Of a stretch of 64,000 nucleotides of DNA, positions 1-64,000 are shown in pieces. The position numbers and the translations under genes are program-made. Under the pieces are notes generated by a model. The model saw only the letters and a program-made list of their open reading frames with translations. It had not been told where the DNA came from and ran no database searches. Origin of the DNA: an uncultured Planctomycetota bacterium. GTDB taxonomy: Bacteria; Planctomycetota; Planctomycetia; Pirellulales; Pirellulaceae. How positions within the stretch are numbered: the first letter of the stretch is position 1; each line of letters starts with the position of its first letter. The stretch spans positions 586,178-650,177 of the forward strand of contig CAVOYC010000005.1 in the NCBI GenBank assembly GCA_963700575.1. The letters are read 5' to 3'.

Positions 1-609
1 CCACGATATCCGTCACCGTGGCGCACGGTGACGTTCTGATAGCCCAGCTCAGCAAGCCGTCGGCGAGCCGACTCAGCCAGTGGCTCGACAATCTCGATGC
101 TGTACACCTTTTGGCAGAGTACCGACAGGACAGCCGCTTGATAGCCGGAACCCGTTCCCACATCCAGAGCAATCGATGATCTGGTCGGCTGAGCCAACTG
201 GGTCATCAGCGCCACGATGTAGGGTTGCGAGATGGTCTGTCCATGCCCGATCGGTAGCGGTCCATCAAAGTGCGCTCGCGGTCGGGAATTCTCCGGGACG
301 AAGAGATGCCGCGGAACTTTCAGCATGGCTTCCAACACCCGGTTGTCGGAAATGTCCCGTGTCGCCAGTTGCTGCTCGACCATCTGCCGGCGAGCCGCAG
401 CCCAATCCCGGTCCTGCGATGGATGATCGCTCGAGTGCAACACGTTGCCGCCCCGCTGTTCGGGTTGCTCAGTCGGACGGGAAACCTCCGCCTCCAAGTG
501 GTGCTCGCCAGTTCGTTCACGCTCCTGGGCCAGCTGCCAAGTCGCGTAGCCCAGGACCCAGGCAGACGCCAACACGATCCCGATCAAAAACGGTCGTTGG
601 CCTCTCATG
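1..609 (-). CDS. pcm: protein-L-isoaspartate O-methyltransferase (PCMT), C-terminal part cut by the window edge
   Basis: The minus-strand translation reads MRGQRPFLIGIVLASAWVLGYATW...HLFVPENSRPRAHFDGPLPIGHGQTISQPYIVALMTQLAQP...[56 protein letters not shown]. It contains the SAM-binding motif VGTGSGY and the QTISQP motif typical of PCMT. ATG at 609; N-terminal hydrophobic segment. Not in the ORF track because it runs off the edge. Confidence 0.85.
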
Positions 610-1539
610 CTCGCCCCACTTCAAGGCTTCATCGTCGCTTCCGCCGAAGCTGGTGAGGTTCACCGCCGTCACATCCTTCGTGGTACCAAACTAAGGTGCG
701 ACATGCAAGGAATTTCCACCATGCAGCCGTGTCAACCTCACAGCGGCGGCGACCTCTCAACGGCGCAAGACGGACGTCCACGCGGTGTCGTGCATTCGTG
801 GCGGCCCAACCCGGGCTTTTGCAGCTGGCAAAGCACTTGAGCATGAGGAACGTGTTGCCTCGACAATGGGGGGCATGCAATACCGAAGCGCCTCCGTTGC
901 GCGAAGAACGGCGTGATTTCCGGAGACGGCATTTCCGGAGACGGTGCGTTTCATGAAAACCGACATCTGGCGAGCCGTCCCGCAGTGTTTCACTAAATCG
1001 AATCGGACCGATCCCACTTTTCTGGGGTCCGTGCAAACCGTGGCATTTTCGCCTATAATAGGGCGAAATCAGGCGTGAAACGCCCGGGATGCGGATGGTG
1101 TAGGTTTACTGAGAGGGAAGAAGCTGATCATTTTTACTCAAAGTGCAAGCCTTCCCGCCCCTGCCAACGGATCGGACGCCGGAAAAGCCTGTCGTTTTGC
1201 CAGTCCACACCGGATGTGAATTCCGAACCCTTTCCGATGGCAAAGGAGCCACAAAACGCGGCTTTACCGGCTAGATGGACCGCGTGACTGACAGTTTGGG
1301 ATTCTTAGTTCGAACCTCGAGCCCCCATTTCCCGGACGCCGACCACGCTGAGCGGTAGTTCGTGAGTGATTCGAAGGCCCCCGACTCGAGTCTATGATGC
1401 TCGAGAGCGCGAACGGGGAGCCGATGGCGGGTGGTTGCCAAACCACTACTGGACGGGCGGAACGGGCCCTTTCGCCGCGGCCGACGGAAGCGGGCCAGAG
1501 AACAAGCGGGCCAAAGAAGTTGTTTCGGGGAGGTGACGG

Positions 1540-2141
1540 ATGTCGCAACGGGTCCTGCAACGCCCGACGTTGGTGCTCAATCGCAATTGGCAGCCGATCC
1601 ATGTTGCCACCGTGGCTCGGGCTGTCATCATGCTCTACAGCGGCACCGTCCGCGTCGTGGATCCCCAGGACTATCAGACCTACGACTGGGACGACTGGTC
1701 GCGTCTGCGTCCGACGCGACGAGGACCATTGCATTCGCTCGGTGACGCTATCGGCTCGCGTGTCCCGAAGTCGTCGTGCTGGCCCACTACGACGGAATGC
1801 CGGGCACGACGGTCCCCTTCAGTCGCCGCAACATCTACAAGCGTGACCGCTATACGTGCCAATACTGCGGCCAGCAGCCGGCGATCGAAGACCTGACGAT
1901 CGATCACGTCGTGCCTCGTGCTCAAGGTGGTGTGTCGTCCTGGGAGAACTGCGTGTTGGCTTGCTTTGACTGCAATCGGCACAAAGCGGATCGGACTCCC
2001 GAGCAGGCGCACATGCGACTGCGACATCCACCGCAACGACCCGCCTGGCGTCCACTCTATTCGTGGCATGCCAAGCCGATCAAGAGCTGGGCACGATTCC
2101 TGGGCGAAGCCTACTGGAACGTCACGTTGCAGAGTGACTGA
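1540..2141 (+). CDS. HNH endonuclease, reading frame disrupted around 1700-1745
   Basis: Two overlapping ORFs, 1540..1896 ([41 protein letters not shown]) and 1776..2141 ([40 protein letters not shown]...[21 protein letters not shown]), together make one HNH nuclease with the CxxC...H...N...CxxC...H pattern. Frame 1 changes to frame 0 between the two parts. Confidence 0.75.
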
Positions 2142-2858
2142 GTGCGGCAGGCCGTCCGAGAGTTGCGCAACTATCGCAGCTGACGGCGTACCGAGTCTGT
2201 GGAGCGTCATGAGATGGCTCGCTGCGAGTCGCAACGGAGCTGCAGGTGGCACCTGCGAGTGTTGCAGCATCACAGGAAAATGGAACGAGGTCGCTGGCGG
2301 GGGCATTGCCAGCGACCTCGTATTCACGCGCACATCAGCCAGAGTGGGGTTCCACCAGGACGGTGGAACGAAGGTGGGAGTTGCAGTTGGTCCGCCGCAG
2401 TGGTGGCGGACTGATAGAGGTTGGTGCGTTGGCGATCTCCTTTCCAAACCACGTACTGACGACGGTTGCCACTTCGTCGATAGGCGCGAACACGGGATCA
2501 GGACGCACAGGTGCCGGGGTCGCACGGTGATCAACAGACGGGCGCTTTCGGCTACGCCGCATGCAGGACCGACCGCCGACGTCCTTCACTTCGTTCTGCC
2601 AGCTTGTCCGCAGACTTCGAGCCGGGCAAGGAAACAAGCCGCAGCAATGCGTTGCGCGACGCGAGCGGCGAGAGACGGGCACCACCAACAACTATCGGTT
2701 GTCGTGGCTTGCGGATACACGATCCTGATGATCTCGCGCGGAACTACCGACGATCGTGTAAGAAACTGCCTAACCATGACAACCTCAAAGATGAGAGTTG
2801 CCAAATTCGGTGGCCTGGCGATCTCGCGCGACGAGACCCATGGCTTTGCGTCCCGGCC

Positions 2859-3191
2859 TCACGACCGGTTTGCCGTTTCGGTTGGCGTCGACAAAGAAGC
2901 TTGAATCAGTTCAGCAACGAACCATTCATCGTTGCTATTAAATAAATAGGTCGCAAATGGCTGATTGTCAAAAAGATTCAAGATTTTTCCGGTGCGGATG
3001 AGGTCAGCCAGATTCGCCAGCGGGCGTCCGTGCAGCAGAATCGTGAGATACCGGGTGACCGCCTCGCGGACGCCGACGCACGTCAGGCATCGTCCGGGCG
3101 GCGAGAACGCGGACTGGCCGCGCGCCTCCCGGAAGTGCGGCCAGGAGCTGCCGCCAGCCGAACGGCTCTGGTATTCTCTGCGTAAGACCAT
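2859..3191 (-). CDS. hypothetical small ORF in a locally AT-richer patch (only the C-terminal ~60 aa look protein-like)
   Basis: Minus-strand ORF ending ...LTILLHGRPLANLADLIRTGKILNLFDNQPFATYLFNSNDEWFVAELIQASLSTPTETANRS. The underlying DNA at 2870-3010 is clearly less GC-rich than its surroundings. No family recognised. Confidence 0.25.
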   Translation of the reverse strand: MVLRREYQSRSAGGSSWPHFREARGQSAFSPPGRCLTCVGVREAVTRYLTILLHGRPLANLADLIRTGKILNLFDNQPFATYLFNSNDEWFVAELIQASLSTPTETANRS

Positions 3192-3357
3192 GTGGCTACT
3201 GTTGATGTGCCGCTCTCCAGTCCCGGCACATCCGTCGTCTGGTCACCGTCGAAGCCTGCCGGCAAGTGGCTGCCAGGCGCTGGACCTAGGCCGATCGCAG
3301 GATTCCACTCCCAGATAAGGCCATAGACCATCCCATGTCGTTGACGCCGCGATTCCA

Positions 3358-6194
3358 TTGCCGCTGTCGCCACTTGCTGATCTGTTGTGTCCTGTTGTCC
3401 GATGCGCTGTCGGCGGCACCGCCCGAGGAGTCCGTCGCCTGTGCCCCGATTTCCCATTGAGTCGTATCGAACTGGCCAACGGTTTGAAGGTGGCGTTGAG
3501 CCACGACCCGTCCGCTCCGCGCACCACGGTCTGCGTGGCCTACCATGTGGGGTCCAAGAACGAGCGCCCCGGCTTGACCGGGTTTGCCCACTTCTTCGAA
3601 CACATGATGTTTCGCGGCACGAAGAACGTGCCCGATTTCGACATCCCGTTGCAGCAGGCGGGCGGATCGCCCAACGCGTTTACCAGTGAAGACGTGACGG
3701 TCTATTTCGAGACGGTTCCCAACAACTACGTGAAGCGAGCGCTCTACATGGAAGCGGAGCGGATGGCGTTTCTGTCGAGCGCATCTGGATCAGGAGAAAT
3801 TTGACACGGAGCGAGAGGTGGTCAAGAACGAGCGTCGGCAGCGGATGGAGAACGTCCCCGTACGGTCTGGCCGATGAGACGATCAGCAGCTACGTCTATC
3901 CCCAAGGGCATCCCTATTCCTGGTCGGTGATCGGCTCGATGAAGGATCTGAACAACGCCACGCTGAACGACCTGCGCCAGTTCTTCTTCGAGTTCTATCA
4001 TCCGGCGAATGCCACGTTGACGTTAGTGGGTGGTTTCGATCCGCAGGAGGCCCGGCAGTGGATTGAGACCTATTTCGGGCCGATCTCGCCGGTCCCGCAG
4101 CTGCGCCGCTGACCGTGCCTCCGACGCCGCCACAGTCGCACCGCATTATCCAGAAGGACCGCGTGCAGTTCCCACGCGTCTACTGGACGTGGCCGACGGT
4201 CGCGCGAATCGGATCCCGATGCTCCGGCACTCGATCTGTTGGCCATGATCCTGTCCGACGGCGATGCGTCGCGATTGATGCAGTCGTTGGTCATCCAGTC
4301 ACAAGTGGCCGTTGAAGCGGATGCCTTCAGTGAAACCAGCGAAGTGGGCGGAGCCGTTCAAAATCACGGCCACGTCGCACCGGGCAAGTCGGTCGAGCGA
4401 AGTCGAAGACGTTGATCGCCGAAGTCGATTGACCGACGTTCAGTTACCGCCGCTATCCGCGGAGGAACTGGCACGCGTCAAGGCCAAGTATCGCACCGAC
4501 TATGCTGGTCGGACTCACTTCGCCCGATCCAACGCACCTTCGTGATCGGCACTGGGACTGGCCCAGCACAACGACCCACATTACTACCAGTCGCTCTTCA
4601 CCACGTTACGAAGCGGTGACGGCCGAGGATATTCAGCGTGTGGCCCAGAAGTACCTGGTTGCCGACAAAGTCGTGCTGGTCGTCGAACCGGTAGCGAGAG
4701 GGAGAAGCGGAGAGCGAAGCGGTATTGGCCGGGCCGCTTGCCCAGCGACGTGCCGCGTCGCGACCTTGCAACCGCGGACTCATGCCGAGCGGACCTGACT
4801 GGACGAGCATGCCGGCCGCGACCGAGCAGAAACCGTTTGCACGCCCCCGCCTTTCGAACGCCGCATCGCTCAACAACGGTCTGGAAGTCTGGTTGGCCCA
4901 CATGGCACACGCTGCCGCTCGTGTCCGCCCGCCTGTTGGTGCGTGCCGGCAGTGCCGACGATCCGCCGGCCAGGCCGGGCTCGCGACGCTGACCGCCGAG
5001 TTGTGGGACCAGGGGACGCAGCAGTTGACGTCCACCGAGTTGGCTGAAGCGATCGACGCGCTTGGGCACGTCGATCGGCGTTTCGGCCGGCACCAACACG
5101 ACCCAATTGAGCTTCACGGTCGAGATCGCGTGCCTTGCCCGACATGCTGGAATCTCGACAGGCGAGATGATCGCCGCAGCCTCGTTTCGCGACAGACGAT
5201 TTTGACCGTGAGCAGAAACTGCAGCTGAGCAGCTTGGCCAGTGGCCCCGACAGCGCTTCCTGGATCGCCGGCCGCGTCTTCCCGACCTTGCTGTTTGGCG
5301 CCGGACATCCCTATGCGTCTCCCGACCTGGGCTATACCGATACGGTGGAACATCTGTCGGTCGAACAAGTCCAGACAGTTCTATCGCGACCACTTCGCGC
5401 CACAAAACGCCGTCCTGATCGTCGTGGGTGACATCGACGCCGATCAGGTCGTCAAACTGCTCGGCGAAAAATGGAGTGCCTGGCAGGGGACTTCCGGCGT
5501 GCGAGCCTCGGCAACAGCGATCGACAGTTCGTCCGCGTCGGACGCTGTCTACTTCGTCGACAAGCCGGGTGCGGTCCAGAGTGTGATTTCGGTGGGACGC
5601 ACTTGGAAAGATCGCAAAGATGATTCCTACTTTGCGACACGCATCGGCAACCGGATTCTTGGCGGGGATTTCCTGAGCCGCATCAATCAGAACCTGCGCC
5701 AACGAAACGGCTTTACCTACGGCGCCCGGTCGGGATTCAGTTACTTTCGACAAGGCAGCAGCTGGTCGCTCAGCACGACTGTCCGTTCCGAGGTGACCGG
5801 CGACGCCTTGAAGGAGATTGTGAAGGAACTGCGCGACGTCGAGAAGGATCGTCCCCTGACCGAAGATGAAGTGACCGTGGCACGGTCGGCCGAGATGAGC
5901 GTGTTCCCACAGTCATTCGAGACGCCATCAAGTATTGCGAGTGCTCTGGCTCAGCTGGCGATTTACCAGCTGCCCGATGACTACTTGCGGCAATATCCTG
6001 GCCAGCTGCAGTCGGTGGAAACCGGGCAGGCCGCCCAGGCGATGGCCCAGGTCGCGGAGCGACAGCAGATTCGCATCCTGGTGGTGGGCGATCGGAAAAT
6101 CGTGCAGCCCGAACTGAAAAAAGCGGGATTCGACAAGATCAAATATCTTGACACAGATGGCAGAAAGATTGAGTCCAAGCCGACGCTAGACTAG
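3358..6194 (+). CDS. M16-family zinc metallopeptidase (two insulinase-like domains), split over at least 7 frame segments
   Basis: The N-terminal segment contains the inverted zinc motif HFFEHMMFRGT (HxxEH). Downstream segments (3801..4112, 4312..4545, 4502..4798, 4725..5228, 5234..5431, 5241..6194) continue M16 homology (...ATLTAELWDQGTQQLTSTELAEAIDALG..., ...QFYRDHFAPQNAVLIVVGDIDADQV...). Frames alternate 1/0/1/2/0/2/0. Confidence 0.8.
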
Positions 6195-6708
6195 TTGGAA
6201 AGCGCCACTCGTGGCCTTACGGGGCCGAAGGTCATAAACCTCACTGATGTTACCGTCACCGGGTCTTGTCCCGGTAGGAACATGTTGGGAAACTAAGCAG
6301 CCGTCGCGCAGCCAGGTAATTCCTCAACCGGAAACGCAAAACCCCGTGACGGTTTCGCCGTTTTCAGTCGATACTGGCAGAGCATAACCGAACCTCAAAC
6401 GACGGCTCTTCGTTGACATCGCGACGTTGCAGGTGTTCAATCCGGTCTCGCTTGCGGGCGTTTCCCGATCGCCGTAACAGCCCCGGTTGCTTCGGCACGG
6501 GGCAGTAGCGGCGTGGCGTACTGTATGAGCCCCGTTTGACGGGGCTTCTCGCTGCAGGGCTTGAGCCTTGAATCACGGCCAGGACGAACGCCCCAGTACA
6601 TGCGCGCCGCCAACGTGTTCGTCGCGAAAGGAGCGTTACGCGATCGGCTGGAATGATTTACCAGACCGAACCGTAATCGTCGCATGACTCATGCCACCGC
6701 AGCGAGAA

Positions 6709-6811
6709 GGCTCGTGAACGAGCCTCTCATTGGTGACGTTGGACGCCGCTTCCACCCCGGCATGAATGTCGGGGCGAATATCGCTACGCGGCCACGGCTC
6801 GTGAACAAGCC
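6709..6811. promoter_or_regulatory. two copies of the hairpin GGCTCG-TGAA-CGAGCC (the second, GGCTCGTGAACAAGCC, is imperfect), about 85 bp apart, upstream of arsR
   Basis: Hairpin 1 at 6709-6724 is a perfect 6-bp stem with a TGAA loop. Hairpin 2 at 6796-6811 has one mismatch. They lie 150-270 bp upstream of the ArsR-family gene start. Confidence 0.4.
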
Positions 6812-6976
6812 TTCCTTCTTCCCTCCCTCCTCTGCAATCCGCCCAAGCGTGACCTATTTCGGCGGCCGGGCTTCCACGGCTGGTCGCACTACGACCTGTA
6901 CAAAGGAGGCCGAGTGGACTAGGCTTGCCAATAGCGCGGGACCGTGAACCGTCAGAGCCCCCCCGATGAGGCGAAA

Positions 6977-7303
6977 ATGAACGCCAAGACACTGGCCAAG
7001 TACGAACTGCGGGCGAAAATCATCAAGGCGCTGGCTCATCCGGCCCGCTTGGCCATGATGGACGAACTGATTGCGCACGGGGAACGGTGCGTGTGCGAAC
7101 TCACCGAACTGGTCGGCACCGACATGTCAACCGTCTCCAGACATCTGGCTCAGATGAAAGCAGCCGGCTTGGTCGAGGACGAAAAACGGGGCCGGATGAT
7201 CTACTATCGTCCCCGCGTGAAATGCCTGGCCAACTTCTTCGGCTGCATCGAGTCCGTCATCCAGTCGCACGTCGCCGACCAGCAGGATCTGTTGACCTTG
7301 TAA
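6977..7303 (+). CDS. arsR: ArsR/SmtB-family metalloregulator
   Basis: MNAKTLAKYELRAKIIKALAHPARLAMMDELIAHGERCVCELTELVGTDMSTVSRHLAQMKAAGLVEDEKRGRMIYYRPR. It has a winged HTH and the CVC metal(loid)-binding motif of As(III)-sensing ArsR. GAGG lies 8 nt upstream of the ATG at 6977. The ORF track starts at an upstream in-frame GTG at 6944. Confidence 0.8.
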   Translation: MNAKTLAKYELRAKIIKALAHPARLAMMDELIAHGERCVCELTELVGTDMSTVSRHLAQMKAAGLVEDEKRGRMIYYRPRVKCLANFFGCIESVIQSHVADQQDLLTL

Positions 7304-7422
7304 GGCGACCCGAGAACGGGATGACCGGCGTGTGCACCGCCATCAACTTGCTTCGCGCGCGCCGCAGACGTGCCTTAAGCCGCCAGACTCGACATGCCGA
7401 CCCATCCTCCGAGCTCGTTGCA

Positions 7423-8274
7423 TCATCTGGGTGCATGCATCGGGACCGCCAACTGTTGGCGTATCAACTGTGGTCGATTGGTAGTAATGGAGTCGATGCC
7501 GAGCTGCTGGAAATAACGGGCATCTTGGGGATCGTCAATCGTCCACACGTGCAGTTCGTATCCGGCTTGGCGAATGGCCTGGACAAACGGCTCGTTGACC
7601 ACTTCCCGATTCGCATTGGTGTCGAGCCCGTCCGCGCCGCTGCTGTGCAAGGTGGCCAGGATTTCATCACGTTTCGGCAACCAGCGCCCCGTCGCTTTGT
7701 CCTGCTTGAAGCCTGTCAGCCAGTATGCCTTGACGGCGGGGAGCTGTTTTTTTACGGCGCGGATGACGCTCTCCTGAAACGAGATCACCACTGTCTGAGC
7801 AGGTTGCAGCTGTGAGCCGTCCAATGCCAGTTTCAATTTGGGAACAATCTCGGGACCACACTTGATTTCGATGAAGATCAGCTTACCCTCGGGCACCGTG
7901 GCCAGGACTTCTTGGATCGTGGGGATCCGCTCACCACGGTACTTGGGCGACTTCCAGGTACCCACATCCAGCCGGCGGAGTTCCTCAAGCGTGCTCTCGG
8001 CCACCACGTGTTTGACGCCGGCAGTCCGCTGCGTGTTGTCATCATGGATGGTTACGATGTGGCCGTCGCGTGTCAGATAGAAATCTCCTTCGATGGCGTC
8101 CGCGCCCAACTGCCACGCCAGCTGGAAGGCGGAAAGTGTATTTTCGGGGGCCGCGTCGGACGCGCCTCGATGAGCGACAATCCACTGCGCCTGGGCCGGC
8201 GGGTGGCCGGCCGTGAGCAGAACTGCCGTGGCGGTTAGAGCCAGAAAAGGCAGCAGCCGATGCGGTCGATTCAT
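7423..8274 (-). CDS. glycerophosphodiester phosphodiesterase (GDPD/UgpQ-like), secreted
   Basis: MNRPHRLLPFLALTATAVLLTAGHPPAQAQWIVAHRGASDAAPENTLSAFQLAWQLGADAIEGDFYLTRDGHIVTIHDDNTQRT... HRG and E.D active-site motifs of GDPD. Signal peptide. GGGAGG RBS lies 6 nt before the ATG at 8274. The longer 7423..8577 ORF in the track is an upstream in-frame extension. Confidence 0.85.
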   Translation of the reverse strand: MNRPHRLLPFLALTATAVLLTAGHPPAQAQWIVAHRGASDAAPENTLSAFQLAWQLGADAIEGDFYLTRDGHIVTIHDDNTQRTAGVKHVVAESTLEELRRLDVGTWKSPKYRGERIPTIQEVLATVPEGKLIFIEIKCGPEIVPKLKLALDGSQLQPAQTVVISFQESVIRAVKKQLPAVKAYWLTGFKQDKATGRWLPKRDEILATLHSSGADGLDTNANREVVNEPFVQAIRQAGYELHVWTIDDPQDARYFQQLGIDSITTNRPQLIRQQLAVPMHAPR

Positions 8275-8829
8275 GGTATGCCTCCCGTAATGACGCGACG
8301 AGGCTGGGCCTCGAACCGATGCAAGCTGCCGTGGGGCTGGAACGAACCGTTCCCGTTCGCCACTCAATACTGGCTCAAAGCACTCGGATCTGGGTCCACT
8401 CGTTGGTTGTTTCCGTACCGGCGATTGGAGCAAACGTTGACTCGAAGTGCAACTGGACTGACTCACTATTGCAGCTCGCACACAGGCCGTCCGGCAGTGA
8501 CTTGTTGTGTGAGCGAGTGGCACGAACGGCCGCCAAGCGACCGGCGGAACATCACTTGCCCCCAGCAGCTGCGGCATTCTGCCGCAGAGCGGCGGCTGGA
8601 AGCCGCCGCCACGGAGAGCAAGTTGCCTGTCAGTCGCCCCATTTCATCGTCGCTGGCCCGTGGGGGCCGAAGCAGAGCTCTTGGATGCCCCCTTTTCAAT
8701 ACAGCCATTTCGGGCGATCTGGGCTTTCCGTGAGGGGCCGCTTGTAGTAAAGGATGCGGGTAGCATCATGCGCTGCGCTGGATCGGCAACAATGTGACAG
8801 CGTTTTTTTGACTGTACGAAAGGATTGTG

Positions 8830-9207
8830 ATGAGGCAATACTTTTTTCTGGGGATCCTGATCTTCGGTGTCCTGGCGGGAATTGTCTATTTCTGCTGGAC
8901 GATCGTCGCAGCGCTTTATCACGATTGGTCGTTGAGTCGACATGTCGACGAAATCAGAGCGGAGAGCGCGGCACAGCGAGCCAGGCGTCTGGAGGAAGCA
9001 GCAAAGCGACTTGACAACGGCTGCGAGCATGCGTTTGGTGAAACTTTTGGAGGGTTCCCACCCCATGCCTGTCACAAATGCGGACTCGAGAAGGAGCGTC
9101 CGCAAGGGGCGTGTGATCACGTGTGGAGAATGGCTCGCGAAGCCGTGCCATGCAGTCGTTGCGAGAAGTGCGGGAAACGATACGTGAGTGTGCGCGCCGA
9201 ATTGTGA
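8830..9207 (+). CDS. small membrane-anchored Cys-rich (zinc-ribbon-like) protein, hypothetical
   Basis: MRQYFFLGILIFGVLAGIVYFCWTIVAALY (one TM helix), followed by a C-terminal half carrying 8 Cys (CEH...CHKCG...CDH...CSRCEKCG). AAGGA RBS. Confidence 0.4.
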   Translation: MRQYFFLGILIFGVLAGIVYFCWTIVAALYHDWSLSRHVDEIRAESAAQRARRLEEAAKRLDNGCEHAFGETFGGFPPHACHKCGLEKERPQGACDHVWRMAREAVPCSRCEKCGKRYVSVRAEL

Positions 9208-9548
9208 TGCTGGAAATCATTGCCTGCGCTCGTTTTCGGTACTCGGGACGCTGAGTACCCTGATTGTGCGAATCGTTTCGCAGCACGGCTCTTGGGAGCC
9301 ACGTTGGGATCCGCGTGTTTGACGGCCGGGTGGCGGAACTCAATTTTTCTTCTCCTACGCCGGGACGCGTCGTGACGTCCCAGGGGCTCAATGGGCCGCG
9401 GGGCGCAGGCCCCTTCACCGTAAGTTGTCCAACGTTGCAGGCAGCGCCGCATCGACGTGTGTGGCCCCGTTTTCCTTCACCCCCGGTCTTCAACTCCTCT
9501 TGAGAAGGGGCATGTCGCAGCATTGATTCTTGCCGATAAACGAGAGTT

Positions 9549-11147
9549 CTATTCGTCCACCGGAGCCTTTTCAAAATCGGTCGGGCTGACCCAGCCGGCG
9601 TTGAGTTTCTCGCCGTCCATATAGCGCTCATAGAAGTGGGCTTGCCGGGCGTCGGCGTAAGGGAAGTTGTCGAAAACTGCACCTTGTCCCGACATGCGCG
9701 GATCGTCCTGTCTTTTCAATTCCTGAAACAATTGGTCTCTGAGTAACGTCTTCACGGACTGGTATTCAGAATTGTCGGATAAATTGGTCATGCATTCTGG
9801 ATCGATGCCAATGTTGAACAGTTCTTCCTGGCCTCGCTTGCCGAAAGCCAGTTGCCAGAACTTCGGTGAAGTGCCTTGACGACGCATGACCAGGATCTCG
9901 GTCTTGGTGGGACTGCCATCGCAGTTCAAATAGCCGGTTTCAGGGTTTCCTGCGGGCCACCTGGAAACCTCGAAGTTGTGCAAGTAGAGCATGCCATTCT
10001 TGACGATCCCGCGAATCGGATAGCCCGCATCATGTGGACGCCCGATATCGTGCCGTTCTTTGCCAATCAGGACATGATCTCGCTCGGGGTTCACCTGACC
10101 CGATTGGGTGGCATAGAAGATATCCGTCAGGCTCCTGCCGGCCGCGGGCTGCATGCCCGACTGATTCCAGCTGAGCCCGGCCAATTCGATAAAGGTCGGC
10201 GCGAAATCAATGAAGCTGACGGAGTCGTCGATCGTCCGACCCGGGTTCTTGATTCCTTGGGGCCACATGATGGCCAGTGGCAAGTGATTGGACAATTCGT
10301 ATTCCTGACCTTTGACGCGTGGAAAAGGCATGCCGTTGTCCGCGGTCACCACCACCAGCGTATTATCAAGCTGATGGTGCTGGTCGAGTAATTTCAGCAT
10401 GCGGTCCAGGTGCTGGTCAAAATGCTCGACTTCGAACGCGTAGTCGAGCATATCGTTGCGCACCACCTCATTGTCGGGCCAGAACGCCGGCACCTTGGTG
10501 ACCTGATCGATAGACTTGTGGCCTTTGGCCACGCCAGATCCGTACTCGTATCCCCGGTGAGGCTCTAGACAGCCGTACCAGAAACACCAAGGCTCGCCCT
10601 CGGGAGCAGACCGCAGGAAATCAGCAAAGTTGCCCGCGTAGTCATTGCCGGAGATTCCACGCGCGGGCGGCTGGGACTTCTGACGGTTAAACGGCTGGCC
10701 GGCTAGTTGTCTCGGTTTGCCTTCCGCATCCTGGGCGATTCCGGGAGCCCAGCCTTTTGCCGTCATACCCACAAAGTACCCGTGTTCGGCGAGCGCTTCG
10801 GCGTAGCTCTTGAATTCCGGCGGGAAGTACGGAATGTGATTGGCTGCCGCCTTCAATTGCCATGAATTGCGTCCGGTCAAGATACAAGCACGCGAAGGAG
10901 CACATTTCGCATTGGGTGTGTAGGCTCGCGTGAACAGCAATCCTTCACGAGCCACGCGATCAAAGGCAGGTGTTTTTACCCAATCGCAGCCATAGGCGCC
11001 CATGTACGGATACGAGGCGTCGTCGGCGATACAAAACAGGATGTTGGGGCGACCGGCGATGTCGGAATCCGCCGCGCGCGACACGCTTAACGGGCAACAC
11101 AAGAACAGCGTATACAGGAGGACCAGCACAACTCCGTTCCGCGACAT
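9549..11147 (-). CDS. formylglycine-dependent sulfatase (arylsulfatase family), secreted
   Basis: The sequence ...[59 protein letters not shown] contains the C-x-P-S-R sulfatase signature. Signal peptide [34 protein letters not shown] before the ATG at 11147. Confidence 0.9.
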
Positions 11148-11216
11148 GGGCGTTCCTTTCGTATAGACGAAGACCATTCTCCCACCGATTGAAGTGCGGG
11201 CCGCACTCCAGGCTAT

Positions 11217-11420
11217 CTAGATCGGATCGATGCCCTGCGGATCGGCCGGTTTCGTCTCACGTCCCATCCACAGGGGCGTGACGGCAAACCAGACGAGAGT
11301 CGCCAGCAACATGAGCCAGTTGCTTTGTTCCAGGGAAATACGGTCAGACAGGAACAACACACTGGGCAAGATGGTTCCCACAATCGCCAGCAACGAGATT
11401 GCCTGGGCCAGTCTTCTCAT
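11217..11420 (-). CDS. small two-TM membrane protein (67 aa), hypothetical; starts 3 nt after the permease stop codon
   Basis: MRRLAQAISLLAIVGTILPSVLFL...LMLLATLVWFAVTPLWM. It lies immediately downstream of the NCS1 permease on the same strand. Confidence 0.35.
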   Translation of the reverse strand: MRRLAQAISLLAIVGTILPSVLFLSDRISLEQSNWLMLLATLVWFAVTPLWMGRETKPADPQGIDPI

Positions 11421-11423
11421 TGT

Positions 11424-12872
11424 TCAGCCGGTCGCCTTGGCGGCCTCTCCTTGATGGAATTTGCGTTGATAGATGGTGCTCAGCGCGATGTACAGTGCGG
11501 CGGCAACGAACCAGCCGGGCAGCGAGACGAAGTAGATCTGGAATGGCTTCGCGCCATTGATTTCGATCCCACTGTTGACGAGGGCGACGCACGTACCCAA
11601 AGTAAGGAACCACGTCAAGCCGGCCGCCCAATTGAACGAGTCGCCGCTGGCTTCGGCGTAGTTGCTCTTCAATCCGACTCGGCGAATGAGGTAGTAGTCG
11701 ACGAAGATCACCGCCCCCATCGGCATCAGTACCATGCCGTACAAGGCCACGAAACCCAACAGTTTCATGGCAACACCGGGGAACATGCCGGCAACCGTCG
11801 CCAAGCCGCCCGTGGCCAGCGTGACCGCGAATCGGGACTGCTTCGGCATAATCGCCTGGAACGCCAGCCCGGCGCGATAGATGGTGGGATTGGCCGTTGT
11901 CCATCCGGCGATAATCACGCAGATCAGTCCCGTCAGACCGCAGGCCCGGTAAGCCAAGGGTCCAGGCAGCACGTCCGTATCGCTGGGATCAAGGTGCAGT
12001 TGATACGCGTACAACAGCGAGGCCGCGATCCACGCCATGAAGTGACCGACGTACATGCCCGCTGAGGTGGCAACACCGTACCAGCTCTTGCGGGCGAAGC
12101 GAAACACCGTCAGGTCACTCATGCCAATGTGCATAGCCATATTGCAGAACCAGGCAAAAAACGTCACGTGCCAGATGGTGAACTTCACCTGGTTCTCCAA
12201 CGGCTGTCCCCCCTTCCAAATATGGGTCGTGGCCAGTTGCCAGAGGTCGCTGGGGGTCTGTATCTGCCACTCGGTCGCGGTGATGAATTCCCGCAGGGCG
12301 ATGAAACCGAAAGCGAGGAATACGAGCACCATCCAGGGGGCGGCGATATTGGCGATCCGAGCGACCATGTTGTATCCGCAGGCGGCGACGATCGAAATGA
12401 TGGCTCCCACGCCTAGCACCGCCAATACCCAGCCAACGCTGTTCGGATATATGTCAGTCAACCCCGGCATTGGGAAGTCGATCCATACTCCCACCGCCGT
12501 CGCCGAGACCGTAATCATGGCCCCGGCCAGGAAGCAGAACATCACGCCGTTTGCCAGGTTGTAGAGGGTTACCAGGTTCCGGCCGCAGATCTTCTCGAGC
12601 TGATAGTAAAGCGTCAGTCGAGTGCTCGTAGCGATCGGAGCGGTCAGGAACAACCAGCTCAACACGGCCAGCAGGTTGCCCAACAACAGTCCGACAATCA
12701 AGTCAAAAGCACTCACGCCCGATGCGATGAACAACGGGCCAATCATCAATTCGGTTCCGGCGCAGTGCTCTCCGGCATACATGCCGACAAAACTCTTGAA
12801 CCCCAGCAAAGCCCTGGTCGGGACCGGTTCACGCTCGAATTCACTTGACGATTGAGTTTGGTCTTCGTCCAT
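11424..12872 (-). CDS. NCS1 (nucleobase/cation symporter-1, CodB-like) family permease
   Basis: 482 aa and about 12 predicted TM segments. The segment GNLLAVLSWLFLTAPIATSTRLTLYYQLEKICGRN parallels CodB GNLLLGIYTSFLGYIGAKTGLTTHLLARFSFG. A gap of about 110 bp separates it from rhaA upstream on the same strand. Confidence 0.7.
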   Translation of the reverse strand: MDEDQTQSSSEFEREPVPTRALLGFKSFVGMYAGEHCAGTELMIGPLFIASGVSAFDLIVGLLLGNLLAVLSWLFLTAPIATSTRLTLYYQLEKICGRNLVTLYNLANGVMFCFLAGAMITVSATAVGVWIDFPMPGLTDIYPNSVGWVLAVLGVGAIISIVAACGYNMVARIANIAAPWMVLVFLAFGFIALREFITATEWQIQTPSDLWQLATTHIWKGGQPLENQVKFTIWHVTFFAWFCNMAMHIGMSDLTVFRFARKSWYGVATSAGMYVGHFMAWIAASLLYAYQLHLDPSDTDVLPGPLAYRACGLTGLICVIIAGWTTANPTIYRAGLAFQAIMPKQSRFAVTLATGGLATVAGMFPGVAMKLLGFVALYGMVLMPMGAVIFVDYYLIRRVGLKSNYAEASGDSFNWAAGLTWFLTLGTCVALVNSGIEINGAKPFQIYFVSLPGWFVAAALYIALSTIYQRKFHQGEAAKATG

Positions 12873-12987
12873 ACGATTCAACTTCTAGGCAAGAATTGGA
12901 TGATTCCAGGTTGAATTTCAGCCACCCACGACGGCGAGCTACCCTTACTCGAAACACGGTTCGAGTGGGTGTGACGTGCCCGTGGGG

Positions 12988-14256
12988 TTAATTCCGCTTG
13001 ATCAGAACGTCGGTCTCGTATTTCTTCACCTGCTCCAGCCACGCGGCCCCGACGGGAACGCCGCTGCGCAAGCAGTAGTAATCCCACACCGGTCCGACCG
13101 GCATCGTCTTCAGCTCTTCCTGCATGGCCAGTCGCGACGTGAAATCACCGCTCAATTCAAAGGCTCGCATTTTGTCGGATGGCTCGAGCAGTGCCATCAA
13201 CAGGGCCCTGATCATGCACCGTGTACCAATCACCCACGCCGCCACCCGGTTGATGCTGGCATCGAAAAAGTCCAGCCCGAGATGAACTCGCGAGAGACCG
13301 TTGCGGACGATTTCCTGCGCGATCGCCTTCAGCTCGTCGGTCAGTGTGACCACGTGGTCGCTGTCCCAACGCACACCGCGACTGACATGCAACAGAATCT
13401 CGTCCAAGTACAATAAGACGGACGAGATCTTGTCCGAAATCACTTCCGTGGGATGAAAGTGACCAGCATCCAGGCACAGTAACTTCTGCCGACTGATGGC
13501 GTATCCGAGATAGAACTCGTGTGAACCCACGACATAACTCTCGGAACCAATGCCAAACAACTTGGCTTCCACGGCATCCAGGTTGTATTGGGGGTCCAAT
13601 GGCTCGGCGAAGATCGCGTCGAGCGATTCTGCCAATCGCACACGCGGGCCCTGACGATCAACCGGCGTGTCTTTGTAGCCGTCCGGAATCCAGACATTGG
13701 TCACACAAGGCGTCCCGAGTGCTTCACCGATGGCCGCGCCGATCTTCCGGCAGACGATGCCGTGTTCCACCCAGAACCGACGGATCGAGGGATCCTGGTG
13801 TGCGAGAGTGAAGCCGTCCGCCGCTTGCGGGTGGGAGAAAAAGGTGGGGTTGAAGTCGACACCAAGCTGTTTCTCTCGCGCCCATTCGATCCAGCTCTGG
13901 AAGTGCGCCGGCTGCAACTCGTTACGCTCCACGCGCGGCCCGCCCGTCTCGGCATAACTGGCGTGCAGGTTCATCCGATGCCGTCCCGGAATGACCGCCA
14001 GAGCCATCTCGAAATCCGCCCGCAATTCGTCTGGTGTGCGAGCCTTCCCCAGGTAGTTGCCGGTTACCGCCAGACCACCCCCCAGTTCGTCTCCCGTTTG
14101 CTCAAACCCGCCCACATCGTCGCCTTGCCAACAGTGCAGCGAAATCGGAATCGCAGATAGCACCTCCAGGGCTCGGTCAACGTCCACGCCGATGTCCGCA
14201 TACTGCTGCTTTGCCAGCTCATACGCCTGTTCCGTTCGCTCACTCTTGCTGGGCAT
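12988..14256 (-). CDS. rhaA: L-rhamnose isomerase
   Basis: The 422-aa product is collinear with E. coli RhaA along its whole length ([52 protein letters not shown]). Confidence 0.95.
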
Positions 14257-14573
14257 GGTGACTCCAACTCGCTCCCGCGCTACACCCCTCCACGTCGCGG
14301 ATTCGCGGTCCCCCTGGCAACGGGAGATGCGACCGGGTCGTCCTGGGCATTGTCAGTGATCTCAAGAAACCTCTTGGCACGACGCGGAGTGCGCAACTGC
14401 CACTTCGCGATCCCACCGTGTGTTTTACGCAAGTGCGAACGTACCAACTACAGCCGAGAAATCAACTAGCCATTGCCTTGAATTCCCACCCGCTAAGCCA
14501 TTCGGGGGGAAGGTATGGGCAAGTGGAAGAGCAATACGGTCGTTGAACTCGGGGGAAGCGTTGTTCTTAATTG

Positions 14574-14602
14574 GCCGTTCACGGCCTCTGGCCGTGAACG
14601 GC
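14574..14602. promoter_or_regulatory. perfect 13-bp inverted repeat GCCGTTCACGGCC-TCT-GGCCGTGAACGGC
   Basis: Seen directly in the sequence, in the 620-bp spacer between rhaA (start 14256) and the PII gene (stop 14879). It shares the core CGTGAACG with the hairpins upstream of arsR. Confidence 0.4.
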
Positions 14603-14878
14603 TATCCTAACTCGTGATCGTGACAAGGCACTCGACTCGCTGCCAGCCAAGCCTCCGAAACGTCGAGAAAGGCCACTTTGCTTTTCACATCGTAATCGCC
14701 CTTGCGGTGCCTACGGCCGCGCCACCGATTGAGGTAGCATGGAAGCAGCTCAGACTCCTCCTAGCGGGTTTGTCCACGCGCGACGGCGGCCAGGATCAAA
14801 GCCGTGTCGGCAGCTCAACCCATCGAGCCGAGCTGAGTTGTGCCGGAAGTCATTTGGCGGCGCGTTCAGGCAGGGCGT

Positions 14879-15310
<432 letters not shown>

Positions 15311-15569
15311 TTAGCAGGCAGGGCCACTCATAGCTACGGACTCAGCCACCGCCGCAAGAATCGGTCAAATAAGCCTGGAAAATGGCCCATTTTGTTACTT
15401 TCTCGCCGCGAATTTCCGAGTTTGCACGCACCGCCAAGCGGCGGTGGAAACGACTCGCGACCAGGCGGGGAAAGAAAGGGCGATGCCACCCTTTTAGGCA
15501 CAAGGTGCGACCATCGCGTGCAGTCAAGATCCGACCCGCACCGACGTGGCATCCCTCGGCGCTCGGTTG

Positions 15570-18318
15570 CTATTCTTCCTTCAGGCCGAGTCGTGTGAGC
15601 CAGCGTCGTGACTGTTTGGCTTTTTCGGGTTCGCCTCTTACCGGCGCATCGACGATCTGCGATTTCTCTTGTTCATACAATCGCAGTTTCTCTTCCATCT
15701 GCTTCCGTTCGCGTGCCAGCCGAGCTCGTTCCAGCGAGTGTTCGATTTCGGCCTGTTTGAGTTTCTCCTGTAACTCTTCCTTCATCCGCGTCAGGTTGGC
15801 CCGTTCATCTCGGATCAGTTCATCCTGGTCGAGCAATTCAGCGATGGCGTTCGCCCCCACAGCGATGTTCCCGATACTCTCGGTCTGTTGTTCCAGAAGC
15901 CCTTTCAATTCGGCGATTTCCTTGTTCCTTATTGGCTACCACCTGATCGGTGATACGAATGGCGCCTTCCACCGTCATTCGGTCCTTGACCTGTTCGCCG
16001 TCCTTATCATCGAAATCACTTTCCAGTTGAGCGAGGAGACGTTGTTTTTGCGTTTCCCAATCGAAGCCGTCGCCGAGAACGGGTGCGGCGGCTGGCGACG
16101 TGCGAGCGCGCGTTAAATCTTTGGTAAGGCGTTCGTTTGCTGATTTCAATTCGCGCAGATCTTCCATCGCCATTTCGTAGCGTTGTCGGAGTTCTTCGTC
16201 GACATTCTCACCGGCAAGGGGGGGCAAAGAAGCTGCGTCACTGCGCAGTTGAGCGGCTTCGTGCTCGTGCTGCTCGCGGAGTTGTGACAGTTCGTGATCA
16301 TGGTCTTCGCGCAAGCGGGTCATATCCTCTTCGTACTGTTGGCGCAGCAGATTCAATTCCTGCTCGAAGTGGTCCCGCAACGCGTCGTCACCCGACGCGA
16401 GTGATCCAGCCTGCGTTAGTTCTTGTTCACGCTCGGCCAGTCGCTGCTCCAACTCCTCAATTTCACTGCGCGCCAAGGCCAGAGCTTGGCGTGCCGCGAA
16501 GTCATGTTCATCCGCACCGGCCCGCATTTGACTCAACTCGGCGGAGAGTCGTTCAATTTCGGCCTCGGCGTTGCTGTGCGTTTTCTGCAAGTCCTCGAGT
16601 TCACGGCATAATGACTGTGAGTGGTCACTCTCCTGCAGGTGAGCAACTCGCTGCTCCCACTCGCCTTGCTGTTGCTGCCAGTGGCTCAGCTGCTGGGCGT
16701 GCTCGCTACGAACGTGTTCGATCTGCGAGTTCAGTTCATCGCGTTCTCGTGCCAGCGTGTCGCTTCGCTCTTCGAGTTCCACACGTTGTTCGTTTTGCTC
16801 GTCGAGCTGTTCACGAAGGCGTTCAGCGCGGGCTGTGACCTCCATCAGTTGGACGGTTAGCTGCGAATCGGCATCCGCCGCCAGTTGCAGCAATTCGGCC
16901 CGACGTTTCTCGAGTTCCGCTGTCTGTTCTGCGCGTTGCGCTCGCAGCTGTTGGGCGATATGCCTCCGCTGGTCTCGCGTCTGTGTCTCGCGCTGTGCCA
17001 GTTGATCGCGCTGCTGCTCTAACTGCTCCCGCTGCTGCTCCAGCTGTTCACACTGCTGGTCCAGTTCGGTGGATCGCTGAGCTAACGAAGCGACAACGTT
17101 ATCTTGTTCGCGTTGCCTTTGTTCGAGCTGCGCTTGAAGTTGATGCAACTCGGCTTGTTTCTTTTCCCAGGCAGCTTGATCGTCATCCAACACGGCGCGA
17201 CGTCTTGTCAGCTGCTCCGCTTGTTCCTGAAACTGATCACGCTGGGACTGCAAGTCCTGTTGTTGCTGTTCTAGTTCCGCCATCCGCTGCTGATGCGACG
17301 CCGTGGCTTGCTCCAGCTGCTGGCGTGTTTCTTCGATACTGGCCGCCAGCGCGTCGAGATCGCCGGTGCGTTGTTCGAGTTCTTCCGAACGGATCTTGAA
17401 TTCGGCGTCACGTGATCCTAACGACTCAAGCTGTTTGCGAATCTCGGATTTCTGCTCTTCCAGTTCGCTGCGATCGGCGTCCAGGGTCTGGCGATTCTGT
17501 TCAAGTTCCTCGCGGCGTTGCTCGTATTCAACCCGCTGTTCATTGACAGCGGCACGAGCTTCTGCCAGCTGTGCCGCCTCCTGCTGGAGTTGAGTCACGC
17601 GCGTGGTGAGTTCCTCTTCTTGTTCCCCCATTTCGCGCTGGCGTTCGTCCAGCTGTTGTCGCTGTTGCTCCAACTTCTCTTCGTGCAGATGCAGTGCCTC
17701 GGTATCGGAGTCAAGTTGGCACTGACGTTGCTCCAGCTCAGCGACGTGCGTCTGGTGATCCGCCACTTGTTGCTCGGTGGCAGCACGTCGTTCTTCCAGC
17801 TCCCGAGCCTGTTGCTCGAGCTGCGTGGCGCGATGTTCCAAATTCTCGACGCGCTGCTTGAATTCCGCTTCACGCCGATCGAGGTCGCGTTTGGAGTCGG
17901 AGAACTTCCGCTGTTCTTCAGCCAGTTCATCACGCCGCTCGTTGAGTTTCTGAAGCTGGACTTGGAGGTCGCCCAGCATGCTCTCCTGCCTGGTGCTGGC
18001 ATTCGCTTGCCGCGTGTCCCACTCGCGTTGACGTGCTTCCAGCTCCTCTCTTTGGCGAGCCAGTTCCCGCGTCTTGTCTTCCAGCTCTGCCGCCTGGTGT
18101 GCCAGCTGGGCCTCGCGCTGTTCGCCCTCCGTGCGGTCCTGGTCGAGCTCTTCTGAAATCTTCTCGATCTGCTCGGCAAGCGTCGACTCAATCTGCACGA
18201 TCCGATCGTGCTCCGACTGCAGAAGTCGTTGGGCGCGGTCACGCTGCTTCTGCAGCGTGCGCGCAAATCGCTCGCTCCATTCTTGGGCCATAGCTACGTC
18301 GGGGAGTCGGTCTTCCAT
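15570..18318 (-). CDS. giant (~915 aa), almost entirely coiled-coil Q/E/R/L-rich protein; frame shift near 15900
   Basis: The 826-aa ORF 15838..18318 is almost entirely heptad-like (ELEQ, RQREE, LEQQ runs). It continues in another frame as ORF 15570..15908 (KGLLEQQTESIGNIAVG...KEELQEKLKQAEIEHSLERARLARERKQ). Confidence 0.6.
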
Positions 18319-18698
18319 GTCGTTTCGATTTCGCAGAGCCGTGCGGCAGTGTTTTTAAGGCATCAATCCCACCATGGTAGCCGCTGCGCTGGGAGCGACG
18401 GCCAAAAGGTGTTGCTGCGCGTAACTTGCTACCATTGCTATACGTCAGAACCTCGCGGCGGTCAAAAAAGGAGCCATTTTCGCGGTCGCTCTTCCGCTTT
18501 GTGACGGTGATGAGGCGAAAAAGAGGCGCGTGAAGTGATGGTCGATACCCCTCCCCCCGCGTCTTCGCCAGGCCGATGACGGCCACCATCATGGACGCGG
18601 AAATTCGCGGACGTTACACTTGGATGCCGGACGTTTGCGAGCAGATGCTGAGGATCGACACGATTGTTCCGGCACGTTGACGTTGGAGGAGTCACCGT

Positions 18699-19591
18699 TG
18701 TGAACATCGGAGCCACACTGATCGAAGATACGTTCGCCGAAGCGTTTGGGATGCGTTACGCGCGATTGATCGTCACTGCCCAGGATCGTCATTGGCTGGA
18801 TGCCGCTTTGCGTGAGTTTACCGGTTATAGTGCCTCGGTCATCGCCTGTGACGCGGAAACGGGTGTGGAACGCTATCTGGATGCCGCGGATACCCCCGAC
18901 GGGCGACCGGGTGCCGCAGTCCTGGTTGTTCGGCTTCTCGGCCGATGCCCTGGCCAAAGTGCTCCCCAATCGCACCGGCCAATGCCTGATGACCTGCCCC
19001 ACCACGGCCGTTTTTGATGGGCTGCCCGACTCCGAACAACGCGTGGCTCTGGGCAAACACCTGCGGTTCTTCGGAGACGGTTTTCAGAAAAGTAAGCTGC
19101 TCGAGGGAGTCCGCTATTGGCGTCTGCCGGTCATGGACGGTGAGTTCGTGGTTGTCGAGTCCGTGGGGATCGGCAAAGGGGTAGCGGGAGGCAATATCAT
19201 CTTGCAGGCACGCGACGTGACGGCCGCGCTAGACGCCGCCCAACGAGCGGTGATGCAAATCGCCAGCGTCGCGGGGACCATCACGCCCTTTCCGGGGGGC
19301 GTGGTCCGCAGCGGCAGCAAAGTCGGCTCTCGCTATAAAGGGCTCTCCGCGTCCACGGCCGATGCCTTTTGCCCAACACTCCGTGGCCGCGTGGCCACAC
19401 GCCTGCATGACGAGGCCAACTGCGCCTATGAAATCGTCATCGATGGCGTCAGTCAGTCGGCGGTTGCCGAAGCGATGGCAGTCGCCCTACGTGCCGCGTC
19501 CGGTGATGGAGTTGTGGCGATCAGCGCGGGCAACTACGGCGGGAAGCTGGGAAAATATCACTTCCATCTCCGCCAGTTGCTGTCATCGTGA
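18699..19591 (+). CDS. ftr: formylmethanofuran:tetrahydromethanopterin formyltransferase homolog (Ftr/FhcD); frame shift near 18920
   Basis: VNIGATLIEDTFAEAFGMRYARLIVTAQDRHWLDAALREFTGYSASVIACDAETGVERYLDAADTPDGRPGAAVLVV, then in the second frame ...LMTCPTTAVFDGLPDSEQRVALGKHLRFFGDGFQKSKLL...VMDGEFVVVESVGIGKGVAGGNIIL. Collinear with archaeal/methylotroph Ftr. GGAGGAG RBS before the GTG at 18699. Confidence 0.8.
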
Positions 19592-19806
19592 CTTTGCCGC
19601 CCCACGCATTAAAGGTCCCTTGTGGGCGGGGCGCGATGGACCAACCAGAGCGGACCAACCAGAGCGGCTCTGTCTGTGCGCGTGCCGGTGAGCGGGCACA
19701 CGTTGCGCGACGCTGAAAACTGCCACCAGGGGGTAAAAGCAGGCGTTCACTCACTGGTGTTCTGGTGGGTCGCGCAGTTGATCATGACGCTCTGGCGGTC
19801 GGCCGT

Positions 19807-20850
19807 TCAGCGATAGGGTCGCCATGTGGGGCGACGCGCTTGCTTGATGGATGCCTCAGACCCATCCGAATTGCTCGGCGCCTCCCAGCCGCCTTTTGGC
19901 TTTGGTTCGGCCTCCTGACCAATGGAACTGGAGGTCGATTCGCCGTGGCGATCGGCCACCTCCAGCTGGTGACTGGGTGGTTCGGGGCGTGCGCGCGACC
20001 GAGGCGTCCATCTGGCGGCGAGTTGGCCGGTGGGGGCAATCGTGATTTCGCGATCTTCCTGCACGGCTTGGCCGTCGGGCAGCCAAAAACGCACAAACAG
20101 GTGCAGCCGGCTCTTCTGTGGAGGCGTTTCCGTCCAGGGCATGGTCAGTTCGATTCCGCGCTGGGAACCGGCCTTCTGTAACGCCAATTCCGTTTCGGAC
20201 TCCGTGAATTCCCACAACGCGACACGCGCGCGGGTCTCGGGGTCCAGCAACACGACGTTCACGCGGCCAGGCTGAGGCACGAAATCGTGTTGCGCGTTGC
20301 GCGGTTGAAATACGACCACAATCCCATCATCGCCCGCTAGCTCGTCCCGTTGAAAACCTCCCGTCCGCGCCGCATCAAGGTGCAACTCCGTAATCTGCTC
20401 GTCTAGTGGCATCGGTATCACAGAGACGTCGTCCGCGGCATCTCCCAAATCCAACTGGGGGGGTTCGAGATCGTCGGGATCTTCACCAATCCCGCTTTTC
20501 TTCGGCCCGTCCGGGTCCGAGCGGATTCCCTCTTCGATGGTCGGAGGTGTCAGATTGGGAATATCAGGGAACAATGTCCTGGGTTCGCCACGCTCTGCTC
20601 TTGGCGACGTCGTCCCCGACGGACTTGGAGCGTTCACACTGCCCGTTTTGAGCGTCTCCAGCTCCTGCCGCAGTTTTTCCACCTCCGCCAATTTGTCGTC
20701 GTAGTCGTACTGCAGGTCGTAAAGCGTGTCTTCCAACAGGCGTTTCTCGGCATTCATATTATCGATGTACACCTGCACGTACGGATCCTTGCGGCATCCG
20801 GTCAGCGCCACTAAGACGAGCGTTGGAAGTAGGAGGAGCCGAATGTTCAT
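19807..20850 (-). CDS. lipoprotein with N-terminal coiled coil and acidic/Pro-rich regions, hypothetical
   Basis: MNIRLLLLPTLVLVALTGC is a lipobox signal. RBS GAGGGTG. No family recognised. Confidence 0.5.
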   Translation of the reverse strand: MNIRLLLLPTLVLVALTGCRKDPYVQVYIDNMNAEKRLLEDTLYDLQYDYDDKLAEVEKLRQELETLKTGSVNAPSPSGTTSPRAERGEPRTLFPDIPNLTPPTIEEGIRSDPDGPKKSGIGEDPDDLEPPQLDLGDAADDVSVIPMPLDEQITELHLDAARTGGFQRDELAGDDGIVVVFQPRNAQHDFVPQPGRVNVVLLDPETRARVALWEFTESETELALQKAGSQRGIELTMPWTETPPQKSRLHLFVRFWLPDGQAVQEDREITIAPTGQLAARWTPRSRARPEPPSHQLEVADRHGESTSSSIGQEAEPKPKGGWEAPSNSDGSEASIKQARRPTWRPYR

Positions 20851-21422
20851 CACACCCTCACGCCTTGTTGCGGCGGTTGGTGGCCGTGAGACAAGACAAT
20901 GATCGTGCCTCACTCCCAGGACGTAAAAATTGCATTTAGATCAGCGGTCCGCAAATCTTGTTCTCTAGTCTTCATGCGACGCCCATCGAGAGCCGGGTGC
21001 GCGGCAGCTCTTCGATCCCCCGGGGACCAACGACCGCATCCGAGCGTCGTACGTTCGCGGGATCGTTTTGCGGTAATGTTGGAGTCAGGTACGTTCGGCG
21101 CGGAATTTCCGCGGCTGACTCCACGGACAGCATGGCGACTACAAAAGGCCTGCGTCCGGCAAGTCTGCACACAAACTGCACCCGGCAATCGGTTGCTTCC
21201 TGCGGCAGCGAGCTCATGTTGCGGGAGAAGAGCGCACCGCACTAGCCTGCGTTCCGACAGCTTCTCGGATGAAAGCGAGATAGGTCTGTCTGCCGGCGCC
21301 GCGGGCGTTGTTCTTCCTTGAACGATTCGATTATTCTGTCCTGGCCTGAAATTTCGTTCTGTTCGACACAAACCAACGATCGGTGCATGCGGCCACTTTT
21401 GCCGCAGCGCCTCCCAGGCCGT

Positions 21423-22020
21423 CTATGAAGTCGGCCGTTCCATCTGTGCGACCACCTGGTCGATCAGGTGATACTCCTTGGCTTCGTCAGCGGTCATGAA
21501 ACAGTCCCGATCGGTATCCTTCTCGATCTTGTCCAGCGGGTGACCGGTATGACGGATCAGGATCTCGTTCATGCGGTCCTTGATGCGGCGAAACTCCTTC
21601 GCATGAATCATGATTTCTTCGGCCGTTCCCTGCATGCCGGCCAGCGGTTGATGGATCATGATCCGGGCATTGGGCAGGGCAAATCGTTTTCCGGCGGCAC
21701 CGGCGGTCAGCAGCACGGCCCCCATCGACGCGGCCTGGCCGATGCAGTAGGTGGCCACATCGCAGGTCACGAACTGCATGGTGTCGTAGATCGCCAAGTC
21801 CGGCACTGACACTGCCACCGGGCGAGTTGATGTAGAAGTGGATGTCCGACTTCGGGTCTTCCGACTGCAGGAAGAGCATTTGGGCCACGATCGAGTTGGC
21901 CACTTCATCGTTAACCGAAGAGCCCAGAAAGACGATGCGATCCTTCAGCAAACGGCTGTAGATATCGTACACGCGTTCTTCGCGACCGCTTTTTTCAACA
22001 ACGTAGGGGATCAGTGGCAT
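21423..22020 (-). CDS. clpP: ATP-dependent Clp protease proteolytic subunit (paralog 1); frame shift near 21800
   Basis: [71 protein letters not shown], then ...[53 protein letters not shown]... Catalytic Ser (GQAASMG), His and Asp are present. The two halves lie in different frames. Confidence 0.9.
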
Positions 22021-22291
22021 CGCTCGCAATTGCTCCGTACTACCAATGCCGCGAGAACTGTCTTTTCGCGAAGTGTTTTGGGTTCATTTCCGGATGCCGG
22101 CCGGCCGATACAACAGATCGTGGTGCTCCCGGCACACGATCACGCCACGTTGGCAGTGAGCTAAACCGCGGGTGCGATTCAACTTGCCTGGCGTCTGTTC
22201 CGTTTTCATCGCAACGCAGTGTCATTCGCCTCCTGGTCGCCGCCACCGCGTTGCTTCTCTTCTCGCCACCATGGCGTCAGTCGCTCGTCGG

Positions 22292-22891
22292 TCAGTCCTG
22301 ATCGTCACTTCGACCGGTGGTTTCTTCAGGATTTCGTCCACCAGGCCATACGTCTTTCGCCTCTTCCGCACTGAGGAAGAAATCACGATCGGTGTCCTTG
22401 GCGATCTTCTCGATATCCTGGCCCGAATGGAAGGCGAGGATCTCGTTCAGCATCTGCGATTGCGCAGGATTTCGTTCGCCTGGATCTCGATGTCGCTGAC
22501 TTGCCCCCCGACACCGCCGTAGGGCTGGTGCAGCATGACGCGGGCATGGGGCAACGCGATAACGTTTGCCTTTCGTGCCACCGGTCAGCAGGACCGCCGC
22601 ACCGCTGGCCGCCTGCCCGACGCAGTAGGTGGCGACCGGACAGCTGAGGATCTGCATCGTGTCGTAAATGGCCAACGTGGCACACCACGTCTCCGCCGGG
22701 CGAGTTCAGAGTAGAAGTGGATGTCCTTGCGGCGATTCTCGCTCTGCAAGTACAGCAGCTTCATCACGACGTCGTTGGCATTGCCCGTGTAGATCTCGCC
22801 CTGGAGAAAGACAATCCGGTTCTCCAGCAACGAGATCGCCCAGGGTCAGCTGTCGCTGCCGCTGATACGACTGGTAGGAATACGAATCCAT
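22292..22891 (-). CDS. clpP: ATP-dependent Clp protease proteolytic subunit (paralog 2); at least 3 frame shifts
   Basis: [20 protein letters not shown] / [39 protein letters not shown] / [38 protein letters not shown]...[34 protein letters not shown]. The fragments lie in three frames. Confidence 0.85.
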
Positions 22892-23144
22892 GATCGGAGC
22901 AGGAAACGGTCGGCTCATGCCACTGGTCCTTTGGCACTTGAGTCTCGAATGTCCGCATGGATCCGCATCTCCGGTGTCCACCGACGCTGCTGATCGCGCG
23001 CTGCGGCAGATGATCGGGACCGCCGGACAACTTCCGTATGCATACGTCGGGAGAGTCATCACCGGCAGGCTCCGTGCATCCCACCACGGTCCTCTGCCAA
23101 CGCGAGAGATTCCCACAGACTGACCAGATCCGCAAGATCACACG

Positions 23145-24687
23145 TCAGCTGCGGTCGACAGGTTCACGCAAATCCTCGGCTTCACCTCCATGTTTCGCCT
23201 CGGGGATGTCTGAAGTGTCGTGGCCACCGGCTAGCGCCACGTTCACGGCAAATACATCATCTGTCTGTTCTTCGAGCGGCGTATCTTCACGGAACTCTGC
23301 TTCCGAGCAGATCAGATCGACCACCTTGCGCTCGATCAATCTGATTCCGCAAGGGCATCCATCTGCCCACGCTTCTCCAGCCGTGCCCGAACGCGCCGCG
23401 GCGATTCGTCACTCTGGTCCGCGATCAGTTCGATCTCCTTCGATCGTAATCCGCCTCGTCGGCGTCGATTTGCTGCATCTTCGGCAATCCGCTCGAAAAT
23501 GAAATGTTCTTTCAAGGCCGTTTCGGTCGCACGCAGGCTGTTCTGCCGAATCTGATTGGCGTGGGCCTGAATCATCTCGTTGCTGAAACCGCTCGACTGC
23601 AACTCCAACACGGCTCGCTCCAGCTCCCGCCGCGCCTGTCGTCGCACCAGGTCAGGAGGCAATTCCCAATTCGCATCGCTGCGTCAGAATCGCCGTAATC
23701 TGCTCGCGCAGACGACGCTGCTGCGTGTAATGCAACTGCCGCTCCAACTCGCGATCGCACCGCCTCGCGCAGCTCGTCCTCGTCTTCAAAACCACCGATC
23801 GATTCGAGGAAACTCTGATTCAGGCCGGCAGCTCGACATACCTGATCTCGCGAATCTTGAAACTGACCTCCAGCTCCTTGCCACGCATCGCTTCGTTCTC
23901 GGCGCCGTCGCTGATCGTGACCGTCGTGCTTGCGCGTCTCACCCTTCTCGGCACCCACAATCAGTTCGCCAAATCCCTCAATCGTCGCGTCACGAAGACT
24001 CAACGTCGGCGCTGCCTTGACACGCACGTCTTCCACTTGAGAGATCGACCTGCTTGCCGTCGTCGGCCACATGGATGTCGACGTCCACGTAGTCACCCGC
24101 TTCAACGCCACCGTCGCGGGCTGACCAGCTTGCCGTAACGCGCCAACAGTCGCTGCAGGCTCTCGTCAACATCCTCGTCCGAGTACTCGCGCACCGGACG
24201 CTCGCAGCTTCAAACCCTTCCACTGCGGAACGTCAAATTCGGGACGCACTTCGATGTCAAACTCAAACGTGAACGGTCCATCTTCCGGAAGCGCCACCGC
24301 GTCAAAGTCAAAATCGGGTTCGCTGATCGCCGAGAATTCGTGCTCCTCGCTCACCTGGCCCAGCGAGTCCATCAGCAGCGAGCCCTTGACCTGGTTGCTG
24401 ACCTGCTCCTTGAAACGAGATTCCACCAGCTTGCGGGGAGCACGTCCAGGACGAAATCCGGGAACCTCCGCTTTCGGTGCCAGTTCGTTAAAGGCATCCT
24501 TCAAGTAACGATCAATGTCCGTCGCGCGATACCGTCACCGTGACGTGCCGCTGGCACGCCCCGGGACTCTCCACGCTCACCTCAAGCGACAGTTTCGGCT
24601 TTTCGGTGCTTTCCGCGCTTCGCGTTCCGCTGCCTCGGGACCTTCTTCAGGATCAATGTCTTCGGGATCGGTGTCTGTGGAACTCAT
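23145..24687 (-). CDS. tig: trigger factor; multiple frame shifts
   Basis: N-terminal fragment MSSTDTDPEDIDPEEG...; KDAFNELAPKAEVPGFRPGRAPRKLVESRFKEQV carries the GFRPG ribosome-binding signature. C-terminal fragments ...ETALKEHFIFERIAEDA... and ...MIERKVVDLICSEAEF... Gene order is tig-clpP2-clpP1 on the minus strand. Confidence 0.85.
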
Positions 24688-24751
24688 CAATGTGCGCCGT
24701 TTGCTCCATCTCACGGAGCTTGCGGTAAGCTCGCCAGAGAAGTGAAAAAGA

Positions 24752-24823
24752 GCGGGTGATGGGATTCGAACCCACGACAACAACGTTGGCAACGTTGTGC
24801 TCTGCCAACTGAGCTACACCCGC
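24752..24823 (-). tRNA. tRNA-Gly (anticodon GCC)
   Basis: The reverse complement is GCGGGTGTAGCTCAGTTGGCAGAGCACAACGTTGCCAACGTTGTTGTCGTGGGTTCGAATCCCATCACCCGCT. It has a 7-bp acceptor stem, D-arm GCTCAGTTGGCAGAGC, anticodon loop TTGCCAA and T-arm GTGGGTTCGAATCCCAT. CCA is not encoded. Confidence 0.9.
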
Positions 24824-25295
24824 AGCAAAGCTCAGCCGCGACCTCACGTCTAAAGCGTACGAGAGACCCCACGGAAAACCGGATTATAGGGCCCACAAAC
24901 AAGCTTGCAAGGGCAATTGTCCGCCCGCCGGCGCCGGAAACCTCCACCACGTTGTGGGTGACAACGCAGAATACGCCCGCCTTCACAGAATAAGAAAACA
25001 ACGGAACTTGAGCAAGCCTGCCGAATACGAGCGAGGGCAACGCGCTGGAACTTGCCACTCCTCTGAACATCTTAACATTGCAGAGGTATGCGAGCCTTCA
25101 GTTCCCCCAGCATGCCAGAACACGGCCTGCGAAAAGATCACTCCGCAACCGCCAAAGACCATCTCGCTCGTACCGTCAACATTCCTGCGTCCCCCCGGCA
25201 TGCCAGACGCCTTGGGGGGAAGAGGAAAATGAAATCGCTAAATTCCGAATTGTACCCAACTCGCGGCGTGTGCCAGTAAACACAAAGCACTTCCA

Positions 25296-25560
25296 CGTTT
25301 TAGCCTGTGTGGCCCCGTCGCCCGCCCCTTAGCCTGTGTGGCCCCGTCGCCCCCATTTTAGCCTGTGTGGCCCCGTCGCCCCCAGCCTGTGTGGCCCCGT
25401 CGCCCCCGTCCCGTCGACCGCCCCCCGTCCAACCTGCGTGGCCCCGTTCAACTCTCGGCCCCGTCAACCGCCGACCCCAACTTGTGTGGCCGCGTCGACC
25501 CCGCCCCGTTGACCCCGCCCCGGTGCGTGAGGCCCCGTCGCCGGTGGCCCGGCAGTCCCT
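25296..25560. repeat. degenerate tandem repeat array, unit about 24-29 bp (AGCCTGTGTGGCCCCGTCGCCCCC)
   Basis: Four near-perfect copies at 25302, 25331, 25360 and 25384, followed by progressively degenerate copies (AACCTGCGTGGCCCCGTTCAAC, AACTTGTGTGGCCGCGTCGACC...). There are no unique spacers between repeats, so it is not CRISPR-like. Confidence 0.7.
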
Positions 25561-26200
25561 CCGGTATGCGAGCCGCCCCCCCTTTTTCGCTCGCCCGCCG
25601 GTGTCTGGTCCCAACGACAGCCCGAACAACAATGACTGCCGCTGCTGCTAATACAGAGACAACGGAACGCGAGAGGCACACCGAAAGCCCACCTAACGCA
25701 GAAACTCTGCTACCGGCATTCTATTACCTCCGGTGCTTCGCGCCATCGGCTTTCTTTGCTTCCGGCTGTCGGGGGGGGCTGATTCTGGGTGCTTATGCTC
25801 ACCCCTTGTAGAGCTGGGCAGGAACATTGATTGGCTACCCCCAATTGTGGATTGCGGCCCTCGCTCTAACCTGCATGGGGGGGTACCAGCAGGGCAGGTT
25901 CCCCCCGCACGCCACCACTGACAGTCAGTCCTAGCCTCGGGGCTCCTCACTCGAAATCTGATGGCCCGAAGGCCTCGATCCGAAGCCCTGGACCAACACC
26001 ACTGCGCGGGACGTCCATCGGGACCGCACGCGCGTCGGCGCGCGTTTCGCGACGCACGGGAGTTAATTTGATTGCCTCGCCGTAATCAACTAAATAGACT
26101 GGCTCATAGAGTCTTGGTCTGTGACGAGCACCAGGTTCTGGCAGACCCGCATTCTGAAGGGGCGGCGGATCGAGTCAAAACGTCCGGAGGGGGAACCGGG

Positions 26201-26746
26201 ATGAAGGCCAAATTGCTGGTTGTGGGGGGCGATGCCAAGGCAGCAGAGATCAATTTGAAGTTGCCCGTGATTATTGGCCGTGGTCGGGAATCTACGCTGA
26301 CACTGCCCCATCCGTTGGTGAGTCGCAAGCACTGTGAACTGTACGAGGTGGACGGGACGTTGATGGTGCGCGATCTTGGGTCACTCAACGGCACCTATGT
26401 GGGAAGCGAACGCGTTGTGGAAGCACGGTTACCGTCGGGCGAGTTGCTGACGGTCGGCACGGTCAACTTTCGCGCCGTGTATTCGCAAGCCGTAGGTGTG
26501 GATGACACGGAACTGCTGGGGGCCGGGGGCAATGATGACAGCACGCATGGCGTTGGGGAGATGAAGCCGCCGTCGAAGTCTGGTTCACGAGCGGACACGG
26601 CAACCGTACCTTCCCGTCCAGAAAAGGTATCGACACCCCAATTCCCGACGGAGCGCGACACCGAATGGCAGGTTGGCAACGCTCCGCCTCGCAGCGACTC
26701 GAAAGATGGCGATGATCTCAGTTCGCTGCTCAACGATTCACGGTGA
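26201..26746 (+). CDS. FHA-domain protein with disordered C-terminal tail
   Basis: MKAKLLVVGGDAKAAEINLKLPVIIGRGRESTLTLPHPLVSRKHCELYEVDGTLMVRDLGSLNGTYVGSERV... FHA signature (G-R...S-R-x-H...N-G-T). ATG at 26201. The ORF track begins at an upstream TTG. Confidence 0.7.
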   Translation: MKAKLLVVGGDAKAAEINLKLPVIIGRGRESTLTLPHPLVSRKHCELYEVDGTLMVRDLGSLNGTYVGSERVVEARLPSGELLTVGTVNFRAVYSQAVGVDDTELLGAGGNDDSTHGVGEMKPPSKSGSRADTATVPSRPEKVSTPQFPTERDTEWQVGNAPPRSDSKDGDDLSSLLNDSR

Positions 26747-26858
26747 GGGAGGTTCGATTCGTAACCAGCACCTCGTCCTTCCCTTGACGTTAGAGCGGCA
26801 AAGCGGCTTAGCCCCGGACGTGTCTGTTCAAGAGGCTGCCGGACGCGGCCTTCGAGGC

Positions 26859-27518
26859 TTATCGCCGAAGCATCTCATCCAGTCCTTGCACGACGGTGGT
26901 GGGGTCGCTGACCACGCGGTAGGTCATGACGCAGATCAACAGGACGCCCAGGGCCATGATTGCGAAGCCATGCGGGTTGGGTGACGTCTTCGTTTGACAC
27001 AAGACCTGGGCCAGTGCCGTTTCCAGCCGTTTCCAGCCGGCGAAACTCTGACGCGGACCGGATGATACCAGCTGCACATTCCGCATTGCGCCGAACAGCT
27101 CCACGTGCAGCTGAACGCCGAGCTTCGGAAGCACCAAGCTGTCGCCGGCCCATCGGGCTTCGCTATCGAGAGGTGTCACGACTTCCGCCAGTATCGACCG
27201 CAGCTGTTCCGGGTTAGCGTTGTAAATCACCAGGCGGGGACGCATCAGCAGCACAATCAACGTCAGGCACAACCCGTAGAAGGCCAGCAGCAGCAGCCAC
27301 ACGGTGCCGCCGAACCGATTGGTGGCGGCCTCCGGCAGAAACAACTCCATGGGCCCCGCGACAACAAAGCCGGAAATGGCCATCCCCAGTGCGGCCACGT
27401 CACGCGCGCCGGTCGTGAGAAAAGGACGGTTGGAGAGGTTGATGAACCCCAGCAGCAGGAAGTAGACCGCCAATGGGCCCAGGGCAATGCTCAGATGTAA
27501 AGCGTCGATATTCAACAT
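26859..27518 (-). CDS. hypothetical polytopic membrane protein
   Basis: 219 aa with several hydrophobic segments ([75 protein letters not shown]). No family recognised. Confidence 0.4.
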
Positions 27519-27740
27519 GTCTCCGCGCCCGGCGCTGTCTGGAGCCTGCCCACAACCTGTTCGATCTTAGTTCGCTCCGTGTCCCCGAACAATCCCCCAC
27601 GCGCGTGTCGCACGGCGCGACGTGCGAAGTTGCGACACGTGACCGCGATCCCTGGAAACCGACGATCTTCCGTGTTACTGTGTTGCGTTTGGGGCGGTCC
27701 TCGGCCCGTAGGGCGGGGGACTGTTGTGAGATGGTTTGCT

Positions 27741-28169
27741 GTGGTAGTCGGCCCAAAGTCAGGTCCAAAAGCGGGGTTTCTTGTGAGTGGTCCAAATTTC
27801 GACAAGTGCGAATTGATGCCGGTCATTGCGCAGGATGCCGAAACGGGCGATGTGTTGATGCTGGCCTACATGAACCGCGCGGCGTACCAGGAAACACTCC
27901 GTACTCGGCGAGTCTGTTACTATAGTCGCAGTCGCCAGAAGCTTTGGCGGAAAGGCGAAGAGAGCGGCAATGTACAGGAAGTCCGCGAGATTTTTTTTGA
28001 CTGCGATGCGGATACCTTGTTGGTGAAGGTGCGCCAGATGGGCGACGCCGCGTGTCACGAGGGTTATCGCAGTTGCTTCTTCCGCAAGGTCGATCCTCAG
28101 ACCGGCGCTGTCGAGGTGGTTGGGCAACGTCTGTTTGACCCGGCGGAGGTGTATAAGAAAAACACCTGA
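27741..28169 (+). CDS. hisI: phosphoribosyl-AMP cyclohydrolase
   Basis: ...[96 protein letters not shown]. The start codon is uncertain; GTG 27741 is proposed and ATG 27816 is the alternative. Confidence 0.85.
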
Positions 28170-28283
28170 GCGAGGCTGTCTCGCGTGGCGTTGTCTCTTG
28201 ATCCGGATTCATGTCGAACGCACGACGCCGGGCGATTTGCCTCCAGGTCCTCGTTTCCACCCTGCCCCAGACCGAGAACGTGC

Positions 28284-29160
28284 ATGTCCGAACAGATTCT
28301 AAAATTTGGTATTCCGGCCGGCAGTCTGCAGACGGCCACGATCGAGTTGTTTGAGCGAGCGGGTTACCGCATCAAGATCTCGTCCCGATCGTACTATCCG
28401 ACGATCGATGACGAGGAGATCGAGTGCCTGTCTGATCCGCGCTCAGGAAATGGCACGGTACGTCGAGCAGGGCATTCTCGATGCCGGGATCACCGGCAAG
28501 GACTGGATGCTGGAAAGTGGCGTGGACGTGGTCGAAATCTGTGAATTGACTTTCTCCAAGGTCAGTCGTCGTCCGGTCCGCTGGGTGCTCTGCGTGCCGG
28601 AGGACTCACCGGTGCAGACGGTACAGGATCTGCAGGGCAAGCGGATCGCCACCGAGGCGGTGGGCTTAGCCACGCGTTTTCTGCAACGCATGGCGTGACG
28701 GCCAGTGTGGAGTTCTCGTGGGGGGCGACCGAAGTGAAACCACCGCGACTGGCGGATGCCATCGTGGAGGTGACCGAAACGGGCAACTCGCTCCGCGCGA
28801 ACAACTTGCGTATTGTCGCCGAGATACTGCAGAGCACGCCGCGAATGATTGCCAATCACCAGTCGTATGCCGATCCGTGGAAGCGTGAGAAACTGGACAA
28901 CATCGCCCTGATGTTGAAGTCTTGTCTCAACGCCGAGGGACGCGTCGGCCTGATGATGAACGTGCATCGAGACAATCTGGAGCATGTCTGGCTCTCCTGC
29001 CCGCGCTGCAGAATCCCACCATTTCTTCTCTCTCGGACCCGGACTGGCTGGACGTGAACACGATTGTCGAGGAGTCGGTGGTGCGCACCGTGGCTCCCAA
29101 GCTGCGGGCCGCCGGCGCGCGGGGATTGTCGAATATGCCATCAACAAGATCATCGACTAA
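28284..29160 (+). CDS. hisG: ATP phosphoribosyltransferase, long form; frame shifts near 28440, 28690 and 28990
   Basis: [31 protein letters not shown]... / [36 protein letters not shown]... / ...[37 protein letters not shown]... / ...[41 protein letters not shown] (C-terminal regulatory domain). Four frame segments in total. Confidence 0.9.
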
Positions 29161-31016
29161 TGGATTCCACGCAAGGCTCGCGATTGGGAGTCGGTTCGTC
29201 CACAATCGCAATCACCGTTTGTCCCGCTCGAGGCATCGTTTTCTCGCCGGCTGTGCGAATCAGCAGCCGTTTGTCTTCGTCGATGACGAACAGCAGGACG
29301 GCGGTGGGGCCGTACATCTGCAGGAAATCATCGTACGTGAACGATTCGGTCAGTTGCGTCTTCTTCACGACGCTGCCGCCGGCCAGTCGGCCGGCGAGTT
29401 CATCGTGATGCCATTGGTCGCCGAACAGTTTTCGACCACGTAATTGCTCGGCAATCGACACGCGTTTTCCCGAACCTTGGCTGGGTGACGCGAGCTGATA
29501 GACATTCACGCGACCGAATTGGTGGATGAGTTCTCGCACGGCCATGGTGTTCACCTCGTCGTTGAACGTCATGGCCAGGATCCGTCCGATGCCACTCAGG
29601 TCGAGTTCCTCCTGCACATGTTCCGAGAGGATACTGGAGCAATCCGCCGCCAGACCGGCCATGCGGGCCTCGGCGATGTTGGTGAAATTCGTATCGACCA
29701 GTATCACCGCGTACCCTTCGTCGTGCAGCACCTTGGCGATCTCACGAACCCATGATTCGGCCCCGGCGAACAGGATGCCTTGAGGGCTCGGATCGGCCAG
29801 CCCCAGGCGTCGCGCCAGGGGAGCGGCGAGTAGGCCATAGATGGAAACCGTCCCGACGATCGTAAAAAACGTCAGCGGTACAATGTCCGCCGAGCCGGCC
29901 GTGTGGGGACCGGAAAGCGATGTGAGTTTGAGTGCGAAGACGGAAGCCACGGAGGCGGCCACGATCCCCCGTGGCGCCAGGAAAGCCAGAAACACACGGT
30001 CGGCAGTCGACAGGCTGGTCCCGACCGTCGCCGCAAACGCCGCCGCCGGGCGAATCACCAGGATCAAGACGCCCAGGAACAGCAGTCCGCGCGGGCCCAC
30101 CGCGATCAGATCCTGCAGATGCAGTCGCGAGCCGAGTACGATGAACAGCAGCGATATCAGCAGGATGCTCAAGTGCTCCTTGAACTCGAGCACATGATGC
30201 ACGCGAATGTCCTTCTGATTGGCCAGTACGATGCCCATCAACGTGACGGTGATCAGGCCCGATTCGGGCTGCAAATAGTTGGAGACGGCAAAGGCGCCCA
30301 GAGTAACCGTCAGAAACACGGCACCATGCAGGAAATCCGGTATCCAGTATCTGCGCAGGGCCTGCGCGAGTAACAGGGCCACGGCGATGCCCCCCAGCAC
30401 ACCGATGGCGACCGTCCGCGTCAGGTGCAGCAGAGTCGCACCGGCCGAAACGTCACCAGCATGCATGTACAGCTGCTCGAACACCAGTACGGCCAGCACC
30501 GCCCCCACGGGATCAATGACGATCCCTTCCCATTTCACAATCGAACCGATCCGCCGCGCCGGACGGATGTGCCGCAGTAGCGGTACCACGACAGTCGGGC
30601 CCGTCACCACCAGGATGGCCCCCAGCAGAATCGGCCAGATGACCGTCCATTCTCAGCACCAACCAGGCCGCCAACGACGTCAGGACCCACGTGACCAAAG
30701 CACCGATACTGACCAGTCGCAGGACGATGTTCCCCGCACTTCTGAGTTCGGAGAACTTGAGCGTCAGGCCCCCCTCAAACAGAATCGCAGCGACCGCGAG
30801 CGATACAATGGGGAAGAGAATCTTGGGGCCCACCGACGGATCGGAGCCGGTCAATTCGGCGAGCATTTGGTCGGGACGCACGAATAAGCCCAAGATCATC
30901 CCGAAACCCAACAGCAGCAGAATTGCGGGAAGACGCAATCGCCAAGCCAGCCACTGAGCGAGAATGCCCAATAGCGGTACACCGGCCAAGTAATAAAAGA
31001 AAGAGTGATCTTCCAC
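29150..31016 (-). CDS. CPA1/NhaP-type Na+(K+)/H+ antiporter with C-terminal RCK/TrkA-like domain; frame shift near 30650
   Basis: MEDHSFFYYLAGVPLLGILAQWLAWRLRLPAILLLLGFGMILG...IVSLAVAAILFEGGLTLKF... continues in the other frame as ...VTGPTVVVPLLRHIRP...VSNYLQPESGLITVTLMGIVLANQ... The C-terminal half includes VILVDTNFTNIAEARMAGL. Confidence 0.85.
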
Positions 31017-31388
31017 AGTCGACTCGCTTTACGGTTTCAGGTCCCGCATCATAGCGTTGGTGCTATGGCCTCTGCCAGTGCTGACCGTCACTCACCGTGC
31101 TGGCACCCTACGCAGCGACGAGCACGAATACCCAAGCACCAGTCGATGGCACGAAGGGGCGAACAGAGAACTTCCCGGCAGGCGTCTTCTGTAATGGACC
31201 CGTCATCATTTCGTGCTTTGTGCTTCGTCATTCCTTCGGACTTGGGTATTTCGGGCTTCGTGCTTTAGAAGTGGTCGGCACACCGGAATACAGTCGGAAC
31301 TCCGGGCACTCTGCCGCAATGGAAAGACCCGGCCACCGCGAACGGTGGGCCGGGTCATTGCCGGGTTTGGCTCGTTACCGAGCGAGTC

Positions 31389-33018
31389 CTATTTCTTTTC
31401 TTTGTCTTTCTTTTCGTTGTCGACCGCGTCGTTGCCAGGTTGCACGGTGCGTGGTGAGACGGATGGCCCGACCCAGTCATCCGTGCCGTCGCCGGTCAGC
31501 TTGACCAGCGATTCCGGCAGTTCGACGCCGCCGATGTCTTTCATGACTTGGAGCATGGGAGGCAGCGTGTTCGCCATGCTGCTCAGGAATCCGGCCGTAC
31601 TCCCCTTCCCGTCCTTATCGCCGTGGTCCCAGACCACGATCTTATCGAACTTGATGTTGGAGATCGCCTTGGCCGATGCTTCGGCCAGTTTGTCGAGATG
31701 TTCGAGCAGCAGGATCTGGAAGGCTTCCTTGGCTCCACCGCAGGCTTGGATGATCTCTTGCAGACCTTCACCCTTCTTGGCGAGCATTTCGTACTGGCCG
31801 CGGGCTTCGGCATCCAGTTTGGCGAAGATGGCATCGGCTTGAGCCAGCGCGTCGATACGTTTGCGTTCTGCTTCCGCTTCGGCATCGACGATGATGCGGG
31901 CCTTTTCGGCCTTGGCGGGAGCTTCCAGTTCGGCTCGCTTCTCCGCTTCCACACGCTCGGCTTCGGCCAACGCAGCCTTGGCCATCGCTCGGTTCTGCAC
32001 CTCCAGCACCGCCGCTTCCGCTTCCCGTTTGCGGCCTTCACCGATCTGGTACGCTTCGGCTCGGCGGACCGACAGTTCGGCTTGCGAGGCGGCGACCTTG
32101 GCTTGCGCCAGGTTTTCTCCTTCGATGGCCGTGGCGTCGGCATCGGCCACTTGCACACGCATTTCCCGCTCGGACTGCTTGACCTGCGATTCGCGTTGGA
32201 AAGCGGCCGCCTTCTCGCCGACGGCCTGTTCTTTCTCCAAGTCGGCGACGTGAATGGCCTGGTCGCGTTCGGCCTTGCGGACACCAATCGCCTGCTCCTT
32301 GTTGGCCTCGGCCACCTGCACCGTCTTGTCACGTTCGGCCTGGGCCACGCGGGTTTCGCCCATCCGCACGTTTTCAGCCACATCACCGCGAGCCTTCTGG
32401 ATGGCTTCCGAAGCAGCCTTCTGCCCGATCGCGTCAATGTATCCCGACTCGTCCGTGATGTCGGTGATGTTGACGTTGATCAGCTGCAGACCGATCTTGG
32501 CCAGTTCCGGCTCGAGCGAAGCCTGAATGTGCTCCAGGAACTTATCGCGATCGCGGTTGATGTCTTCGATGCCCATCGAGGCGATCACTTGACGCAGCTG
32601 GCCAAAAATCATTTCTTCGGCCTGCTTGCGGATTTCACCGACGCGACAAGCCCAGCAAGCGGATGGCCGCTTGTTGCATCACGGCCGGTTCCGTGCCGAC
32701 GGCTACCGTGAACACACTCGGCACGTTGACGCGGATGTTCTCAAACGACAAAGCACCACGCAGCGGAATCTCGATCTGTATCGGCTCGAGACTCAGATAG
32801 GCATAGTCTTCGAGCAGCGGCACACACGAATTGGGCGCCGGCATGGATCGTCTTGGTCGGCTGGCCCAGCTCGTTTGCCACGACCCCAGATCACCAGCAC
32901 GCGGTTACTCGGGCAACGCTTGTACTGCTTCATCAGTAATAGCAAAATGCTGAAGCCCATGATGCACGAAAAAGACCACAATCAGACCAAGCCACACCAG
33001 CCAAGCTTTCGAGGCCAT
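31389..33018 (-). CDS. floT: flotillin (SPFH/band-7, FloT/YuaG-like); at least 3 frame shifts
   Basis: N-terminal hydrophobic anchor followed by LLLMKQYKRCPSNRVLVIWGRG; then PLLEDYAYLSLEPIQIEIPLRGALSFENIRVNVPSVFTV. The 407-aa C-terminal segment carries the long EA-rich coiled-coil flotillin region. The start is ambiguous between 32981 and 33018. Confidence 0.85.
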
Positions 33019-33165
33019 TGGTGCTTTGGCCGAGCAAAGCAGAGGCAAACATCGCATCTCTCTCCTTGTGAGAGTCAGACTGGTATGGCGTATCGATCGC
33101 GCAGCGCGATCTATCAATTCGCTGCACTGCGCTCGCAAACGGCCAGTCCCGTCGGTCGTGCTCAG

Positions 33166-33936
33166 CTACGGTCTGCACCGCATCTCGGTACGGCGACCGG
33201 ATGCCGTCGCACGACCGCCGGAGCCAATCAGCCTGACCCGGCCATGCCACCCATCAGGTGGCACGGTCTTGCAGGTCGTCGTCCTGAAATTCATCGTTGG
33301 CCGACGACGGCATGGCATCGTCCACCGGCGTCGACGTCCAGCGGTCATCGGGCTCAGCACGCTGACCACCTCGACCGTCGTGCCGGTCTTCAGCTTCTCG
33401 GACGCCGATGTCTTGGCAGCGTATTCCATGATCCGCCCCTGCGTGCGGATCTGAATCTTGCCCAGTCCCCGTGTGCTGTGGCGGGATCGGGAATGTACAC
33501 CGTCCCTCGCTGGCCTACCGTGCGATCGATGTGCGCAGTGCCATCATGCCGCAAACGGTACAGCGATTGCATGAGGTAATGTACGCCGTACATCGCGGCC
33601 GCGCCGGCTGCGATGGCAATAAGAAGTGAAAGCGGGCTAGCTCAGATTCGCTGATAACGATGCCAGTCCGGCACAGCCCGAAAAACGTCAGGGCCGCTAC
33701 AACCGTCTGAAACGATATGACCCCAAACAGCCATGTCGAGCCGTGCGCGTGAGCCGCGTCGTGGCCGTCCGCCATATCGTGCGCAGATGTCAGTCCGGCA
33801 TGTCGATCGGGAGATCGTCGGGCAGGTCATCCGCGAAATCGACGTCATCCGCGCCAAAACCAATGACGGCCAGCACAAACTGGAGGATAAACACCGTACC
33901 ACCCAGCAAGGCACACAGGAGAAATAGTGTATACAT
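33166..33936 (-). CDS. NfeD/YuaF-like membrane protein upstream of flotillin; frame-disrupted
   Basis: MYTLFLLCALLGGTVFILQFVLAVIGFG...WLFGVISFQTVVAALTFFGLCRTG (membrane anchor), followed by an OB-like C-terminal part ...VGQRGTVYIPDPATAHG...RTQGRIMEYAAKTSASEKLKTGTTVEVVSVLSP. The nfeD-floT pairing is a classic operon arrangement. Confidence 0.6.
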
Positions 33937-34059
33937 GGCGTGAACCCTCTTTGAGCATTGAACTTGCGAACTAGCCGATATTCGCTCCCGCCCCGACAAT
34001 CTTGGCTTTCGAGAACAGGCCCGCTGGTATGATGAGACACAATTAGGGGGGTGTCAAAT

Positions 34060-34150
34060 GGGCACCGTCCTGGATGCGGGTGAGGGGGTGTGCGGGTGAG
34101 GGGGTGAGGGGGTGATGGGGAGTGTGGGGAGGGGGTGAGGGGATGTGAGG
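34060..34150. repeat. G-rich imperfect tandem repeats (GGGTGAGGGG units; C-rich on the minus strand)
   Basis: gcgggtgagggggtgtgcgggtgagggggtgagggggtgatggggagtgtggggagggggtgaggggatgtgagg contains more than 8 G-runs of 3 or more. It sits between the OMP stop codon (34506) and the nfeD start (33936). Confidence 0.7.
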
Positions 34151-34208
34151 AGCGGGCCGGCATCCTCGCGCAAGGAAAGCGTCTTTCGGGGCCGGAGGGA
34201 ACGTCGAA

Positions 34209-34382
34209 CGTCGAACGTCGAACTTTCAATGAAGAAGCCTGGCGGATGAAGTCGAAAGCCAGTGGGACGCGAGATGCGCGTGGAGAATCGGCGCCAGTCT
34301 GCGTACCGTGGTGCCGCGTCGCCTGACGCAAACCGGTTCTCCCCACTCTCATTCGACGTTCGACGCGACGTCTGAAAACCAT
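34209..34382. repeat. tandem heptamer GAACGTC x3.5 (34209-34233) and its inverted partner TTCGACGTTCGACG (34361-34382) flanking about 130 bp
   Basis: A 14-bp perfect inverted match, cgtcgaacgtcgaa / ttcgacgttcgacg, was read directly from the sequence. Confidence 0.6.
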
Positions 34383-34505
34383 CGGGGTACACCCCATGTC
34401 CAACACGAAACGTCCCGAATCCGAAGACGCTCGGCGCACACACGCCAGCTCCCACCGCCTCCCTCGACGCTGCGGACCTTCTATTGGCAAGTTCCCGGCG
34501 GGCCG

Positions 34506-35549
34506 TTAGTACCGAAGAATGCAGTCAACGGTGAGACGATTGTCCAGTACATCACGCCGGCCGGTCAAAGGTGCTTCCCAGGCACAGCCAAGCTCGAGCC
34601 GATCGCTCGGCTTGTATTTCAGTCCGAAAGCCCCAGTCACAATGTCGTTGCCGGCAACACCCCGGGCACCGAAATTGAACGTGTCGATACCTTCCAGTGG
34701 AAGTGGAAACGCGTCGCCGGCGCCCAGCCAATGAAACCAGTTGACCTCTCCCAACACATGCAAGTCCGTGAAACCGATGCGGCGCGACAGATGGTTCGAC
34801 CAATAACCGAGCGAACTCTCTGCGGAACGGTCGGCCGGCAGCAGCAGGCCAGCGGCACTAATCACTTGCCAGTGGTCTCGGGCGGCTCCTCCGGTCAGGA
34901 AAAGATGGAACAGGCCGTCACCATTTCCCTGCCGCGTTCGCGTACTGCCCGCGGGCAGTTCGTAGGTCAATCCGACGCTCAACAGACGTTGAAGTGCCGG
35001 GTCGGATAGCACGGTGTACTTGAATCCCGCGTTGACGTCGGCCCAGCCGTCATCGACCAACGGACTGGACGAAGTGAAGAACCCGCTCTTCGTGGCAATC
35101 ATCGAAAACCGGTTGGTCAACGCTGCTCGCAGTTGCAGCGTCAGCAAGTCAACCTCGCCGCCGCCAGCTGCCAGCGGGACCTTCTGGTGCAAGTACACGA
35201 AGCGGACTTCGGACAACGTGCGCGGGTTTTCAAAGTAGACCGGGTTGGATATCGGACTGATGAAACAGCAGAAGCGTTTGTCACTCGGGGCGATAACTCC
35301 CAAGAATCGATGACTGCAGGATTCACGGCACGTGCCGTCACAGCCGCTTGCACTTTGACCGAACTTACCGGCCAAGCTGGCGGAGACCGCCCCGTTCATT
35401 TCCCAGGGAGGTTCCTCATCAGAGAAACGGAAAGTTGCTGAAGCGGGCTGGATGGCCGGAAGAAAAACATCGAGGTCCTCGTCAGCTTGTGTCGGCAGGC
35501 TGACAATCACGACAAGCAGAATTGCCGTCCTGGGCGCGATGGGTCGCAT
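34506..35549 (-). CDS. secreted protein, possibly an outer-membrane beta-barrel (ends in ...LRY)
   Basis: Signal peptide MRPIAPRTAILLVVIVSLPTQA. 347 aa rich in G/S/T/aromatic residues, with alternating amphipathic stretches and a C-terminal aromatic residue. GGGAGA RBS. Confidence 0.45.
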   Translation of the reverse strand: MRPIAPRTAILLVVIVSLPTQADEDLDVFLPAIQPASATFRFSDEEPPWEMNGAVSASLAGKFGQSASGCDGTCRESCSHRFLGVIAPSDKRFCCFISPISNPVYFENPRTLSEVRFVYLHQKVPLAAGGGEVDLLTLQLRAALTNRFSMIATKSGFFTSSSPLVDDGWADVNAGFKYTVLSDPALQRLLSVGLTYELPAGSTRTRQGNGDGLFHLFLTGGAARDHWQVISAAGLLLPADRSAESSLGYWSNHLSRRIGFTDLHVLGEVNWFHWLGAGDAFPLPLEGIDTFNFGARGVAGNDIVTGAFGLKYKPSDRLELGCAWEAPLTGRRDVLDNRLTVDCILRY

Positions 35550-36357
35550 GAGGGGGTTCTCCCAGATGAGAACAGGGCGGGAATCTACGGGGGATCAAGT
35601 CTCAGTCTGCCACACGCGCACGGTGCACATATTGTTCGTGAACCGTTCGAGGGAATACTGCGGTACTGAACGGTTGGAGTGCGGGGATGGAACCCCTACG
35701 TTGTGCGGGCGTTCGCCCTTCAAACCTGCCATGTTGCCGCCTGCCATTACGCCATCATTCAATGAGTCCTTTGCGGCTGCAGCCGCCAGGCGGCGTTGGG
35801 CAGACATGCGGGCAGGTGCGTGTCGGGCGAGCGTTCTCTTGTCTTTTCGGCGGTGGACGATCAGCCGAATCAATTGAATCAACCACGACTATCAGCAAAA
35901 TCGTCACGACTGCCGCGCCAGACATGAATCGTCGCTATATTCGGCAAACTCATCCCGTCCGGCTGGCTCTGGGGAGGGGGAAAAACATCGAACGACAATA
36001 GAGCCCGCATGCGTTGCAGTGTAGGCGTCCCTATCTACGTCGAGTTCCCTCCAGCACCAAAGAGAATATCGAACGTCTGTGATTTCGCAGATTCTTGAGT
36101 GGGGAGCGAGTTTCGCGGACGTGCGATGGATGGCGCCGTGTGGCGAACGGGGAACGGGGAATGAATTGGCGAAGGGAGTGATCCAAGTTTCGAGGAGCGC
36201 GAGACCTTCTCATCACTCCCGTTAGAAACTGCTGCAAGAGTAGGTCCCGGCTGCCGGACGGGACCTTGTCGCGTCGCGAAACACTGGTATGCGGGGTCCC
36301 GCTCGGCAAGCGGGACCTCCTATCTGGCCAACGACGCTAGTATTTCAGCAGCCTCCA

Positions 36358-37827
36358 TTACCGGTGATGGCGGATCAGCTCAACCAACGTGCGGAGCATG
36401 GCTCCCGTGCCGCCGGCATCGAGCCAGGCTTTTGGTTTCTCGGCAAAGGACGGGCCAGCGATATCGCAGTGAACCCATGGCCTTTCGCGCACAAAGCGTT
36501 GCAGAAACTTAGCGGCAGTGATTGCCCCACCCCACCTTCCCTCGCCCACGTTTTTGATATCTGCCACGTCGCTCACAATCTGCTCGTCATACTCCTCAAA
36601 CATCGGCAGTTGCCAAACGGCCTCGCCGCACTTCTGGGCTGCCGTCAGCAAGCTATCACACCACTGCTGGTCGTTGGTCATCAATCCGGTCACATCCGTT
36701 CCCAGTGCGACCAGACAGGCACCTGTCAAGGTCGCCAGATCGATCAAACGCGTCGCGCCTTGATCCACAGCAACATCCAGCGCGTCGGCCAGTACAAGTC
36801 GCCCCTCGGCATCCGTGTTTTGAATCTCGATGGTCGTGCCGTTGCGCACCACGACCACATCGCCCAGCTTGTACGAGTTGCCACTGACCATGTTTTCGGC
36901 CAGTCCCAGATAGCCGGCAACGCGGACCGGCAGTTTGAGTCGTGCGACGGCCACCATTGTTCCCAGCACCGTGGCTGCTCCCCCCATGTCGCACTTCATG
37001 GTTTTCATGGCATCCGTTGGTTTGAGCGAGTAACCGCCGGAATCGAACGTGACTCCCTTGCCGACAAGCCCCAGCGTGCCGGACGCACTGTCGCTCCCCT
37101 GATACTTGAGCGTGACCAGGCGCGGCCCGTGGGCCGAACCGCGACCCACGGCGAGTATGGCTTGGCAGCGCTCTTGTTCCAGCCGCTGCTCATCCCATAC
37201 CTCGATTTCCAGACCGAACTGTTGAGCCAACTGGGACGCTTCCGCGGCAAATTGAGCCGGGCTCATGATGCTCGGTGTTTCGTTAATCAGACGCCGCGTC
37301 AGATTCACGCAATCCCCCAGAATCTCCCCTTCCGACAGAATGCCAGCAGTGCTGCCCAGCCAGACCAACTCGTCAAACGCTTGCAGCTTCTTTTCCGACC
37401 GATAAAGGTCCTGGCCCTGGCAGCCCGCTACCACACTGCAGACGCCCGCAACGATCGCCTCATCGCCCCAATCTGATTCGAATCCAAAGACAACGCGGTG
37501 TCGGGGTGTCGCGGCCAATTGTTTTGCCGCAGCGCCGGCAGCACGTACCGCGGCAGATTGAGCGAATCGGTCCCTTTCACCCAGTCCAACGACAAGCAAT
37601 CGTCGGGCTGCCAGCCCCGAAGGCGCGAGGAAGACAGTGATCTCGGCCAGCTTGCCCGTGATCTCCTTCGTATCGAGAAGAGCGGACACGGCGCCGCCGA
37701 GGGCCGAGTCAACTTGCCGGAGCAGCGGTCCCATGATCCCATCGGAGTAGATTCCTGTTACTATGGCGTCGCAATCGATGCGTTCGACAGTGGCCTCGGA
37801 AGTTGCCTCGGATGCCAGGATCTTCAT
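36358..37827 (-). CDS. pepA: leucyl aminopeptidase (M17)
   Basis: NTDAEGRLVLADAL signature, VGKGVTFDSGG and MKCDMGGAATV motifs. GAGGAAG RBS before the ATG at 37827. Confidence 0.9.
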   Translation of the reverse strand: MKILASEATSEATVERIDCDAIVTGIYSDGIMGPLLRQVDSALGGAVSALLDTKEITGKLAEITVFLAPSGLAARRLLVVGLGERDRFAQSAAVRAAGAAAKQLAATPRHRVVFGFESDWGDEAIVAGVCSVVAGCQGQDLYRSEKKLQAFDELVWLGSTAGILSEGEILGDCVNLTRRLINETPSIMSPAQFAAEASQLAQQFGLEIEVWDEQRLEQERCQAILAVGRGSAHGPRLVTLKYQGSDSASGTLGLVGKGVTFDSGGYSLKPTDAMKTMKCDMGGAATVLGTMVAVARLKLPVRVAGYLGLAENMVSGNSYKLGDVVVVRNGTTIEIQNTDAEGRLVLADALDVAVDQGATRLIDLATLTGACLVALGTDVTGLMTNDQQWCDSLLTAAQKCGEAVWQLPMFEEYDEQIVSDVADIKNVGEGRWGGAITAAKFLQRFVRERPWVHCDIAGPSFAEKPKAWLDAGGTGAMLRTLVELIRHHR

Positions 37828-38230
37828 GACCGTCTTCCTCGTGTACGAGACATGGTGTGCTGAACGAATTCGCATATTCTAGGCAACGAGGCTGGTTATC
37901 GCGACCGTCGGATGCGGGGCTTTGCTCGCCGCCCAAATCAGGTCCTTTCATATCCGTGGAGACCGGGCAGGGGCAGCGCCTACGTTGTCATACACTAGTC
38001 CGATTTCCACTGGGCTCGTCCCAGTGGGATCACAACTGGTTCGCTACGGGGCACCGGCACAGGTCTCCGGCGGTCCGCCGAGCCTGTCCCGGTGGGAGGA
38101 AAGACCTCTGCGGCTGCCTGGAACTGCGGATTGTGGCACCGTGGATGAGGCCCCATGCCCTGGGCCGCTTAGGATCGACGAAGGAAAAGCGCCGACCATC
38201 GCCAGAATGCCTGGCGCAAGGGATCGATTC

Positions 38231-40063
38231 ATGATTTACCGAAATTTGAGGCAATGCGTGACCGATTTGGAGCGGGCGGGCCACCTGGTGCGTTTGCCGG
38301 ACGAAGTCAGTGCCACACTCGAAGCGGCGGAGATCCAGCGTCGTGTCTACCGGAGCGGCGGTCCGGCCATTCTGTTTGAGAACGTGGCGGGATGCCGTTT
38401 CCCGATGGTCTCGAACCTGTTTGGAAGCGTTGAACGCGCTCGGTTCATGTTTCGCGAGACTTGGGAGCATGTGCGGCGGTTGATTGAACTGAAGATGGAC
38501 CCCAATCAGTTCTGGCTCCATCCAAGCCGCTATTTGCGGTCGATACCCACCGCGCTGCACATGCGTCCTCGACGCCGTTCGCACGGGCCCGTGTTGGAAT
38601 GCGAGCTGACGATCGATCAGCTTCCCCAACTGAAATCGTGGCCTGACGATGGAGGTGCTTTCGTCACTTTGCCTCAGGTGTATACGGAAGACTTGGCGCG
38701 TGGAGGTCTGCAGCACTCCAATTTGGGAATGTACCGCGTGCAGCTCTCTGGGGGACAGTACATCACCAACAGCGAAGTCGGACTCCACTACCAGTTGCAT
38801 CGCGGCATCGGCGTGCATCACGCGCAAGCGGTACAGCAGGGAACGTCGCTGCGCGTCAACATATTTGTGGGAGGCACGCCGGCCATGACTCTGGCGGCCG
38901 TAATGCCATTGCCGGAAGGCATGTCGGAACTGACCTTCGCGGGCGCCCTGGCGGGACACCGAATTCCCATGGCCTGCCGAAATGGATGCTTGCCCGTCTA
39001 CAGCGAGGCGGATTTCTGTATCCACGGTTCGATCGACCCCCAACGCCTCCTTCCCGAAGGGCCGTTTGGCGACCATTTGGGGTATTACAGTCTGGCACAC
39101 GAGTTTCCCTGCCTGCGTGTGCAGCGCGTCACGTGCCGCAAGAATGCAATTTGGCCGTTTACCGTGGTTGGCCGTCCACCGCAAGAGGATACCGTCTTTG
39201 GACAGCTGATCCACGAGTTGACTGGGCCGATCATTCCCACGGTGATCCCCGGGGTGCACGCAGTGCATGCCGTTGATGCCGCCGGCGTTCATCCCCTTCT
39301 GCTGGCCATTGGCAGTGAACGGTACGTACCGTACGAGGCTACGCGCATGCCGCGAGAATTGCTGACACAGTCCAACGCCATTCTCGGGCAAGGTCAGATG
39401 TCGCTGGCCAAGTACCTGTTGATCGTTGATCGCCACGACGATCCTCGGTTAGACATCCATGACGTCGAGGCCTTCCTGCGCCATCTGCTGTGCCGTATCG
39501 ATTGGACTCGCGACGCTCACTTCCAGACTCGAACCACCATGGACACACTCGATTACAGCGGATCGGCAATCAACGAAGGATCCAAGGTCGTCATGGCCGC
39601 CGCCGGAAACCCTCGCCGGGCACTCCCGACAGAGTTACCGGCGGACTTGCAGCTGCCCCCTGGGTTCGATGCACCCACGATGTGTCTTCCGGGAGTGCTG
39701 GCGATCCAAGGACCGACCTACGGCAGCGAAGGGGAATCCGCGCTGGCTCGCTTTTGCGGCGCGTACAGCGATCAACGTGTACTCAACCGTTTTCCTTTGA
39801 TCGTGATCGTGGACGACAGCGAATTCACGGCCAGAAGGCTGGACAACTTTTTGTGGGTGGTTTTCACGCGCAGCGATCCGGCCACGGACATCGACGGGAT
39901 TGGAGCGCTGCAGCAACGCAAGCACTGGGGATGCCGCGGAGCGCTGGTGATCGACGCGCGGATTAAACCGCGGCATGCGCCACCGCTGGTGGAAGATCCC
40001 CAGGTTACCCGCAAGATCGATGCGCTCGCGTCACGCGGTGGTCCCCTGGCCCGATTCTTGTAG
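38231..40063 (+). CDS. UbiD-family (prenylated-FMN-dependent) decarboxylase
   Basis: 610 aa. MIYRNLRQCVTDLERAGHLVRL...PAILFENVAGCRFPMVSNLFGS...GGAFVTLPQVYTEDL... is collinear with UbiD/MqnL-type decarboxylases. AAGGGA RBS. Confidence 0.85.
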   Translation: MIYRNLRQCVTDLERAGHLVRLPDEVSATLEAAEIQRRVYRSGGPAILFENVAGCRFPMVSNLFGSVERARFMFRETWEHVRRLIELKMDPNQFWLHPSRYLRSIPTALHMRPRRRSHGPVLECELTIDQLPQLKSWPDDGGAFVTLPQVYTEDLARGGLQHSNLGMYRVQLSGGQYITNSEVGLHYQLHRGIGVHHAQAVQQGTSLRVNIFVGGTPAMTLAAVMPLPEGMSELTFAGALAGHRIPMACRNGCLPVYSEADFCIHGSIDPQRLLPEGPFGDHLGYYSLAHEFPCLRVQRVTCRKNAIWPFTVVGRPPQEDTVFGQLIHELTGPIIPTVIPGVHAVHAVDAAGVHPLLLAIGSERYVPYEATRMPRELLTQSNAILGQGQMSLAKYLLIVDRHDDPRLDIHDVEAFLRHLLCRIDWTRDAHFQTRTTMDTLDYSGSAINEGSKVVMAAAGNPRRALPTELPADLQLPPGFDAPTMCLPGVLAIQGPTYGSEGESALARFCGAYSDQRVLNRFPLIVIVDDSEFTARRLDNFLWVVFTRSDPATDIDGIGALQQRKHWGCRGALVIDARIKPRHAPPLVEDPQVTRKIDALASRGGPLARFL

Positions 40064-40308
40064 TTCCGGGCACACAGTGCTGCGATATCGCCAAGCTTGT
40101 TGGTCTGGTAACGGATGAGCGACAGACGTTCGGCAGGCCCAGGCCCGTCTCCACCGAGCGGTAGCTCGTCGATGGATGCGGCCCAGCCGCCGCCCCGTTC
40201 TCTAGCCAACAGGTCCGGTTTCATTCATAATCCGAATGGTCCGGCAACAGGTAGTTTTCAGGGTCACCGTTACGCGGCGATCACTCGCAAGCTCTGGTCC
40301 CATTGACA

Positions 40309-42213
40309 ATGCTCTCGGCTTTCAGTTCTAACGATCTTATCTTGCATCTTCCGGATGTCATGCGGGTATTTGTCGCCGTGTGGTTGTTCGCTGTGGGAAG
40401 CTGTGTCGGCAGCTTTCTGAATGTCGTGGTACTGAGAATGCCGGCCGGAATGAGTATCGCTCGCATCGGTTCGCGCTGTCCGGTCTGCCTGCACTCCATA
40501 CGTTGGTACGACAACATCCCGATCATCAGTTGGCTGGTGCTGCGCGGACGTTGTCGTGATTGTGGCACGCCGATCTCGATTCGCTATCCGCTGGTCGAAC
40601 TTCTGTTGGCCTGCGTCTTTCTGCTGCTGGGCCTGCGCGAGGGGCTGGCCGGTGGGCACAATTTGCCGTTGCCGCCGGACGCACCCCGTTACTTCATCCG
40701 GACTGGGTGGGAGACCTGGTCTCTCTACACTTTCCAGATCATAGCGATCGTCGTCCTGATTGGGGCGGCACTGATCGAGCGGGATGGGAAGCCCGTCCCG
40801 CGACGCATCTTCGTTGCGCCGCTATTAGTCGGCCTTGTCGCTCCCCTGTGGCTGCCGTTCCTGTACCCCGTGGCGGCCATTCGTGAGGCGGCGAGTGTGC
40901 GCTTCTGGAGTGGGCCCACAGCCGCGCTGCTGGGCCTGCTCACCGGTGGCTTGATGGGCCTCGCCGCGTGGCCGGCCAGCAGCGGTCAGCCGCGGCGTCC
41001 CGGAGCTGGACTGACGGCTCTGATGGCTTCTTGTCTGGTGGGGCTGTATCTCGGCTGGCAGGCGGCGGGGCCACTCCTGCTTGCAGTGTCGACGATCTTT
41101 CTCGGTGCTTCCGTACTCGCTTGCCTGCCCAAGTGGACAGGTCGTGGCGGCTGGTGCATGTATCTGGCGGTGGGGTTGTTCGTGTACATCATGTTTTGGC
41201 GCGAACTGGCCGATCGGATACCGATGCTGGCGATCGAAGCCTCAGTCGGGCAGGTTCTGGGGTCCGCGGTGCTGGTGCTGCTTGTTGCGTTGACGACTCG
41301 GTGGTTCACACCGGCTCGGGAATTCGTCCGAACTGAGAAGGGGGAGGTAGGTGGCATGAAACCGATCGATCGCGAGAAGAATCTGCAACGGATTCTGGAA
41401 TCGCAAAGCTATTTGCCCGTTGAGTACGACGCGGAGTTTTTGCGACAAGGGGAAACGCGCCCAGTGCGTGTGCAGTTGGAATTGCTGAAACCCGAGATCG
41501 CACTGTTGCAGCAAGGCGTCAGCTCGACGGTCGTCGTTTTCGGCGGTACGCAGGTGGTGGAAAGGGAGGAGGCGGAACGCAAATTAAACAGAGCGTGCGA
41601 GGCCCTGCGGCAATCGCCCGACGACCCGCTCTGCCAGCGGGCAGTCCGACGGCTGGAACGGATCGTCGCCAAGTCGCGCTACTATGACGCCGCCCGTGCA
41701 TTTGGGAAACTCGTTTCCTCCAACTGCCAGATTGACGGAAAATGCGATTATGTCGTGACGACCGGCGGAGGGCCGGGGATCATGGAAGCGGCCAATCGGG
41801 GAGCTTACGACGTCGGCGCTAAATCAATCGGCTTGAACATCACTCTGCCCGCTGAGCAGACGCCTAACCCGTACATCACGCCGCAGCTCTGTTTCCAGTT
41901 CCATTATTTCGCGTTGCGGAAGATGCATTTTCTGCTGCGGGCCAAGGCGATGGTCGTCTTTCCAGGTGGGTTTGGCACTCTGGATGAGCTATTTGACGCC
42001 CTCACGCTGCGGCAGACAAAGCGGATGCAGGACATCCCCATCATCCTGTTCGGCAAGGAATTCTGGCAGCGCGTGATCGATTTCCAATTCCTGGCTGATG
42101 AGGGGGTGGTGGCGGACCGAGATCTGGAGTTATTCAGCTTCGTTGAAACGCCCGAAGAAGCGTGGTCGATCATTACGACTTTCCACCGGCAAGGTGAGGG
42201 GGTGAGCGGGTGA
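40309..42213 (+). CDS. fusion protein: prepilin-peptidase (A24/PilD)-like membrane domain (likely inactive) joined to a LOG-family (TIGR00730, PpnN-like) domain
   Basis: N-terminal part: [67 protein letters not shown] (tetra-Cys PilD N-domain) followed by about 8 TM segments. The first Asp motif is retained (ALIERDGKP). Where the GGGDVKL motif is expected the sequence reads [10 protein letters not shown]-terminal part: VVVFGGTQ...[16 protein letters not shown]...[19 protein letters not shown], i.e. the GGGxGxM and PGGxGTxxE LOG motifs. It is one uninterrupted ORF. The first ATG is at 40309 and a PilD-like start [14 protein letters not shown] lies at 40360. Confidence 0.7.
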
Positions 42214-42231
42214 GCGGGTGAGCGGGTGAGG
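42193..42231. repeat. heptamer tandem repeat GGTGAGC/GGTGAGG x5.5 spanning the stop codon of the fusion gene
   Basis: ggtgagggggtgagcgggtgagcgggtgagcgggtgagg. TGA occurs in all three frames within 21 nt. Confidence 0.8.
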
Positions 42232-42647
42232 CGCAGGACGACGCTGATGTTGATGGTGACGCGAAAGGGGTATTGCTCGAGGCGCGCGTTGCGGCACTTC
42301 ACACCCTGCTGTTCGCATTGAAAGGGCCATCGCCCGAGAGCCAGACACCAGGATTTCCCACGGTTTTCGGGTTGCTCGGTGGCATCACCGTGGTGCTTGG
42401 CACACCTGACGACTGAGTGCCGCGCCACCGGAAACGGGGGTGCCTGTCGATGGTGAATTACCTACAATGCTGGGTTGCCGAGGGACAGCAGCCCAGTACC
42501 CGCAGCCTGTTGCCGCCGGCAACTGCCCCCGGTGGCCGCTTCATGTCGTCTTGCGGTTCCTGTCGTCTTGAGCCGGGCGGGGATCGCGTGGGATCGGGAT
42601 CCCGCGCGTGGTGATGCTGACGAATCGATCATTTACGGAGAATCACG

Positions 42648-45533
42648 ATGTCAAATCTCGTGCCACGGCGGACGTGGTGGATGGTTGGGTGGCTGGGGGT
42701 CTCGCTCGTCAGCATCGCCTGCCTGCTGGGAGGGTGTGGCAAGTCGGACGACGGCGGCCAGCAATCTCAGAAGGCGAAATTCGAGGTGGCTGACGATGAA
42801 CAGGCCGACTCCACAGGCGCTAGTCAGCGGGCAGCCCGTAAGATGTCCGCCGAAGCGGGCAACTTGGGATCCGGACTCGGTGGTGGTTCGGCGGCGGGTC
42901 AGCCGGCGCAGCCTCCGAGCATGTCGATCAGTCAGCTGGAAAATCTCACCGTACCCGATGGTACACCGCAAGAGCTGATCGCTTTCATCAACCAGATCGG
43001 CCAGAAGATCATGATGGTTCAGGCCGAACTGCAAGGGCAGCCGCAGTCGGTCGTACAGGCACGAAACCAGGAGTTGCTGGAGGCGGTACTGCAAGCAGCG
43101 GACAAGATCCTGGCCTCCGGTGAGGCGGATCAGGACCAGCGCAAGAGAGCGATTGACGTCAAGGCCGCCGCGCTGATGACGTTGGTTCAAATGTCTGGAG
43201 ACAGTCAATGGGTCGAGCAGATCAAGACCTTCGGCACAACGCTGTCCGCCGACAAAGATCCGGCGATCGTTGTCGAAGGTCGAGCGATACTGTTTGGGCT
43301 CACGATCAATGACCTGACGCAGAGGCGCAGCCAGGACGTCGATGCCGCGATGAGACAACTTGGTGCCTTGCTGCAAGTGAAACCGCAGACGGAAGTGGTA
43401 CTGCAAGTGTCTCTGCAAGCGGTCAAGGCATTGCGCGATCTTGGGCACGAAGACACCGCCCAAGAAGCCTTCAAGCAGATTGCGGCGGCATTCAAGGACA
43501 ACCCGGATCCCGGGTTGGCGGAAGAGGCGGAAAGGATGTCGGAACAACTGCTGTTCGTGGACTCCGACATGGACGCCAATTTTAATGCCGTGGTGGTGAA
43601 CCGGGAAGGAGCCGCCGACATCTTTCTCGCCGAATACGGGAAGCTGCTCGGACAGCCGAAACCGGGCTCTTTGACATTGCAGAAAGGAATTCGATACATC
43701 AGCGTATTGGAGCAGACGCAGCACTACGACCTGGCGCGAAAATTATGCGTCCTGATACACGATGCATACAACACGAGCCCGGATGAAAGGCTGAAGAACG
43801 CCGCTCAACAGGGGACGCAGGCGGCGCTCCGCCGCCTCGATCTGCTCGGAAAACCGCTGGTTGTGGACGCGACACGATTGGATGGGAGTTCTTTGGACTT
43901 CGCGGCTTACCAAGGGAAGGTCGTCCTGGTGGCTTTTTTCCAGTCGTTCGTTCCGCGTTGCCAGCAGGAGCTGATGAGCGTCAAGACTCAATATGAGAAG
44001 TACCACGAAAAGGGTTTGGAGGTCATTGCGGTCAGTCTGGATCCTGACCGTGAGATGTTGAATCGCTTTCTGGCCGATACGAGCCTTCCCTGGGTGACGG
44101 TCACCAACAACAAGTTGGCCGAGAAATGTGGCGTGGAGATGGTGCCGTTTTTCCTGCTCTTGGATCAGGAAGGCAAGGTGTCCGATATTTACGTGCAAGC
44201 GGCGTCACTCAGCGAGAGGTTGGCCAGATTATATGGGGTCACGGATTCCGCAACGCCTCCCGAACCAGAGACCAGTGGTGGAGCGGCCGACCAGTCGCAA
44301 AACCTGCGCCGCCGGCCACTCGGCAGCGGCGTTTCCAGGTTCGTTTTGGCGGGGCCTCTGGAACCTGACCGGCCGAAGGCCCTGGCGGCTGATTCGCGGC
44401 CACCGCGCAAGGAGGACGTGCCACCGCCGGACGCCCCGCCGTCGGAGCAGCAGCAGCAAGAAATAAACGCTGCTCCCACCGCAGCGGACGATGCGGAACT
44501 CGAGCGGGCCGAAGCGCTAGTGAATCCCTATCTGCCGCGTCCCGGGCTTTCTGAGTTTGAGCTGATCAACTTCCTGTTTGACATGCAGGAGAAATCAACG
44601 AGCATTCGGCGGCGACCTGGGTTTACCGACGCGATGGTGGAGGCGGCGGATCGCGTGTTGGCCACCAGCACGGAAGACCGGTACCAGCTGATCGCGGCAG
44701 AAGCGAAATTCACCGCCTTGCATGAGATGGCCTGTCGGGGAAGCGAAGATGCCGATCGACAATTGGCCACGTTCGTCGCTGCCATGGTGGATGACAAACG
44801 ACCCGAGATAGTCCGTCGCGTGAAGTTCCTGCAGCTCGAATCCCGCGCGATCGGAGCAGATCAGCTACAGTTGACGGAAATCCCCTCTCTTTTACAGGAC
44901 CTGCGTCTGTTCCTCGAAGCAGAGCCGAAGCTGAAAAATCGTCATCTGCGTTTGGCCTCAGCCACCGTACACGCCATCAATCGATTGCCCGACGAAGCGC
45001 AGCGCGAGGGTTACTTCGCGGAGTTTGGCAAATTGTTTTCCAACAGCAAAGATCGGCAGCTGGCACGCTATGGCGAAAAATTGATCGGCAGCGGCAAAGG
45101 GCAAGTCAGTGACCTGGTCGGCCAGCCGTTGGAGCTGCAAGGGATCACCGACATGGGAACAGAGTTCGACTGGAGCAGCTACCGGGGAAAAGTCGTACTG
45201 GTCGACTTCTGGGCTACCTGGTGTGGCCCTTGTCTACGCGAACTGCCACAAGTTCGCGCCCTTCATGAGCGACACGCGGCAGACGGTTTTGAGGTGGTGG
45301 CCGTGAGTTTGGATGAAGATCTGGAGGTACTCGCCAAGTACCTGGAGGAAAACAAAGTACCTTGGTCGAATCTGATCGGCAAAGAGGCGTCCAACCTGGC
45401 AACAAAGTATGGTGTGCGCGGCATCCCGACCATGATACTCGTCGATCCCACTGGTCAGGTTGTCGCGGTGGGCCAAAAAGTGGAAACACTCGAGCCACAG
45501 ATCCAGGAACTCCTGGAGATCGCGAGCAAGTGA
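42648..45533 (+). CDS. large lipoprotein with tandem TlpA-like thioredoxin-fold domains (one degenerate, one with WCGPC)
   Basis: Lipobox MSNLVPRRTWWMVGWLGVSLVSIACLLGGC. About 650 aa of helical region. Domain 1 is GKVVLVAFFQSFVPRCQQEL... (the CxxC motif degenerated to SFVPRC). A Pro-rich linker follows. Domain 2 is GKVVLVDFWATWCGPCLRELPQVRALHERHAADGFEVVAVSLDED...GIPTMILVD. GGAG RBS. Confidence 0.75.
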   Translation: MSNLVPRRTWWMVGWLGVSLVSIACLLGGCGKSDDGGQQSQKAKFEVADDEQADSTGASQRAARKMSAEAGNLGSGLGGGSAAGQPAQPPSMSISQLENLTVPDGTPQELIAFINQIGQKIMMVQAELQGQPQSVVQARNQELLEAVLQAADKILASGEADQDQRKRAIDVKAAALMTLVQMSGDSQWVEQIKTFGTTLSADKDPAIVVEGRAILFGLTINDLTQRRSQDVDAAMRQLGALLQVKPQTEVVLQVSLQAVKALRDLGHEDTAQEAFKQIAAAFKDNPDPGLAEEAERMSEQLLFVDSDMDANFNAVVVNREGAADIFLAEYGKLLGQPKPGSLTLQKGIRYISVLEQTQHYDLARKLCVLIHDAYNTSPDERLKNAAQQGTQAALRRLDLLGKPLVVDATRLDGSSLDFAAYQGKVVLVAFFQSFVPRCQQELMSVKTQYEKYHEKGLEVIAVSLDPDREMLNRFLADTSLPWVTVTNNKLAEKCGVEMVPFFLLLDQEGKVSDIYVQAASLSERLARLYGVTDSATPPEPETSGGAADQSQNLRRRPLGSGVSRFVLAGPLEPDRPKALAADSRPPRKEDVPPPDAPPSEQQQQEINAAPTAADDAELERAEALVNPYLPRPGLSEFELINFLFDMQEKSTSIRRRPGFTDAMVEAADRVLATSTEDRYQLIAAEAKFTALHEMACRGSEDADRQLATFVAAMVDDKRPEIVRRVKFLQLESRAIGADQLQLTEIPSLLQDLRLFLEAEPKLKNRHLRLASATVHAINRLPDEAQREGYFAEFGKLFSNSKDRQLARYGEKLIGSGKGQVSDLVGQPLELQGITDMGTEFDWSSYRGKVVLVDFWATWCGPCLRELPQVRALHERHAADGFEVVAVSLDEDLEVLAKYLEENKVPWSNLIGKEASNLATKYGVRGIPTMILVDPTGQVVAVGQKVETLEPQIQELLEIASK

Positions 45534-45573
45534 ATGGGCGGGTGGCAACCGCCGGCGATGACCAAGAAACGAA

Positions 45574-45607
45574 CCAGGCCGCGTCTCTCAACGCGGCCTG
45601 GTTTATT
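45574..45607 (+). terminator. intrinsic terminator CCAGGCCGCG-TCTCTCAA-CGCGGCCTGG followed by TTTATT
   Basis: A 10-bp perfect GC-rich stem and a T-rich tail, 40 nt after the stop codon of the thioredoxin lipoprotein gene. Confidence 0.65.
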
Positions 45608-46594
45608 GCAGCGAGATTGATTGAGTCGTTCTATGCTAAGCGATAGTCTTACACTACCGTTGGCGAAAGCACTTCACACCTCAATTGCGGAGATGCGAAG
45701 TATCGAGAAACAGTAAACGCGGGAATCCACGTGGGTACTCAATGGAATGGACGAATTCTTCAAGGAAGTTAAGGATGCGCTGCTCACTTGCGTGCAATCA
45801 ACTGGCGACTCGTTGTTCTGATTCTCCGGTCACCATCGATTTCGCATCGTGCTCCAGTGGCGATCCCACCGCTTGTAGGAAACGCCCTCCATTCTCATAC
45901 CACCCGTGTCGATTCGATCGGCACCATCTCAGGTCGAGCACTAAGGCCAACCACCTCCCGTCGCAGCACTCCCAGGATGCGATCACGCGGCGGTAGGGAA
46001 GGGGCGCCTGATAATAAAAGTCTAGCCCACGTTCTGAGATGTGTTTCCCCAAAACGACAATTGTTTCTTCCAAAATCGCTGATCCGTCCTCAGCGACCGG
46101 TGTCACATGGATCGGATAGGGAAAAGGCTCGCGGCGGTCACAGCGGCGGTCTGCTGCATGAGGGCGGTAACGGAAAAACTGCAGCACCTGCTGTACACGT
46201 ACCCGTACTTGCTGGTCGATCAATTGTGTGGCTATGGGAGGAATTGCGCACGGCGACACGAGTGTCCCTGTAGTCATGAACGAAGACCCCTCGACGAGTT
46301 ACCTAACTGCGTGGTTCGGGCGGCATTTCCCTGGAAAGTGAAACAAGAGTATTCATCTACATCAAGCGCGGATCACAACGCGGTGGTCGAGTTTCCTGAG
46401 CATCGGATCAAGAAGCACCTAGACGGCGATTGACGGCCCGCCGCCGAAATATTCAGACGCGTATGATGAGAGAATCCTTGCCGAGCAGACCTCCAGCTGC
46501 GTTGCTGAATTGACCGATGCGTTTCCGATTGACGCGCATGGCTGCCAGGAACACTGAGGCCGTAATGGTTATCTACGTCACAGATCGCACTTTG

Positions 46595-47833
46595 TCAAAG
46601 AGATCCGGCCGCTTGCAGCAGCCGATGAATCTGCGCAGACTCGGACCCGCGTCCCTCGCGCTCCAACTGCTCCAGACGCTCCAGCCAAAACTGCGTTTCA
46701 CAGTCTCGTATCTCTGGCGTGTTGCCATAACGCTGGCGAACAAGCGCGAACACCTCCCTGGCACCGTCAACACCTGATCGCTGCAGTCGCCAACTCGCCC
46801 ATAACCGCAGGACCGACCATCGTCCTCCATGAAACAGCTCTTCCTCCGGGCGACGCGCGTGGCATTCATCCAATAGCGAAAACGCTTCCTGGAATTGTCG
46901 TTGACGGCAGAGATGGATGATCCACTTGTGATGAACGTGCAGGTCGTTCGCCAGGGTGACTGGCTCGTCAGGTGCCAAATGCAGGCATCTGGCCAACGTG
47001 GTCGCCGACTCGGCGAATTGCCCCACATCACATAAATGCAGTGACCAATTGTTCCAGGCCGCGATCAGGTTGCGACGAGAACCTGGATCGAACGGATCAA
47101 GCCGGCTGGACAGCTCGAGGTACTTGGCAGCTCGGCGATACTCATTCTGGGACAACAGAGTGGTGCCCCGATTGTAGTAAATACGGGCAATCAATGGCAC
47201 GTCATCGAGTTCTCGGGCCGGGCCCAGACCCACATCGACCGTGGGGGCGACACGCCCGCCAGCCGGACGGCCGAGTCGCTCAAACCAGTCGGGGCAAGTG
47301 GTTTGAACATCGTAGGGCGCGTCAAGGTCCAATCGGCAGTAAACATGAGTGGGCCGCGTCACGGCCCTGGCAGGAATGTCGAATTGACGGCATAGACAGA
47401 GGTACAGAATCGTGGAGGTCAGGCAATTATAGGCCTGCCCGGACAACGTTTGATCGGTGCGATAGCAGTGCTCCTGAAATGCGGCGCCGGCCAGCCACTC
47501 TTCGTGCATGTCACGAAACAGTATCTCGGCTCGTTGTCGATCCGTCTGGCATCGGGCTAAGCTGCCACACCGCCTGCGGCAAAACTCGTCAAAGCGTGCC
47601 TGGCAGTCGTCAAGGGTGATCGCGCTGTGGCAACCGCCGGCAATCATGGCTGCCCTGAGAAGGGAATAGCAGTCCGGCTGTGCGTCGCTCAAATCAGACC
47701 ACAAGGTCGCTTCGAGGGGAGCGTACTTTGCCGGCTGAAACATGGCAATCTGGGTGGCCTTGGCCGGCTCACTTCTACCGGTCAACAAGGCCACAACACT
47801 CAGCAGCGAAATCCCCGCAGTTACGCGAACCAT
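46595..47833 (-). CDS. secreted hypothetical protein with TPR-like helical C-terminal half
   Basis: Signal peptide MVRVTAGISLLSVVALLTG. 412 aa rich in Cys, Trp and Arg. The C-terminal region contains repeated helix-pair-like segments (YYNRGTTLLSQNEYRRAAKYLELSSRLDP...). Confidence 0.4.
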   Translation of the reverse strand: MVRVTAGISLLSVVALLTGRSEPAKATQIAMFQPAKYAPLEATLWSDLSDAQPDCYSLLRAAMIAGGCHSAITLDDCQARFDEFCRRRCGSLARCQTDRQRAEILFRDMHEEWLAGAAFQEHCYRTDQTLSGQAYNCLTSTILYLCLCRQFDIPARAVTRPTHVYCRLDLDAPYDVQTTCPDWFERLGRPAGGRVAPTVDVGLGPARELDDVPLIARIYYNRGTTLLSQNEYRRAAKYLELSSRLDPFDPGSRRNLIAAWNNWSLHLCDVGQFAESATTLARCLHLAPDEPVTLANDLHVHHKWIIHLCRQRQFQEAFSLLDECHARRPEEELFHGGRWSVLRLWASWRLQRSGVDGAREVFALVRQRYGNTPEIRDCETQFWLERLEQLEREGRGSESAQIHRLLQAAGSL

Positions 47834-48305
47834 CTTCAATCCAATGGTAAATGGTGGTGGTACGCTCTCACGGATCCGGTGCGCCGGACTGCGGTCGGAA
47901 CGTGAAACCAGAAATTGGTGACGCGAAGTCCTAGCCCGGTTTTTTCATGTAGGGTGGGTCAAGCTTGCGCAACGTGTTGATGGGTCTTCACCCGCCGATC
48001 AGCTCCCCAGCAACAGTCCCAGTTGGTGCGGGCAGAAAACAAGCTCGCGACGCCCCACCAGCAGCACGGCTTGCGCGACCCGCCCCACGGGTTTTGTGAA
48101 TAATCCGGCGCTGGCAAGACAACAGGGTGGCTGGCCACCCGGAACGCTATCGCACAGCCGCTTTGGGAGCAGGCGCCAGCCACGTCCGCCACAAACATAC
48201 GATGAGAAATGGCAACGTGTGGCCAAAAAACAACGCGAATTCAGGATTTTTCGATTATCCCGATGGCTCCCGCGTCAGGTCCGCGTTGTCCGCCGACAGA
48301 GACTC

Positions 48306-49519
48306 TCAGTCAAACGGGAGTTGATGCCCCATCTTGTCTCGCTTGGTTGCCAGATAATGGGCGTTGTACTTGTTGGCGGGCGGGAGGATAGGGACCTGGT
48401 CCACGACCGCCAGATCGTAGCTTCGCAGGCTGAAGGCTTCCGTCTTTTTGGGATTGTTCGTCAGGAGTCGGATTCTGGTGAACCCAAGGTCCTTCAGAAT
48501 CTGGATGCCGATGCCGTAGTCCCGCATGTCGGCTTTGAAGCCCAAGGCATGATTGGCCTCGACCGTGTCCAGGCCCTCGTCCTGCAAGGCGTAGGCTTTG
48601 ATCTTCTCAGCCAGCCCGATCCCGCGTCCTTCCTGTGGCAGGTAGACCAGCACTCCCATACCTTCGCGGCCGATCATGTCGAGTGCCATGCGGAGCTGAT
48701 CGCCACAATCACACCGCAGCGAATTGATCAGGTCACCGGTGAAGCAACTGGAGTGCATCCGGACCAAGGGTACGCGTTCGGTATCGGAGACATCGCCCAG
48801 CACCAGCGCGATGGGTACCTGGTCTTCGTACTTCACGTCGTACACGACGATGCGAAACTTGCCGTAGCGCGTCGGAAGCTCTGCTTCGCTGACCCGGGAG
48901 ATCAGCTTTTCGCTCAGCCGTCGATGCGCGATCAGCTCCTCGATCGAGATGATCTCCAGGTGGTGGCGTTCGGCGATCGTCATCAGCTCGTTCGCGACTC
49001 GCCCGGTCTCCAGTTTCGGAAAGGATCTCACAGAGCACACCGGCCGGCGTGAGCCCTGCCATCCGCGCCAGATCGACCGCCGCTTCGGTGTGACCGGCAC
49101 GTCGCAGAACGCCCCCCTCCTTGGCCAGCAGCAGGTGGACGTGTCCTGGCCGGACGAAGTCGTCGGGGCCGGACTTGGGGATCCGCGACGGTTCGCACGG
49201 TCAGCGAACGCTCCTCGGCCGTGATGCCCGTGCGGACCGAGGCGTGGTCCAGCGGGGTCATGAACGCCGTGCGCAGCGGGGCCGTATTGGTTTCCACCAG
49301 CGGCAAGACTTCCAGACGCCGACAGACTTCGGGCAGGACCGGCATGCAGAACTCGCCCCGACCGCCCATGACAAAGTTGACGTTCTCCGGAGTCGCCTTC
49401 TCCGCGGCACAGATGAAATCCCCTTCGTTCTCGCGGTCTTCATCGTCAACCACGATCACGACTTCGCCGCGAGCGATGGCATCCACAGCGGCCTGTACGG
49501 ACGAAAACTGACGTGGCAC
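48306..49519 (-). CDS. ribBA: bifunctional 3,4-dihydroxy-2-butanone-4-phosphate synthase / GTP cyclohydrolase II; frame shift(s) around 49050-49200
   Basis: The N-terminal part ...[43 protein letters not shown]... matches RibB. The C-terminal part ...[23 protein letters not shown]...[35 protein letters not shown]... matches RibA. GTG start at 49519. Confidence 0.9.
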
Positions 49520-49914
49520 GATTTACCTTTCCAGACCAACAACGAGCCCAGCAATTCGGTGCACAGCCGGCACCTGATGGTTGTAAGAGTACGCGTCCCA
49601 CAACTCATCCAACTCGCCGCTGCGGGGCCTGGGTGTGATTCATCGCGGGGAGCCATCGCGAGCACGGTTGAGTTCCCAGGTGTCGGACAGCCTCGGTATC
49701 GGATCGAATCAGGCTTCTCGCCTCGGAAGCGGTAACACGACTACCTGCCCCATGCCAACCTTCGTATTATAGTGCGACAGGACGTTCAGTGCCAGGGACC
49801 CCGATCCGCTTCCGGGTGCACCTCGTTCCTGGGCCGCTACCGAGCGGTCGAGGCTGGTGTACGATTCGGTAGCCCGCAACGCTCGCCGTTTGCGCACCAG
49901 AAGGCGATCCAACC

Positions 49915-50798
49915 ATGCCGCTGCTGGATCGCGAAGAATACGTCGAGCAAGCCCACTTTTTCCGGGCCCTGGGGGAGCGTCTGCCGCAGAATCAGCCGCT
50001 GCAGGAAGTCCTGGCCCAGTTGCGGGAAGAAGTGTTGGCGACCACCAAGTTGCCCTTGGCGATCGACTTCTTGCTGGGGGAGCTGCGGCATCGCGGGGAG
50101 ATGGGCCCTGCCATGCAGGAAACTGGCCCACTACTTTACCTCTTTCCAGACTTATGTGGTCGAGGAAGCGGAGAACGAGCGGGGACGATTCGACATGCGG
50201 GTGGCGACCGAGATTCTGCGGTACGAGGCGGAGTATCGCAGCCAGGGAGCCTCTCGTCCCGGATCGTTCATGTACCAGTTCGAAGCGTTGTGCCGGAATC
50301 GACTCCGCTACGAACGCGGGCTCGACGCCATGGCTGACGATCCGATCTATGACCAGCCGTGGCGGGAGTGGTTGCAGACCGTTCGTCGGCAGATCGGGAT
50401 CATCGATTTCGCCGACCTGGTTTATGTCCGCAGCCAGCACTATGTGAACGAGCGGCTACGGCGGCGGCCAGAGGTCGATCCGAACTGTCCCGTCTTGTTT
50501 GGCGAGAAGGAAGGAAAGATCGCGCTGGCCAACCGCCGCAAGGACCCACTCTACCTGTTCGCGGCACTGCAGCGTCACCTGGGATATCCGACAGTGCCCG
50601 CGTCTCGCACCAGTCGACGAGACCCCTCAGCTGATTCCGCAGCTGATGCGGCGCATGGAGCGGGTGGAGAACGCGCATCAAGTTGCTCGAGGACGAACAG
50701 CGTGGCGGAATCGACATGACCAAGTTCTATGGACCTCCGGGCAAGTAATGTCGCACAACGGACGCCGGAAGAGCGAGGTGCCTCGGATCGCGAGCTGA
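49915..50798 (+). CDS. hypothetical conserved protein; frame shift(s) near 50110 and 50600
   Basis: MPLLDREEYVEQAHFFRALGERLPQNQPLQEVLAQLREEVLATTKLPLAIDFLLGELRHRGEMGPAMQ continues in a second frame as ...LAHYFTSFQTYVVEEAENERGRFDMRVATEILRYEAEYRSQG... No family assigned. Confidence 0.4.
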
Positions 50799-50953
50799 TC
50801 CGGCTGACCCGCCACCAGGATGCTTCGTTTACGTTTCCCGTGAACGAATAAGGGAGCTGTGGCGTAATCCTCAGCTGTCACTGCGCGGCTGGTTTGGCAA
50901 AATCGACGAATTCTGACGGTTTTGCGGTTCAACTTCGATTGCGAGCGCGTGGT

Positions 50954-50982
50954 ACATTTTCGGTTAGAACATTTTCGGTTAG
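50954..50982. promoter_or_regulatory. 14-bp direct repeat ACATTTTCGGTTAG x2 (1-nt spacer)
   Basis: tggtACATTTTCGGTTAGaACATTTTCGGTTAGgcc, read directly. It lies upstream of the CBS-korA-korB gene group. Confidence 0.45.
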
Positions 50983-51132
50983 GCCACGCCTGTCGAGCGG
51001 TTGGCGATTCGAAATGGGGGGTGGACGAACGTACGCGACCTTCCCTGCAACAGGTTCCGATTGCCGCGCCTCGACGATGGGACAGACTCGCTGGAACGAT
51101 TGATTTCTATCAGGAATTGTGCGGTGGACTTT

Positions 51133-51594
51133 CAGCTGAATCTGGCTATCGAAACCGTCGCCCAGGCTCGCCCCGAAGAACCGCTGATCGTGGCTCCGAC
51201 GACCAGCTTGCGCGATGTGTTGCAGCTGATGCAGGCACGCAATCGCGGTTCCGTGATGGTCTGTTCTTCCAGTGGTTCACTGGAGGGCATTTTGACCGAA
51301 CGCGACGTTGTCAGGCTGTTGGCGGACGCGGTCGATTTGAGCATTCCGATCGAACGAGTGATGGTGCGCAACCCGGTGACGCTTGACGCGCGACGGACAC
51401 GGTCGGCACGGCGATTTCACGAATGGCCAGGGGTGGCTATCGCCGCCTGCCCGTGGTGGACGAAGCGGGGCATCCGATCGGTGTGCTGGGGGTGTCCCGC
51501 ATTCTAGAATACCTGGTGGAGCATTTTCCCAAGGTGGTATACACGCTTGCCACCACAACCTCACCAATCCGTCACAGGAACGAGAGGGCGCATT
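51133..51594 (+). CDS. CBS-domain pair protein; frame shift near 51400
   Basis: ...LIVAPTTSLRDVLQLMQARNRGSVMVCSSSGSLEGILTERDVVRLLA...IERVMVRNPVTLDA, then in the second frame ...GGYRRLPVVDEAGHPIGVLGVSRILEYLVEHFPKVV. Start codon uncertain (GTG 51133 or ATG 51001). Confidence 0.6.
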
Positions 51595-51704
51595 AGTGTT
51601 CGGCCACCGTCCTGAGAATGGCATCTTCTTGACAGATTATTTTGACTCTGGCGACAACTCTGATCTTGAGACGACTTTGATCTGGGAGAAATCACGAGCG
51701 GACC

Positions 51705-53603
51705 ATGTCAACGACAACCGAAGGACATCCACAACCCAACGTCCAATAAAAGAGACGATTCAACTGGAAGGTGCCACTGTTCGCTTGGCGGGTGATTCCG
51801 GTGACGGCATGCAGTTGCTGGGCACGCAACTGACCAACACGTCGGCGCTTGCTGGGCAATGACGTGGCAACCTTCCCGGATTTTCCGGCCGAGATCCGAG
51901 CTCCGCGTGGTACGCGAGCGGGCGTGAGCGGATTTCAGGTCCAGTTCTCATCGCAAGATATTTTCACCCCGGGTGACACGGCTCGATGCCCTGGTGGCGA
52001 TGAATCCAGCGGCGCTGGTCACGAACGTCGACGACCTTGTGCCGGCGGAATCTTGGTGGTGAACGAGGACGGCTTTGACGACCGCGAGTCTGCGCCTGGC
52101 CAATCTTCAGGCTACAATCCGCTGGAAGACCATTCACTGGACAATTACCGCTTGTTTCGCGTCCCGATGACGACGCTGACACGCAAGGCGGTCGAAGGAT
52201 CTGGGGCTGAGCGTCAAGATGGCCGATCGCTGCCGGAACTTCTTTGCCATGGGGCTGGTCTACTGGCTCTTCGGTCGCGATCCCGAGCGCCACCCTGCGA
52301 TTCATTCGCGACAAGTTCGGCAACAAACCCGACATTGCCCAGGCCAACGAAAAGGCTATGTGGGCCGGTTGGTACTTATGGCGAAACGACCGAGGCCTTT
52401 GCCAGCAGTTATCAGGTGGACGCGGCCAACTGCCTGCCGGCACCTATCGCAACATCATGGGCAACCAGGCGCTGGCCTTGGGACTGCTGGCGGCGGCCGA
52501 GCGGAGTGACAAGGAACTGTTTCTGGGAACCTATCCGATCACGCCGGCCAGCGACATTCTGCACGAACTCAGTAAGTTCAAGAACTTTGGCAGTGCGCAC
52601 GTTTCAGGCGGAAGATGAAATCGCCGCCGTCTGCGCCACCATCGGTGCCGCGTTCGGCGGCGCCATGGCGGTGACCACGACCAGCGGGCCCGGCATCGCG
52701 CTCAAAGGCGAAGCGATGGGCTTGGCGGTGATGCTGGAACTTCCCTTGATCATCGTCAATGTGCAGCGCGGCGGACCGAGCACCGGGTTGCCGACCAAGA
52801 CGGAACAATCCGACTTGTTTCAGGCCATGTTCGGCCGCAACGGCGAATGTCCGCTGCCGGTCATCGCGGCCGCCAGCCCGGCCGATTGTTTCGATGTGGC
52901 GCAGGAAGCGTGGCGGATCGCCGTCGCGATTCATGACGCCGGTCGTGCTCTTGTCCGACGGCTATATCGCCAACGGGTCCGAGCCGTGGCGGATTCCCGA
53001 CGTGGAGGACCTGCCGCGGATCGAGATTCAGCACCCTGAGCCGATCGCCGACGGCGAGCAATTCCTTCCCTACGAACGTGACGAACGGTTGTCACGTCCC
53101 TGGGCGCTGCCCGGAACGCCCGGCTTGATGCATCGTATTGGCGGGCTGGAGAAGCAGAATCGGACCGGCAACGTCAGCTACGATCCCGACAATCACGAGT
53201 ACATGGTCCGGCTGCGGGCTCAAAAAGTTGCCAATGTGGCCGACGACATTCCGTTGCAGCAGGTCGATGGCGCCCGAGAGCGGTGATCTGCTGGTCGTCA
53301 GCTGGGGCGGCACCTATCGGCGCTTGCACGACCGCCGTTCACCGCTGCCAGCGCGGAAGGCTTGTCGGTGGCCCATGCCCATCTGCGATACTTGAATCCG
53401 CTTGCCCAGGAATCTTGGCGAGATCCTGAAGCGTTACCAACGAGTGCTCGTTCCCGAACTCAACCTTGGGTCAGTTGCGCATGCTGCTGGCCGGCACGTA
53501 TCTGGTCGACGCCGGTGGGTTGAACAAGATCAAGGGCAAGCCGTTTGCTGTGGAGGAGGTTGTGGACAAAATCAAGGATCGGTCCTGCGAGAAATCAGAC
53601 TAA
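51705..53603 (+). CDS. korA: 2-oxoglutarate:ferredoxin oxidoreductase alpha subunit (long KorA form); at least 6 frame shifts
   Basis: [14 protein letters not shown] / ...[24 protein letters not shown] / [34 protein letters not shown] / ...[12 protein letters not shown]... / ...[20 protein letters not shown]... / ...[47 protein letters not shown]... / ...[20 protein letters not shown]... The order of the pieces matches actinobacterial KorA. Confidence 0.85.
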
Positions 53604-53649
53604 TCTGAACCTCGACGACTGTTCGAAACACAAAGCCTGACGAAAGAAC

Positions 53650-54655
53650 ATGACGACTGAACTGCCTGTACTGAAGCCGGCTGATTACGCCAGTGACCAA
53701 GACGTGCGATGGTGCCCCGGTTGCGGCGACTATTCGATTCTCGCCCAGATGAAGAAGGTGATGGCGACGCTGCAGATTCCCCGCGAGAAGCTGGTGTTCA
53801 TCTCGGGAATCGGCTGTTCGAGCCGTTTTCCGTACTACATGGAATCGTACGGGATGCACAGCATCCACGGTCGAGCGCCCGGCGTTTGCCACCGGCCTGA
53901 AAGCGGTCCGCCCCGACCTGCAGGTGTGGGTGATCACGGGCGACGGGGACGGTTTGAGTATCGGCGGCAACCACTTCATGCATTGCGTGCGCCGCAATAT
54001 CGACGTGAACATCGTCCTGTTCAATAACCGGATTTACGGTTTGACGAAGGGGCAGTATTCGCCCACTTCGCGGCTTGGGCAGCGGTGACCAAGAGTTCGC
54101 CGATGGGGTCGATCGACAATCCGCTGCATCCCCTGTCGATCGCGATTGGCTGCGAAGGCAACCTTTGTGGCCCGCTCGATCGACACCAACATCAAGCATC
54201 TTGGGCGCAGGTGTTGCAGCGGGCGGCCGAGCACCAGGGCACTGTCGTTCATCGAAGTCTATCAGAACTGCGTGGTCTTCAACGACGGTGCCTTCGATTA
54301 CGCCACCGATCGCGATCGCAAGGCCGATACGACCATCGAACTGGAACATGGCAAACCGCTGATTTTCGGCAAGAATCGCGACAAGGGTATCCGGCTCAAC
54401 GGCATGGAACCGGAAGTGGTTGAGTTGGGTAAGGGGATTACCGAAGACGACCTGCTGTTTCACGACGAACAATCGCCGGAACCGAGCCTGGCTTACCTGC
54501 TCAGCCGCATGCGTTATCCGGAATTCCCGGAACCGATTGGCGTGTTTCGCGCCGTCGATCGTCCCCGGTATGATTTCGAGTTGAATCGGCAGGTGGAAGT
54601 GGCCTGCGAGAAGAAGGGCCGTGGCGAATTTGCAGCAACTAATGAACTCTGGTGA
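53650..54655 (+). CDS. korB: 2-oxoglutarate:ferredoxin oxidoreductase beta subunit; frame shifts near 53900 and 54085
   Basis: [77 protein letters not shown] / ...[49 protein letters not shown]... / ...[40 protein letters not shown]... The TPP-binding GDG motif is present. Confidence 0.85.
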
Positions 54656-54670
54656 AACTTGGACGGTGGA

Positions 54671-55210
54671 ATGATTATTTGCCCTTATTGCGATAGCGAG
54701 AACATCAACGGTGCCGATGCATGCGAGCATTGTGGGCAGACGCTTAACGAACTGCACCTCCCGACACCCGCCTCGCACGTCGAACGCTGCTTGCTCCGCG
54801 ATCGCTTGAGCGAGCTCCCCCCCAGCCAACCGGTGACGACCATTTCTCCCGAGACGACGATCGGCGAGGTTCTTGCAGTTGTTGGCCAGAGCGATCGATC
54901 GGCTGTGTCCTGGTGACGCAAAACGATCGACTGGTCGGTATCTTCAGCGAACGGGATGTGCTGCTCAAGCTGGACTACGCGGGCCGCGGAATTGGCCGAT
55001 CACCCGGTTTCCGAGTTCATGACCCCCGATCCGCAATCGCTCGACGAAGATGCCAAAGTGGCGTTCGCTCTGCATCGCATGAGCGTCGGGCACTATCGGC
55101 ACGTTCCGCTGACTGACGCGGAGTCCCACCCGACCGCGATCATCTCGGTGCGCGACGTGCTCCGCTATTTGACCGACAAGATGGTCGAAGCGGACGTGGA
55201 GTCGGGATGA
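54671..55210 (+). CDS. zinc-ribbon plus CBS-pair protein; frame shifts near 54900 and 54990
   Basis: MIICPYCDSENINGADACEHCGQTL (Cys4 ribbon) ...VTTISPETTIGEVLAVVGQSDRS / ...QNDRLVGIFSERDVLLKL / ...EFMTPDPQSLDEDAKVAFALHRMSVGHYRHVPLTD...ISVRDVLRYL. Confidence 0.55.
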
Positions 55211-55866
55211 CTCCTGGCGGAGGTCTCAGCGGAACCGCCGGGCTCCACCGGAAACGCTATCGGCCGATGCCAGATTGTGGGATTCACGCGACAGGCTGGA
55301 CGATCTCGCTTGAAGGCCTCGAGTCGTTCGGCGGAGACCTGCGTCGCTCCGAGCAAAGAGGCTGGTGAGAGAATTCAGCGACTGCGAAGTCGTCCATTCC
55401 CGGAATCGGAAACGTTATGTCCCCTGCACGGTCCAGCCATTCACCCGGAACGTGGCCGATTTCCCACCGCCTGAGCGACGTTGGAGACCGCCTCACAAAT
55501 GACGTGCGCGCCGGCTGCAGCGAGCATCGTCGAGCGATTCACGCTTCAAACGTGCGCGATACATCGAGATCGCAACCGTGCCGAGTGGCACGGCAAGGAC
55601 GATCATCAGCCAGCGCACGTGCCCGGATGCTGACGTGCCACTGATTTCGAACAGGTCTCTGAGAGGTCACAATAGCACCTATCCTGCCGTTCGCCGCAGA
55701 GGGCTTAGTGCCAGGGCCTTCTCATCGCAGTCGTGAAATGTGACTCTCTCGAGGAAAGCACAAGCACCATACCACTCGACGGAAACAGCGTCTACACAAC
55801 GCGTCATCGTGATTCATCCTAGTTTGAGTATCGAGTACCTCCGTCAGGATGGTGCGCCAGGAGTGG

Positions 55867-56598
55867 TCAACAGAGTTCCTGCACGGTTGGCTTAAGGGTG
55901 AGTTCCGATACGTGCGCTCGGGATGGCAGGCAGGCGATCGCCACGACCAGTTCCGCGAAATCTTCCGGCTGTACCATGGCCGCTTTCCGTTGGTCGCTGA
56001 CGGGAGTCGGCCGGTTTTCGAGGATGGGCGTGTTGACTTCACCAGGGTAGATGTTCGTGACCCGCACGCCATCCGCGGCCACTTCGTTGCCCACGCTGGT
56101 TCCCAAAGCAGTCATGGCGAATTTGGAAGCGCAGTAGGCGATGCCTCCGAGCGTCAGTGCTCGTTTGCCGGCAATCGACGAGATGTTGAGGATCAGTCCG
56201 TCGCGCCGCGCTCGCATGTCGGGCAATACGCATGCCATGCAGTTGTAGGTACCGGTGACGTTAATCGCCAGGACCTGATCCCATTGAGCAGGATCCATTT
56301 CGGCCATGGTCCGCTGGGCGATATTGATGCCGGCGGCGTTGACGAGGATATCAAGTGCCCCCAGATGCTGCTGGGCCCAGTCGAAGAGCCGTGGACACTG
56401 TCTCGATCCGCCACGTCCACGGTGTGCCAGATCAGCGGCGGCACGGCCTGCCATGCTCGGTCGCTTGCACGCAACTTTTCTTCACGCCGACCCGCGATCG
56501 CGACGCGACAGCCCGTCGCCGGCCAACGCCTGGGCGATGGCCGAGGCCAATACCCGTGCCACCACCGGTCACCACACCGTTTTGTTCTGTAAGCTCAT
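55867..56598 (-). CDS. short-chain dehydrogenase/reductase (SDR); frame shifts near 56390, 56450 and 56575
   Basis: MSLQNKTV.VTGGGTGIGLG (TGxxxGxG), NAAGI, and the catalytic S...Y..SK (ISSIAGKRALTLGGIAYCASKFAM). The parts lie in different frames. Confidence 0.8.
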
Positions 56599-57087
56599 CG
56601 CGTCTTGAATCTCCCGAGTATCGCGGTGCGTGGGTTAGGGTGAGTGGCAATCCGTGATCCACTGGCCCCCTCACCCCGTCTCCCCTGAAACATCGACGTG
56701 CGGAGGATTCCCCAATGGATGCCTGTATCACGTCCATGTTTCGCGAGGGGCGCAGAGTGCAGCTTCAAAACTCGCCGCCGGTTCTCCCACTGTAATGATT
56801 TCCGGCGGGCGATTCTAGCGGCGTTGTGCGACGAACGCCCGGCACAGGCGGGCGTGGCCAGACCGGTCTCTGGCGGGACGCCAGTGGCGTCGGTTTTGCA
56901 GCACGCTCCACCTGCATTAACGCGGTTGCTACCGCGGCGGTCGCGGTGTTGTAAGCCGATTGTCGCCGATCATGGAATGGCTATGTGCCTGCTGCACTGA
57001 CCACGATCAAGAGGGGGTGAGCGAAGTTCATCGAGCGTGTCTGTTCGTGCACGTGTCGGTCCGAAACGGTGACCATCGTCGCTTCGC

Positions 57088-57949
57088 ATGACATCGAATC
57101 CCGCACAAATTGACACGACGATCGAAATCATCACGCCGGAGAATATTGCGTTCTCATACCGGGTGGCAGGGCCGTTTCGCCGTTTGCCCGCGTACGTCAT
57201 CGATGGGTTGATCCGCGTCGGGATCCTGTGGGTAGCGATGTTCGTGGGGGCCCTTCTTCTCGCTTGCCATCGGTGGTTTGAGCTTGGCGACTGTGGCTGG
57301 TCTTGCTGTTCGTGCTGAGTTGGTTCTATGGTGGCTTGTTCGAGACCTTCTGGAACGGGCAGACGCCCGGGAAGCGGATGATGGGGATTCGTGTTTTGAG
57401 CACCAACGGTCGCCCGATCAATGGTTATCAGGCGATCATGCGCCATTTATTGCGACGGTCGACATGGGGCCCTTGATTTCCCTGGCCGCGTTTGGCGGGC
57501 CGGCCTTTCCCTTGATTCCCACCTACTTGATCGGGCTGATCGTGATGGCCTGCAATCGACGTTTTCAGCGGATCGGCGACCTGGTTTGTGGAACGATGGT
57601 CGTGGTGGAAGAACGGCCGTGGTTGAGTGGCGTGGCTAAGATCGAAGATCCGCGTGCTTTCCAATTGGCATCCTATTTGCCGGCTGACCTGCGGGTCAGT
57701 CGCAGCCTGGCGCGTGCCTTGGCTCATTACGCCGAGCGTCGACGTTACTTCTCGGCCGCCCGTCGGCGTGAAGTGGCCGCGCACGTGGCGGAGCCGCTAT
57801 TGAGGCAGTATCGATTGCCGGGCAACACGAGCTACGATCTGCTGCTGTGCGCCATGTACTATCGGTTGTTCATCGCGGATCGAGGTGCCGACGAGACTCA
57901 CGCGGCGGAGGCCGAGGCGGCATTGGGGGTGCCTATCGGTCGCACGTGA
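57088..57949 (+). CDS. RDD-family membrane protein; frame shifts near 57290 and 57460
   Basis: ...FRRLPAYVIDGLIRVGILWVAMFVGALLL / WFYGGLFETFWNGQTPGKRMMGIRVLSTNGRPINGYQAIMRHLLR / ...LIGLIVMACNRRFQRIGDLVCGTMVVVE. The R-D-D residues and the GKR..G...V motif are present. Confidence 0.7.
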
Positions 57950-58008
57950 GTTTTCCTGTTCCGACGATGCCGCCAGGGACTGAGCAGATTGTCAGCAAGT
58001 AGACTGCC

Positions 58009-58965
58009 ATGAAAGTTGCTGTTTTACTGGAAAAACGCCGCGAGAACTGGCTGGAATTAGATCGTCTCTGCGGCGAGCTGCGGCGGAGGAAAAAGGACGC
58101 GGCCGCGGTTTCTCGCTTTGCCTCACTCTACCGGGCTGCCTGTGCCGACTTGGCCTTGGCCGATGCCTATCAGCTGCCGTCGAGCACGGTGCAATATTTG
58201 CATCAATTGGTCGGTCGCGCTCACAATCAGCTCTACCGCAGTCGGCAGTTTGACTATCGCTCCTGGGGTACCATGCTGCTGGTGGATGTGCCCCAGCGTC
58301 TGTTCCGTGATCGCTGTGTGCAGTTTGCCTTCGTGCTCTTCTGGGCCGTCTTCATCGGCTCGGCGGCCTTGGCTTATTTTCAAGCCGACTGGGCGCCGCA
58401 AGTCTTTCCCGGAAGGGCTGATGGAGCAGTTGGAGGAGAGTTTCAAAGAATCGATTCAGGGGCGGTCGGCGGAAACAAACTACATGATGGTGGCCTTTTA
58501 CATCTACCACAACACCGGCATCGGCTTTCGTTGCTTCGCGCTGGGGATCTTAATCGTGCCGGGGATTCTCGAGACGCTCTGCAATGCGTTGGTGCTGGGA
58601 GCCACGTTTGGTCACATGGGACGTCCGGAGGTGCCCAGGGAGCGAACTTCTTCAATTTCGTCACGGCCCACGGACCGTTCGAGCTGACGGCCATTGCGTT
58701 GTCGGCCGGGGCCGGCCTGCGATTGGGCATGGGCTGGATCCGGACCGGTGGCCTGACACGTACCGCGTCGCTGCGGAAAACCGCGATCGAGGCGGGACCG
58801 TTGATGTGCGTGGCGATGTTGCTCTTTTTTCTGGCCGCCATGATTGAAGGTTTTGTTTCTCCCACCTCTCTCCCCTATCCGGTCAAGGCGGGTGTGGCGG
58901 TTCTGGCGAGCGGGATGTTGATGTTCTACTTGGTGGTGCTCGGATTCCCTCGCAGGAGTGCGTAA
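58009..58965 (+). CDS. DUF95 / stage-II-sporulation-protein-M-like membrane protein (likely two compensating frame shifts near 58400 and 58640)
   Basis: MKVAVLLEKRRENWLELDRLCGELRR...; the alternative frame 58118..58687 contains IYHNTGIGFRCFALGILIVPGILETLCNALVLGATFGHM, which is typical of DUF95; then ...FELTAIALSAGAGLRLGMGWI...LLFFLAAMIEGFVSP... Confidence 0.65.
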   Translation: MKVAVLLEKRRENWLELDRLCGELRRRKKDAAAVSRFASLYRAACADLALADAYQLPSSTVQYLHQLVGRAHNQLYRSRQFDYRSWGTMLLVDVPQRLFRDRCVQFAFVLFWAVFIGSAALAYFQADWAPQVFPGRADGAVGGEFQRIDSGAVGGNKLHDGGLLHLPQHRHRLSLLRAGDLNRAGDSRDALQCVGAGSHVWSHGTSGGAQGANFFNFVTAHGPFELTAIALSAGAGLRLGMGWIRTGGLTRTASLRKTAIEAGPLMCVAMLLFFLAAMIEGFVSPTSLPYPVKAGVAVLASGMLMFYLVVLGFPRRSA

Positions 58966-59866
58966 GTGCAGTTGGACAAGACACTTATTGTGGTTCGCGA
59001 GCGCGGCGTGTTCGACACGCTGGATCTGGCACTGCGTGTGTGGCGGATCTACGCCTGTCCGCTTTGCGTCACGATGTTTCTGGGAGCCGGCCTGTGGGCC
59101 GTGGTGAATTACTTGCTGACCGGCTGGATGCTGAACCCGACCTCGATGCACCGGACTCAGCGGAGCAGATCGGGGGCTACGTTCGTTATACGTGGACCAT
59201 GGTCGTGCTGGTTGTGATGGAATCGCCGTTGGCCTCGGCTCTTTCGACCCTGTATCTGGGACAGGCGTTGTTTGTCGAACGGCCGCATCTCGCCGACACG
59301 CTGGCGCGAATTCGTGGACCATGCTGCCGCAGCTGATCTGGTGCCAGGTGTTCTTGCGCGGCGTTCTTCCGGCGATCTTGTTGGTGATGGCTTTCGACCG
59401 CCAGGCGGCGTTTTCCGGTGCGGAAGTCCTGTTGGTGATGCTGTTTCTCGCCGTTCTCCTCCGCCGTGCCATGTCTCCCTTTTTGAACGAGATCATCCTG
59501 TTGGAGCGAAATCCGATGCGGGCTTCAGGGCGAAATACGCTGACCGTGCGGAATCGCGGTATCATGTTACATGGTCCAGCTGGCGGAAGTCTGATTGTCC
59601 TGGCACTCGTCACGTGGCTGGTCGCGCTGCTGCTGGTCTGTGCCTTGGCCGGAACGTTTCTCTGTTTTCAAGGATTGATGTTTGACAATTGGAAGACGGG
59701 ACTCGGTCTGCTTATCATTGGCTGGCCGCTGGCCCTGTGGCTGACCGCCACGTATTTCACCGTGGTCCGCTTTCTGAGCTATCTTGATGTGCGGATTCGA
59801 CAAGAAGGTTGGGAGGTCGAGTTGCGGATGCGAGCCGAGGCGAGCCGATTGGCGGGATCGTTGTGA
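58966..59866 (+). CDS. polytopic membrane protein, possibly GPDPase_memb-like (C-terminal YLDVRIRQEGWEVEL); frame-disrupted
   Basis: GTG directly follows the stop codon of the DUF95 gene. Hydrophobic segments in three frames. The C-terminal tail is ...TATYFTVVRFLSYLDVRIRQEGWEVELRMRAEA. Its stop overlaps the next start (ATGA). Confidence 0.4.
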
Positions 59867-60633
59867 TGATGCAGTTAATGACAAGTATGGTCATGGTGCT
59901 TTCCTGGGTCTTCACGCTCCACGGCTGGGCCCAGCAAGGACCGTCGTCCGAGGCCGTCGATTGGGGACGCGAATCATTGGAATCGCATCGGCGTTTGCCT
60001 TGGTACGATGCGGATCAAGACAAGCTGCAACGGATCGAAGTTGAGCCGAATGAGGACGACGAAAATCGACATTCTCAGTGGGCCGCCACCGACAGTTCGC
60101 CTGCGAAAAGTAAACGTCGAGACTGGAGTCTCCTGGCGACGATCCTGCAGACTCTGGCCTGGATCGCCCTGGCTCTGTTCTTGGGTTTTCTGATCTGGGT
60201 GCTGGTCTGGGCGGCCAGGCGAGCCGATTTCGCCGGAGCAAGTTCGGTTCACGTGGCAGAAACGGTGGCCGCCGGGCAAAGCCGGATCGAAGATCTGCCT
60301 CTTCCCGTCTCCCGTCAGTATCGGGACTTGTTGTCCGCCGCTGGCGCGTTTTTCGAAGCGGGCGACCTTGGCAAAGCGATCATCTACATGTTTGCACATC
60401 AGCTGGTGGAGCTGGACAAATACCATCTGATCCAGCTTTCCAAGGGAAAGACGAACCGCCAGTACTTGAAGGAGCTGCAGCGGTATCCACGTTTTGTTGA
60501 GCTGGTGCGCCCCACGATGCTGGCCTTTGAGGACGTGTTCTTCGGAAATCACGAGCTTTCGCCACAACGTTTTCAAACGTGCTGGAAAGACCTGGACCGG
60601 TTCCACCAGCAATTAGAGCAGGTCGCACCATGA
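59866..60633 (+). CDS. DUF4129-like membrane-anchored protein
   Basis: MMQLMTSMVMVLSWVFTL...one internal TM (ILQTLAWIALALFLGFLIWVLVW)...C-terminal AHQLVELDKYHLIQLSKGKTNRQYLKELQRYPRF. ATGA start/stop overlap at both ends. Confidence 0.55.
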   Translation: MMQLMTSMVMVLSWVFTLHGWAQQGPSSEAVDWGRESLESHRRLPWYDADQDKLQRIEVEPNEDDENRHSQWAATDSSPAKSKRRDWSLLATILQTLAWIALALFLGFLIWVLVWAARRADFAGASSVHVAETVAAGQSRIEDLPLPVSRQYRDLLSAAGAFFEAGDLGKAIIYMFAHQLVELDKYHLIQLSKGKTNRQYLKELQRYPRFVELVRPTMLAFEDVFFGNHELSPQRFQTCWKDLDRFHQQLEQVAP

Positions 60634-61953
60634 GTCACACGGCTGCCACTAAAACGGTTTCTTGCCCGCGACAGCCTGGCCGCTGGCTGCCGTGCGCGGT
60701 GCCGCATGCGGGCCTGCTGTTTTGCCTCTTCTTGTCGCTGAGTGGCTGTGGCAGCACGGTAGACCTGGAAACCGCGTATGGCCATCGGCGGGGCAGTGAG
60801 GCTCTGAGTGTCAACGGGACACGCGTGTTGGCTGGAATGTTCGAAGAAGCCGGAATGCATGCCGTCACGTTGACCTATCTGTCGTCTCGATTGGACAATT
60901 ATGATGTCCTGGTCTGGGTACCCAATGACTTCGCGCAACCCAGAGCCGATGTGCTGGAGTTCTTGGATCGCTGGTTAACCAGTCAATCGGGCAGAACGCT
61001 TGTCTACGTCGGGCGTGACTACGATGCCGCCTGTGACTATTGGCAACAGATTGCACCGTCAGCACCTGCCGATCAGCGATTTGAGGTGTTACGTCACCTG
61101 GCGAAGGCAAAGTCCACCCATGACAACGCGCGCACTCAAATGCCCAGGGATGCGTGCTGCGAGTGGTTTGTGACGCGTCGTGACCATCCCGGACAACATG
61201 TCCGGCAACTGGATGGTCCTTGGAGTAAGGGCGTAGAGACGTCGCAATCGCATGTTTGGAGCCAGGGGCGGTTGGACATTCCGACGGATAAGGACCTGGC
61301 CACGTTGTGGAAAAACGCGGCTCCACCGGTCTATCTGCGGCCTCACTACCAACCTCTGCTGACCAGCGGTGCGAAGAATCTGGTGTTCGAAGTCTCCAAG
61401 CCCGCCTGGGGGAAAAGCAAAATCCTGGTGGTTTCCAATGGTTCGTTCTCTGCTCAACCTGCCCTTGGTCAATCACCAACATCGCCTGCTCGCCGGAAAA
61501 CTGATCGACAGCTGTGGAGCTGCTGGCAATGTCGCCTTTCTGGAAAGTGACGCGGATGGGCCACGACTGTTGGACACCGGCATGACGAAGAACGATGAAG
61601 AAGCGATCCGCAGGCGGGTTCTGCTCGCCGCACACTGGATGGTGCTCGGAGTGCTCTTCTGCTTCTCCGTGTTTCCCATTTTTGGGCGTCCGAAGTCCCT
61701 CGAGACAGAGACGGTCGCCGATTTTGGCCAGCATATTGATGCCCTGGCCGCACTGCTCGAACGTACGGGAGATACGGCGTACGCCCACCAGCAACTGGAC
61801 CTTTACCACAAAGCGCCTCGCGGCGAGAAGGACTCGCTGCCAGCTGGGCCAATCGCCTTTCGAGGCAGTTCGTTCCGGGAAGATGCAGCCCGGCGCGATA
61901 CCGCCGGGCACGACGCTGTCGCCCCGCGTCCTGCGGAAGCGCGCCCCGGCTGA
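60630..61953 (+). CDS. DUF4350-like exported protein; frame shift near 61440
   Basis: MSHTAATKTVSCP...LLFCLFLSLSGCGS (signal/lipobox)...NYDVLVWVPNDFAQPRADVLEFLDRWLTSQSGRTLVYVGRDYD...SKILVVSNGSF / LLNLPLVNHQHRLLAGKLI... The stop codon overlaps the MoxR start (TGATG). Confidence 0.5.
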
Positions 61954-63327
61954 TGGGAACCGCGGAGACCAACCGTAGTTCTAAGACACAACACAACGAT
62001 TTCGTTTCCTCCAGGGACCATTCAGATATGGATTCGCACTCTCACGATCGTGATACTTCCCGGATCTGTCGGGCCTGCGGGCAGGTCTTTCAATGTGGCG
62101 AGGACAGGGTGAATCAGCCGGTGCAGTGTCCCAGCTGCCATGCCGTACAGTCAGCGTCATCCGAGGAAGCTCACGCCGGCGGCATCCCCCCCGTCGTGGA
62201 AGCGACCGCCAGCCCCAACATGCCGGCGGATCACTCGGCGGGATCCGACCTTCTGTTCCTGGGCGACGACGAGTCCACCAGCGATAGCGTGGCAAGACAT
62301 GGCGTGATCGAGCCGCGCCGGGAAACGGTTGACCGCATGTCGGTGGAGCGAAGTCTCGGGGCGAGTTCTATCGATACACCCGCTCGCAATTTGTTCAACC
62401 GCATGATTGGGGAGATCGGCAAGATCTTTGTGGGCCAGGACGAGCTGGTGCTGGGGTCGCTGGTGGCGCTCTTTTCCAGCGGTCACGTGCTGGTCGAAAG
62501 CGTGCCGGGATTGGGCAAGACGCTGTTTGTCCGGACGTTGGGCCGCGTGTTGGGGTGCCAGTTCAGCCGCATCCAGTTCACGGCCGACCTGATGCCGTCC
62601 GATATCACCGGTGCTCCGATTTTCGACATGAAGACGCAGGAGTTTCGTTTTCGGCCGGGACCTGTCTTCACGCAGATTTCTGCTGGCCGACGAGATCAAT
62701 CGTTCGCCGGCCAAGACCCACGCCGCGCTGCTGGAGATCATGCAGGAGTACCGTGTGACGGTCGACGGCAAGAGCCACACGCTCGCCCGCCCCTTCCTGG
62801 TCATGGCGACGCAGAATCCGATTGAGTCGGAAGGGACGTACAATCTGCCCGAAGCCCAGTTGGATCGCTTCATGTTCAAGCTGCTGGCCGACTACCCGAC
62901 AGAAGAGGAAGAGGCCAAGATTCTGCAGATGCACAGCCGGCAGGTCGACATCAATCAGCGGCTGGAGCAGGAGGTGGAGACGGTCACGTCGCCCGAGGAG
63001 ATCATGGCCATCACGCGCGAGAACGGCGACGTGCGTGTCGACGATCGCCTGCTGGACTACATCAACCAGATCGTGCGGCTCACACGCCAGTGGCCGCAGT
63101 TTCACATGGGCGCTTCACCGCGAGCCGGCATTGCGATCATGCAGGCCATTCGCACGTTGGCGGCTTTTGAAGGCCGCGACTATGCGATCCCCGACGATGT
63201 GGTGCAGGTGGCCTTGCCCGCGCTGCGGCATCGCGTGATTCTGACGGCGGAAGCGGAGGTGGAGGGGTATCGCGTCGATGACTTGTTGCGCGAACTGATT
63301 CGTTCGGTGGAGGTACCTCGACTTTGA
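61953..63327 (+). CDS. MoxR-family AAA+ ATPase with about 120-aa N-terminal extension containing a Cys4 zinc ribbon; frame shift near 62690
   Basis: [27 protein letters not shown], then ...[46 protein letters not shown] (Walker A). In the second frame ...[48 protein letters not shown] (Walker B/sensor)...[30 protein letters not shown]. Confidence 0.9.
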
Positions 63328-64000
63328 TTGCGCCTGCCGTTGAGTTTCGCTGAGCGGTTTGTTCGACTGGGCTCGTCACCGTGCTCAGCCAGCTGTCGCT
63401 CCATCTCGGGTTGCTCGCCGCACTGGCGACGGTACCGCTGTTGTCTGCTGGCCCGCAAGCGAGTCTATCCCCACACCACGCTGTTGGCGCTGATGCTGGT
63501 GCCTTGCGTCCTGTCCCTGCTGCTGTTGGTCGTGCCCGAGTCGATCGGTCATCGTTGCTGCTGATCGATGCGGTCGATCCTTGTTCTGGCGATGGTCGAT
63601 CTGTATTTCCTTGCCCAGGACGCGGGACTTCTCCGCCAGCCGGCGGATGGAACGCGTGGCATCCCTGAACAAGCCACACAACGTCACATTGACAGTGGTT
63701 CATCATCGTAACCGCCGGCGCGAAGATGCAGTTGTGGGTCCGCGATGACCTGCCCGACCGCTTTCGTGGCCACTCCCGCACAAACGGTCGTGCGGATGAG
63801 TGGTCGTTGCCGAGCGCTCGTGGCTTACAAGTTCATCGCCCAACGTCGAGGTGCCTTTTCGCTCGAAGCAGTCCACCTGCGGGTGAGAAGCCGCTGGGGA
63901 TTCTGGAAACGTCAGTTTTCCTGTCCCGCCGACATCGGTCGTGCACGTCTATCCCGATATGGTGCAACTGGCCGAGTACGCGGTGCTGGCACGCACGAAT
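63328..64000 (+). CDS. DUF58-like protein (MoxR partner), frame-disrupted, runs off the window
   Basis: Starts right after the MoxR stop codon. Two N-terminal hydrophobic helices in different frames. The distal frame reads ...VHVYPDMVQLAEYAVLARTN, which matches the conserved DUF58 region. Confidence 0.55.

Follow-up and report, generated by a model that had tools for sequence, protein, structure and literature searches.

What does a planctomycete gain from a single gene whose product begins like the prepilin peptidase PilD and ends like a LOG-family nucleotide hydrolase? Such a gene lies in the window (the whole 64,000-nucleotide stretch of Pirellulaceae DNA analysed here), and its existence raises three questions: whether the fusion is real, whether each half is still an enzyme, and what the two halves may do for one another.

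The fusion is a real gene. The ORF list gives one uninterrupted plus-strand frame, as the preliminary description of this locus had it, ending in a TGA (42211-42213) and encoding 634 aa from the ATG at 40309 or 636 aa from a TTG at 40303. The four strings quoted from the protein were all located: ALIERDGKP at aa 154-162, GAGLTALMA at aa 232-240 and the two LOG signatures at aa 486-499 and 552-565. Pfam recognises two domains, A24_N_bact (aa 29-108, E 6e-33) towards the N-terminus and Lysine_decarbox/LOG (aa 492-620, E 1.4e-29) in the C-terminal half. That a LOG domain is joined to a PilD-derived membrane half in one gene is borne out by the same architecture (PF06750 + PF18306/PF03641) in at least 117 protein clusters (clustered at 90% identity), 600-700 aa in length, from Pirellulales metagenome genomes in NCBI, ENA, JGI and Logan assemblies. 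The fusion had seemed unprecedented, which does not hold for the databases; in the literature, full-text searching found no description of a PilD-like/LOG fusion or of A24 pseudo-peptidases.

Could an assembly or sequencing error have joined two adjoining genes? Some relatives do have two separate genes, but the in-frame fusion recurs in these divergent clusters from all four kinds of assembly and was inspected on DNA at seven loci (the window, L001-L004, L171 and L172). Because at least 117 clusters share the architecture at 44-68% identity, we give an artefact virtually no chance, and on these comparisons the fusion is old as well as real.

The split relatives are informative in themselves. 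A stop codon between the domains had been named as an observation that would refute the fusion; it is true of some relatives, as a genuine two-gene arrangement, but the ORF of the window is uninterrupted. In two independent assemblies (L165 and L166) a 373-aa membrane gene and a 289-aa LOG gene have 32 nt in common, the membrane and LOG genes of L089 also overlap, and in L006 a 124-aa A24_N-only gene, which has lost the core and kept TM1, the zinc finger and TM2, is followed by the LOG gene. L011, L007 and L168 are split too, in long-read assemblies, where frameshift errors are common. Because some relatives carry the halves as separate, overlapping or adjoining genes, the PilD-like and LOG pair, fused or split, appears to be a conserved two-part module of Pirellulales. 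No LOG gene was found within 1.5-2.5 kb of two more distant membrane-protein relatives (L091, L093). The representatives of 300-400 aa drawn from a library of 1.84 billion proteins may not all be true stand-alone genes: among seven looked up, P0242 is confirmed as split, its LOG gene overlapping it, P0244 is an apparent frameshifted fusion in a long-read assembly, P0243 is followed by an unrelated XisH gene, and P0247 and P0256 end at or near contig ends. A metagenome scan with the membrane-domain alignment yielded, among the matches listed, mostly canonical PilD and about ten loci from the fusion family. Many of these ten or so loci lie on short contigs.

Table 1. Features of the fused gene and its surroundings (window positions).
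Feature	Position	Strand	Basis or detail
UbiD-family decarboxylase, upstream, 610 aa from likely ATG	38231..40063	+	NCBIfam TIGR00148, 249.5 bits (cutoff 244.85)
Whole ORF	40309..42213	+	634 aa + stop; predicted PilD-like pseudo-peptidase, linker, type-II LOG
TM1, aa 16-43	40354..40437	+	AlphaFold helix; invariant G30, G34-S35-F36, N38-V39, R43
Cys4 zinc-finger motif CPVC-X21-CRDC (C57, C60, C82, C85), cytoplasmic loop	40477..40563	+	PF06750, E 6e-33
Degenerate A24 peptidase core, TM3-TM8, aa 133-303	40705..41217	+	Without Pfam PF01478 match
Putative remnant of first active-site motif, I156-E157-R158-D159-GKPV-P164	40774..40800	+	hhalign and MAFFT, one gap-free register
Ala237, column of GxGD catalytic Asp (PilD D213)	41017..41019	+	hhalign and MAFFT
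TM9, aa 313-333, extra C-terminal helix	41245..41307	+	AlphaFold helix; PilD ends before TM9 in the alignment
Disordered hypervariable linker, aa 334-349	41308..41355	+	pLDDT <50 for aa 339-353; mean identity 18%
Shine-Dalgarno-like GGGGGAGG	41340..41347	+	Ends 8 nt before internal ATG
Internal ATG (Met350), putative free-LOG start	41356..41358	+	Matches start of stand-alone LOG genes in split relatives
LOG module, aa 350-634: N-terminal helical extension and type-II LOG Rossmann-like domain	41356..42210	+	
Nucleotide-binding motif, aa 486-499	41764..41805	+	Invariant in family; aligned to 5zi9 and 1wek
Arg537 of 'RK' motif	41917..41919	+	R537-K538 invariant; aligned to type-II LOGs
PGGFGTLDE, aa 552-560	41962..41988	+	Invariant; includes type-II Asp559 and catalytic Glu560
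8-bp tandem repeat GGTGAGCG x 4.8 over stop codon	42193..42230	+	TRF
Predicted lipoprotein, downstream, 961 aa, TlpA/ResA-like thioredoxin domains	42648..45533	+	NCBIfam ResA and TlpA matches

The membrane half and its catalytic columns

The tetra-Cys N-domain of PilD is present, as had been claimed. PF06750 matches it at 113 bits (cutoff 23), its four cysteines are invariant in 55 sequences, and they match PilD C72/C75/C97/C100 with identical CxxC-X21-CxxC spacing. In PilD this Cys4 domain is needed for N-methylation and dispensable for cleavage (PMC3584216). Before the third Cys a Gly and a basic residue are usually kept (family consensus LRGRCRDC), and the domain is up to 64% identical to genuine PilD N-domains. 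Within the family, pairs of sequences are on average 55% identical in TM1 and the zinc finger, 30% in the core, 20% in TM9 and 18% in the linker; on the LOG side the figures are 62% in the extension and 79% in the LOG core. From these values TM1 and the cytoplasmic Cys4 domain appear to be under strong constraint.

The core that follows has no match to PF01478 in the window protein, with or without the N-domain, even at E<10, and PF01478 matches only 2 of 55 family members (best E 0.0036). Because this model found nothing, homology of the core is established by profile alignment and fold search: against a PilD profile built only from closely related Pseudomonas sequences, hhalign gives a probability of 99.9% when the complete membrane domain is compared and of 84% (E 8e-6) when the core is taken by itself, with the register unchanged, and the membrane model has the GxGD-protease membrane fold, with FlaK as its best PDB match. 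A PDB sequence search with the family profile returned LOG structures only and no A24 structure.

The preliminary description held that the context of the first catalytic Asp is kept and that the second Asp has become a Leu. The first string is indeed there, but because I156-E157-x-D159-x4-P164 aligns with exact spacing to PilD I148-D149-x-D151-x4-P156, the column of catalytic D149 holds Glu157, and Asp159 falls in the column of D151 (hhalign, MAFFT). In PilD, D149 and D213 are catalytic and the substitution D151A is neutral (bioRxiv 10.1101/2025.07.10.664072). The second Asp is lost, as stated, but its place is not Leu235: the profile and multiple alignments both give Ala237, in a register anchored downstream by the conserved G245 and G249-W250-Q251. 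Among 118 members, position 157 is Arg in 44, Glu in 31 and Asp in 23, position 159 is Asp in 107, position 164 is Pro in 110, and position 237 is Glu in 41, Pro in 32, Ala in 17 and otherwise variable. In no member of the family are both catalytic columns occupied by Asp, and the GxGD-K motif is absent from 147 of 147 library representatives. Neither catalytic Asp being present in the window protein (Glu157, Ala237), the suspicion that the protease half is dead was well founded, and the N-terminal half is, to judge by its alignments, a paralogue of PilD that has ceased to be a protease.

It may be argued that a non-canonical acidic pair, for instance Glu157 or Asp159 with another residue, keeps the membrane domain proteolytic, since 91% of members have Asp at position 159 and 54 of the 118 have an acidic residue at position 157. 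However, aa 226-244 of the window protein, the stretch expected to supply the second catalytic residue, contain nothing acidic, the equivalent of Asp159 is dispensable in PilD, and the two catalytic columns show no co-variation that would preserve a pair; we regard a surviving protease as highly improbable. One subclade has Glu at the second catalytic column (the 41 members counted above) beside the conserved Asp159, and residual or altered catalysis is possible there. Public records (NCBI, JGI) label the fused homologues 'prepilin peptidase' or 'TIGR00730 family'; the first name is almost certainly wrong as to activity, and such misnaming could make pilus or secretion machinery seem commoner among planctomycetes than it is.

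Eight hydrophobic helices had been counted, but the AlphaFold model, whose full-length pTM is only 0.57, has nine transmembrane helices. In this model TM9 should return the chain to the cytoplasm and place the LOG domain there, a topology supported by the positive-inside count of the loops. Is the membrane half then an anchor only, selected to keep LOG at the inner membrane, with the zinc finger retained for folding? The rapid evolution of the core, TM9 and linker (18-30% identity) is consistent with this, as is L006, where nothing but TM1, the zinc finger and TM2 remains next to the LOG gene. On the other hand, one hydrophobic helix would suffice for anchoring, yet the zinc finger is about 55% identical family-wide and approaches genuine PilD N-domains in sequence (up to 64%), and the LOG of split species, which has no covalent anchor, still adjoins the membrane gene. 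A simple membrane anchor, already offered in the preliminary description, is thus possible but leaves the gap between about 55% identity in the zinc finger and 20-30% in the rest of the membrane domain unexplained; we consider it unlikely, while granting it a real share of our expectation.

The LOG domain and the internal start

Both LOG signatures do lie in the C-terminal half and their catalytic motifs are intact. The GGGxGxM nucleotide loop (G486-G487-G488-P489-G490...M492) is invariant, Arg537 is equivalent to the catalytic Arg155 of the Corynebacterium glutamicum LOG-II (Cg1261), and the motif PGGFGTLDE is identical in that enzyme, whose residue roles are known (PMC5379747). PF03641 scores 103 bits (cutoff 27), NCBIfam TIGR00730 scores 93.9 bits, just under its cutoff of 96.35, and the domain has the LOG Rossmann-like fold with the extra N-terminal helix. 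The protein does not group with PpnN: the equivalog model NF038390 reaches 26 bits (cutoff 450), over the LOG core only, and PDB matches to PpnN have E 0.007. On these motifs the C-terminal half appears to be a type-II LOG with all catalytic motifs intact, and it is predicted to be an active nucleoside 5'-monophosphate phosphoribohydrolase that cuts the base-ribose bond. The LOG domain might instead be a ligand sensor controlling the activity of the membrane domain, in the way that SLOG domains are ligand sensors in ThsA or TRPM channels; we hold this reading to be very unlikely. A defence role (SLOG/LOG effectors, e.g. ThsA) was set aside, with no PADLOC match at E<0.01.

The two halves are joined by a stretch that, between aa 333 and 365, varies from 24 to 69 aa across the family. 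Inside this variable linker the column of Met350 is strikingly uniform, with Met in 107 of 118 members and Val in a further 8, and both of the Val codons checked (2/2) are GTG. Of seven fused loci, four have GGAGG, AGGAG or AAGGA at -16..-5, compared with a background frequency of 1.6% of positions, related loci being counted as independent. The LOG proteins of split forms begin at this same position (MPDPTDREKNLQ.. in L007, MTERSDREKNLE.. in L086). These data suggest that a free LOG isoform is probably also made from the internal start, and the conserved start offers a clean example of a single gene from which an enzyme may be made in a tethered as well as a free form.

We propose a model whose chances we rate as slightly better than even: a dead PilD paralogue and an active type-II LOG form a two-part module, here fused into one chain. 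TM9 and the flexible linker would hold LOG at the cytoplasmic face of the membrane, near the zinc-finger domain, and the pseudo-peptidase would be a docking or regulatory partner of LOG that does not act on prepilins. The internal ATG or GTG with its Shine-Dalgarno sequence would give free LOG alongside the tethered form, and the two, if both are made, could mix in LOG dimers or hexamers. The domain architecture, the pattern of conservation, the lost catalytic Asp residues, the existence of fused and split relatives and the sequence signature of an internal start are shown directly; LOG activity, docking of LOG through the zinc finger, the topology and the use of the internal start are the elements of this model that we infer.

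Neighbouring genes and possible roles

A UbiD-family gene stands directly upstream here and also in P0001, P0022, P0036, L006, L007, L168 and L169; the adjacency is missing in several subclades. Its best match, mena_SCO4490, scores 359 bits, below the cutoff of 495.9. A futalosine/menaquinone role for the fused protein, suggested by this neighbour, was not adopted because of that score, and it is further weakened by the subclades in which the adjacency is missing. Close LOG homologues occur in many phyla besides.

Redoxin genes equivalent to the downstream lipoprotein gene follow the locus in P0001, P0022, L011, L006 and L168. The neighbours in the window are an M17 peptidase, the UbiD-family decarboxylase and thioredoxin-fold proteins (periplasmic thioredoxin-like); no pilus or secretion genes were found in the window, and the coupling to a pilus or secretion platform that had been envisaged finds no support there. 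The array over the stop codon, first described as heptamers, does exist but its period is 8 bp, not 7; it contains at least four G3 runs, with the spacing of a G-quadruplex motif. A similar repeat array lies at about 34079-34150.

The conserved zinc finger admits another explanation, namely that the protein is a methyltransferase-only PilD paralogue, whose Cys4 domain N-methylates pilin-like proteins already cleaved by canonical PilD, with LOG serving a linked nucleotide function. Of the membrane-proximal parts, the best conserved is the Cys4 domain, which PilD requires for methylation (PMC3584216); a Gly and a basic residue usually precede its third Cys, and one split locus adjoins two N_methyl/DUF1559 prepilin-type genes. 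However, PilD has no defined SAM-binding site with which to compare, and the substrates of LOG enzymes are nucleotides bearing a 5'-phosphate, which S-adenosylhomocysteine is not (PMC5379747). Hydrolysis of S-adenosylhomocysteine or of another SAM by-product by LOG, which would link it to a methyltransferase domain, was rejected for the same reason, the LOG motif binding the 5'-phosphate (PMC5379747). The lack of pilus or secretion genes in the window also speaks against methylation of pilins. Moreover, planctomycete genomes carry very many DUF1559 genes, so that one such neighbourhood means little. We consider a methyltransferase-only protein quite unlikely.

It is tempting to speculate, although we find the idea rather unlikely, that the pseudo-peptidase is a membrane receptor that switches LOG, whether attached or a separate partner, and that may have retained the substrate-binding groove and zinc finger of a prepilin peptidase in order to sense a signal in or at the membrane. 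Candidate signals would be uncleaved prepilin-type N-termini, prepilin-type N-termini being very abundant in planctomycetes, or a redox state relayed by the recurrent periplasmic thioredoxin-like neighbours, and the switched LOG would change nucleotide pools or release a purine-base signal. If true, bacteria would possess a signalling module of a new kind, pairing a dead intramembrane protease with a nucleotide N-glycosidase and having tethered and free LOG isoforms from one gene.

Returning to the model of a dead PilD paralogue paired with an active LOG, the fusion family would constitute a large, conserved family of bacterial GxGD pseudoproteases with a fixed enzymatic partner; we found no description of a bacterial GxGD pseudoprotease derived from prepilin peptidases. 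It would also give bacterial LOG enzymes a membrane setting.

Comparison with known systems

Among the known systems closest to the window protein is PilD/XcpA (MEROPS A24A, P. aeruginosa PilD). The two share TM1 followed by a cytoplasmic CxxC-X21-CxxC domain (A24_N_bact), the order of helices through TM8 and the I-x-x-D-x4-P and G-x3-G-W-Q landmarks. Unlike PilD, the window protein has E157 and A237 at the catalytic Asp columns and no PF01478 match, adds a ninth TM helix and a C-terminal LOG, and is encoded away from any genes for pili or type II secretion. FlaK, the solved GxGD preflagellin peptidase (PDB 3S0X), is 11% identical in sequence; it lacks the zinc finger and keeps both Asp. In eukaryotes, iRhoms and Derlins are dead intramembrane-protease scaffolds with non-proteolytic roles and added domains; they belong to the rhomboid serine protease clan, and the likeness is one of analogy only.

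Bordetella pertussis BpLOG (BP1253) is another LOG, type-II-like, and because of a putative TM helix it was proposed to lie outside the cytoplasm or to associate with the membrane; unlike the window protein it has at most that one helix and no PilD-like domain, and it is dimeric and soluble when purified (PMC6864091).

Type-II LOGs (Cg1261, 5WQ3; T. thermophilus TT1465, 1WEK; N. meningitidis YgdH, 9US2) share with the window protein an identical PGGFGTLDE, the catalytic Arg and Glu, the type-II Asp before the Glu and an N-terminal helical extension. They differ in that the extension of the window protein is longer (about 130 aa), that Ala535, which is invariant, stands in the place of one prenyl-site Phe (Cg F153), and that the LOG of the window is tethered to a nine-helix membrane protein whereas known examples are soluble hexamers. 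The LOG half also resembles stand-alone 'long' LOGs (about 265-295 aa, TIGR00730 family) of Proteobacteria, Cyanobacteria, Nitrospirota, Verrucomicrobiota and others. These are unfused to a PilD-like gene, and in the one case inspected (L005) no PilD-like gene lies beside them; they start at the position of Met350 and are 46-64% identical to the window protein over aa ~350-630, the N-terminal extension included.

Recurrence of the fusion and its split relatives

The preliminary description had proposed that one uninterrupted ORF joins a PilD-like, probably dead prepilin peptidase to a LOG domain; this ORF is present (Table), and all the quoted peptide strings were located in its translation. 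In Pfam searches, the protein matches A24_N_bact (aa 29-108, E 6e-33), Lysine_decarbox/LOG (aa 492-620, E 1.4e-29) and also the SLOG cluster4 family; with the NCBIfam models, TIGR00730 scores 93.9 bits, slightly below its cutoff of 96.35, and PpnN 26 bits (cutoff 450).

The architecture had been thought unprecedented, which does not hold for databases: among 5.8 billion proteins searched, 273 matched, and 117 of the best 120 share the same Pfam architecture (600-700 aa, 44-68% identity). The exact protein sequence was absent from this collection. Where the fused homologues are named, it is as 'MAG: prepilin peptidase [Pirellulaceae bacterium]' or 'TIGR00730 family'. Recurrence in 117 homologues from several assembly sources (NCBI, ENA, JGI and Logan), together with the fused state examined at the DNA level in seven loci, excludes a fusion created by sequencing error. 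The fusion is real, conserved and built of known parts, and full-text literature searches found no paper describing the PilD-like/LOG combination.

Several relatives encode the two halves separately (Table), although frameshift errors are possible in L007, L011 and L168, whose assemblies are long-read-style; the L007 membrane gene is indeed frameshifted, possibly by such an error. In L006, the entire peptidase core is lost, and the zinc-finger domain and its adjacency to LOG are retained. When 1.84 billion representatives were searched with a profile, many proteins aligned over the full length of the degenerate membrane domain, with lengths peaking at 300-400 aa, and the pseudo-peptidase family is thus wider than the fusion. 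No LOG gene was found within 1.5-2.5 kb of the more distant members L091 and L093.

Features of the fusion gene, its surroundings and related loci (L handles, loci from other assemblies); identities are mean pairwise values across the family
Feature	Sequence	Position	Strand	Remark
Glycerophosphodiester phosphodiesterase	window	7426-8577	-	
Sulfatase	window	9552-11177	-	
L-rhamnose isomerase	window	12991-14256	-	
Second G-rich 8-bp array	window	about 34079-34150		
UbiD-family decarboxylase	window	38231-40063	+	directly upstream of fusion; above TIGR00148 cutoff
Fusion ORF	window	40303/40309-42213	+	uninterrupted; 634 aa from ATG 40309, 636 aa from TTG two codons 5'
Shine-Dalgarno-like GGGGGAGG	window	41340-41347	+	upstream of Met350 codon
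8-bp tandem repeat GGTGAGCG x 4.8	window	42193-42230		spans fusion-gene stop codon
961-aa lipoprotein, TlpA/ResA-like domains	window	42648-45533	+	periplasmic thioredoxin-fold; adjoins fusion
TM1	fusion protein	aa 16-43		55%
Zn-finger loop + TM2	fusion protein	aa 44-112		55%
A24 core, TM3-TM8	fusion protein	aa 113-303		30%
TM9	fusion protein	aa 304-333		20%
Linker	fusion protein	aa 334-360		18%
LOG N-terminal extension	fusion protein	aa 361-475		62%
LOG core	fusion protein	aa 476-625		79%
Split pair	L165/L166			two independent assemblies; 289-aa LOG gene overlapped 32 nt by 373-aa membrane gene
Two prepilin-type genes	L165	1688-4567	-	PF07963 N_methyl + PF07596 SBP_bac_10/DUF1559
Split pair	L089			membrane and LOG genes overlap
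124-aa A24_N-only gene	L006	5956-6330		TM1 + Cys4 zinc finger + TM2 only; order UbiD, this gene, LOG, SDR, TlpA-like
SDR gene	L006	7327-8169		after LOG
SDR gene	L003	9994-10770		after LOG
Short tandem repeat	L011	6860-7000		one frame = PTPNFQLPTPNFQLP; order membrane gene without TM9, repeat, LOG, TlpA-like
VapC (PIN) toxin-type gene	L007	6923-7585		inserted between membrane and LOG genes
Split pair	L088			LOG at one gene's remove
Split pair	L168			
Thioredoxin	L002	7585-7995		5 nt upstream of fusion
Thioredoxin	L171	2543-2995		5 nt upstream of fusion

The PilD-like half

The Pfam catalytic-core model PF01478 does not match the window protein even at E<10, and matches 2/55 family members weakly. 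Despite this, the membrane half descends from PilD, as sequence comparison indicates: hhalign aligned the family membrane domain with Pseudomonas PilD at 99.9% probability over aa 29-292 and, with the N-domain stripped from both sides, the core alone at 84% (E 8e-6) in an unchanged register. The PilD reference consisted of real database proteins carrying PF01478 and PF06750, retrieved with a PilD query sequence.

The register of the catalytic region is gap-free and concordant between hhalign and two MAFFT alignments, pairing PilD I148-D149-A-D151-HQLL-P156 with I156-E157-R-D159-GKPV-P164, and G-Y-G-D213...G-G-W-Q227 with ...A237...G249-W250-Q251. Experiments on PilD have established D149 and D213 as catalytic and the D151A substitution as neutral (bioRxiv 10.1101/2025.07.10.664072). 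The peptidase was thus rightly judged dead and its second catalytic Asp lost, but not by the residues first named (first Asp kept, second replaced by Leu): the two catalytic columns hold Glu157 and Ala237, and Asp159, kept in 107/118 family members, corresponds to D151, which PilD can do without. Across the family, these columns read R44/E31/D23 and E41/P32/A17, with Asp at both in 0/118; the GxGD-K motif occurs in 0/147 representatives from the 1.84-billion-protein library. One subclade (34/118 members) combines Arg157, Asp159 and Glu237; there, the column of the GxGD Asp holds Glu, together with the conserved Asp159. Since three defining features failed when tested, the protein is not functionally an A24 peptidase; its membrane half is a pseudo-peptidase, a structural descendant of that family.

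The Cys4 domain is kept: C57, C60, C82 and C85 never vary across the family, and their CxxC-X21-CxxC spacing is that of PilD; G30, G34-S35-F36, N38-V39, R43, P45, R92-Y93-P94 and E97 are likewise invariant. The PilD equivalent of the domain binds zinc and is required for N-methylation but dispensable for cleavage (PMC3584216). K/R counts in loops predict a cytoplasmic location for the zinc finger, the D159 loop, the 226-232 and 272-281 loops and the post-TM9 tail. Because PilD stops before the ninth helix, and this tail is predicted to lie in the cytoplasm, TM9 looks like a topological adaptor that would keep the LOG domain cytoplasmic.

Neighbouring genes and G-rich arrays

The window gene order is M17 aminopeptidase (-), UbiD (+), fusion (+) and lipoprotein (+). 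The top match of the window UbiD is mena_SCO4490, a futalosine-pathway menaquinone decarboxylase model, with a score under the curated cutoff. UbiD is the immediate upstream neighbour not only here but in at least seven related loci, P0001, P0022, P0036, L006, L007, L168 and L169 (raw adjacency); in P0036, its stop abuts the fusion-gene start. A thioredoxin-fold gene is adjacent in 8/12 tallied contexts (raw adjacency, shared synteny uncorrected), and in another subclade its product is a thioredoxin of 136-150 aa that carries a lipoprotein signal. These neighbours may have some connection with the Cys4 zinc site or with the LOG/oxidative-stress effects that have been reported. The SDR product encoded after LOG in two loci best matches pteridine reductase, below cutoff.

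No pilus or secretion genes were seen near the fusion gene within the window. In L165, two divergent prepilin-type genes lie upstream of the split pair; genes of this kind abound in planctomycetes, and this adjacency may therefore be chance. The window also carries an L-rhamnose isomerase, a sulfatase and a glycerophosphodiester phosphodiesterase, catabolic genes of an ordinary planctomycete kind that show no apparent tie to the fusion.

A repeat array does cross the stop codon, with a period of 8 bp and not the 7 initially read. Because this period is not divisible by 3, the TGA within the repeat unit falls in all three frames over successive copies. The two window arrays are of GGTGAGCG/GGTGAGGG type; the G-rich pattern has 7 matches against 0.11 expected, and the G3-5 runs 5 nt apart fit a G-quadruplex motif.

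The LOG half and a putative second product

Met350 (nt 41356-41358) lies inside a hypervariable, disordered linker, yet its column holds Met in 107/118 members and Val in 8/118, with no residue above 50% in neighbouring columns; both Val cases examined use GTG. It matches the N-terminus of split-form LOG proteins (L007, MPDPTDREKNLQ..; L086, MTERSDREKNLE..). GGAGG, AGGAG or AAGGA stands 5-16 nt upstream in 4/7 fused loci, that of the window among them, against a background of 1.6% of window positions (binomial P ~2e-6, related loci treated as independent). Most plausibly, the gene would give rise to two products, the tethered protein and a free LOG about 285 aa long. Stand-alone homologues of this module (aa ~350-630) have about 265-295 aa and share 46-64% identity with it; they are known from Proteobacteria, Cyanobacteria, Nitrospirota, Verrucomicrobiota and others, one being in a Pirellulales genome (L005).

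The C-terminal half is apparently an active type-II LOG. Its PGGFGTLDE is identical to the motif of Corynebacterium glutamicum LOG-II, whose catalytic residues are Arg155 and Glu178 and whose Asp just before the Glu marks type II (PMC5379747); the equivalents R537, E560 and D559 are invariant in the family. With moderate confidence, we propose as the likeliest mechanism that a non-proteolytic PilD-like membrane partner would tether, and possibly regulate, a LOG nucleotide phosphoribohydrolase, the internal start supplying a second, free isoform.

The combination brings together a PilD-derived pseudo-peptidase that keeps its zinc-finger domain and an apparently active type-II LOG. The latter departs from the C. 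glutamicum enzyme at one prenyl-pocket Phe (Cg F153), replaced by an invariant Ala535, and its substrate preference may therefore differ.

Follow-up and report, generated by a model that had tools for sequence, protein, structure and literature searches.

A conserved seven-gene MoxR/DUF58 operon of a planctomycete and its proposed inner-membrane complex

The distal end of the window (the whole stretch of 64,000 nucleotides analysed here, from an uncultured planctomycete of the Pirellulaceae) raises two questions: whether a block of genes with repeatedly broken reading frames is a working operon, and what its products might do together.

Gene order and products

Seven genes (g1 to g7) lie on the + strand at 57088-64000, with overlapping or abutting stop and start codons, and make up a single operon that is conserved and tightly packed; the co-directional order and most of the overlapping junctions described in an earlier note were thereby confirmed. 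The ATG of g1 is at 57088 and its TAG at 58000-58002 (a stop at 57947 is apparent only, caused by the third frameshift of the gene), with the ATG of g2 6 nt on at 58009. The TAA of g2 (58963-58965) is immediately followed by the GTG of g3 (58966); g3 and g4 meet in TGATG at 59864-59868, where ATGA had been read before, g4 and g5 in ATGA at 60630-60633, and g5 and g6 in TGATG at 61951-61955. At the g6/g7 junction the window has TGATTG, with an extra T, against TGATG in relatives. The intergenic region between g1 and a divergent adh_short gene (56614..57087), in which searches for sigma-70-like sites, terminators and Rfam families found nothing, presumably holds the promoter. Transmembrane (TM) prediction yields membrane proteins for six of the seven products, correcting an earlier count of four. 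Pfam searches were run on stitched, frame-corrected translations of the window; of the families named in the earlier note, RDD, SpoIIM, DUF4129, DUF4350, MoxR and DUF58 (the last via orthologues) were recovered, but not GPDPase_memb for g3.

The g1 product (57088..58002, +; ~300 aa) is an RDD-family membrane protein (PF06271, E 2.6e-20, 73.5 bits at a gathering score of 24.1), predicted to consist of three TM helices and a subsequent cytoplasmic C-terminal domain of ~150 aa. Its frame is broken near 57250-57290, 57455-57530 and 57930-57950, and an intact 288-aa orthologue, aligned to the window with tblastn, passes from frame 1 to 3 to 2. g2 (58009..58965, +; 318 aa) encodes a polytopic SpoIIM-like (DUF95) protein (PF01944, E 1.4e-27, 97 bits, gathering score 26.9) with a cytoplasmic three-helix bundle (DUF8413) at its N-terminus; two compensating 1-bp deletions, at ~58405 and ~58636, leave ~77 codons out of frame between them. 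SpoIIM-like proteins are 63-79% identical across the family, and their TM helices carry invariant polar residues (N168, H221, E225, E280).

The g3 product (58966..59866, +; ~299 aa, 6 TM helices) is marked by an N-terminal MQLDKT..R.R..D..DL and a C-terminal amphipathic RFLxYLDxRIRxEGWEVEL motif, and its frame is broken near 59138 and 59300-59309. No Pfam family matched it in the window, in a relative with 61% identity (L001) or in any of 73 homologues, even at E<=5; the former assignment to GPDPase_memb (PF10110) is accordingly not supported. Comparison with a UPF0259/GPDPase_memb-like protein in hhalign gave a probability of 14% (E 0.002). A CTL/PNS1/CysZ-like fold is possible, and, judged by sequence, g3 founds a new 6-TM family for which Pfam has no model.

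The only unbroken gene of the block is g4 (59866..60633, +; 255 aa), whose protein combines a signal/anchor segment with a ~75-aa periplasmic loop bearing the motif PWYD, a TM helix and, on the cytoplasmic side, a DUF4129 domain (PF13559, E 1e-5; 25.9 bits, marginally above the gathering score of 24.8, with 29.3 bits for an orthologue). It has 414 homologues, and both an NCBI/ENA contig of 919 kb and a Logan assembly encode the identical protein. g5 (60630..61953, +; ~440 aa; single frame break at ~61449) encodes a predicted lipoprotein (lipobox LSGC) whose alpha/beta domain lies in the periplasm, with a TM helix at the C-terminal end and a tail in the cytoplasm; 41 of 48 orthologues keep the Cys that follows the signal h-region. 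The match to DUF4350 (PF14258, E 2.6e-7) is again marginal at 31.5 bits (gathering score 30.4), and counterparts score from only 21.2 bits (L001) to 83.7 bits (Prevotella). The fold of DUF4350 is GldG-like (PMC5898192).

g6 (61953..63327, +; ~457 aa) encodes a MoxR AAA+ ATPase with the AAA_3 core (E 4.9e-62, 208 bits, cut-off 27) and AAA_lid_2 (77.8 bits), Walker A being PGLGKT and Walker B LLADEINR; an extra T at ~62677 breaks the frame right before Walker B, and the 457-aa orthologue on a contig with ~90% DNA identity (L002) is unbroken. As read from the sequence, the N-terminus contains a Cys4 zinc ribbon (62067..62138, +; C39, C42, C59 and C62 in CRAC-x16-CPSC), to which only generic zinc-ribbon profiles matched, all below threshold. 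The ribbon had been called unusual; it is ordinary within the clade, CxxC-x16-18-CxxC being present in 34 of 61 operon MoxRs, and was absent from the non-planctomycete loci examined.

Directly downstream, at the stop of g6, begins g7 (63328..64000, +), of which the N-terminal ~220 codons are contained in the window before its end truncates the gene. The start codon is disturbed by the extra T described above and the frame is broken several times; a 482-aa orthologue aligns over two frames (tblastn, E 7e-31). The orthologues carry PF01882, with the profile region at residues 243-414 of the 482-aa protein, beyond the end of the window, and via these g7 is identified by sequence as a membrane-anchored DUF58 (vWA-like) protein. 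At the position of the canonical MIDAS motif DxSxS, DUF58 orthologues read DCGRMM (D[CSG]GR[ML]M in 40 of 42), and the VWA_2 match of an orthologue is below cut-off; with DCGRMM in this place, a canonical contact between MoxR and vWA through a metal cannot be taken for granted.

Origin of the frame breaks

The frame disruptions reported in the earlier note are real in the window sequence, with at least 12 single-base breaks in 6.9 kb: three in g1, two each in g2 and g3, one each in g5 and g6, and several in g7. Such a density might suggest a decaying pseudogene cluster, an operon inactivated in this organism by genuine mutations. This is highly improbable. Most likely the breaks are errors in the consensus of a long-read metagenome assembly, since the L002 contig has indels at other sites and unbroken SpoIIM, g3 and MoxR genes; in L001, where the synteny upstream is the same, none of the seven genes is broken; another, independent assembly encodes the identical g4 protein and beside it an unbroken g3 of 299 aa; the window and L002 give a dN/dS of 0.125; and the upstream housekeeping POR and TPP genes change frame likewise. 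Similar splitting is seen in other long-read MAG loci (e.g. L039). The best explanation is not a pseudogene block but a housekeeping operon that is intact and has been inherited vertically; in agreement with the resequencing advised before, the frames need re-polishing.

Conservation, fusions and related systems

In a synteny survey of 80 planctomycete genomes, the five membrane genes were syntenic in all loci except one (RDD 75/76, g3 75/75, DUF4129 71/71, DUF4350 65/65) and form its invariant part. The same order of genes was found in 65-75 of the tested loci, far above chance, which provides the synteny in relatives that the earlier note had asked for. MoxR was present in 56 of 58 and DUF58 in 39 of 51 loci; since DUF58 is thus absent from the locus in 12/51 cases and MoxR in 2/58, the ATPase module is not obligatorily co-encoded with the membrane genes, and the MoxR/DUF58 pairing noted earlier is real without DUF58 always being adjacent. 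Cultured hosts of the operon include Rhodopirellula, Rubripirellula and Bremerella, and the same gene set was found in Nocardia (families confirmed by Pfam), Prevotella, Rhizobium and Catenovulum. The operon is conserved from planctomycetes to mycobacteria; it is no rarity, and this copy is ordinary. Parts of the neighbourhood have already been noted by Makarova et al. 2015 (PMC5898192).

Natural gene fusions connect several of the membrane subunits. N-terminal extensions were found in 21 of the best 150 SpoIIM representatives, and eight of nine extended proteins scanned with Pfam are RDD::SpoIIM fusions; one of the fusion proteins, located inside the same operon, recurs unchanged in two independent assemblies. 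SpoIIM fused to a weak DUF4129 match and g3-like::DUF4129 fusions were also seen, the fused ends lying on the cytoplasmic side in the predicted topology. Taken together, the RDD::SpoIIM, SpoIIM::DUF4129 and g3::DUF4129 fusions suggest one physical membrane complex, and the idea of such a complex, put forward in the earlier note, gains independent, if inferential, support from them.

A close counterpart is annotated in M. chelonae (BB28_RS01875-01900) and M. tuberculosis (Rv3689-Rv3695, moxR2 being Rv3692), where the same families are adjacent and co-regulated (PMC8191103). The assignments are RDD Rv3695, SpoIIM Rv3694c, DUF58 Rv3693, MoxR Rv3692, DUF4350 Rv3691 and a membrane protein, Rv3689. 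We take Rv3690 to be a membrane protein of this cluster as well, and presume that M. smegmatis may have orthologues of the operon. The mycobacterial cluster differs in its order, with DUF4129/DUF4350-MoxR-DUF58 followed by a divergent RDD/SpoIIM pair, and in a MoxR without zinc ribbon; g3 could not be detected in a 455-aa ORF of Nocardia by hhalign.

MoxR-DUF58(vWA)-TgpA/YebA operons, for which a membrane-proximal ATP-dependent machine has been proposed (PMC3495828), share the MoxR (AAA_3) and DUF58 pair and a membrane partner with cytoplasmic DUF4129, whereas the operon described here has RDD, SpoIIM-like, g3 and DUF4350 proteins and no transglutaminase-like (TGL) or peptidase domain; none of the seven proteins matched a TGL/transglutaminase family in Pfam, which places it outside the MoxR-vWA-TGL group. 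The archaeal arCOG01314 (DUF4350)-MoxR-vWA system likewise has a DUF4350 protein with signal peptide and C-terminal TM helix beside a COG0714 ATPase and vWA, and bacterial SpoIIM homologues adjoin vWA and COG0714 (Makarova et al. 2015, PMC5898192). Its Ig-like/S-layer components are absent here, and RDD, g3 and DUF4129 are outside the archaeal description. Bacillus subtilis SpoIIM, which forms the engulfment complex with SpoIID and SpoIIP, is of the same family (PF01944) and serves as a polytopic scaffold in the membrane; g2 differs in its link to RDD and MoxR and in the DUF8413 bundle added at its N-terminus. Sporulation does not occur in planctomycetes, and SpoIID or SpoIIP genes were found neither in the operon of the window nor in the related loci examined, so that membership in this machinery was rejected. 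RavA-ViaA and Bat (MoxR-DUF58-BatA-E) have in common with the operon the logic of an AAA+ MoxR and a vWA-type adaptor acting on membrane or respiratory complexes. They differ in MoxR subfamily and partners, in BatA/B VWA-TM and TPR proteins that are lacking here, and from the DCGRMM of the DUF58 orthologues at the MIDAS position. The adaptor logic is taken in part from PMC12067865.

Proposed complex and alternative functions

We consider it somewhat probable (about 0.55) that this is a housekeeping operon with technical frame breaks, encoding one inner-membrane complex that is coupled to MoxR/DUF58 and probably has an envelope or transport output. The complex would consist of the RDD, SpoIIM-like and g3 proteins, the DUF4129-anchored protein and the DUF4350 lipoprotein, the latter exposing its GldG-like alpha/beta domain in the periplasm, and would be coupled to the cytoplasmic MoxR ATPase and the membrane-anchored DUF58 adaptor. 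DUF58 may dock a MoxR hexamer to those parts of the membrane subunits that face the cytoplasm, namely the RDD C-domain, the helical bundle DUF8413, DUF4129 and the g3 and g5 tails. The hydrolysis of ATP would then power either the assembly of the complex or a switch in its conformation, with cell-envelope maintenance or inner-membrane transport as the probable output. The analysis documents gene content, synteny, fusions, purifying selection and the topology as predicted; that the proteins physically assemble, that MoxR/DUF58 acts on them and that their function concerns the envelope is what we infer from these. The envelope function is drawn from analogy and one co-immunoprecipitation list, SpoIIM being a scaffold for peptidoglycan hydrolases in Bacillus (PMC5898192), DUF4350 having a GldG-like fold, and Rv3694c and Rv3695 co-purifying with the divisome-associated Rv0954 (PMC8093794). 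The earlier description of the partner families as uncharacterised holds. The literature searched contained no experiment on any member of the operon, and no enzymatic domain or client was identified for these proteins. Complex assembly or quality control of a client by the MoxR system is plausible.

Among the alternatives, the operon might encode a MoxR-regulated transporter or secretion device, with g3 (CTL/CysZ-like permease fold) and/or RDD as conduit, DUF4350 as GldG-like periplasmic accessory in the manner predicted for archaeal arCOG01314, and MoxR/DUF58 gating or assembling it. One RDD member is reportedly a cation/proton antiporter. From DUF4350, MoxR and vWA Makarova et al. predicted a secretion or membrane-remodelling complex (PMC5898192), but Foldseek returned no transporter match, transport by CTL proteins has itself come into doubt (PMC13160678), the operon has no substrate-binding protein, ABC ATPase or secreted cargo, and it lacks the Ig-like/S-layer partners found in archaea, which makes this reading doubtful. 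Unlikely is a membrane-proximal quality-control or degradation machine after the MoxR-vWA-TGL model (PMC3495828), in which DUF58 recruits, MoxR unfolds and a membrane subunit processes the substrate. A candidate subunit would be SpoIIM with its invariant polar residues; structure comparison matched its TM domain to no known protease, and Pfam detects neither a peptidase nor a TGL domain in the seven proteins. DUF4129, on the other hand, is described in Pfam/InterPro as the C-terminal domain of TGL proteins and is counted in favour of this reading.

A ternary MoxR-vWA system for phage defence or conflict is very hard to reconcile with the locus. MoxR-vWA conflict systems exist (PMC7159879), and a weak bpMoxR match was found in Pfam (26.1 bits at a cut-off of 27); against this, PADLOC matched none of the seven proteins, no effector or beta-propeller is present, chromosomal synteny is fixed and the flank conserved, and the genes are under strong purifying selection with high sequence conservation. 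Assignment to the MoxR-vWA-beta-propeller systems was rejected on these grounds.

The housekeeping reading has a bolder form, which we regard as quite unlikely: the five membrane proteins could be an unrecognised envelope machine of Planctomycetota, Actinomycetota, Bacteroidota and Pseudomonadota, in which the SpoIIM-like scaffold, joined to RDD and a CTL/CysZ-fold subunit, would remodel wall or membrane during growth or division when switched on by MoxR/DUF58. Few uncharacterised AAA+ systems of bacteria are as common as MoxR/DUF58 operons, and this seven-family set, itself uncharacterised, is also present in M. tuberculosis and oral Prevotella. The window contributes just one more orthologue; the invariant core, the fusions, the g3 family and the reading of the broken frames as most likely artefactual add up to a concrete subunit map. 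If the envelope machine were real, it could belong to the budding or division apparatus of the FtsZ-less Pirellulales, and Rv3689-Rv3695 would be a divisome-associated complex in M. tuberculosis.

Gene content and reading frames of the operon

Three-frame translation and ORF listing of positions 57000-64000 yielded seven consecutive genes on the + strand. Junctions, Pfam searches and synteny together confirmed the core observation of the earlier note, a seven-gene operon with overlapping reading frames, and its interpretation is supported in part. Gene 1 starts at ATG 57088 (+) and ends with TAG 58000-58002 (+), 6 nt 5' of the ATG of gene 2; its early apparent stop results from a frameshift. 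The gene 2 stop TAA (58963-58965, +) is immediately followed by the GTG start of gene 3 (58966, +), genes 4 and 5 overlap by ATGA (60630-60633, +), and genes 5 and 6 by TGATG (61951-61955, +), all as originally claimed; the overlap of genes 3 and 4 at 59864-59868 (+), given there as ATGA, reads TGATG. The junction of genes 6 and 7 is TGATTG in the window (+) versus TGATG in relatives. At the operon start, neither the Rfam scan nor the promoter/terminator scan gave a match.

With stitched window translations, Pfam assigned RDD to gene 1 (73.5 bits), SpoIIM to gene 2 (97 bits), DUF4129 to gene 4 (25.9 bits, cut-off 24.8), DUF4350 to gene 5 (31.5 bits, cut-off 30.4) and AAA_3 (208 bits) plus AAA_lid_2 to gene 6, the MoxR ATPase, bearing out the five family calls made before. 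The intact orthologues of L001, a relative locus on a 1.8-Mb contig, gave the same assignments and added DUF58 for gene 7, which in the window is identified by orthology only because the profile region lies past the window end. Gene 3 has no Pfam match, nor do 73 homologues at E<=5, which leaves its proposed identity as GPDPase_memb without HMM support; against a GPDPase_memb/UPF0259 protein, its hhalign probability was 14%. An NCBIfam scan returned weak AAA matches and no further names. Membrane segments were predicted by hydropathy scan in six of the seven products, two more than the four proposed earlier, with MoxR alone soluble. In the DUF4350 protein, the signal segment is followed by a lipobox-like xGC, whose Cys is conserved in 41 of 48 orthologues.

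The frame disruptions described in the note are present in the window sequence, with at least 12 frame changes in the 6.9 kb of operon, and most likely represent assembly error, not mutation. We read them as technical for several reasons: the closest contig, L002 (~90% DNA identity), has its indels elsewhere and intact SpoIIM, g3 and MoxR; L001 (61% protein identity) retains all seven genes unbroken, their junctions overlap, and the upstream genes are those of the window; and the exact 255-aa gene 4 product of the window recurs in an assembly made independently from run ERR12037370, behind an intact 299-aa g3. Moreover, dN/dS between the window and L002 was 0.125 over in-frame pieces (0.05 to 0.32 per piece), indicating strong purifying selection. 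Upstream of the operon, the genes for 2-oxoacid:ferredoxin oxidoreductase (POR, TPP_enzyme_C; 51705-54655) switch frame as well, so that the errors are not specific to the operon, and similar fragmentation occurs in other long-read MAG loci, e.g. L039. Compared with L002, the middle of the operon (59318-62300) is nearly identical (pS 0-0.006) with few indels, and the flanks (57088-59310 and 62680-64000) are strongly divergent (pS 0.33-0.54) and hold the indel clusters. Such a mosaic suggests recombination among co-occurring strains or else a consensus that is chimeric and strain-collapsed; the clustering of indels would be consistent with the collapse of such strains into one consensus.

Distribution, synteny and gene fusions

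The SpoIIM-like gene was searched in one genome per species, using a 12-sequence alignment subset as query. More than 587 relatives were found, and the best 80 were all from Planctomycetota. Cultured members among these 80 include Rhodopirellula europaea, Rubripirellula obstinata, Bremerella and Ca. Laterigemmans; the MAGs include some with assignments to Pirellula staleyi, Mariniblastus, Isosphaeraceae and Schlesneria. The flanks of these 80 were searched with the seven L001 proteins; among loci with enough flank, RDD was present in 75/76, g3 in 75/75, DUF4129 in 71/71, DUF4350 in 65/65, MoxR in 56/58 and DUF58 in 39/51. The five membrane genes therefore constitute an invariant core, to which the ATPase/adaptor pair is attached usually, but not always. 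Gene order was constant except at one locus (L059), where MoxR-DUF58 lies divergently upstream, and loci without DUF58 continue with unrelated genes. Of the subunits, SpoIIM is the best conserved, with 63-79% identity in its 120 best matches.

Two loci, L031 and L060 (MAG assigned to Pirellula staleyi), lack MoxR/DUF58 after the five membrane genes. Two contigs labelled 'Candidatus Nealsonbacteria' (L021) and 'Nitrosopumilus sp.' (L038) carry a typical Pirellulales operon with full synteny and SpoIIM identities of 58% and 52%, respectively, and are probably mis-binned.

Beyond planctomycetes, tblastn against annotated replicons recovered the gene set in other phyla. In Catenovulum adriaticum (Gammaproteobacteria) the order is RDD-SpoIIM-hypothetical(515 aa)-DUF4350-MoxR-DUF58, with every junction overlapping; in Rhizobium binae p3 it is DUF4129-DUF4350-MoxR-DUF58-SpoIIM-RDD; in Prevotella sp. 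oral taxon 299, RDD is divergent and lies beside SpoIIM-336aa-204aa-DUF4350-MoxR-DUF58; and in Nocardia farcinica, DUF4129-MoxR-DUF58 is followed by RDD and SpoIIM. An expression table for M. chelonae lists adjacent and co-regulated SpoIIM, RDD, DUF58, MoxR, DUF4350 and membrane-protein genes, with the M. tuberculosis orthologues Rv3694c, Rv3695, Rv3693, Rv3692, Rv3691 and Rv3689, respectively (PMC8191103). Makarova et al. described bacterial SpoIIM homologues adjoining a vWA protein and a COG0714 ATPase, and archaeal DUF4350 with MoxR and vWA (PMC5898192). Our literature search found no experimental study of the gene cluster; a mutation of Rv3690 in a D-cycloserine-resistant mutant was set aside as anecdotal (double mutant, preprint). 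With hhalign, comparisons of g3 and g4 with the Prevotella ORFs at matching positions, of g3 with a 455-aa ORF of Nocardia, and of g4 with the C-terminal half of the Catenovulum 515-aa protein were not significant. A distant operon variant (L089) opens with a UPF0259 membrane protein (2247-3029) that also matches GPDPase_memb and DUF7847 weakly, and has no separate g3; hhalign of this protein with g3 gave 14%.

Searching 1.84 billion representatives with the SpoIIM-like profile gave 531 clusters at E<1e-30. Among the best 150 representatives, 21 extend N-terminally by 166-358 residues, and 8 of the 9 extended proteins scanned were RDD::SpoIIM fusions. One such 573-aa protein recurs without change in an NCBI assembly and an independent run assembly; its locus encodes RDD, RDD::SpoIIM, a g3 homologue (hhalign 99.8% against the g3 profile), DUF4129, DUF4350, MoxR and DUF58. 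Another variant operon is headed by a SpoIIM with a C-terminal extension that weakly matches DUF4129. A g3-like N-terminal half occurs in ~500-aa proteins of Catenovulum (hhalign 87.5%) and of the related locus L090 (73%), the latter with a C-terminal part weakly matching DUF4129 (precomputed match). All fused ends are predicted to be cytoplasmic. By Rosetta-stone reasoning, these fusions suggest contacts among RDD, SpoIIM, g3 and the DUF4129 protein. At locus L087, a separate 168-aa RDD gene (8491-8997) lies just upstream of RDD::SpoIIM, resulting in two RDD modules in one operon. Homology among the cytoplasmic domains (g1, g2, g4, g5, the g3 C-terminal helix and the N-terminal 110 residues of DUF58) was considered and rejected (hhalign <=5.4%).

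Features of MoxR, DUF58, g3 and SpoIIM

The N-terminal Cys4 motif reported for MoxR is real (62067-62138). Ahead of the AAA domain, CxxC-x16-18-CxxC was found in 34 of 61 operon MoxRs, following C..C...L[KR]VP...AG[KR]...CP.C in ten examples, with sub-threshold matches only to generic zinc-ribbon models. Non-planctomycete operon MoxRs (318-328 aa) are without it. The ribbon, limited to part of the planctomycete MoxRs, is thus an accessory of this lineage and does not define the system; one guess is that it tethers MoxR to the membrane or to a partner. A CBS-domain gene downstream of the oxidoreductase (54659-55210) also opens with a zinc-ribbon-like CxxC...CxxC motif (MIICPYCDSENINGADACEHCG), so N-terminal zinc ribbons recur in this genome. 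In the vWA-like domain of the L001 DUF58 protein (13569-15017; residues ~281-292), D-C-G-R-M-M stands where the MIDAS motif DxSxS is expected. This type of motif is present in 40 of 42 planctomycete DUF58 orthologues, with similar motifs in Catenovulum and L090; the MoxR-DUF58 contact may therefore not be canonically metal-mediated.

AF2 gave a confident g3 model (pLDDT 86, pTM 0.84), whose candidate CTL/CysZ-like fold is probable only, because Foldseek did not reproduce the match. A 2026 paper independently linked the CTL and CysZ folds and doubted the transporter role of CTLs (PMC13160678). For the SpoIIM-like protein, the model is very confident (pLDDT 95). Its N-terminal DUF8413 is a generic bundle of three helices, and no PDB relative was found for its membrane domain. 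Even distant members keep N168, H221, E225 and E280 invariant. Profiles of g3, SpoIIM and DUF4129 had no match among PDB sequences.

Possible roles of the system

Going beyond gene content, tight packing, synteny, fusions, purifying selection and predicted topology, we infer that five subunits would form a membrane complex to whose cytoplasmic side DUF58 would anchor a hexamer of MoxR, and that ATP hydrolysis would assemble or switch this complex. An envelope role is suggested by analogy, since Bacillus SpoIIM is a scaffold for peptidoglycan hydrolases and the periplasmic domain of DUF4350 is GldG-like (PMC5898192), and since Rv3694c and Rv3695 are among the proteins co-purifying with the divisome-associated Rv0954 (PMC8093794).

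A role in transport or secretion is a serious alternative to this envelope role, favoured by the putative g3 fold and by Makarova's model. A degradation machine like MoxR-vWA-TgpA (PMC3495828) is a further alternative, for which the operon encodes no recognisable peptidase. We disfavour a defence system, given that a PADLOC scan gave no match, that the operon keeps a fixed chromosomal context, and that selection on it is strong.

The operon represents an ordinary orthologue of a MoxR-linked membrane system that is widespread, already annotated and functionally uncharacterised. What is of general interest is this whole system, including the Rv3689-Rv3695 cluster of M. tuberculosis, rather than the window.
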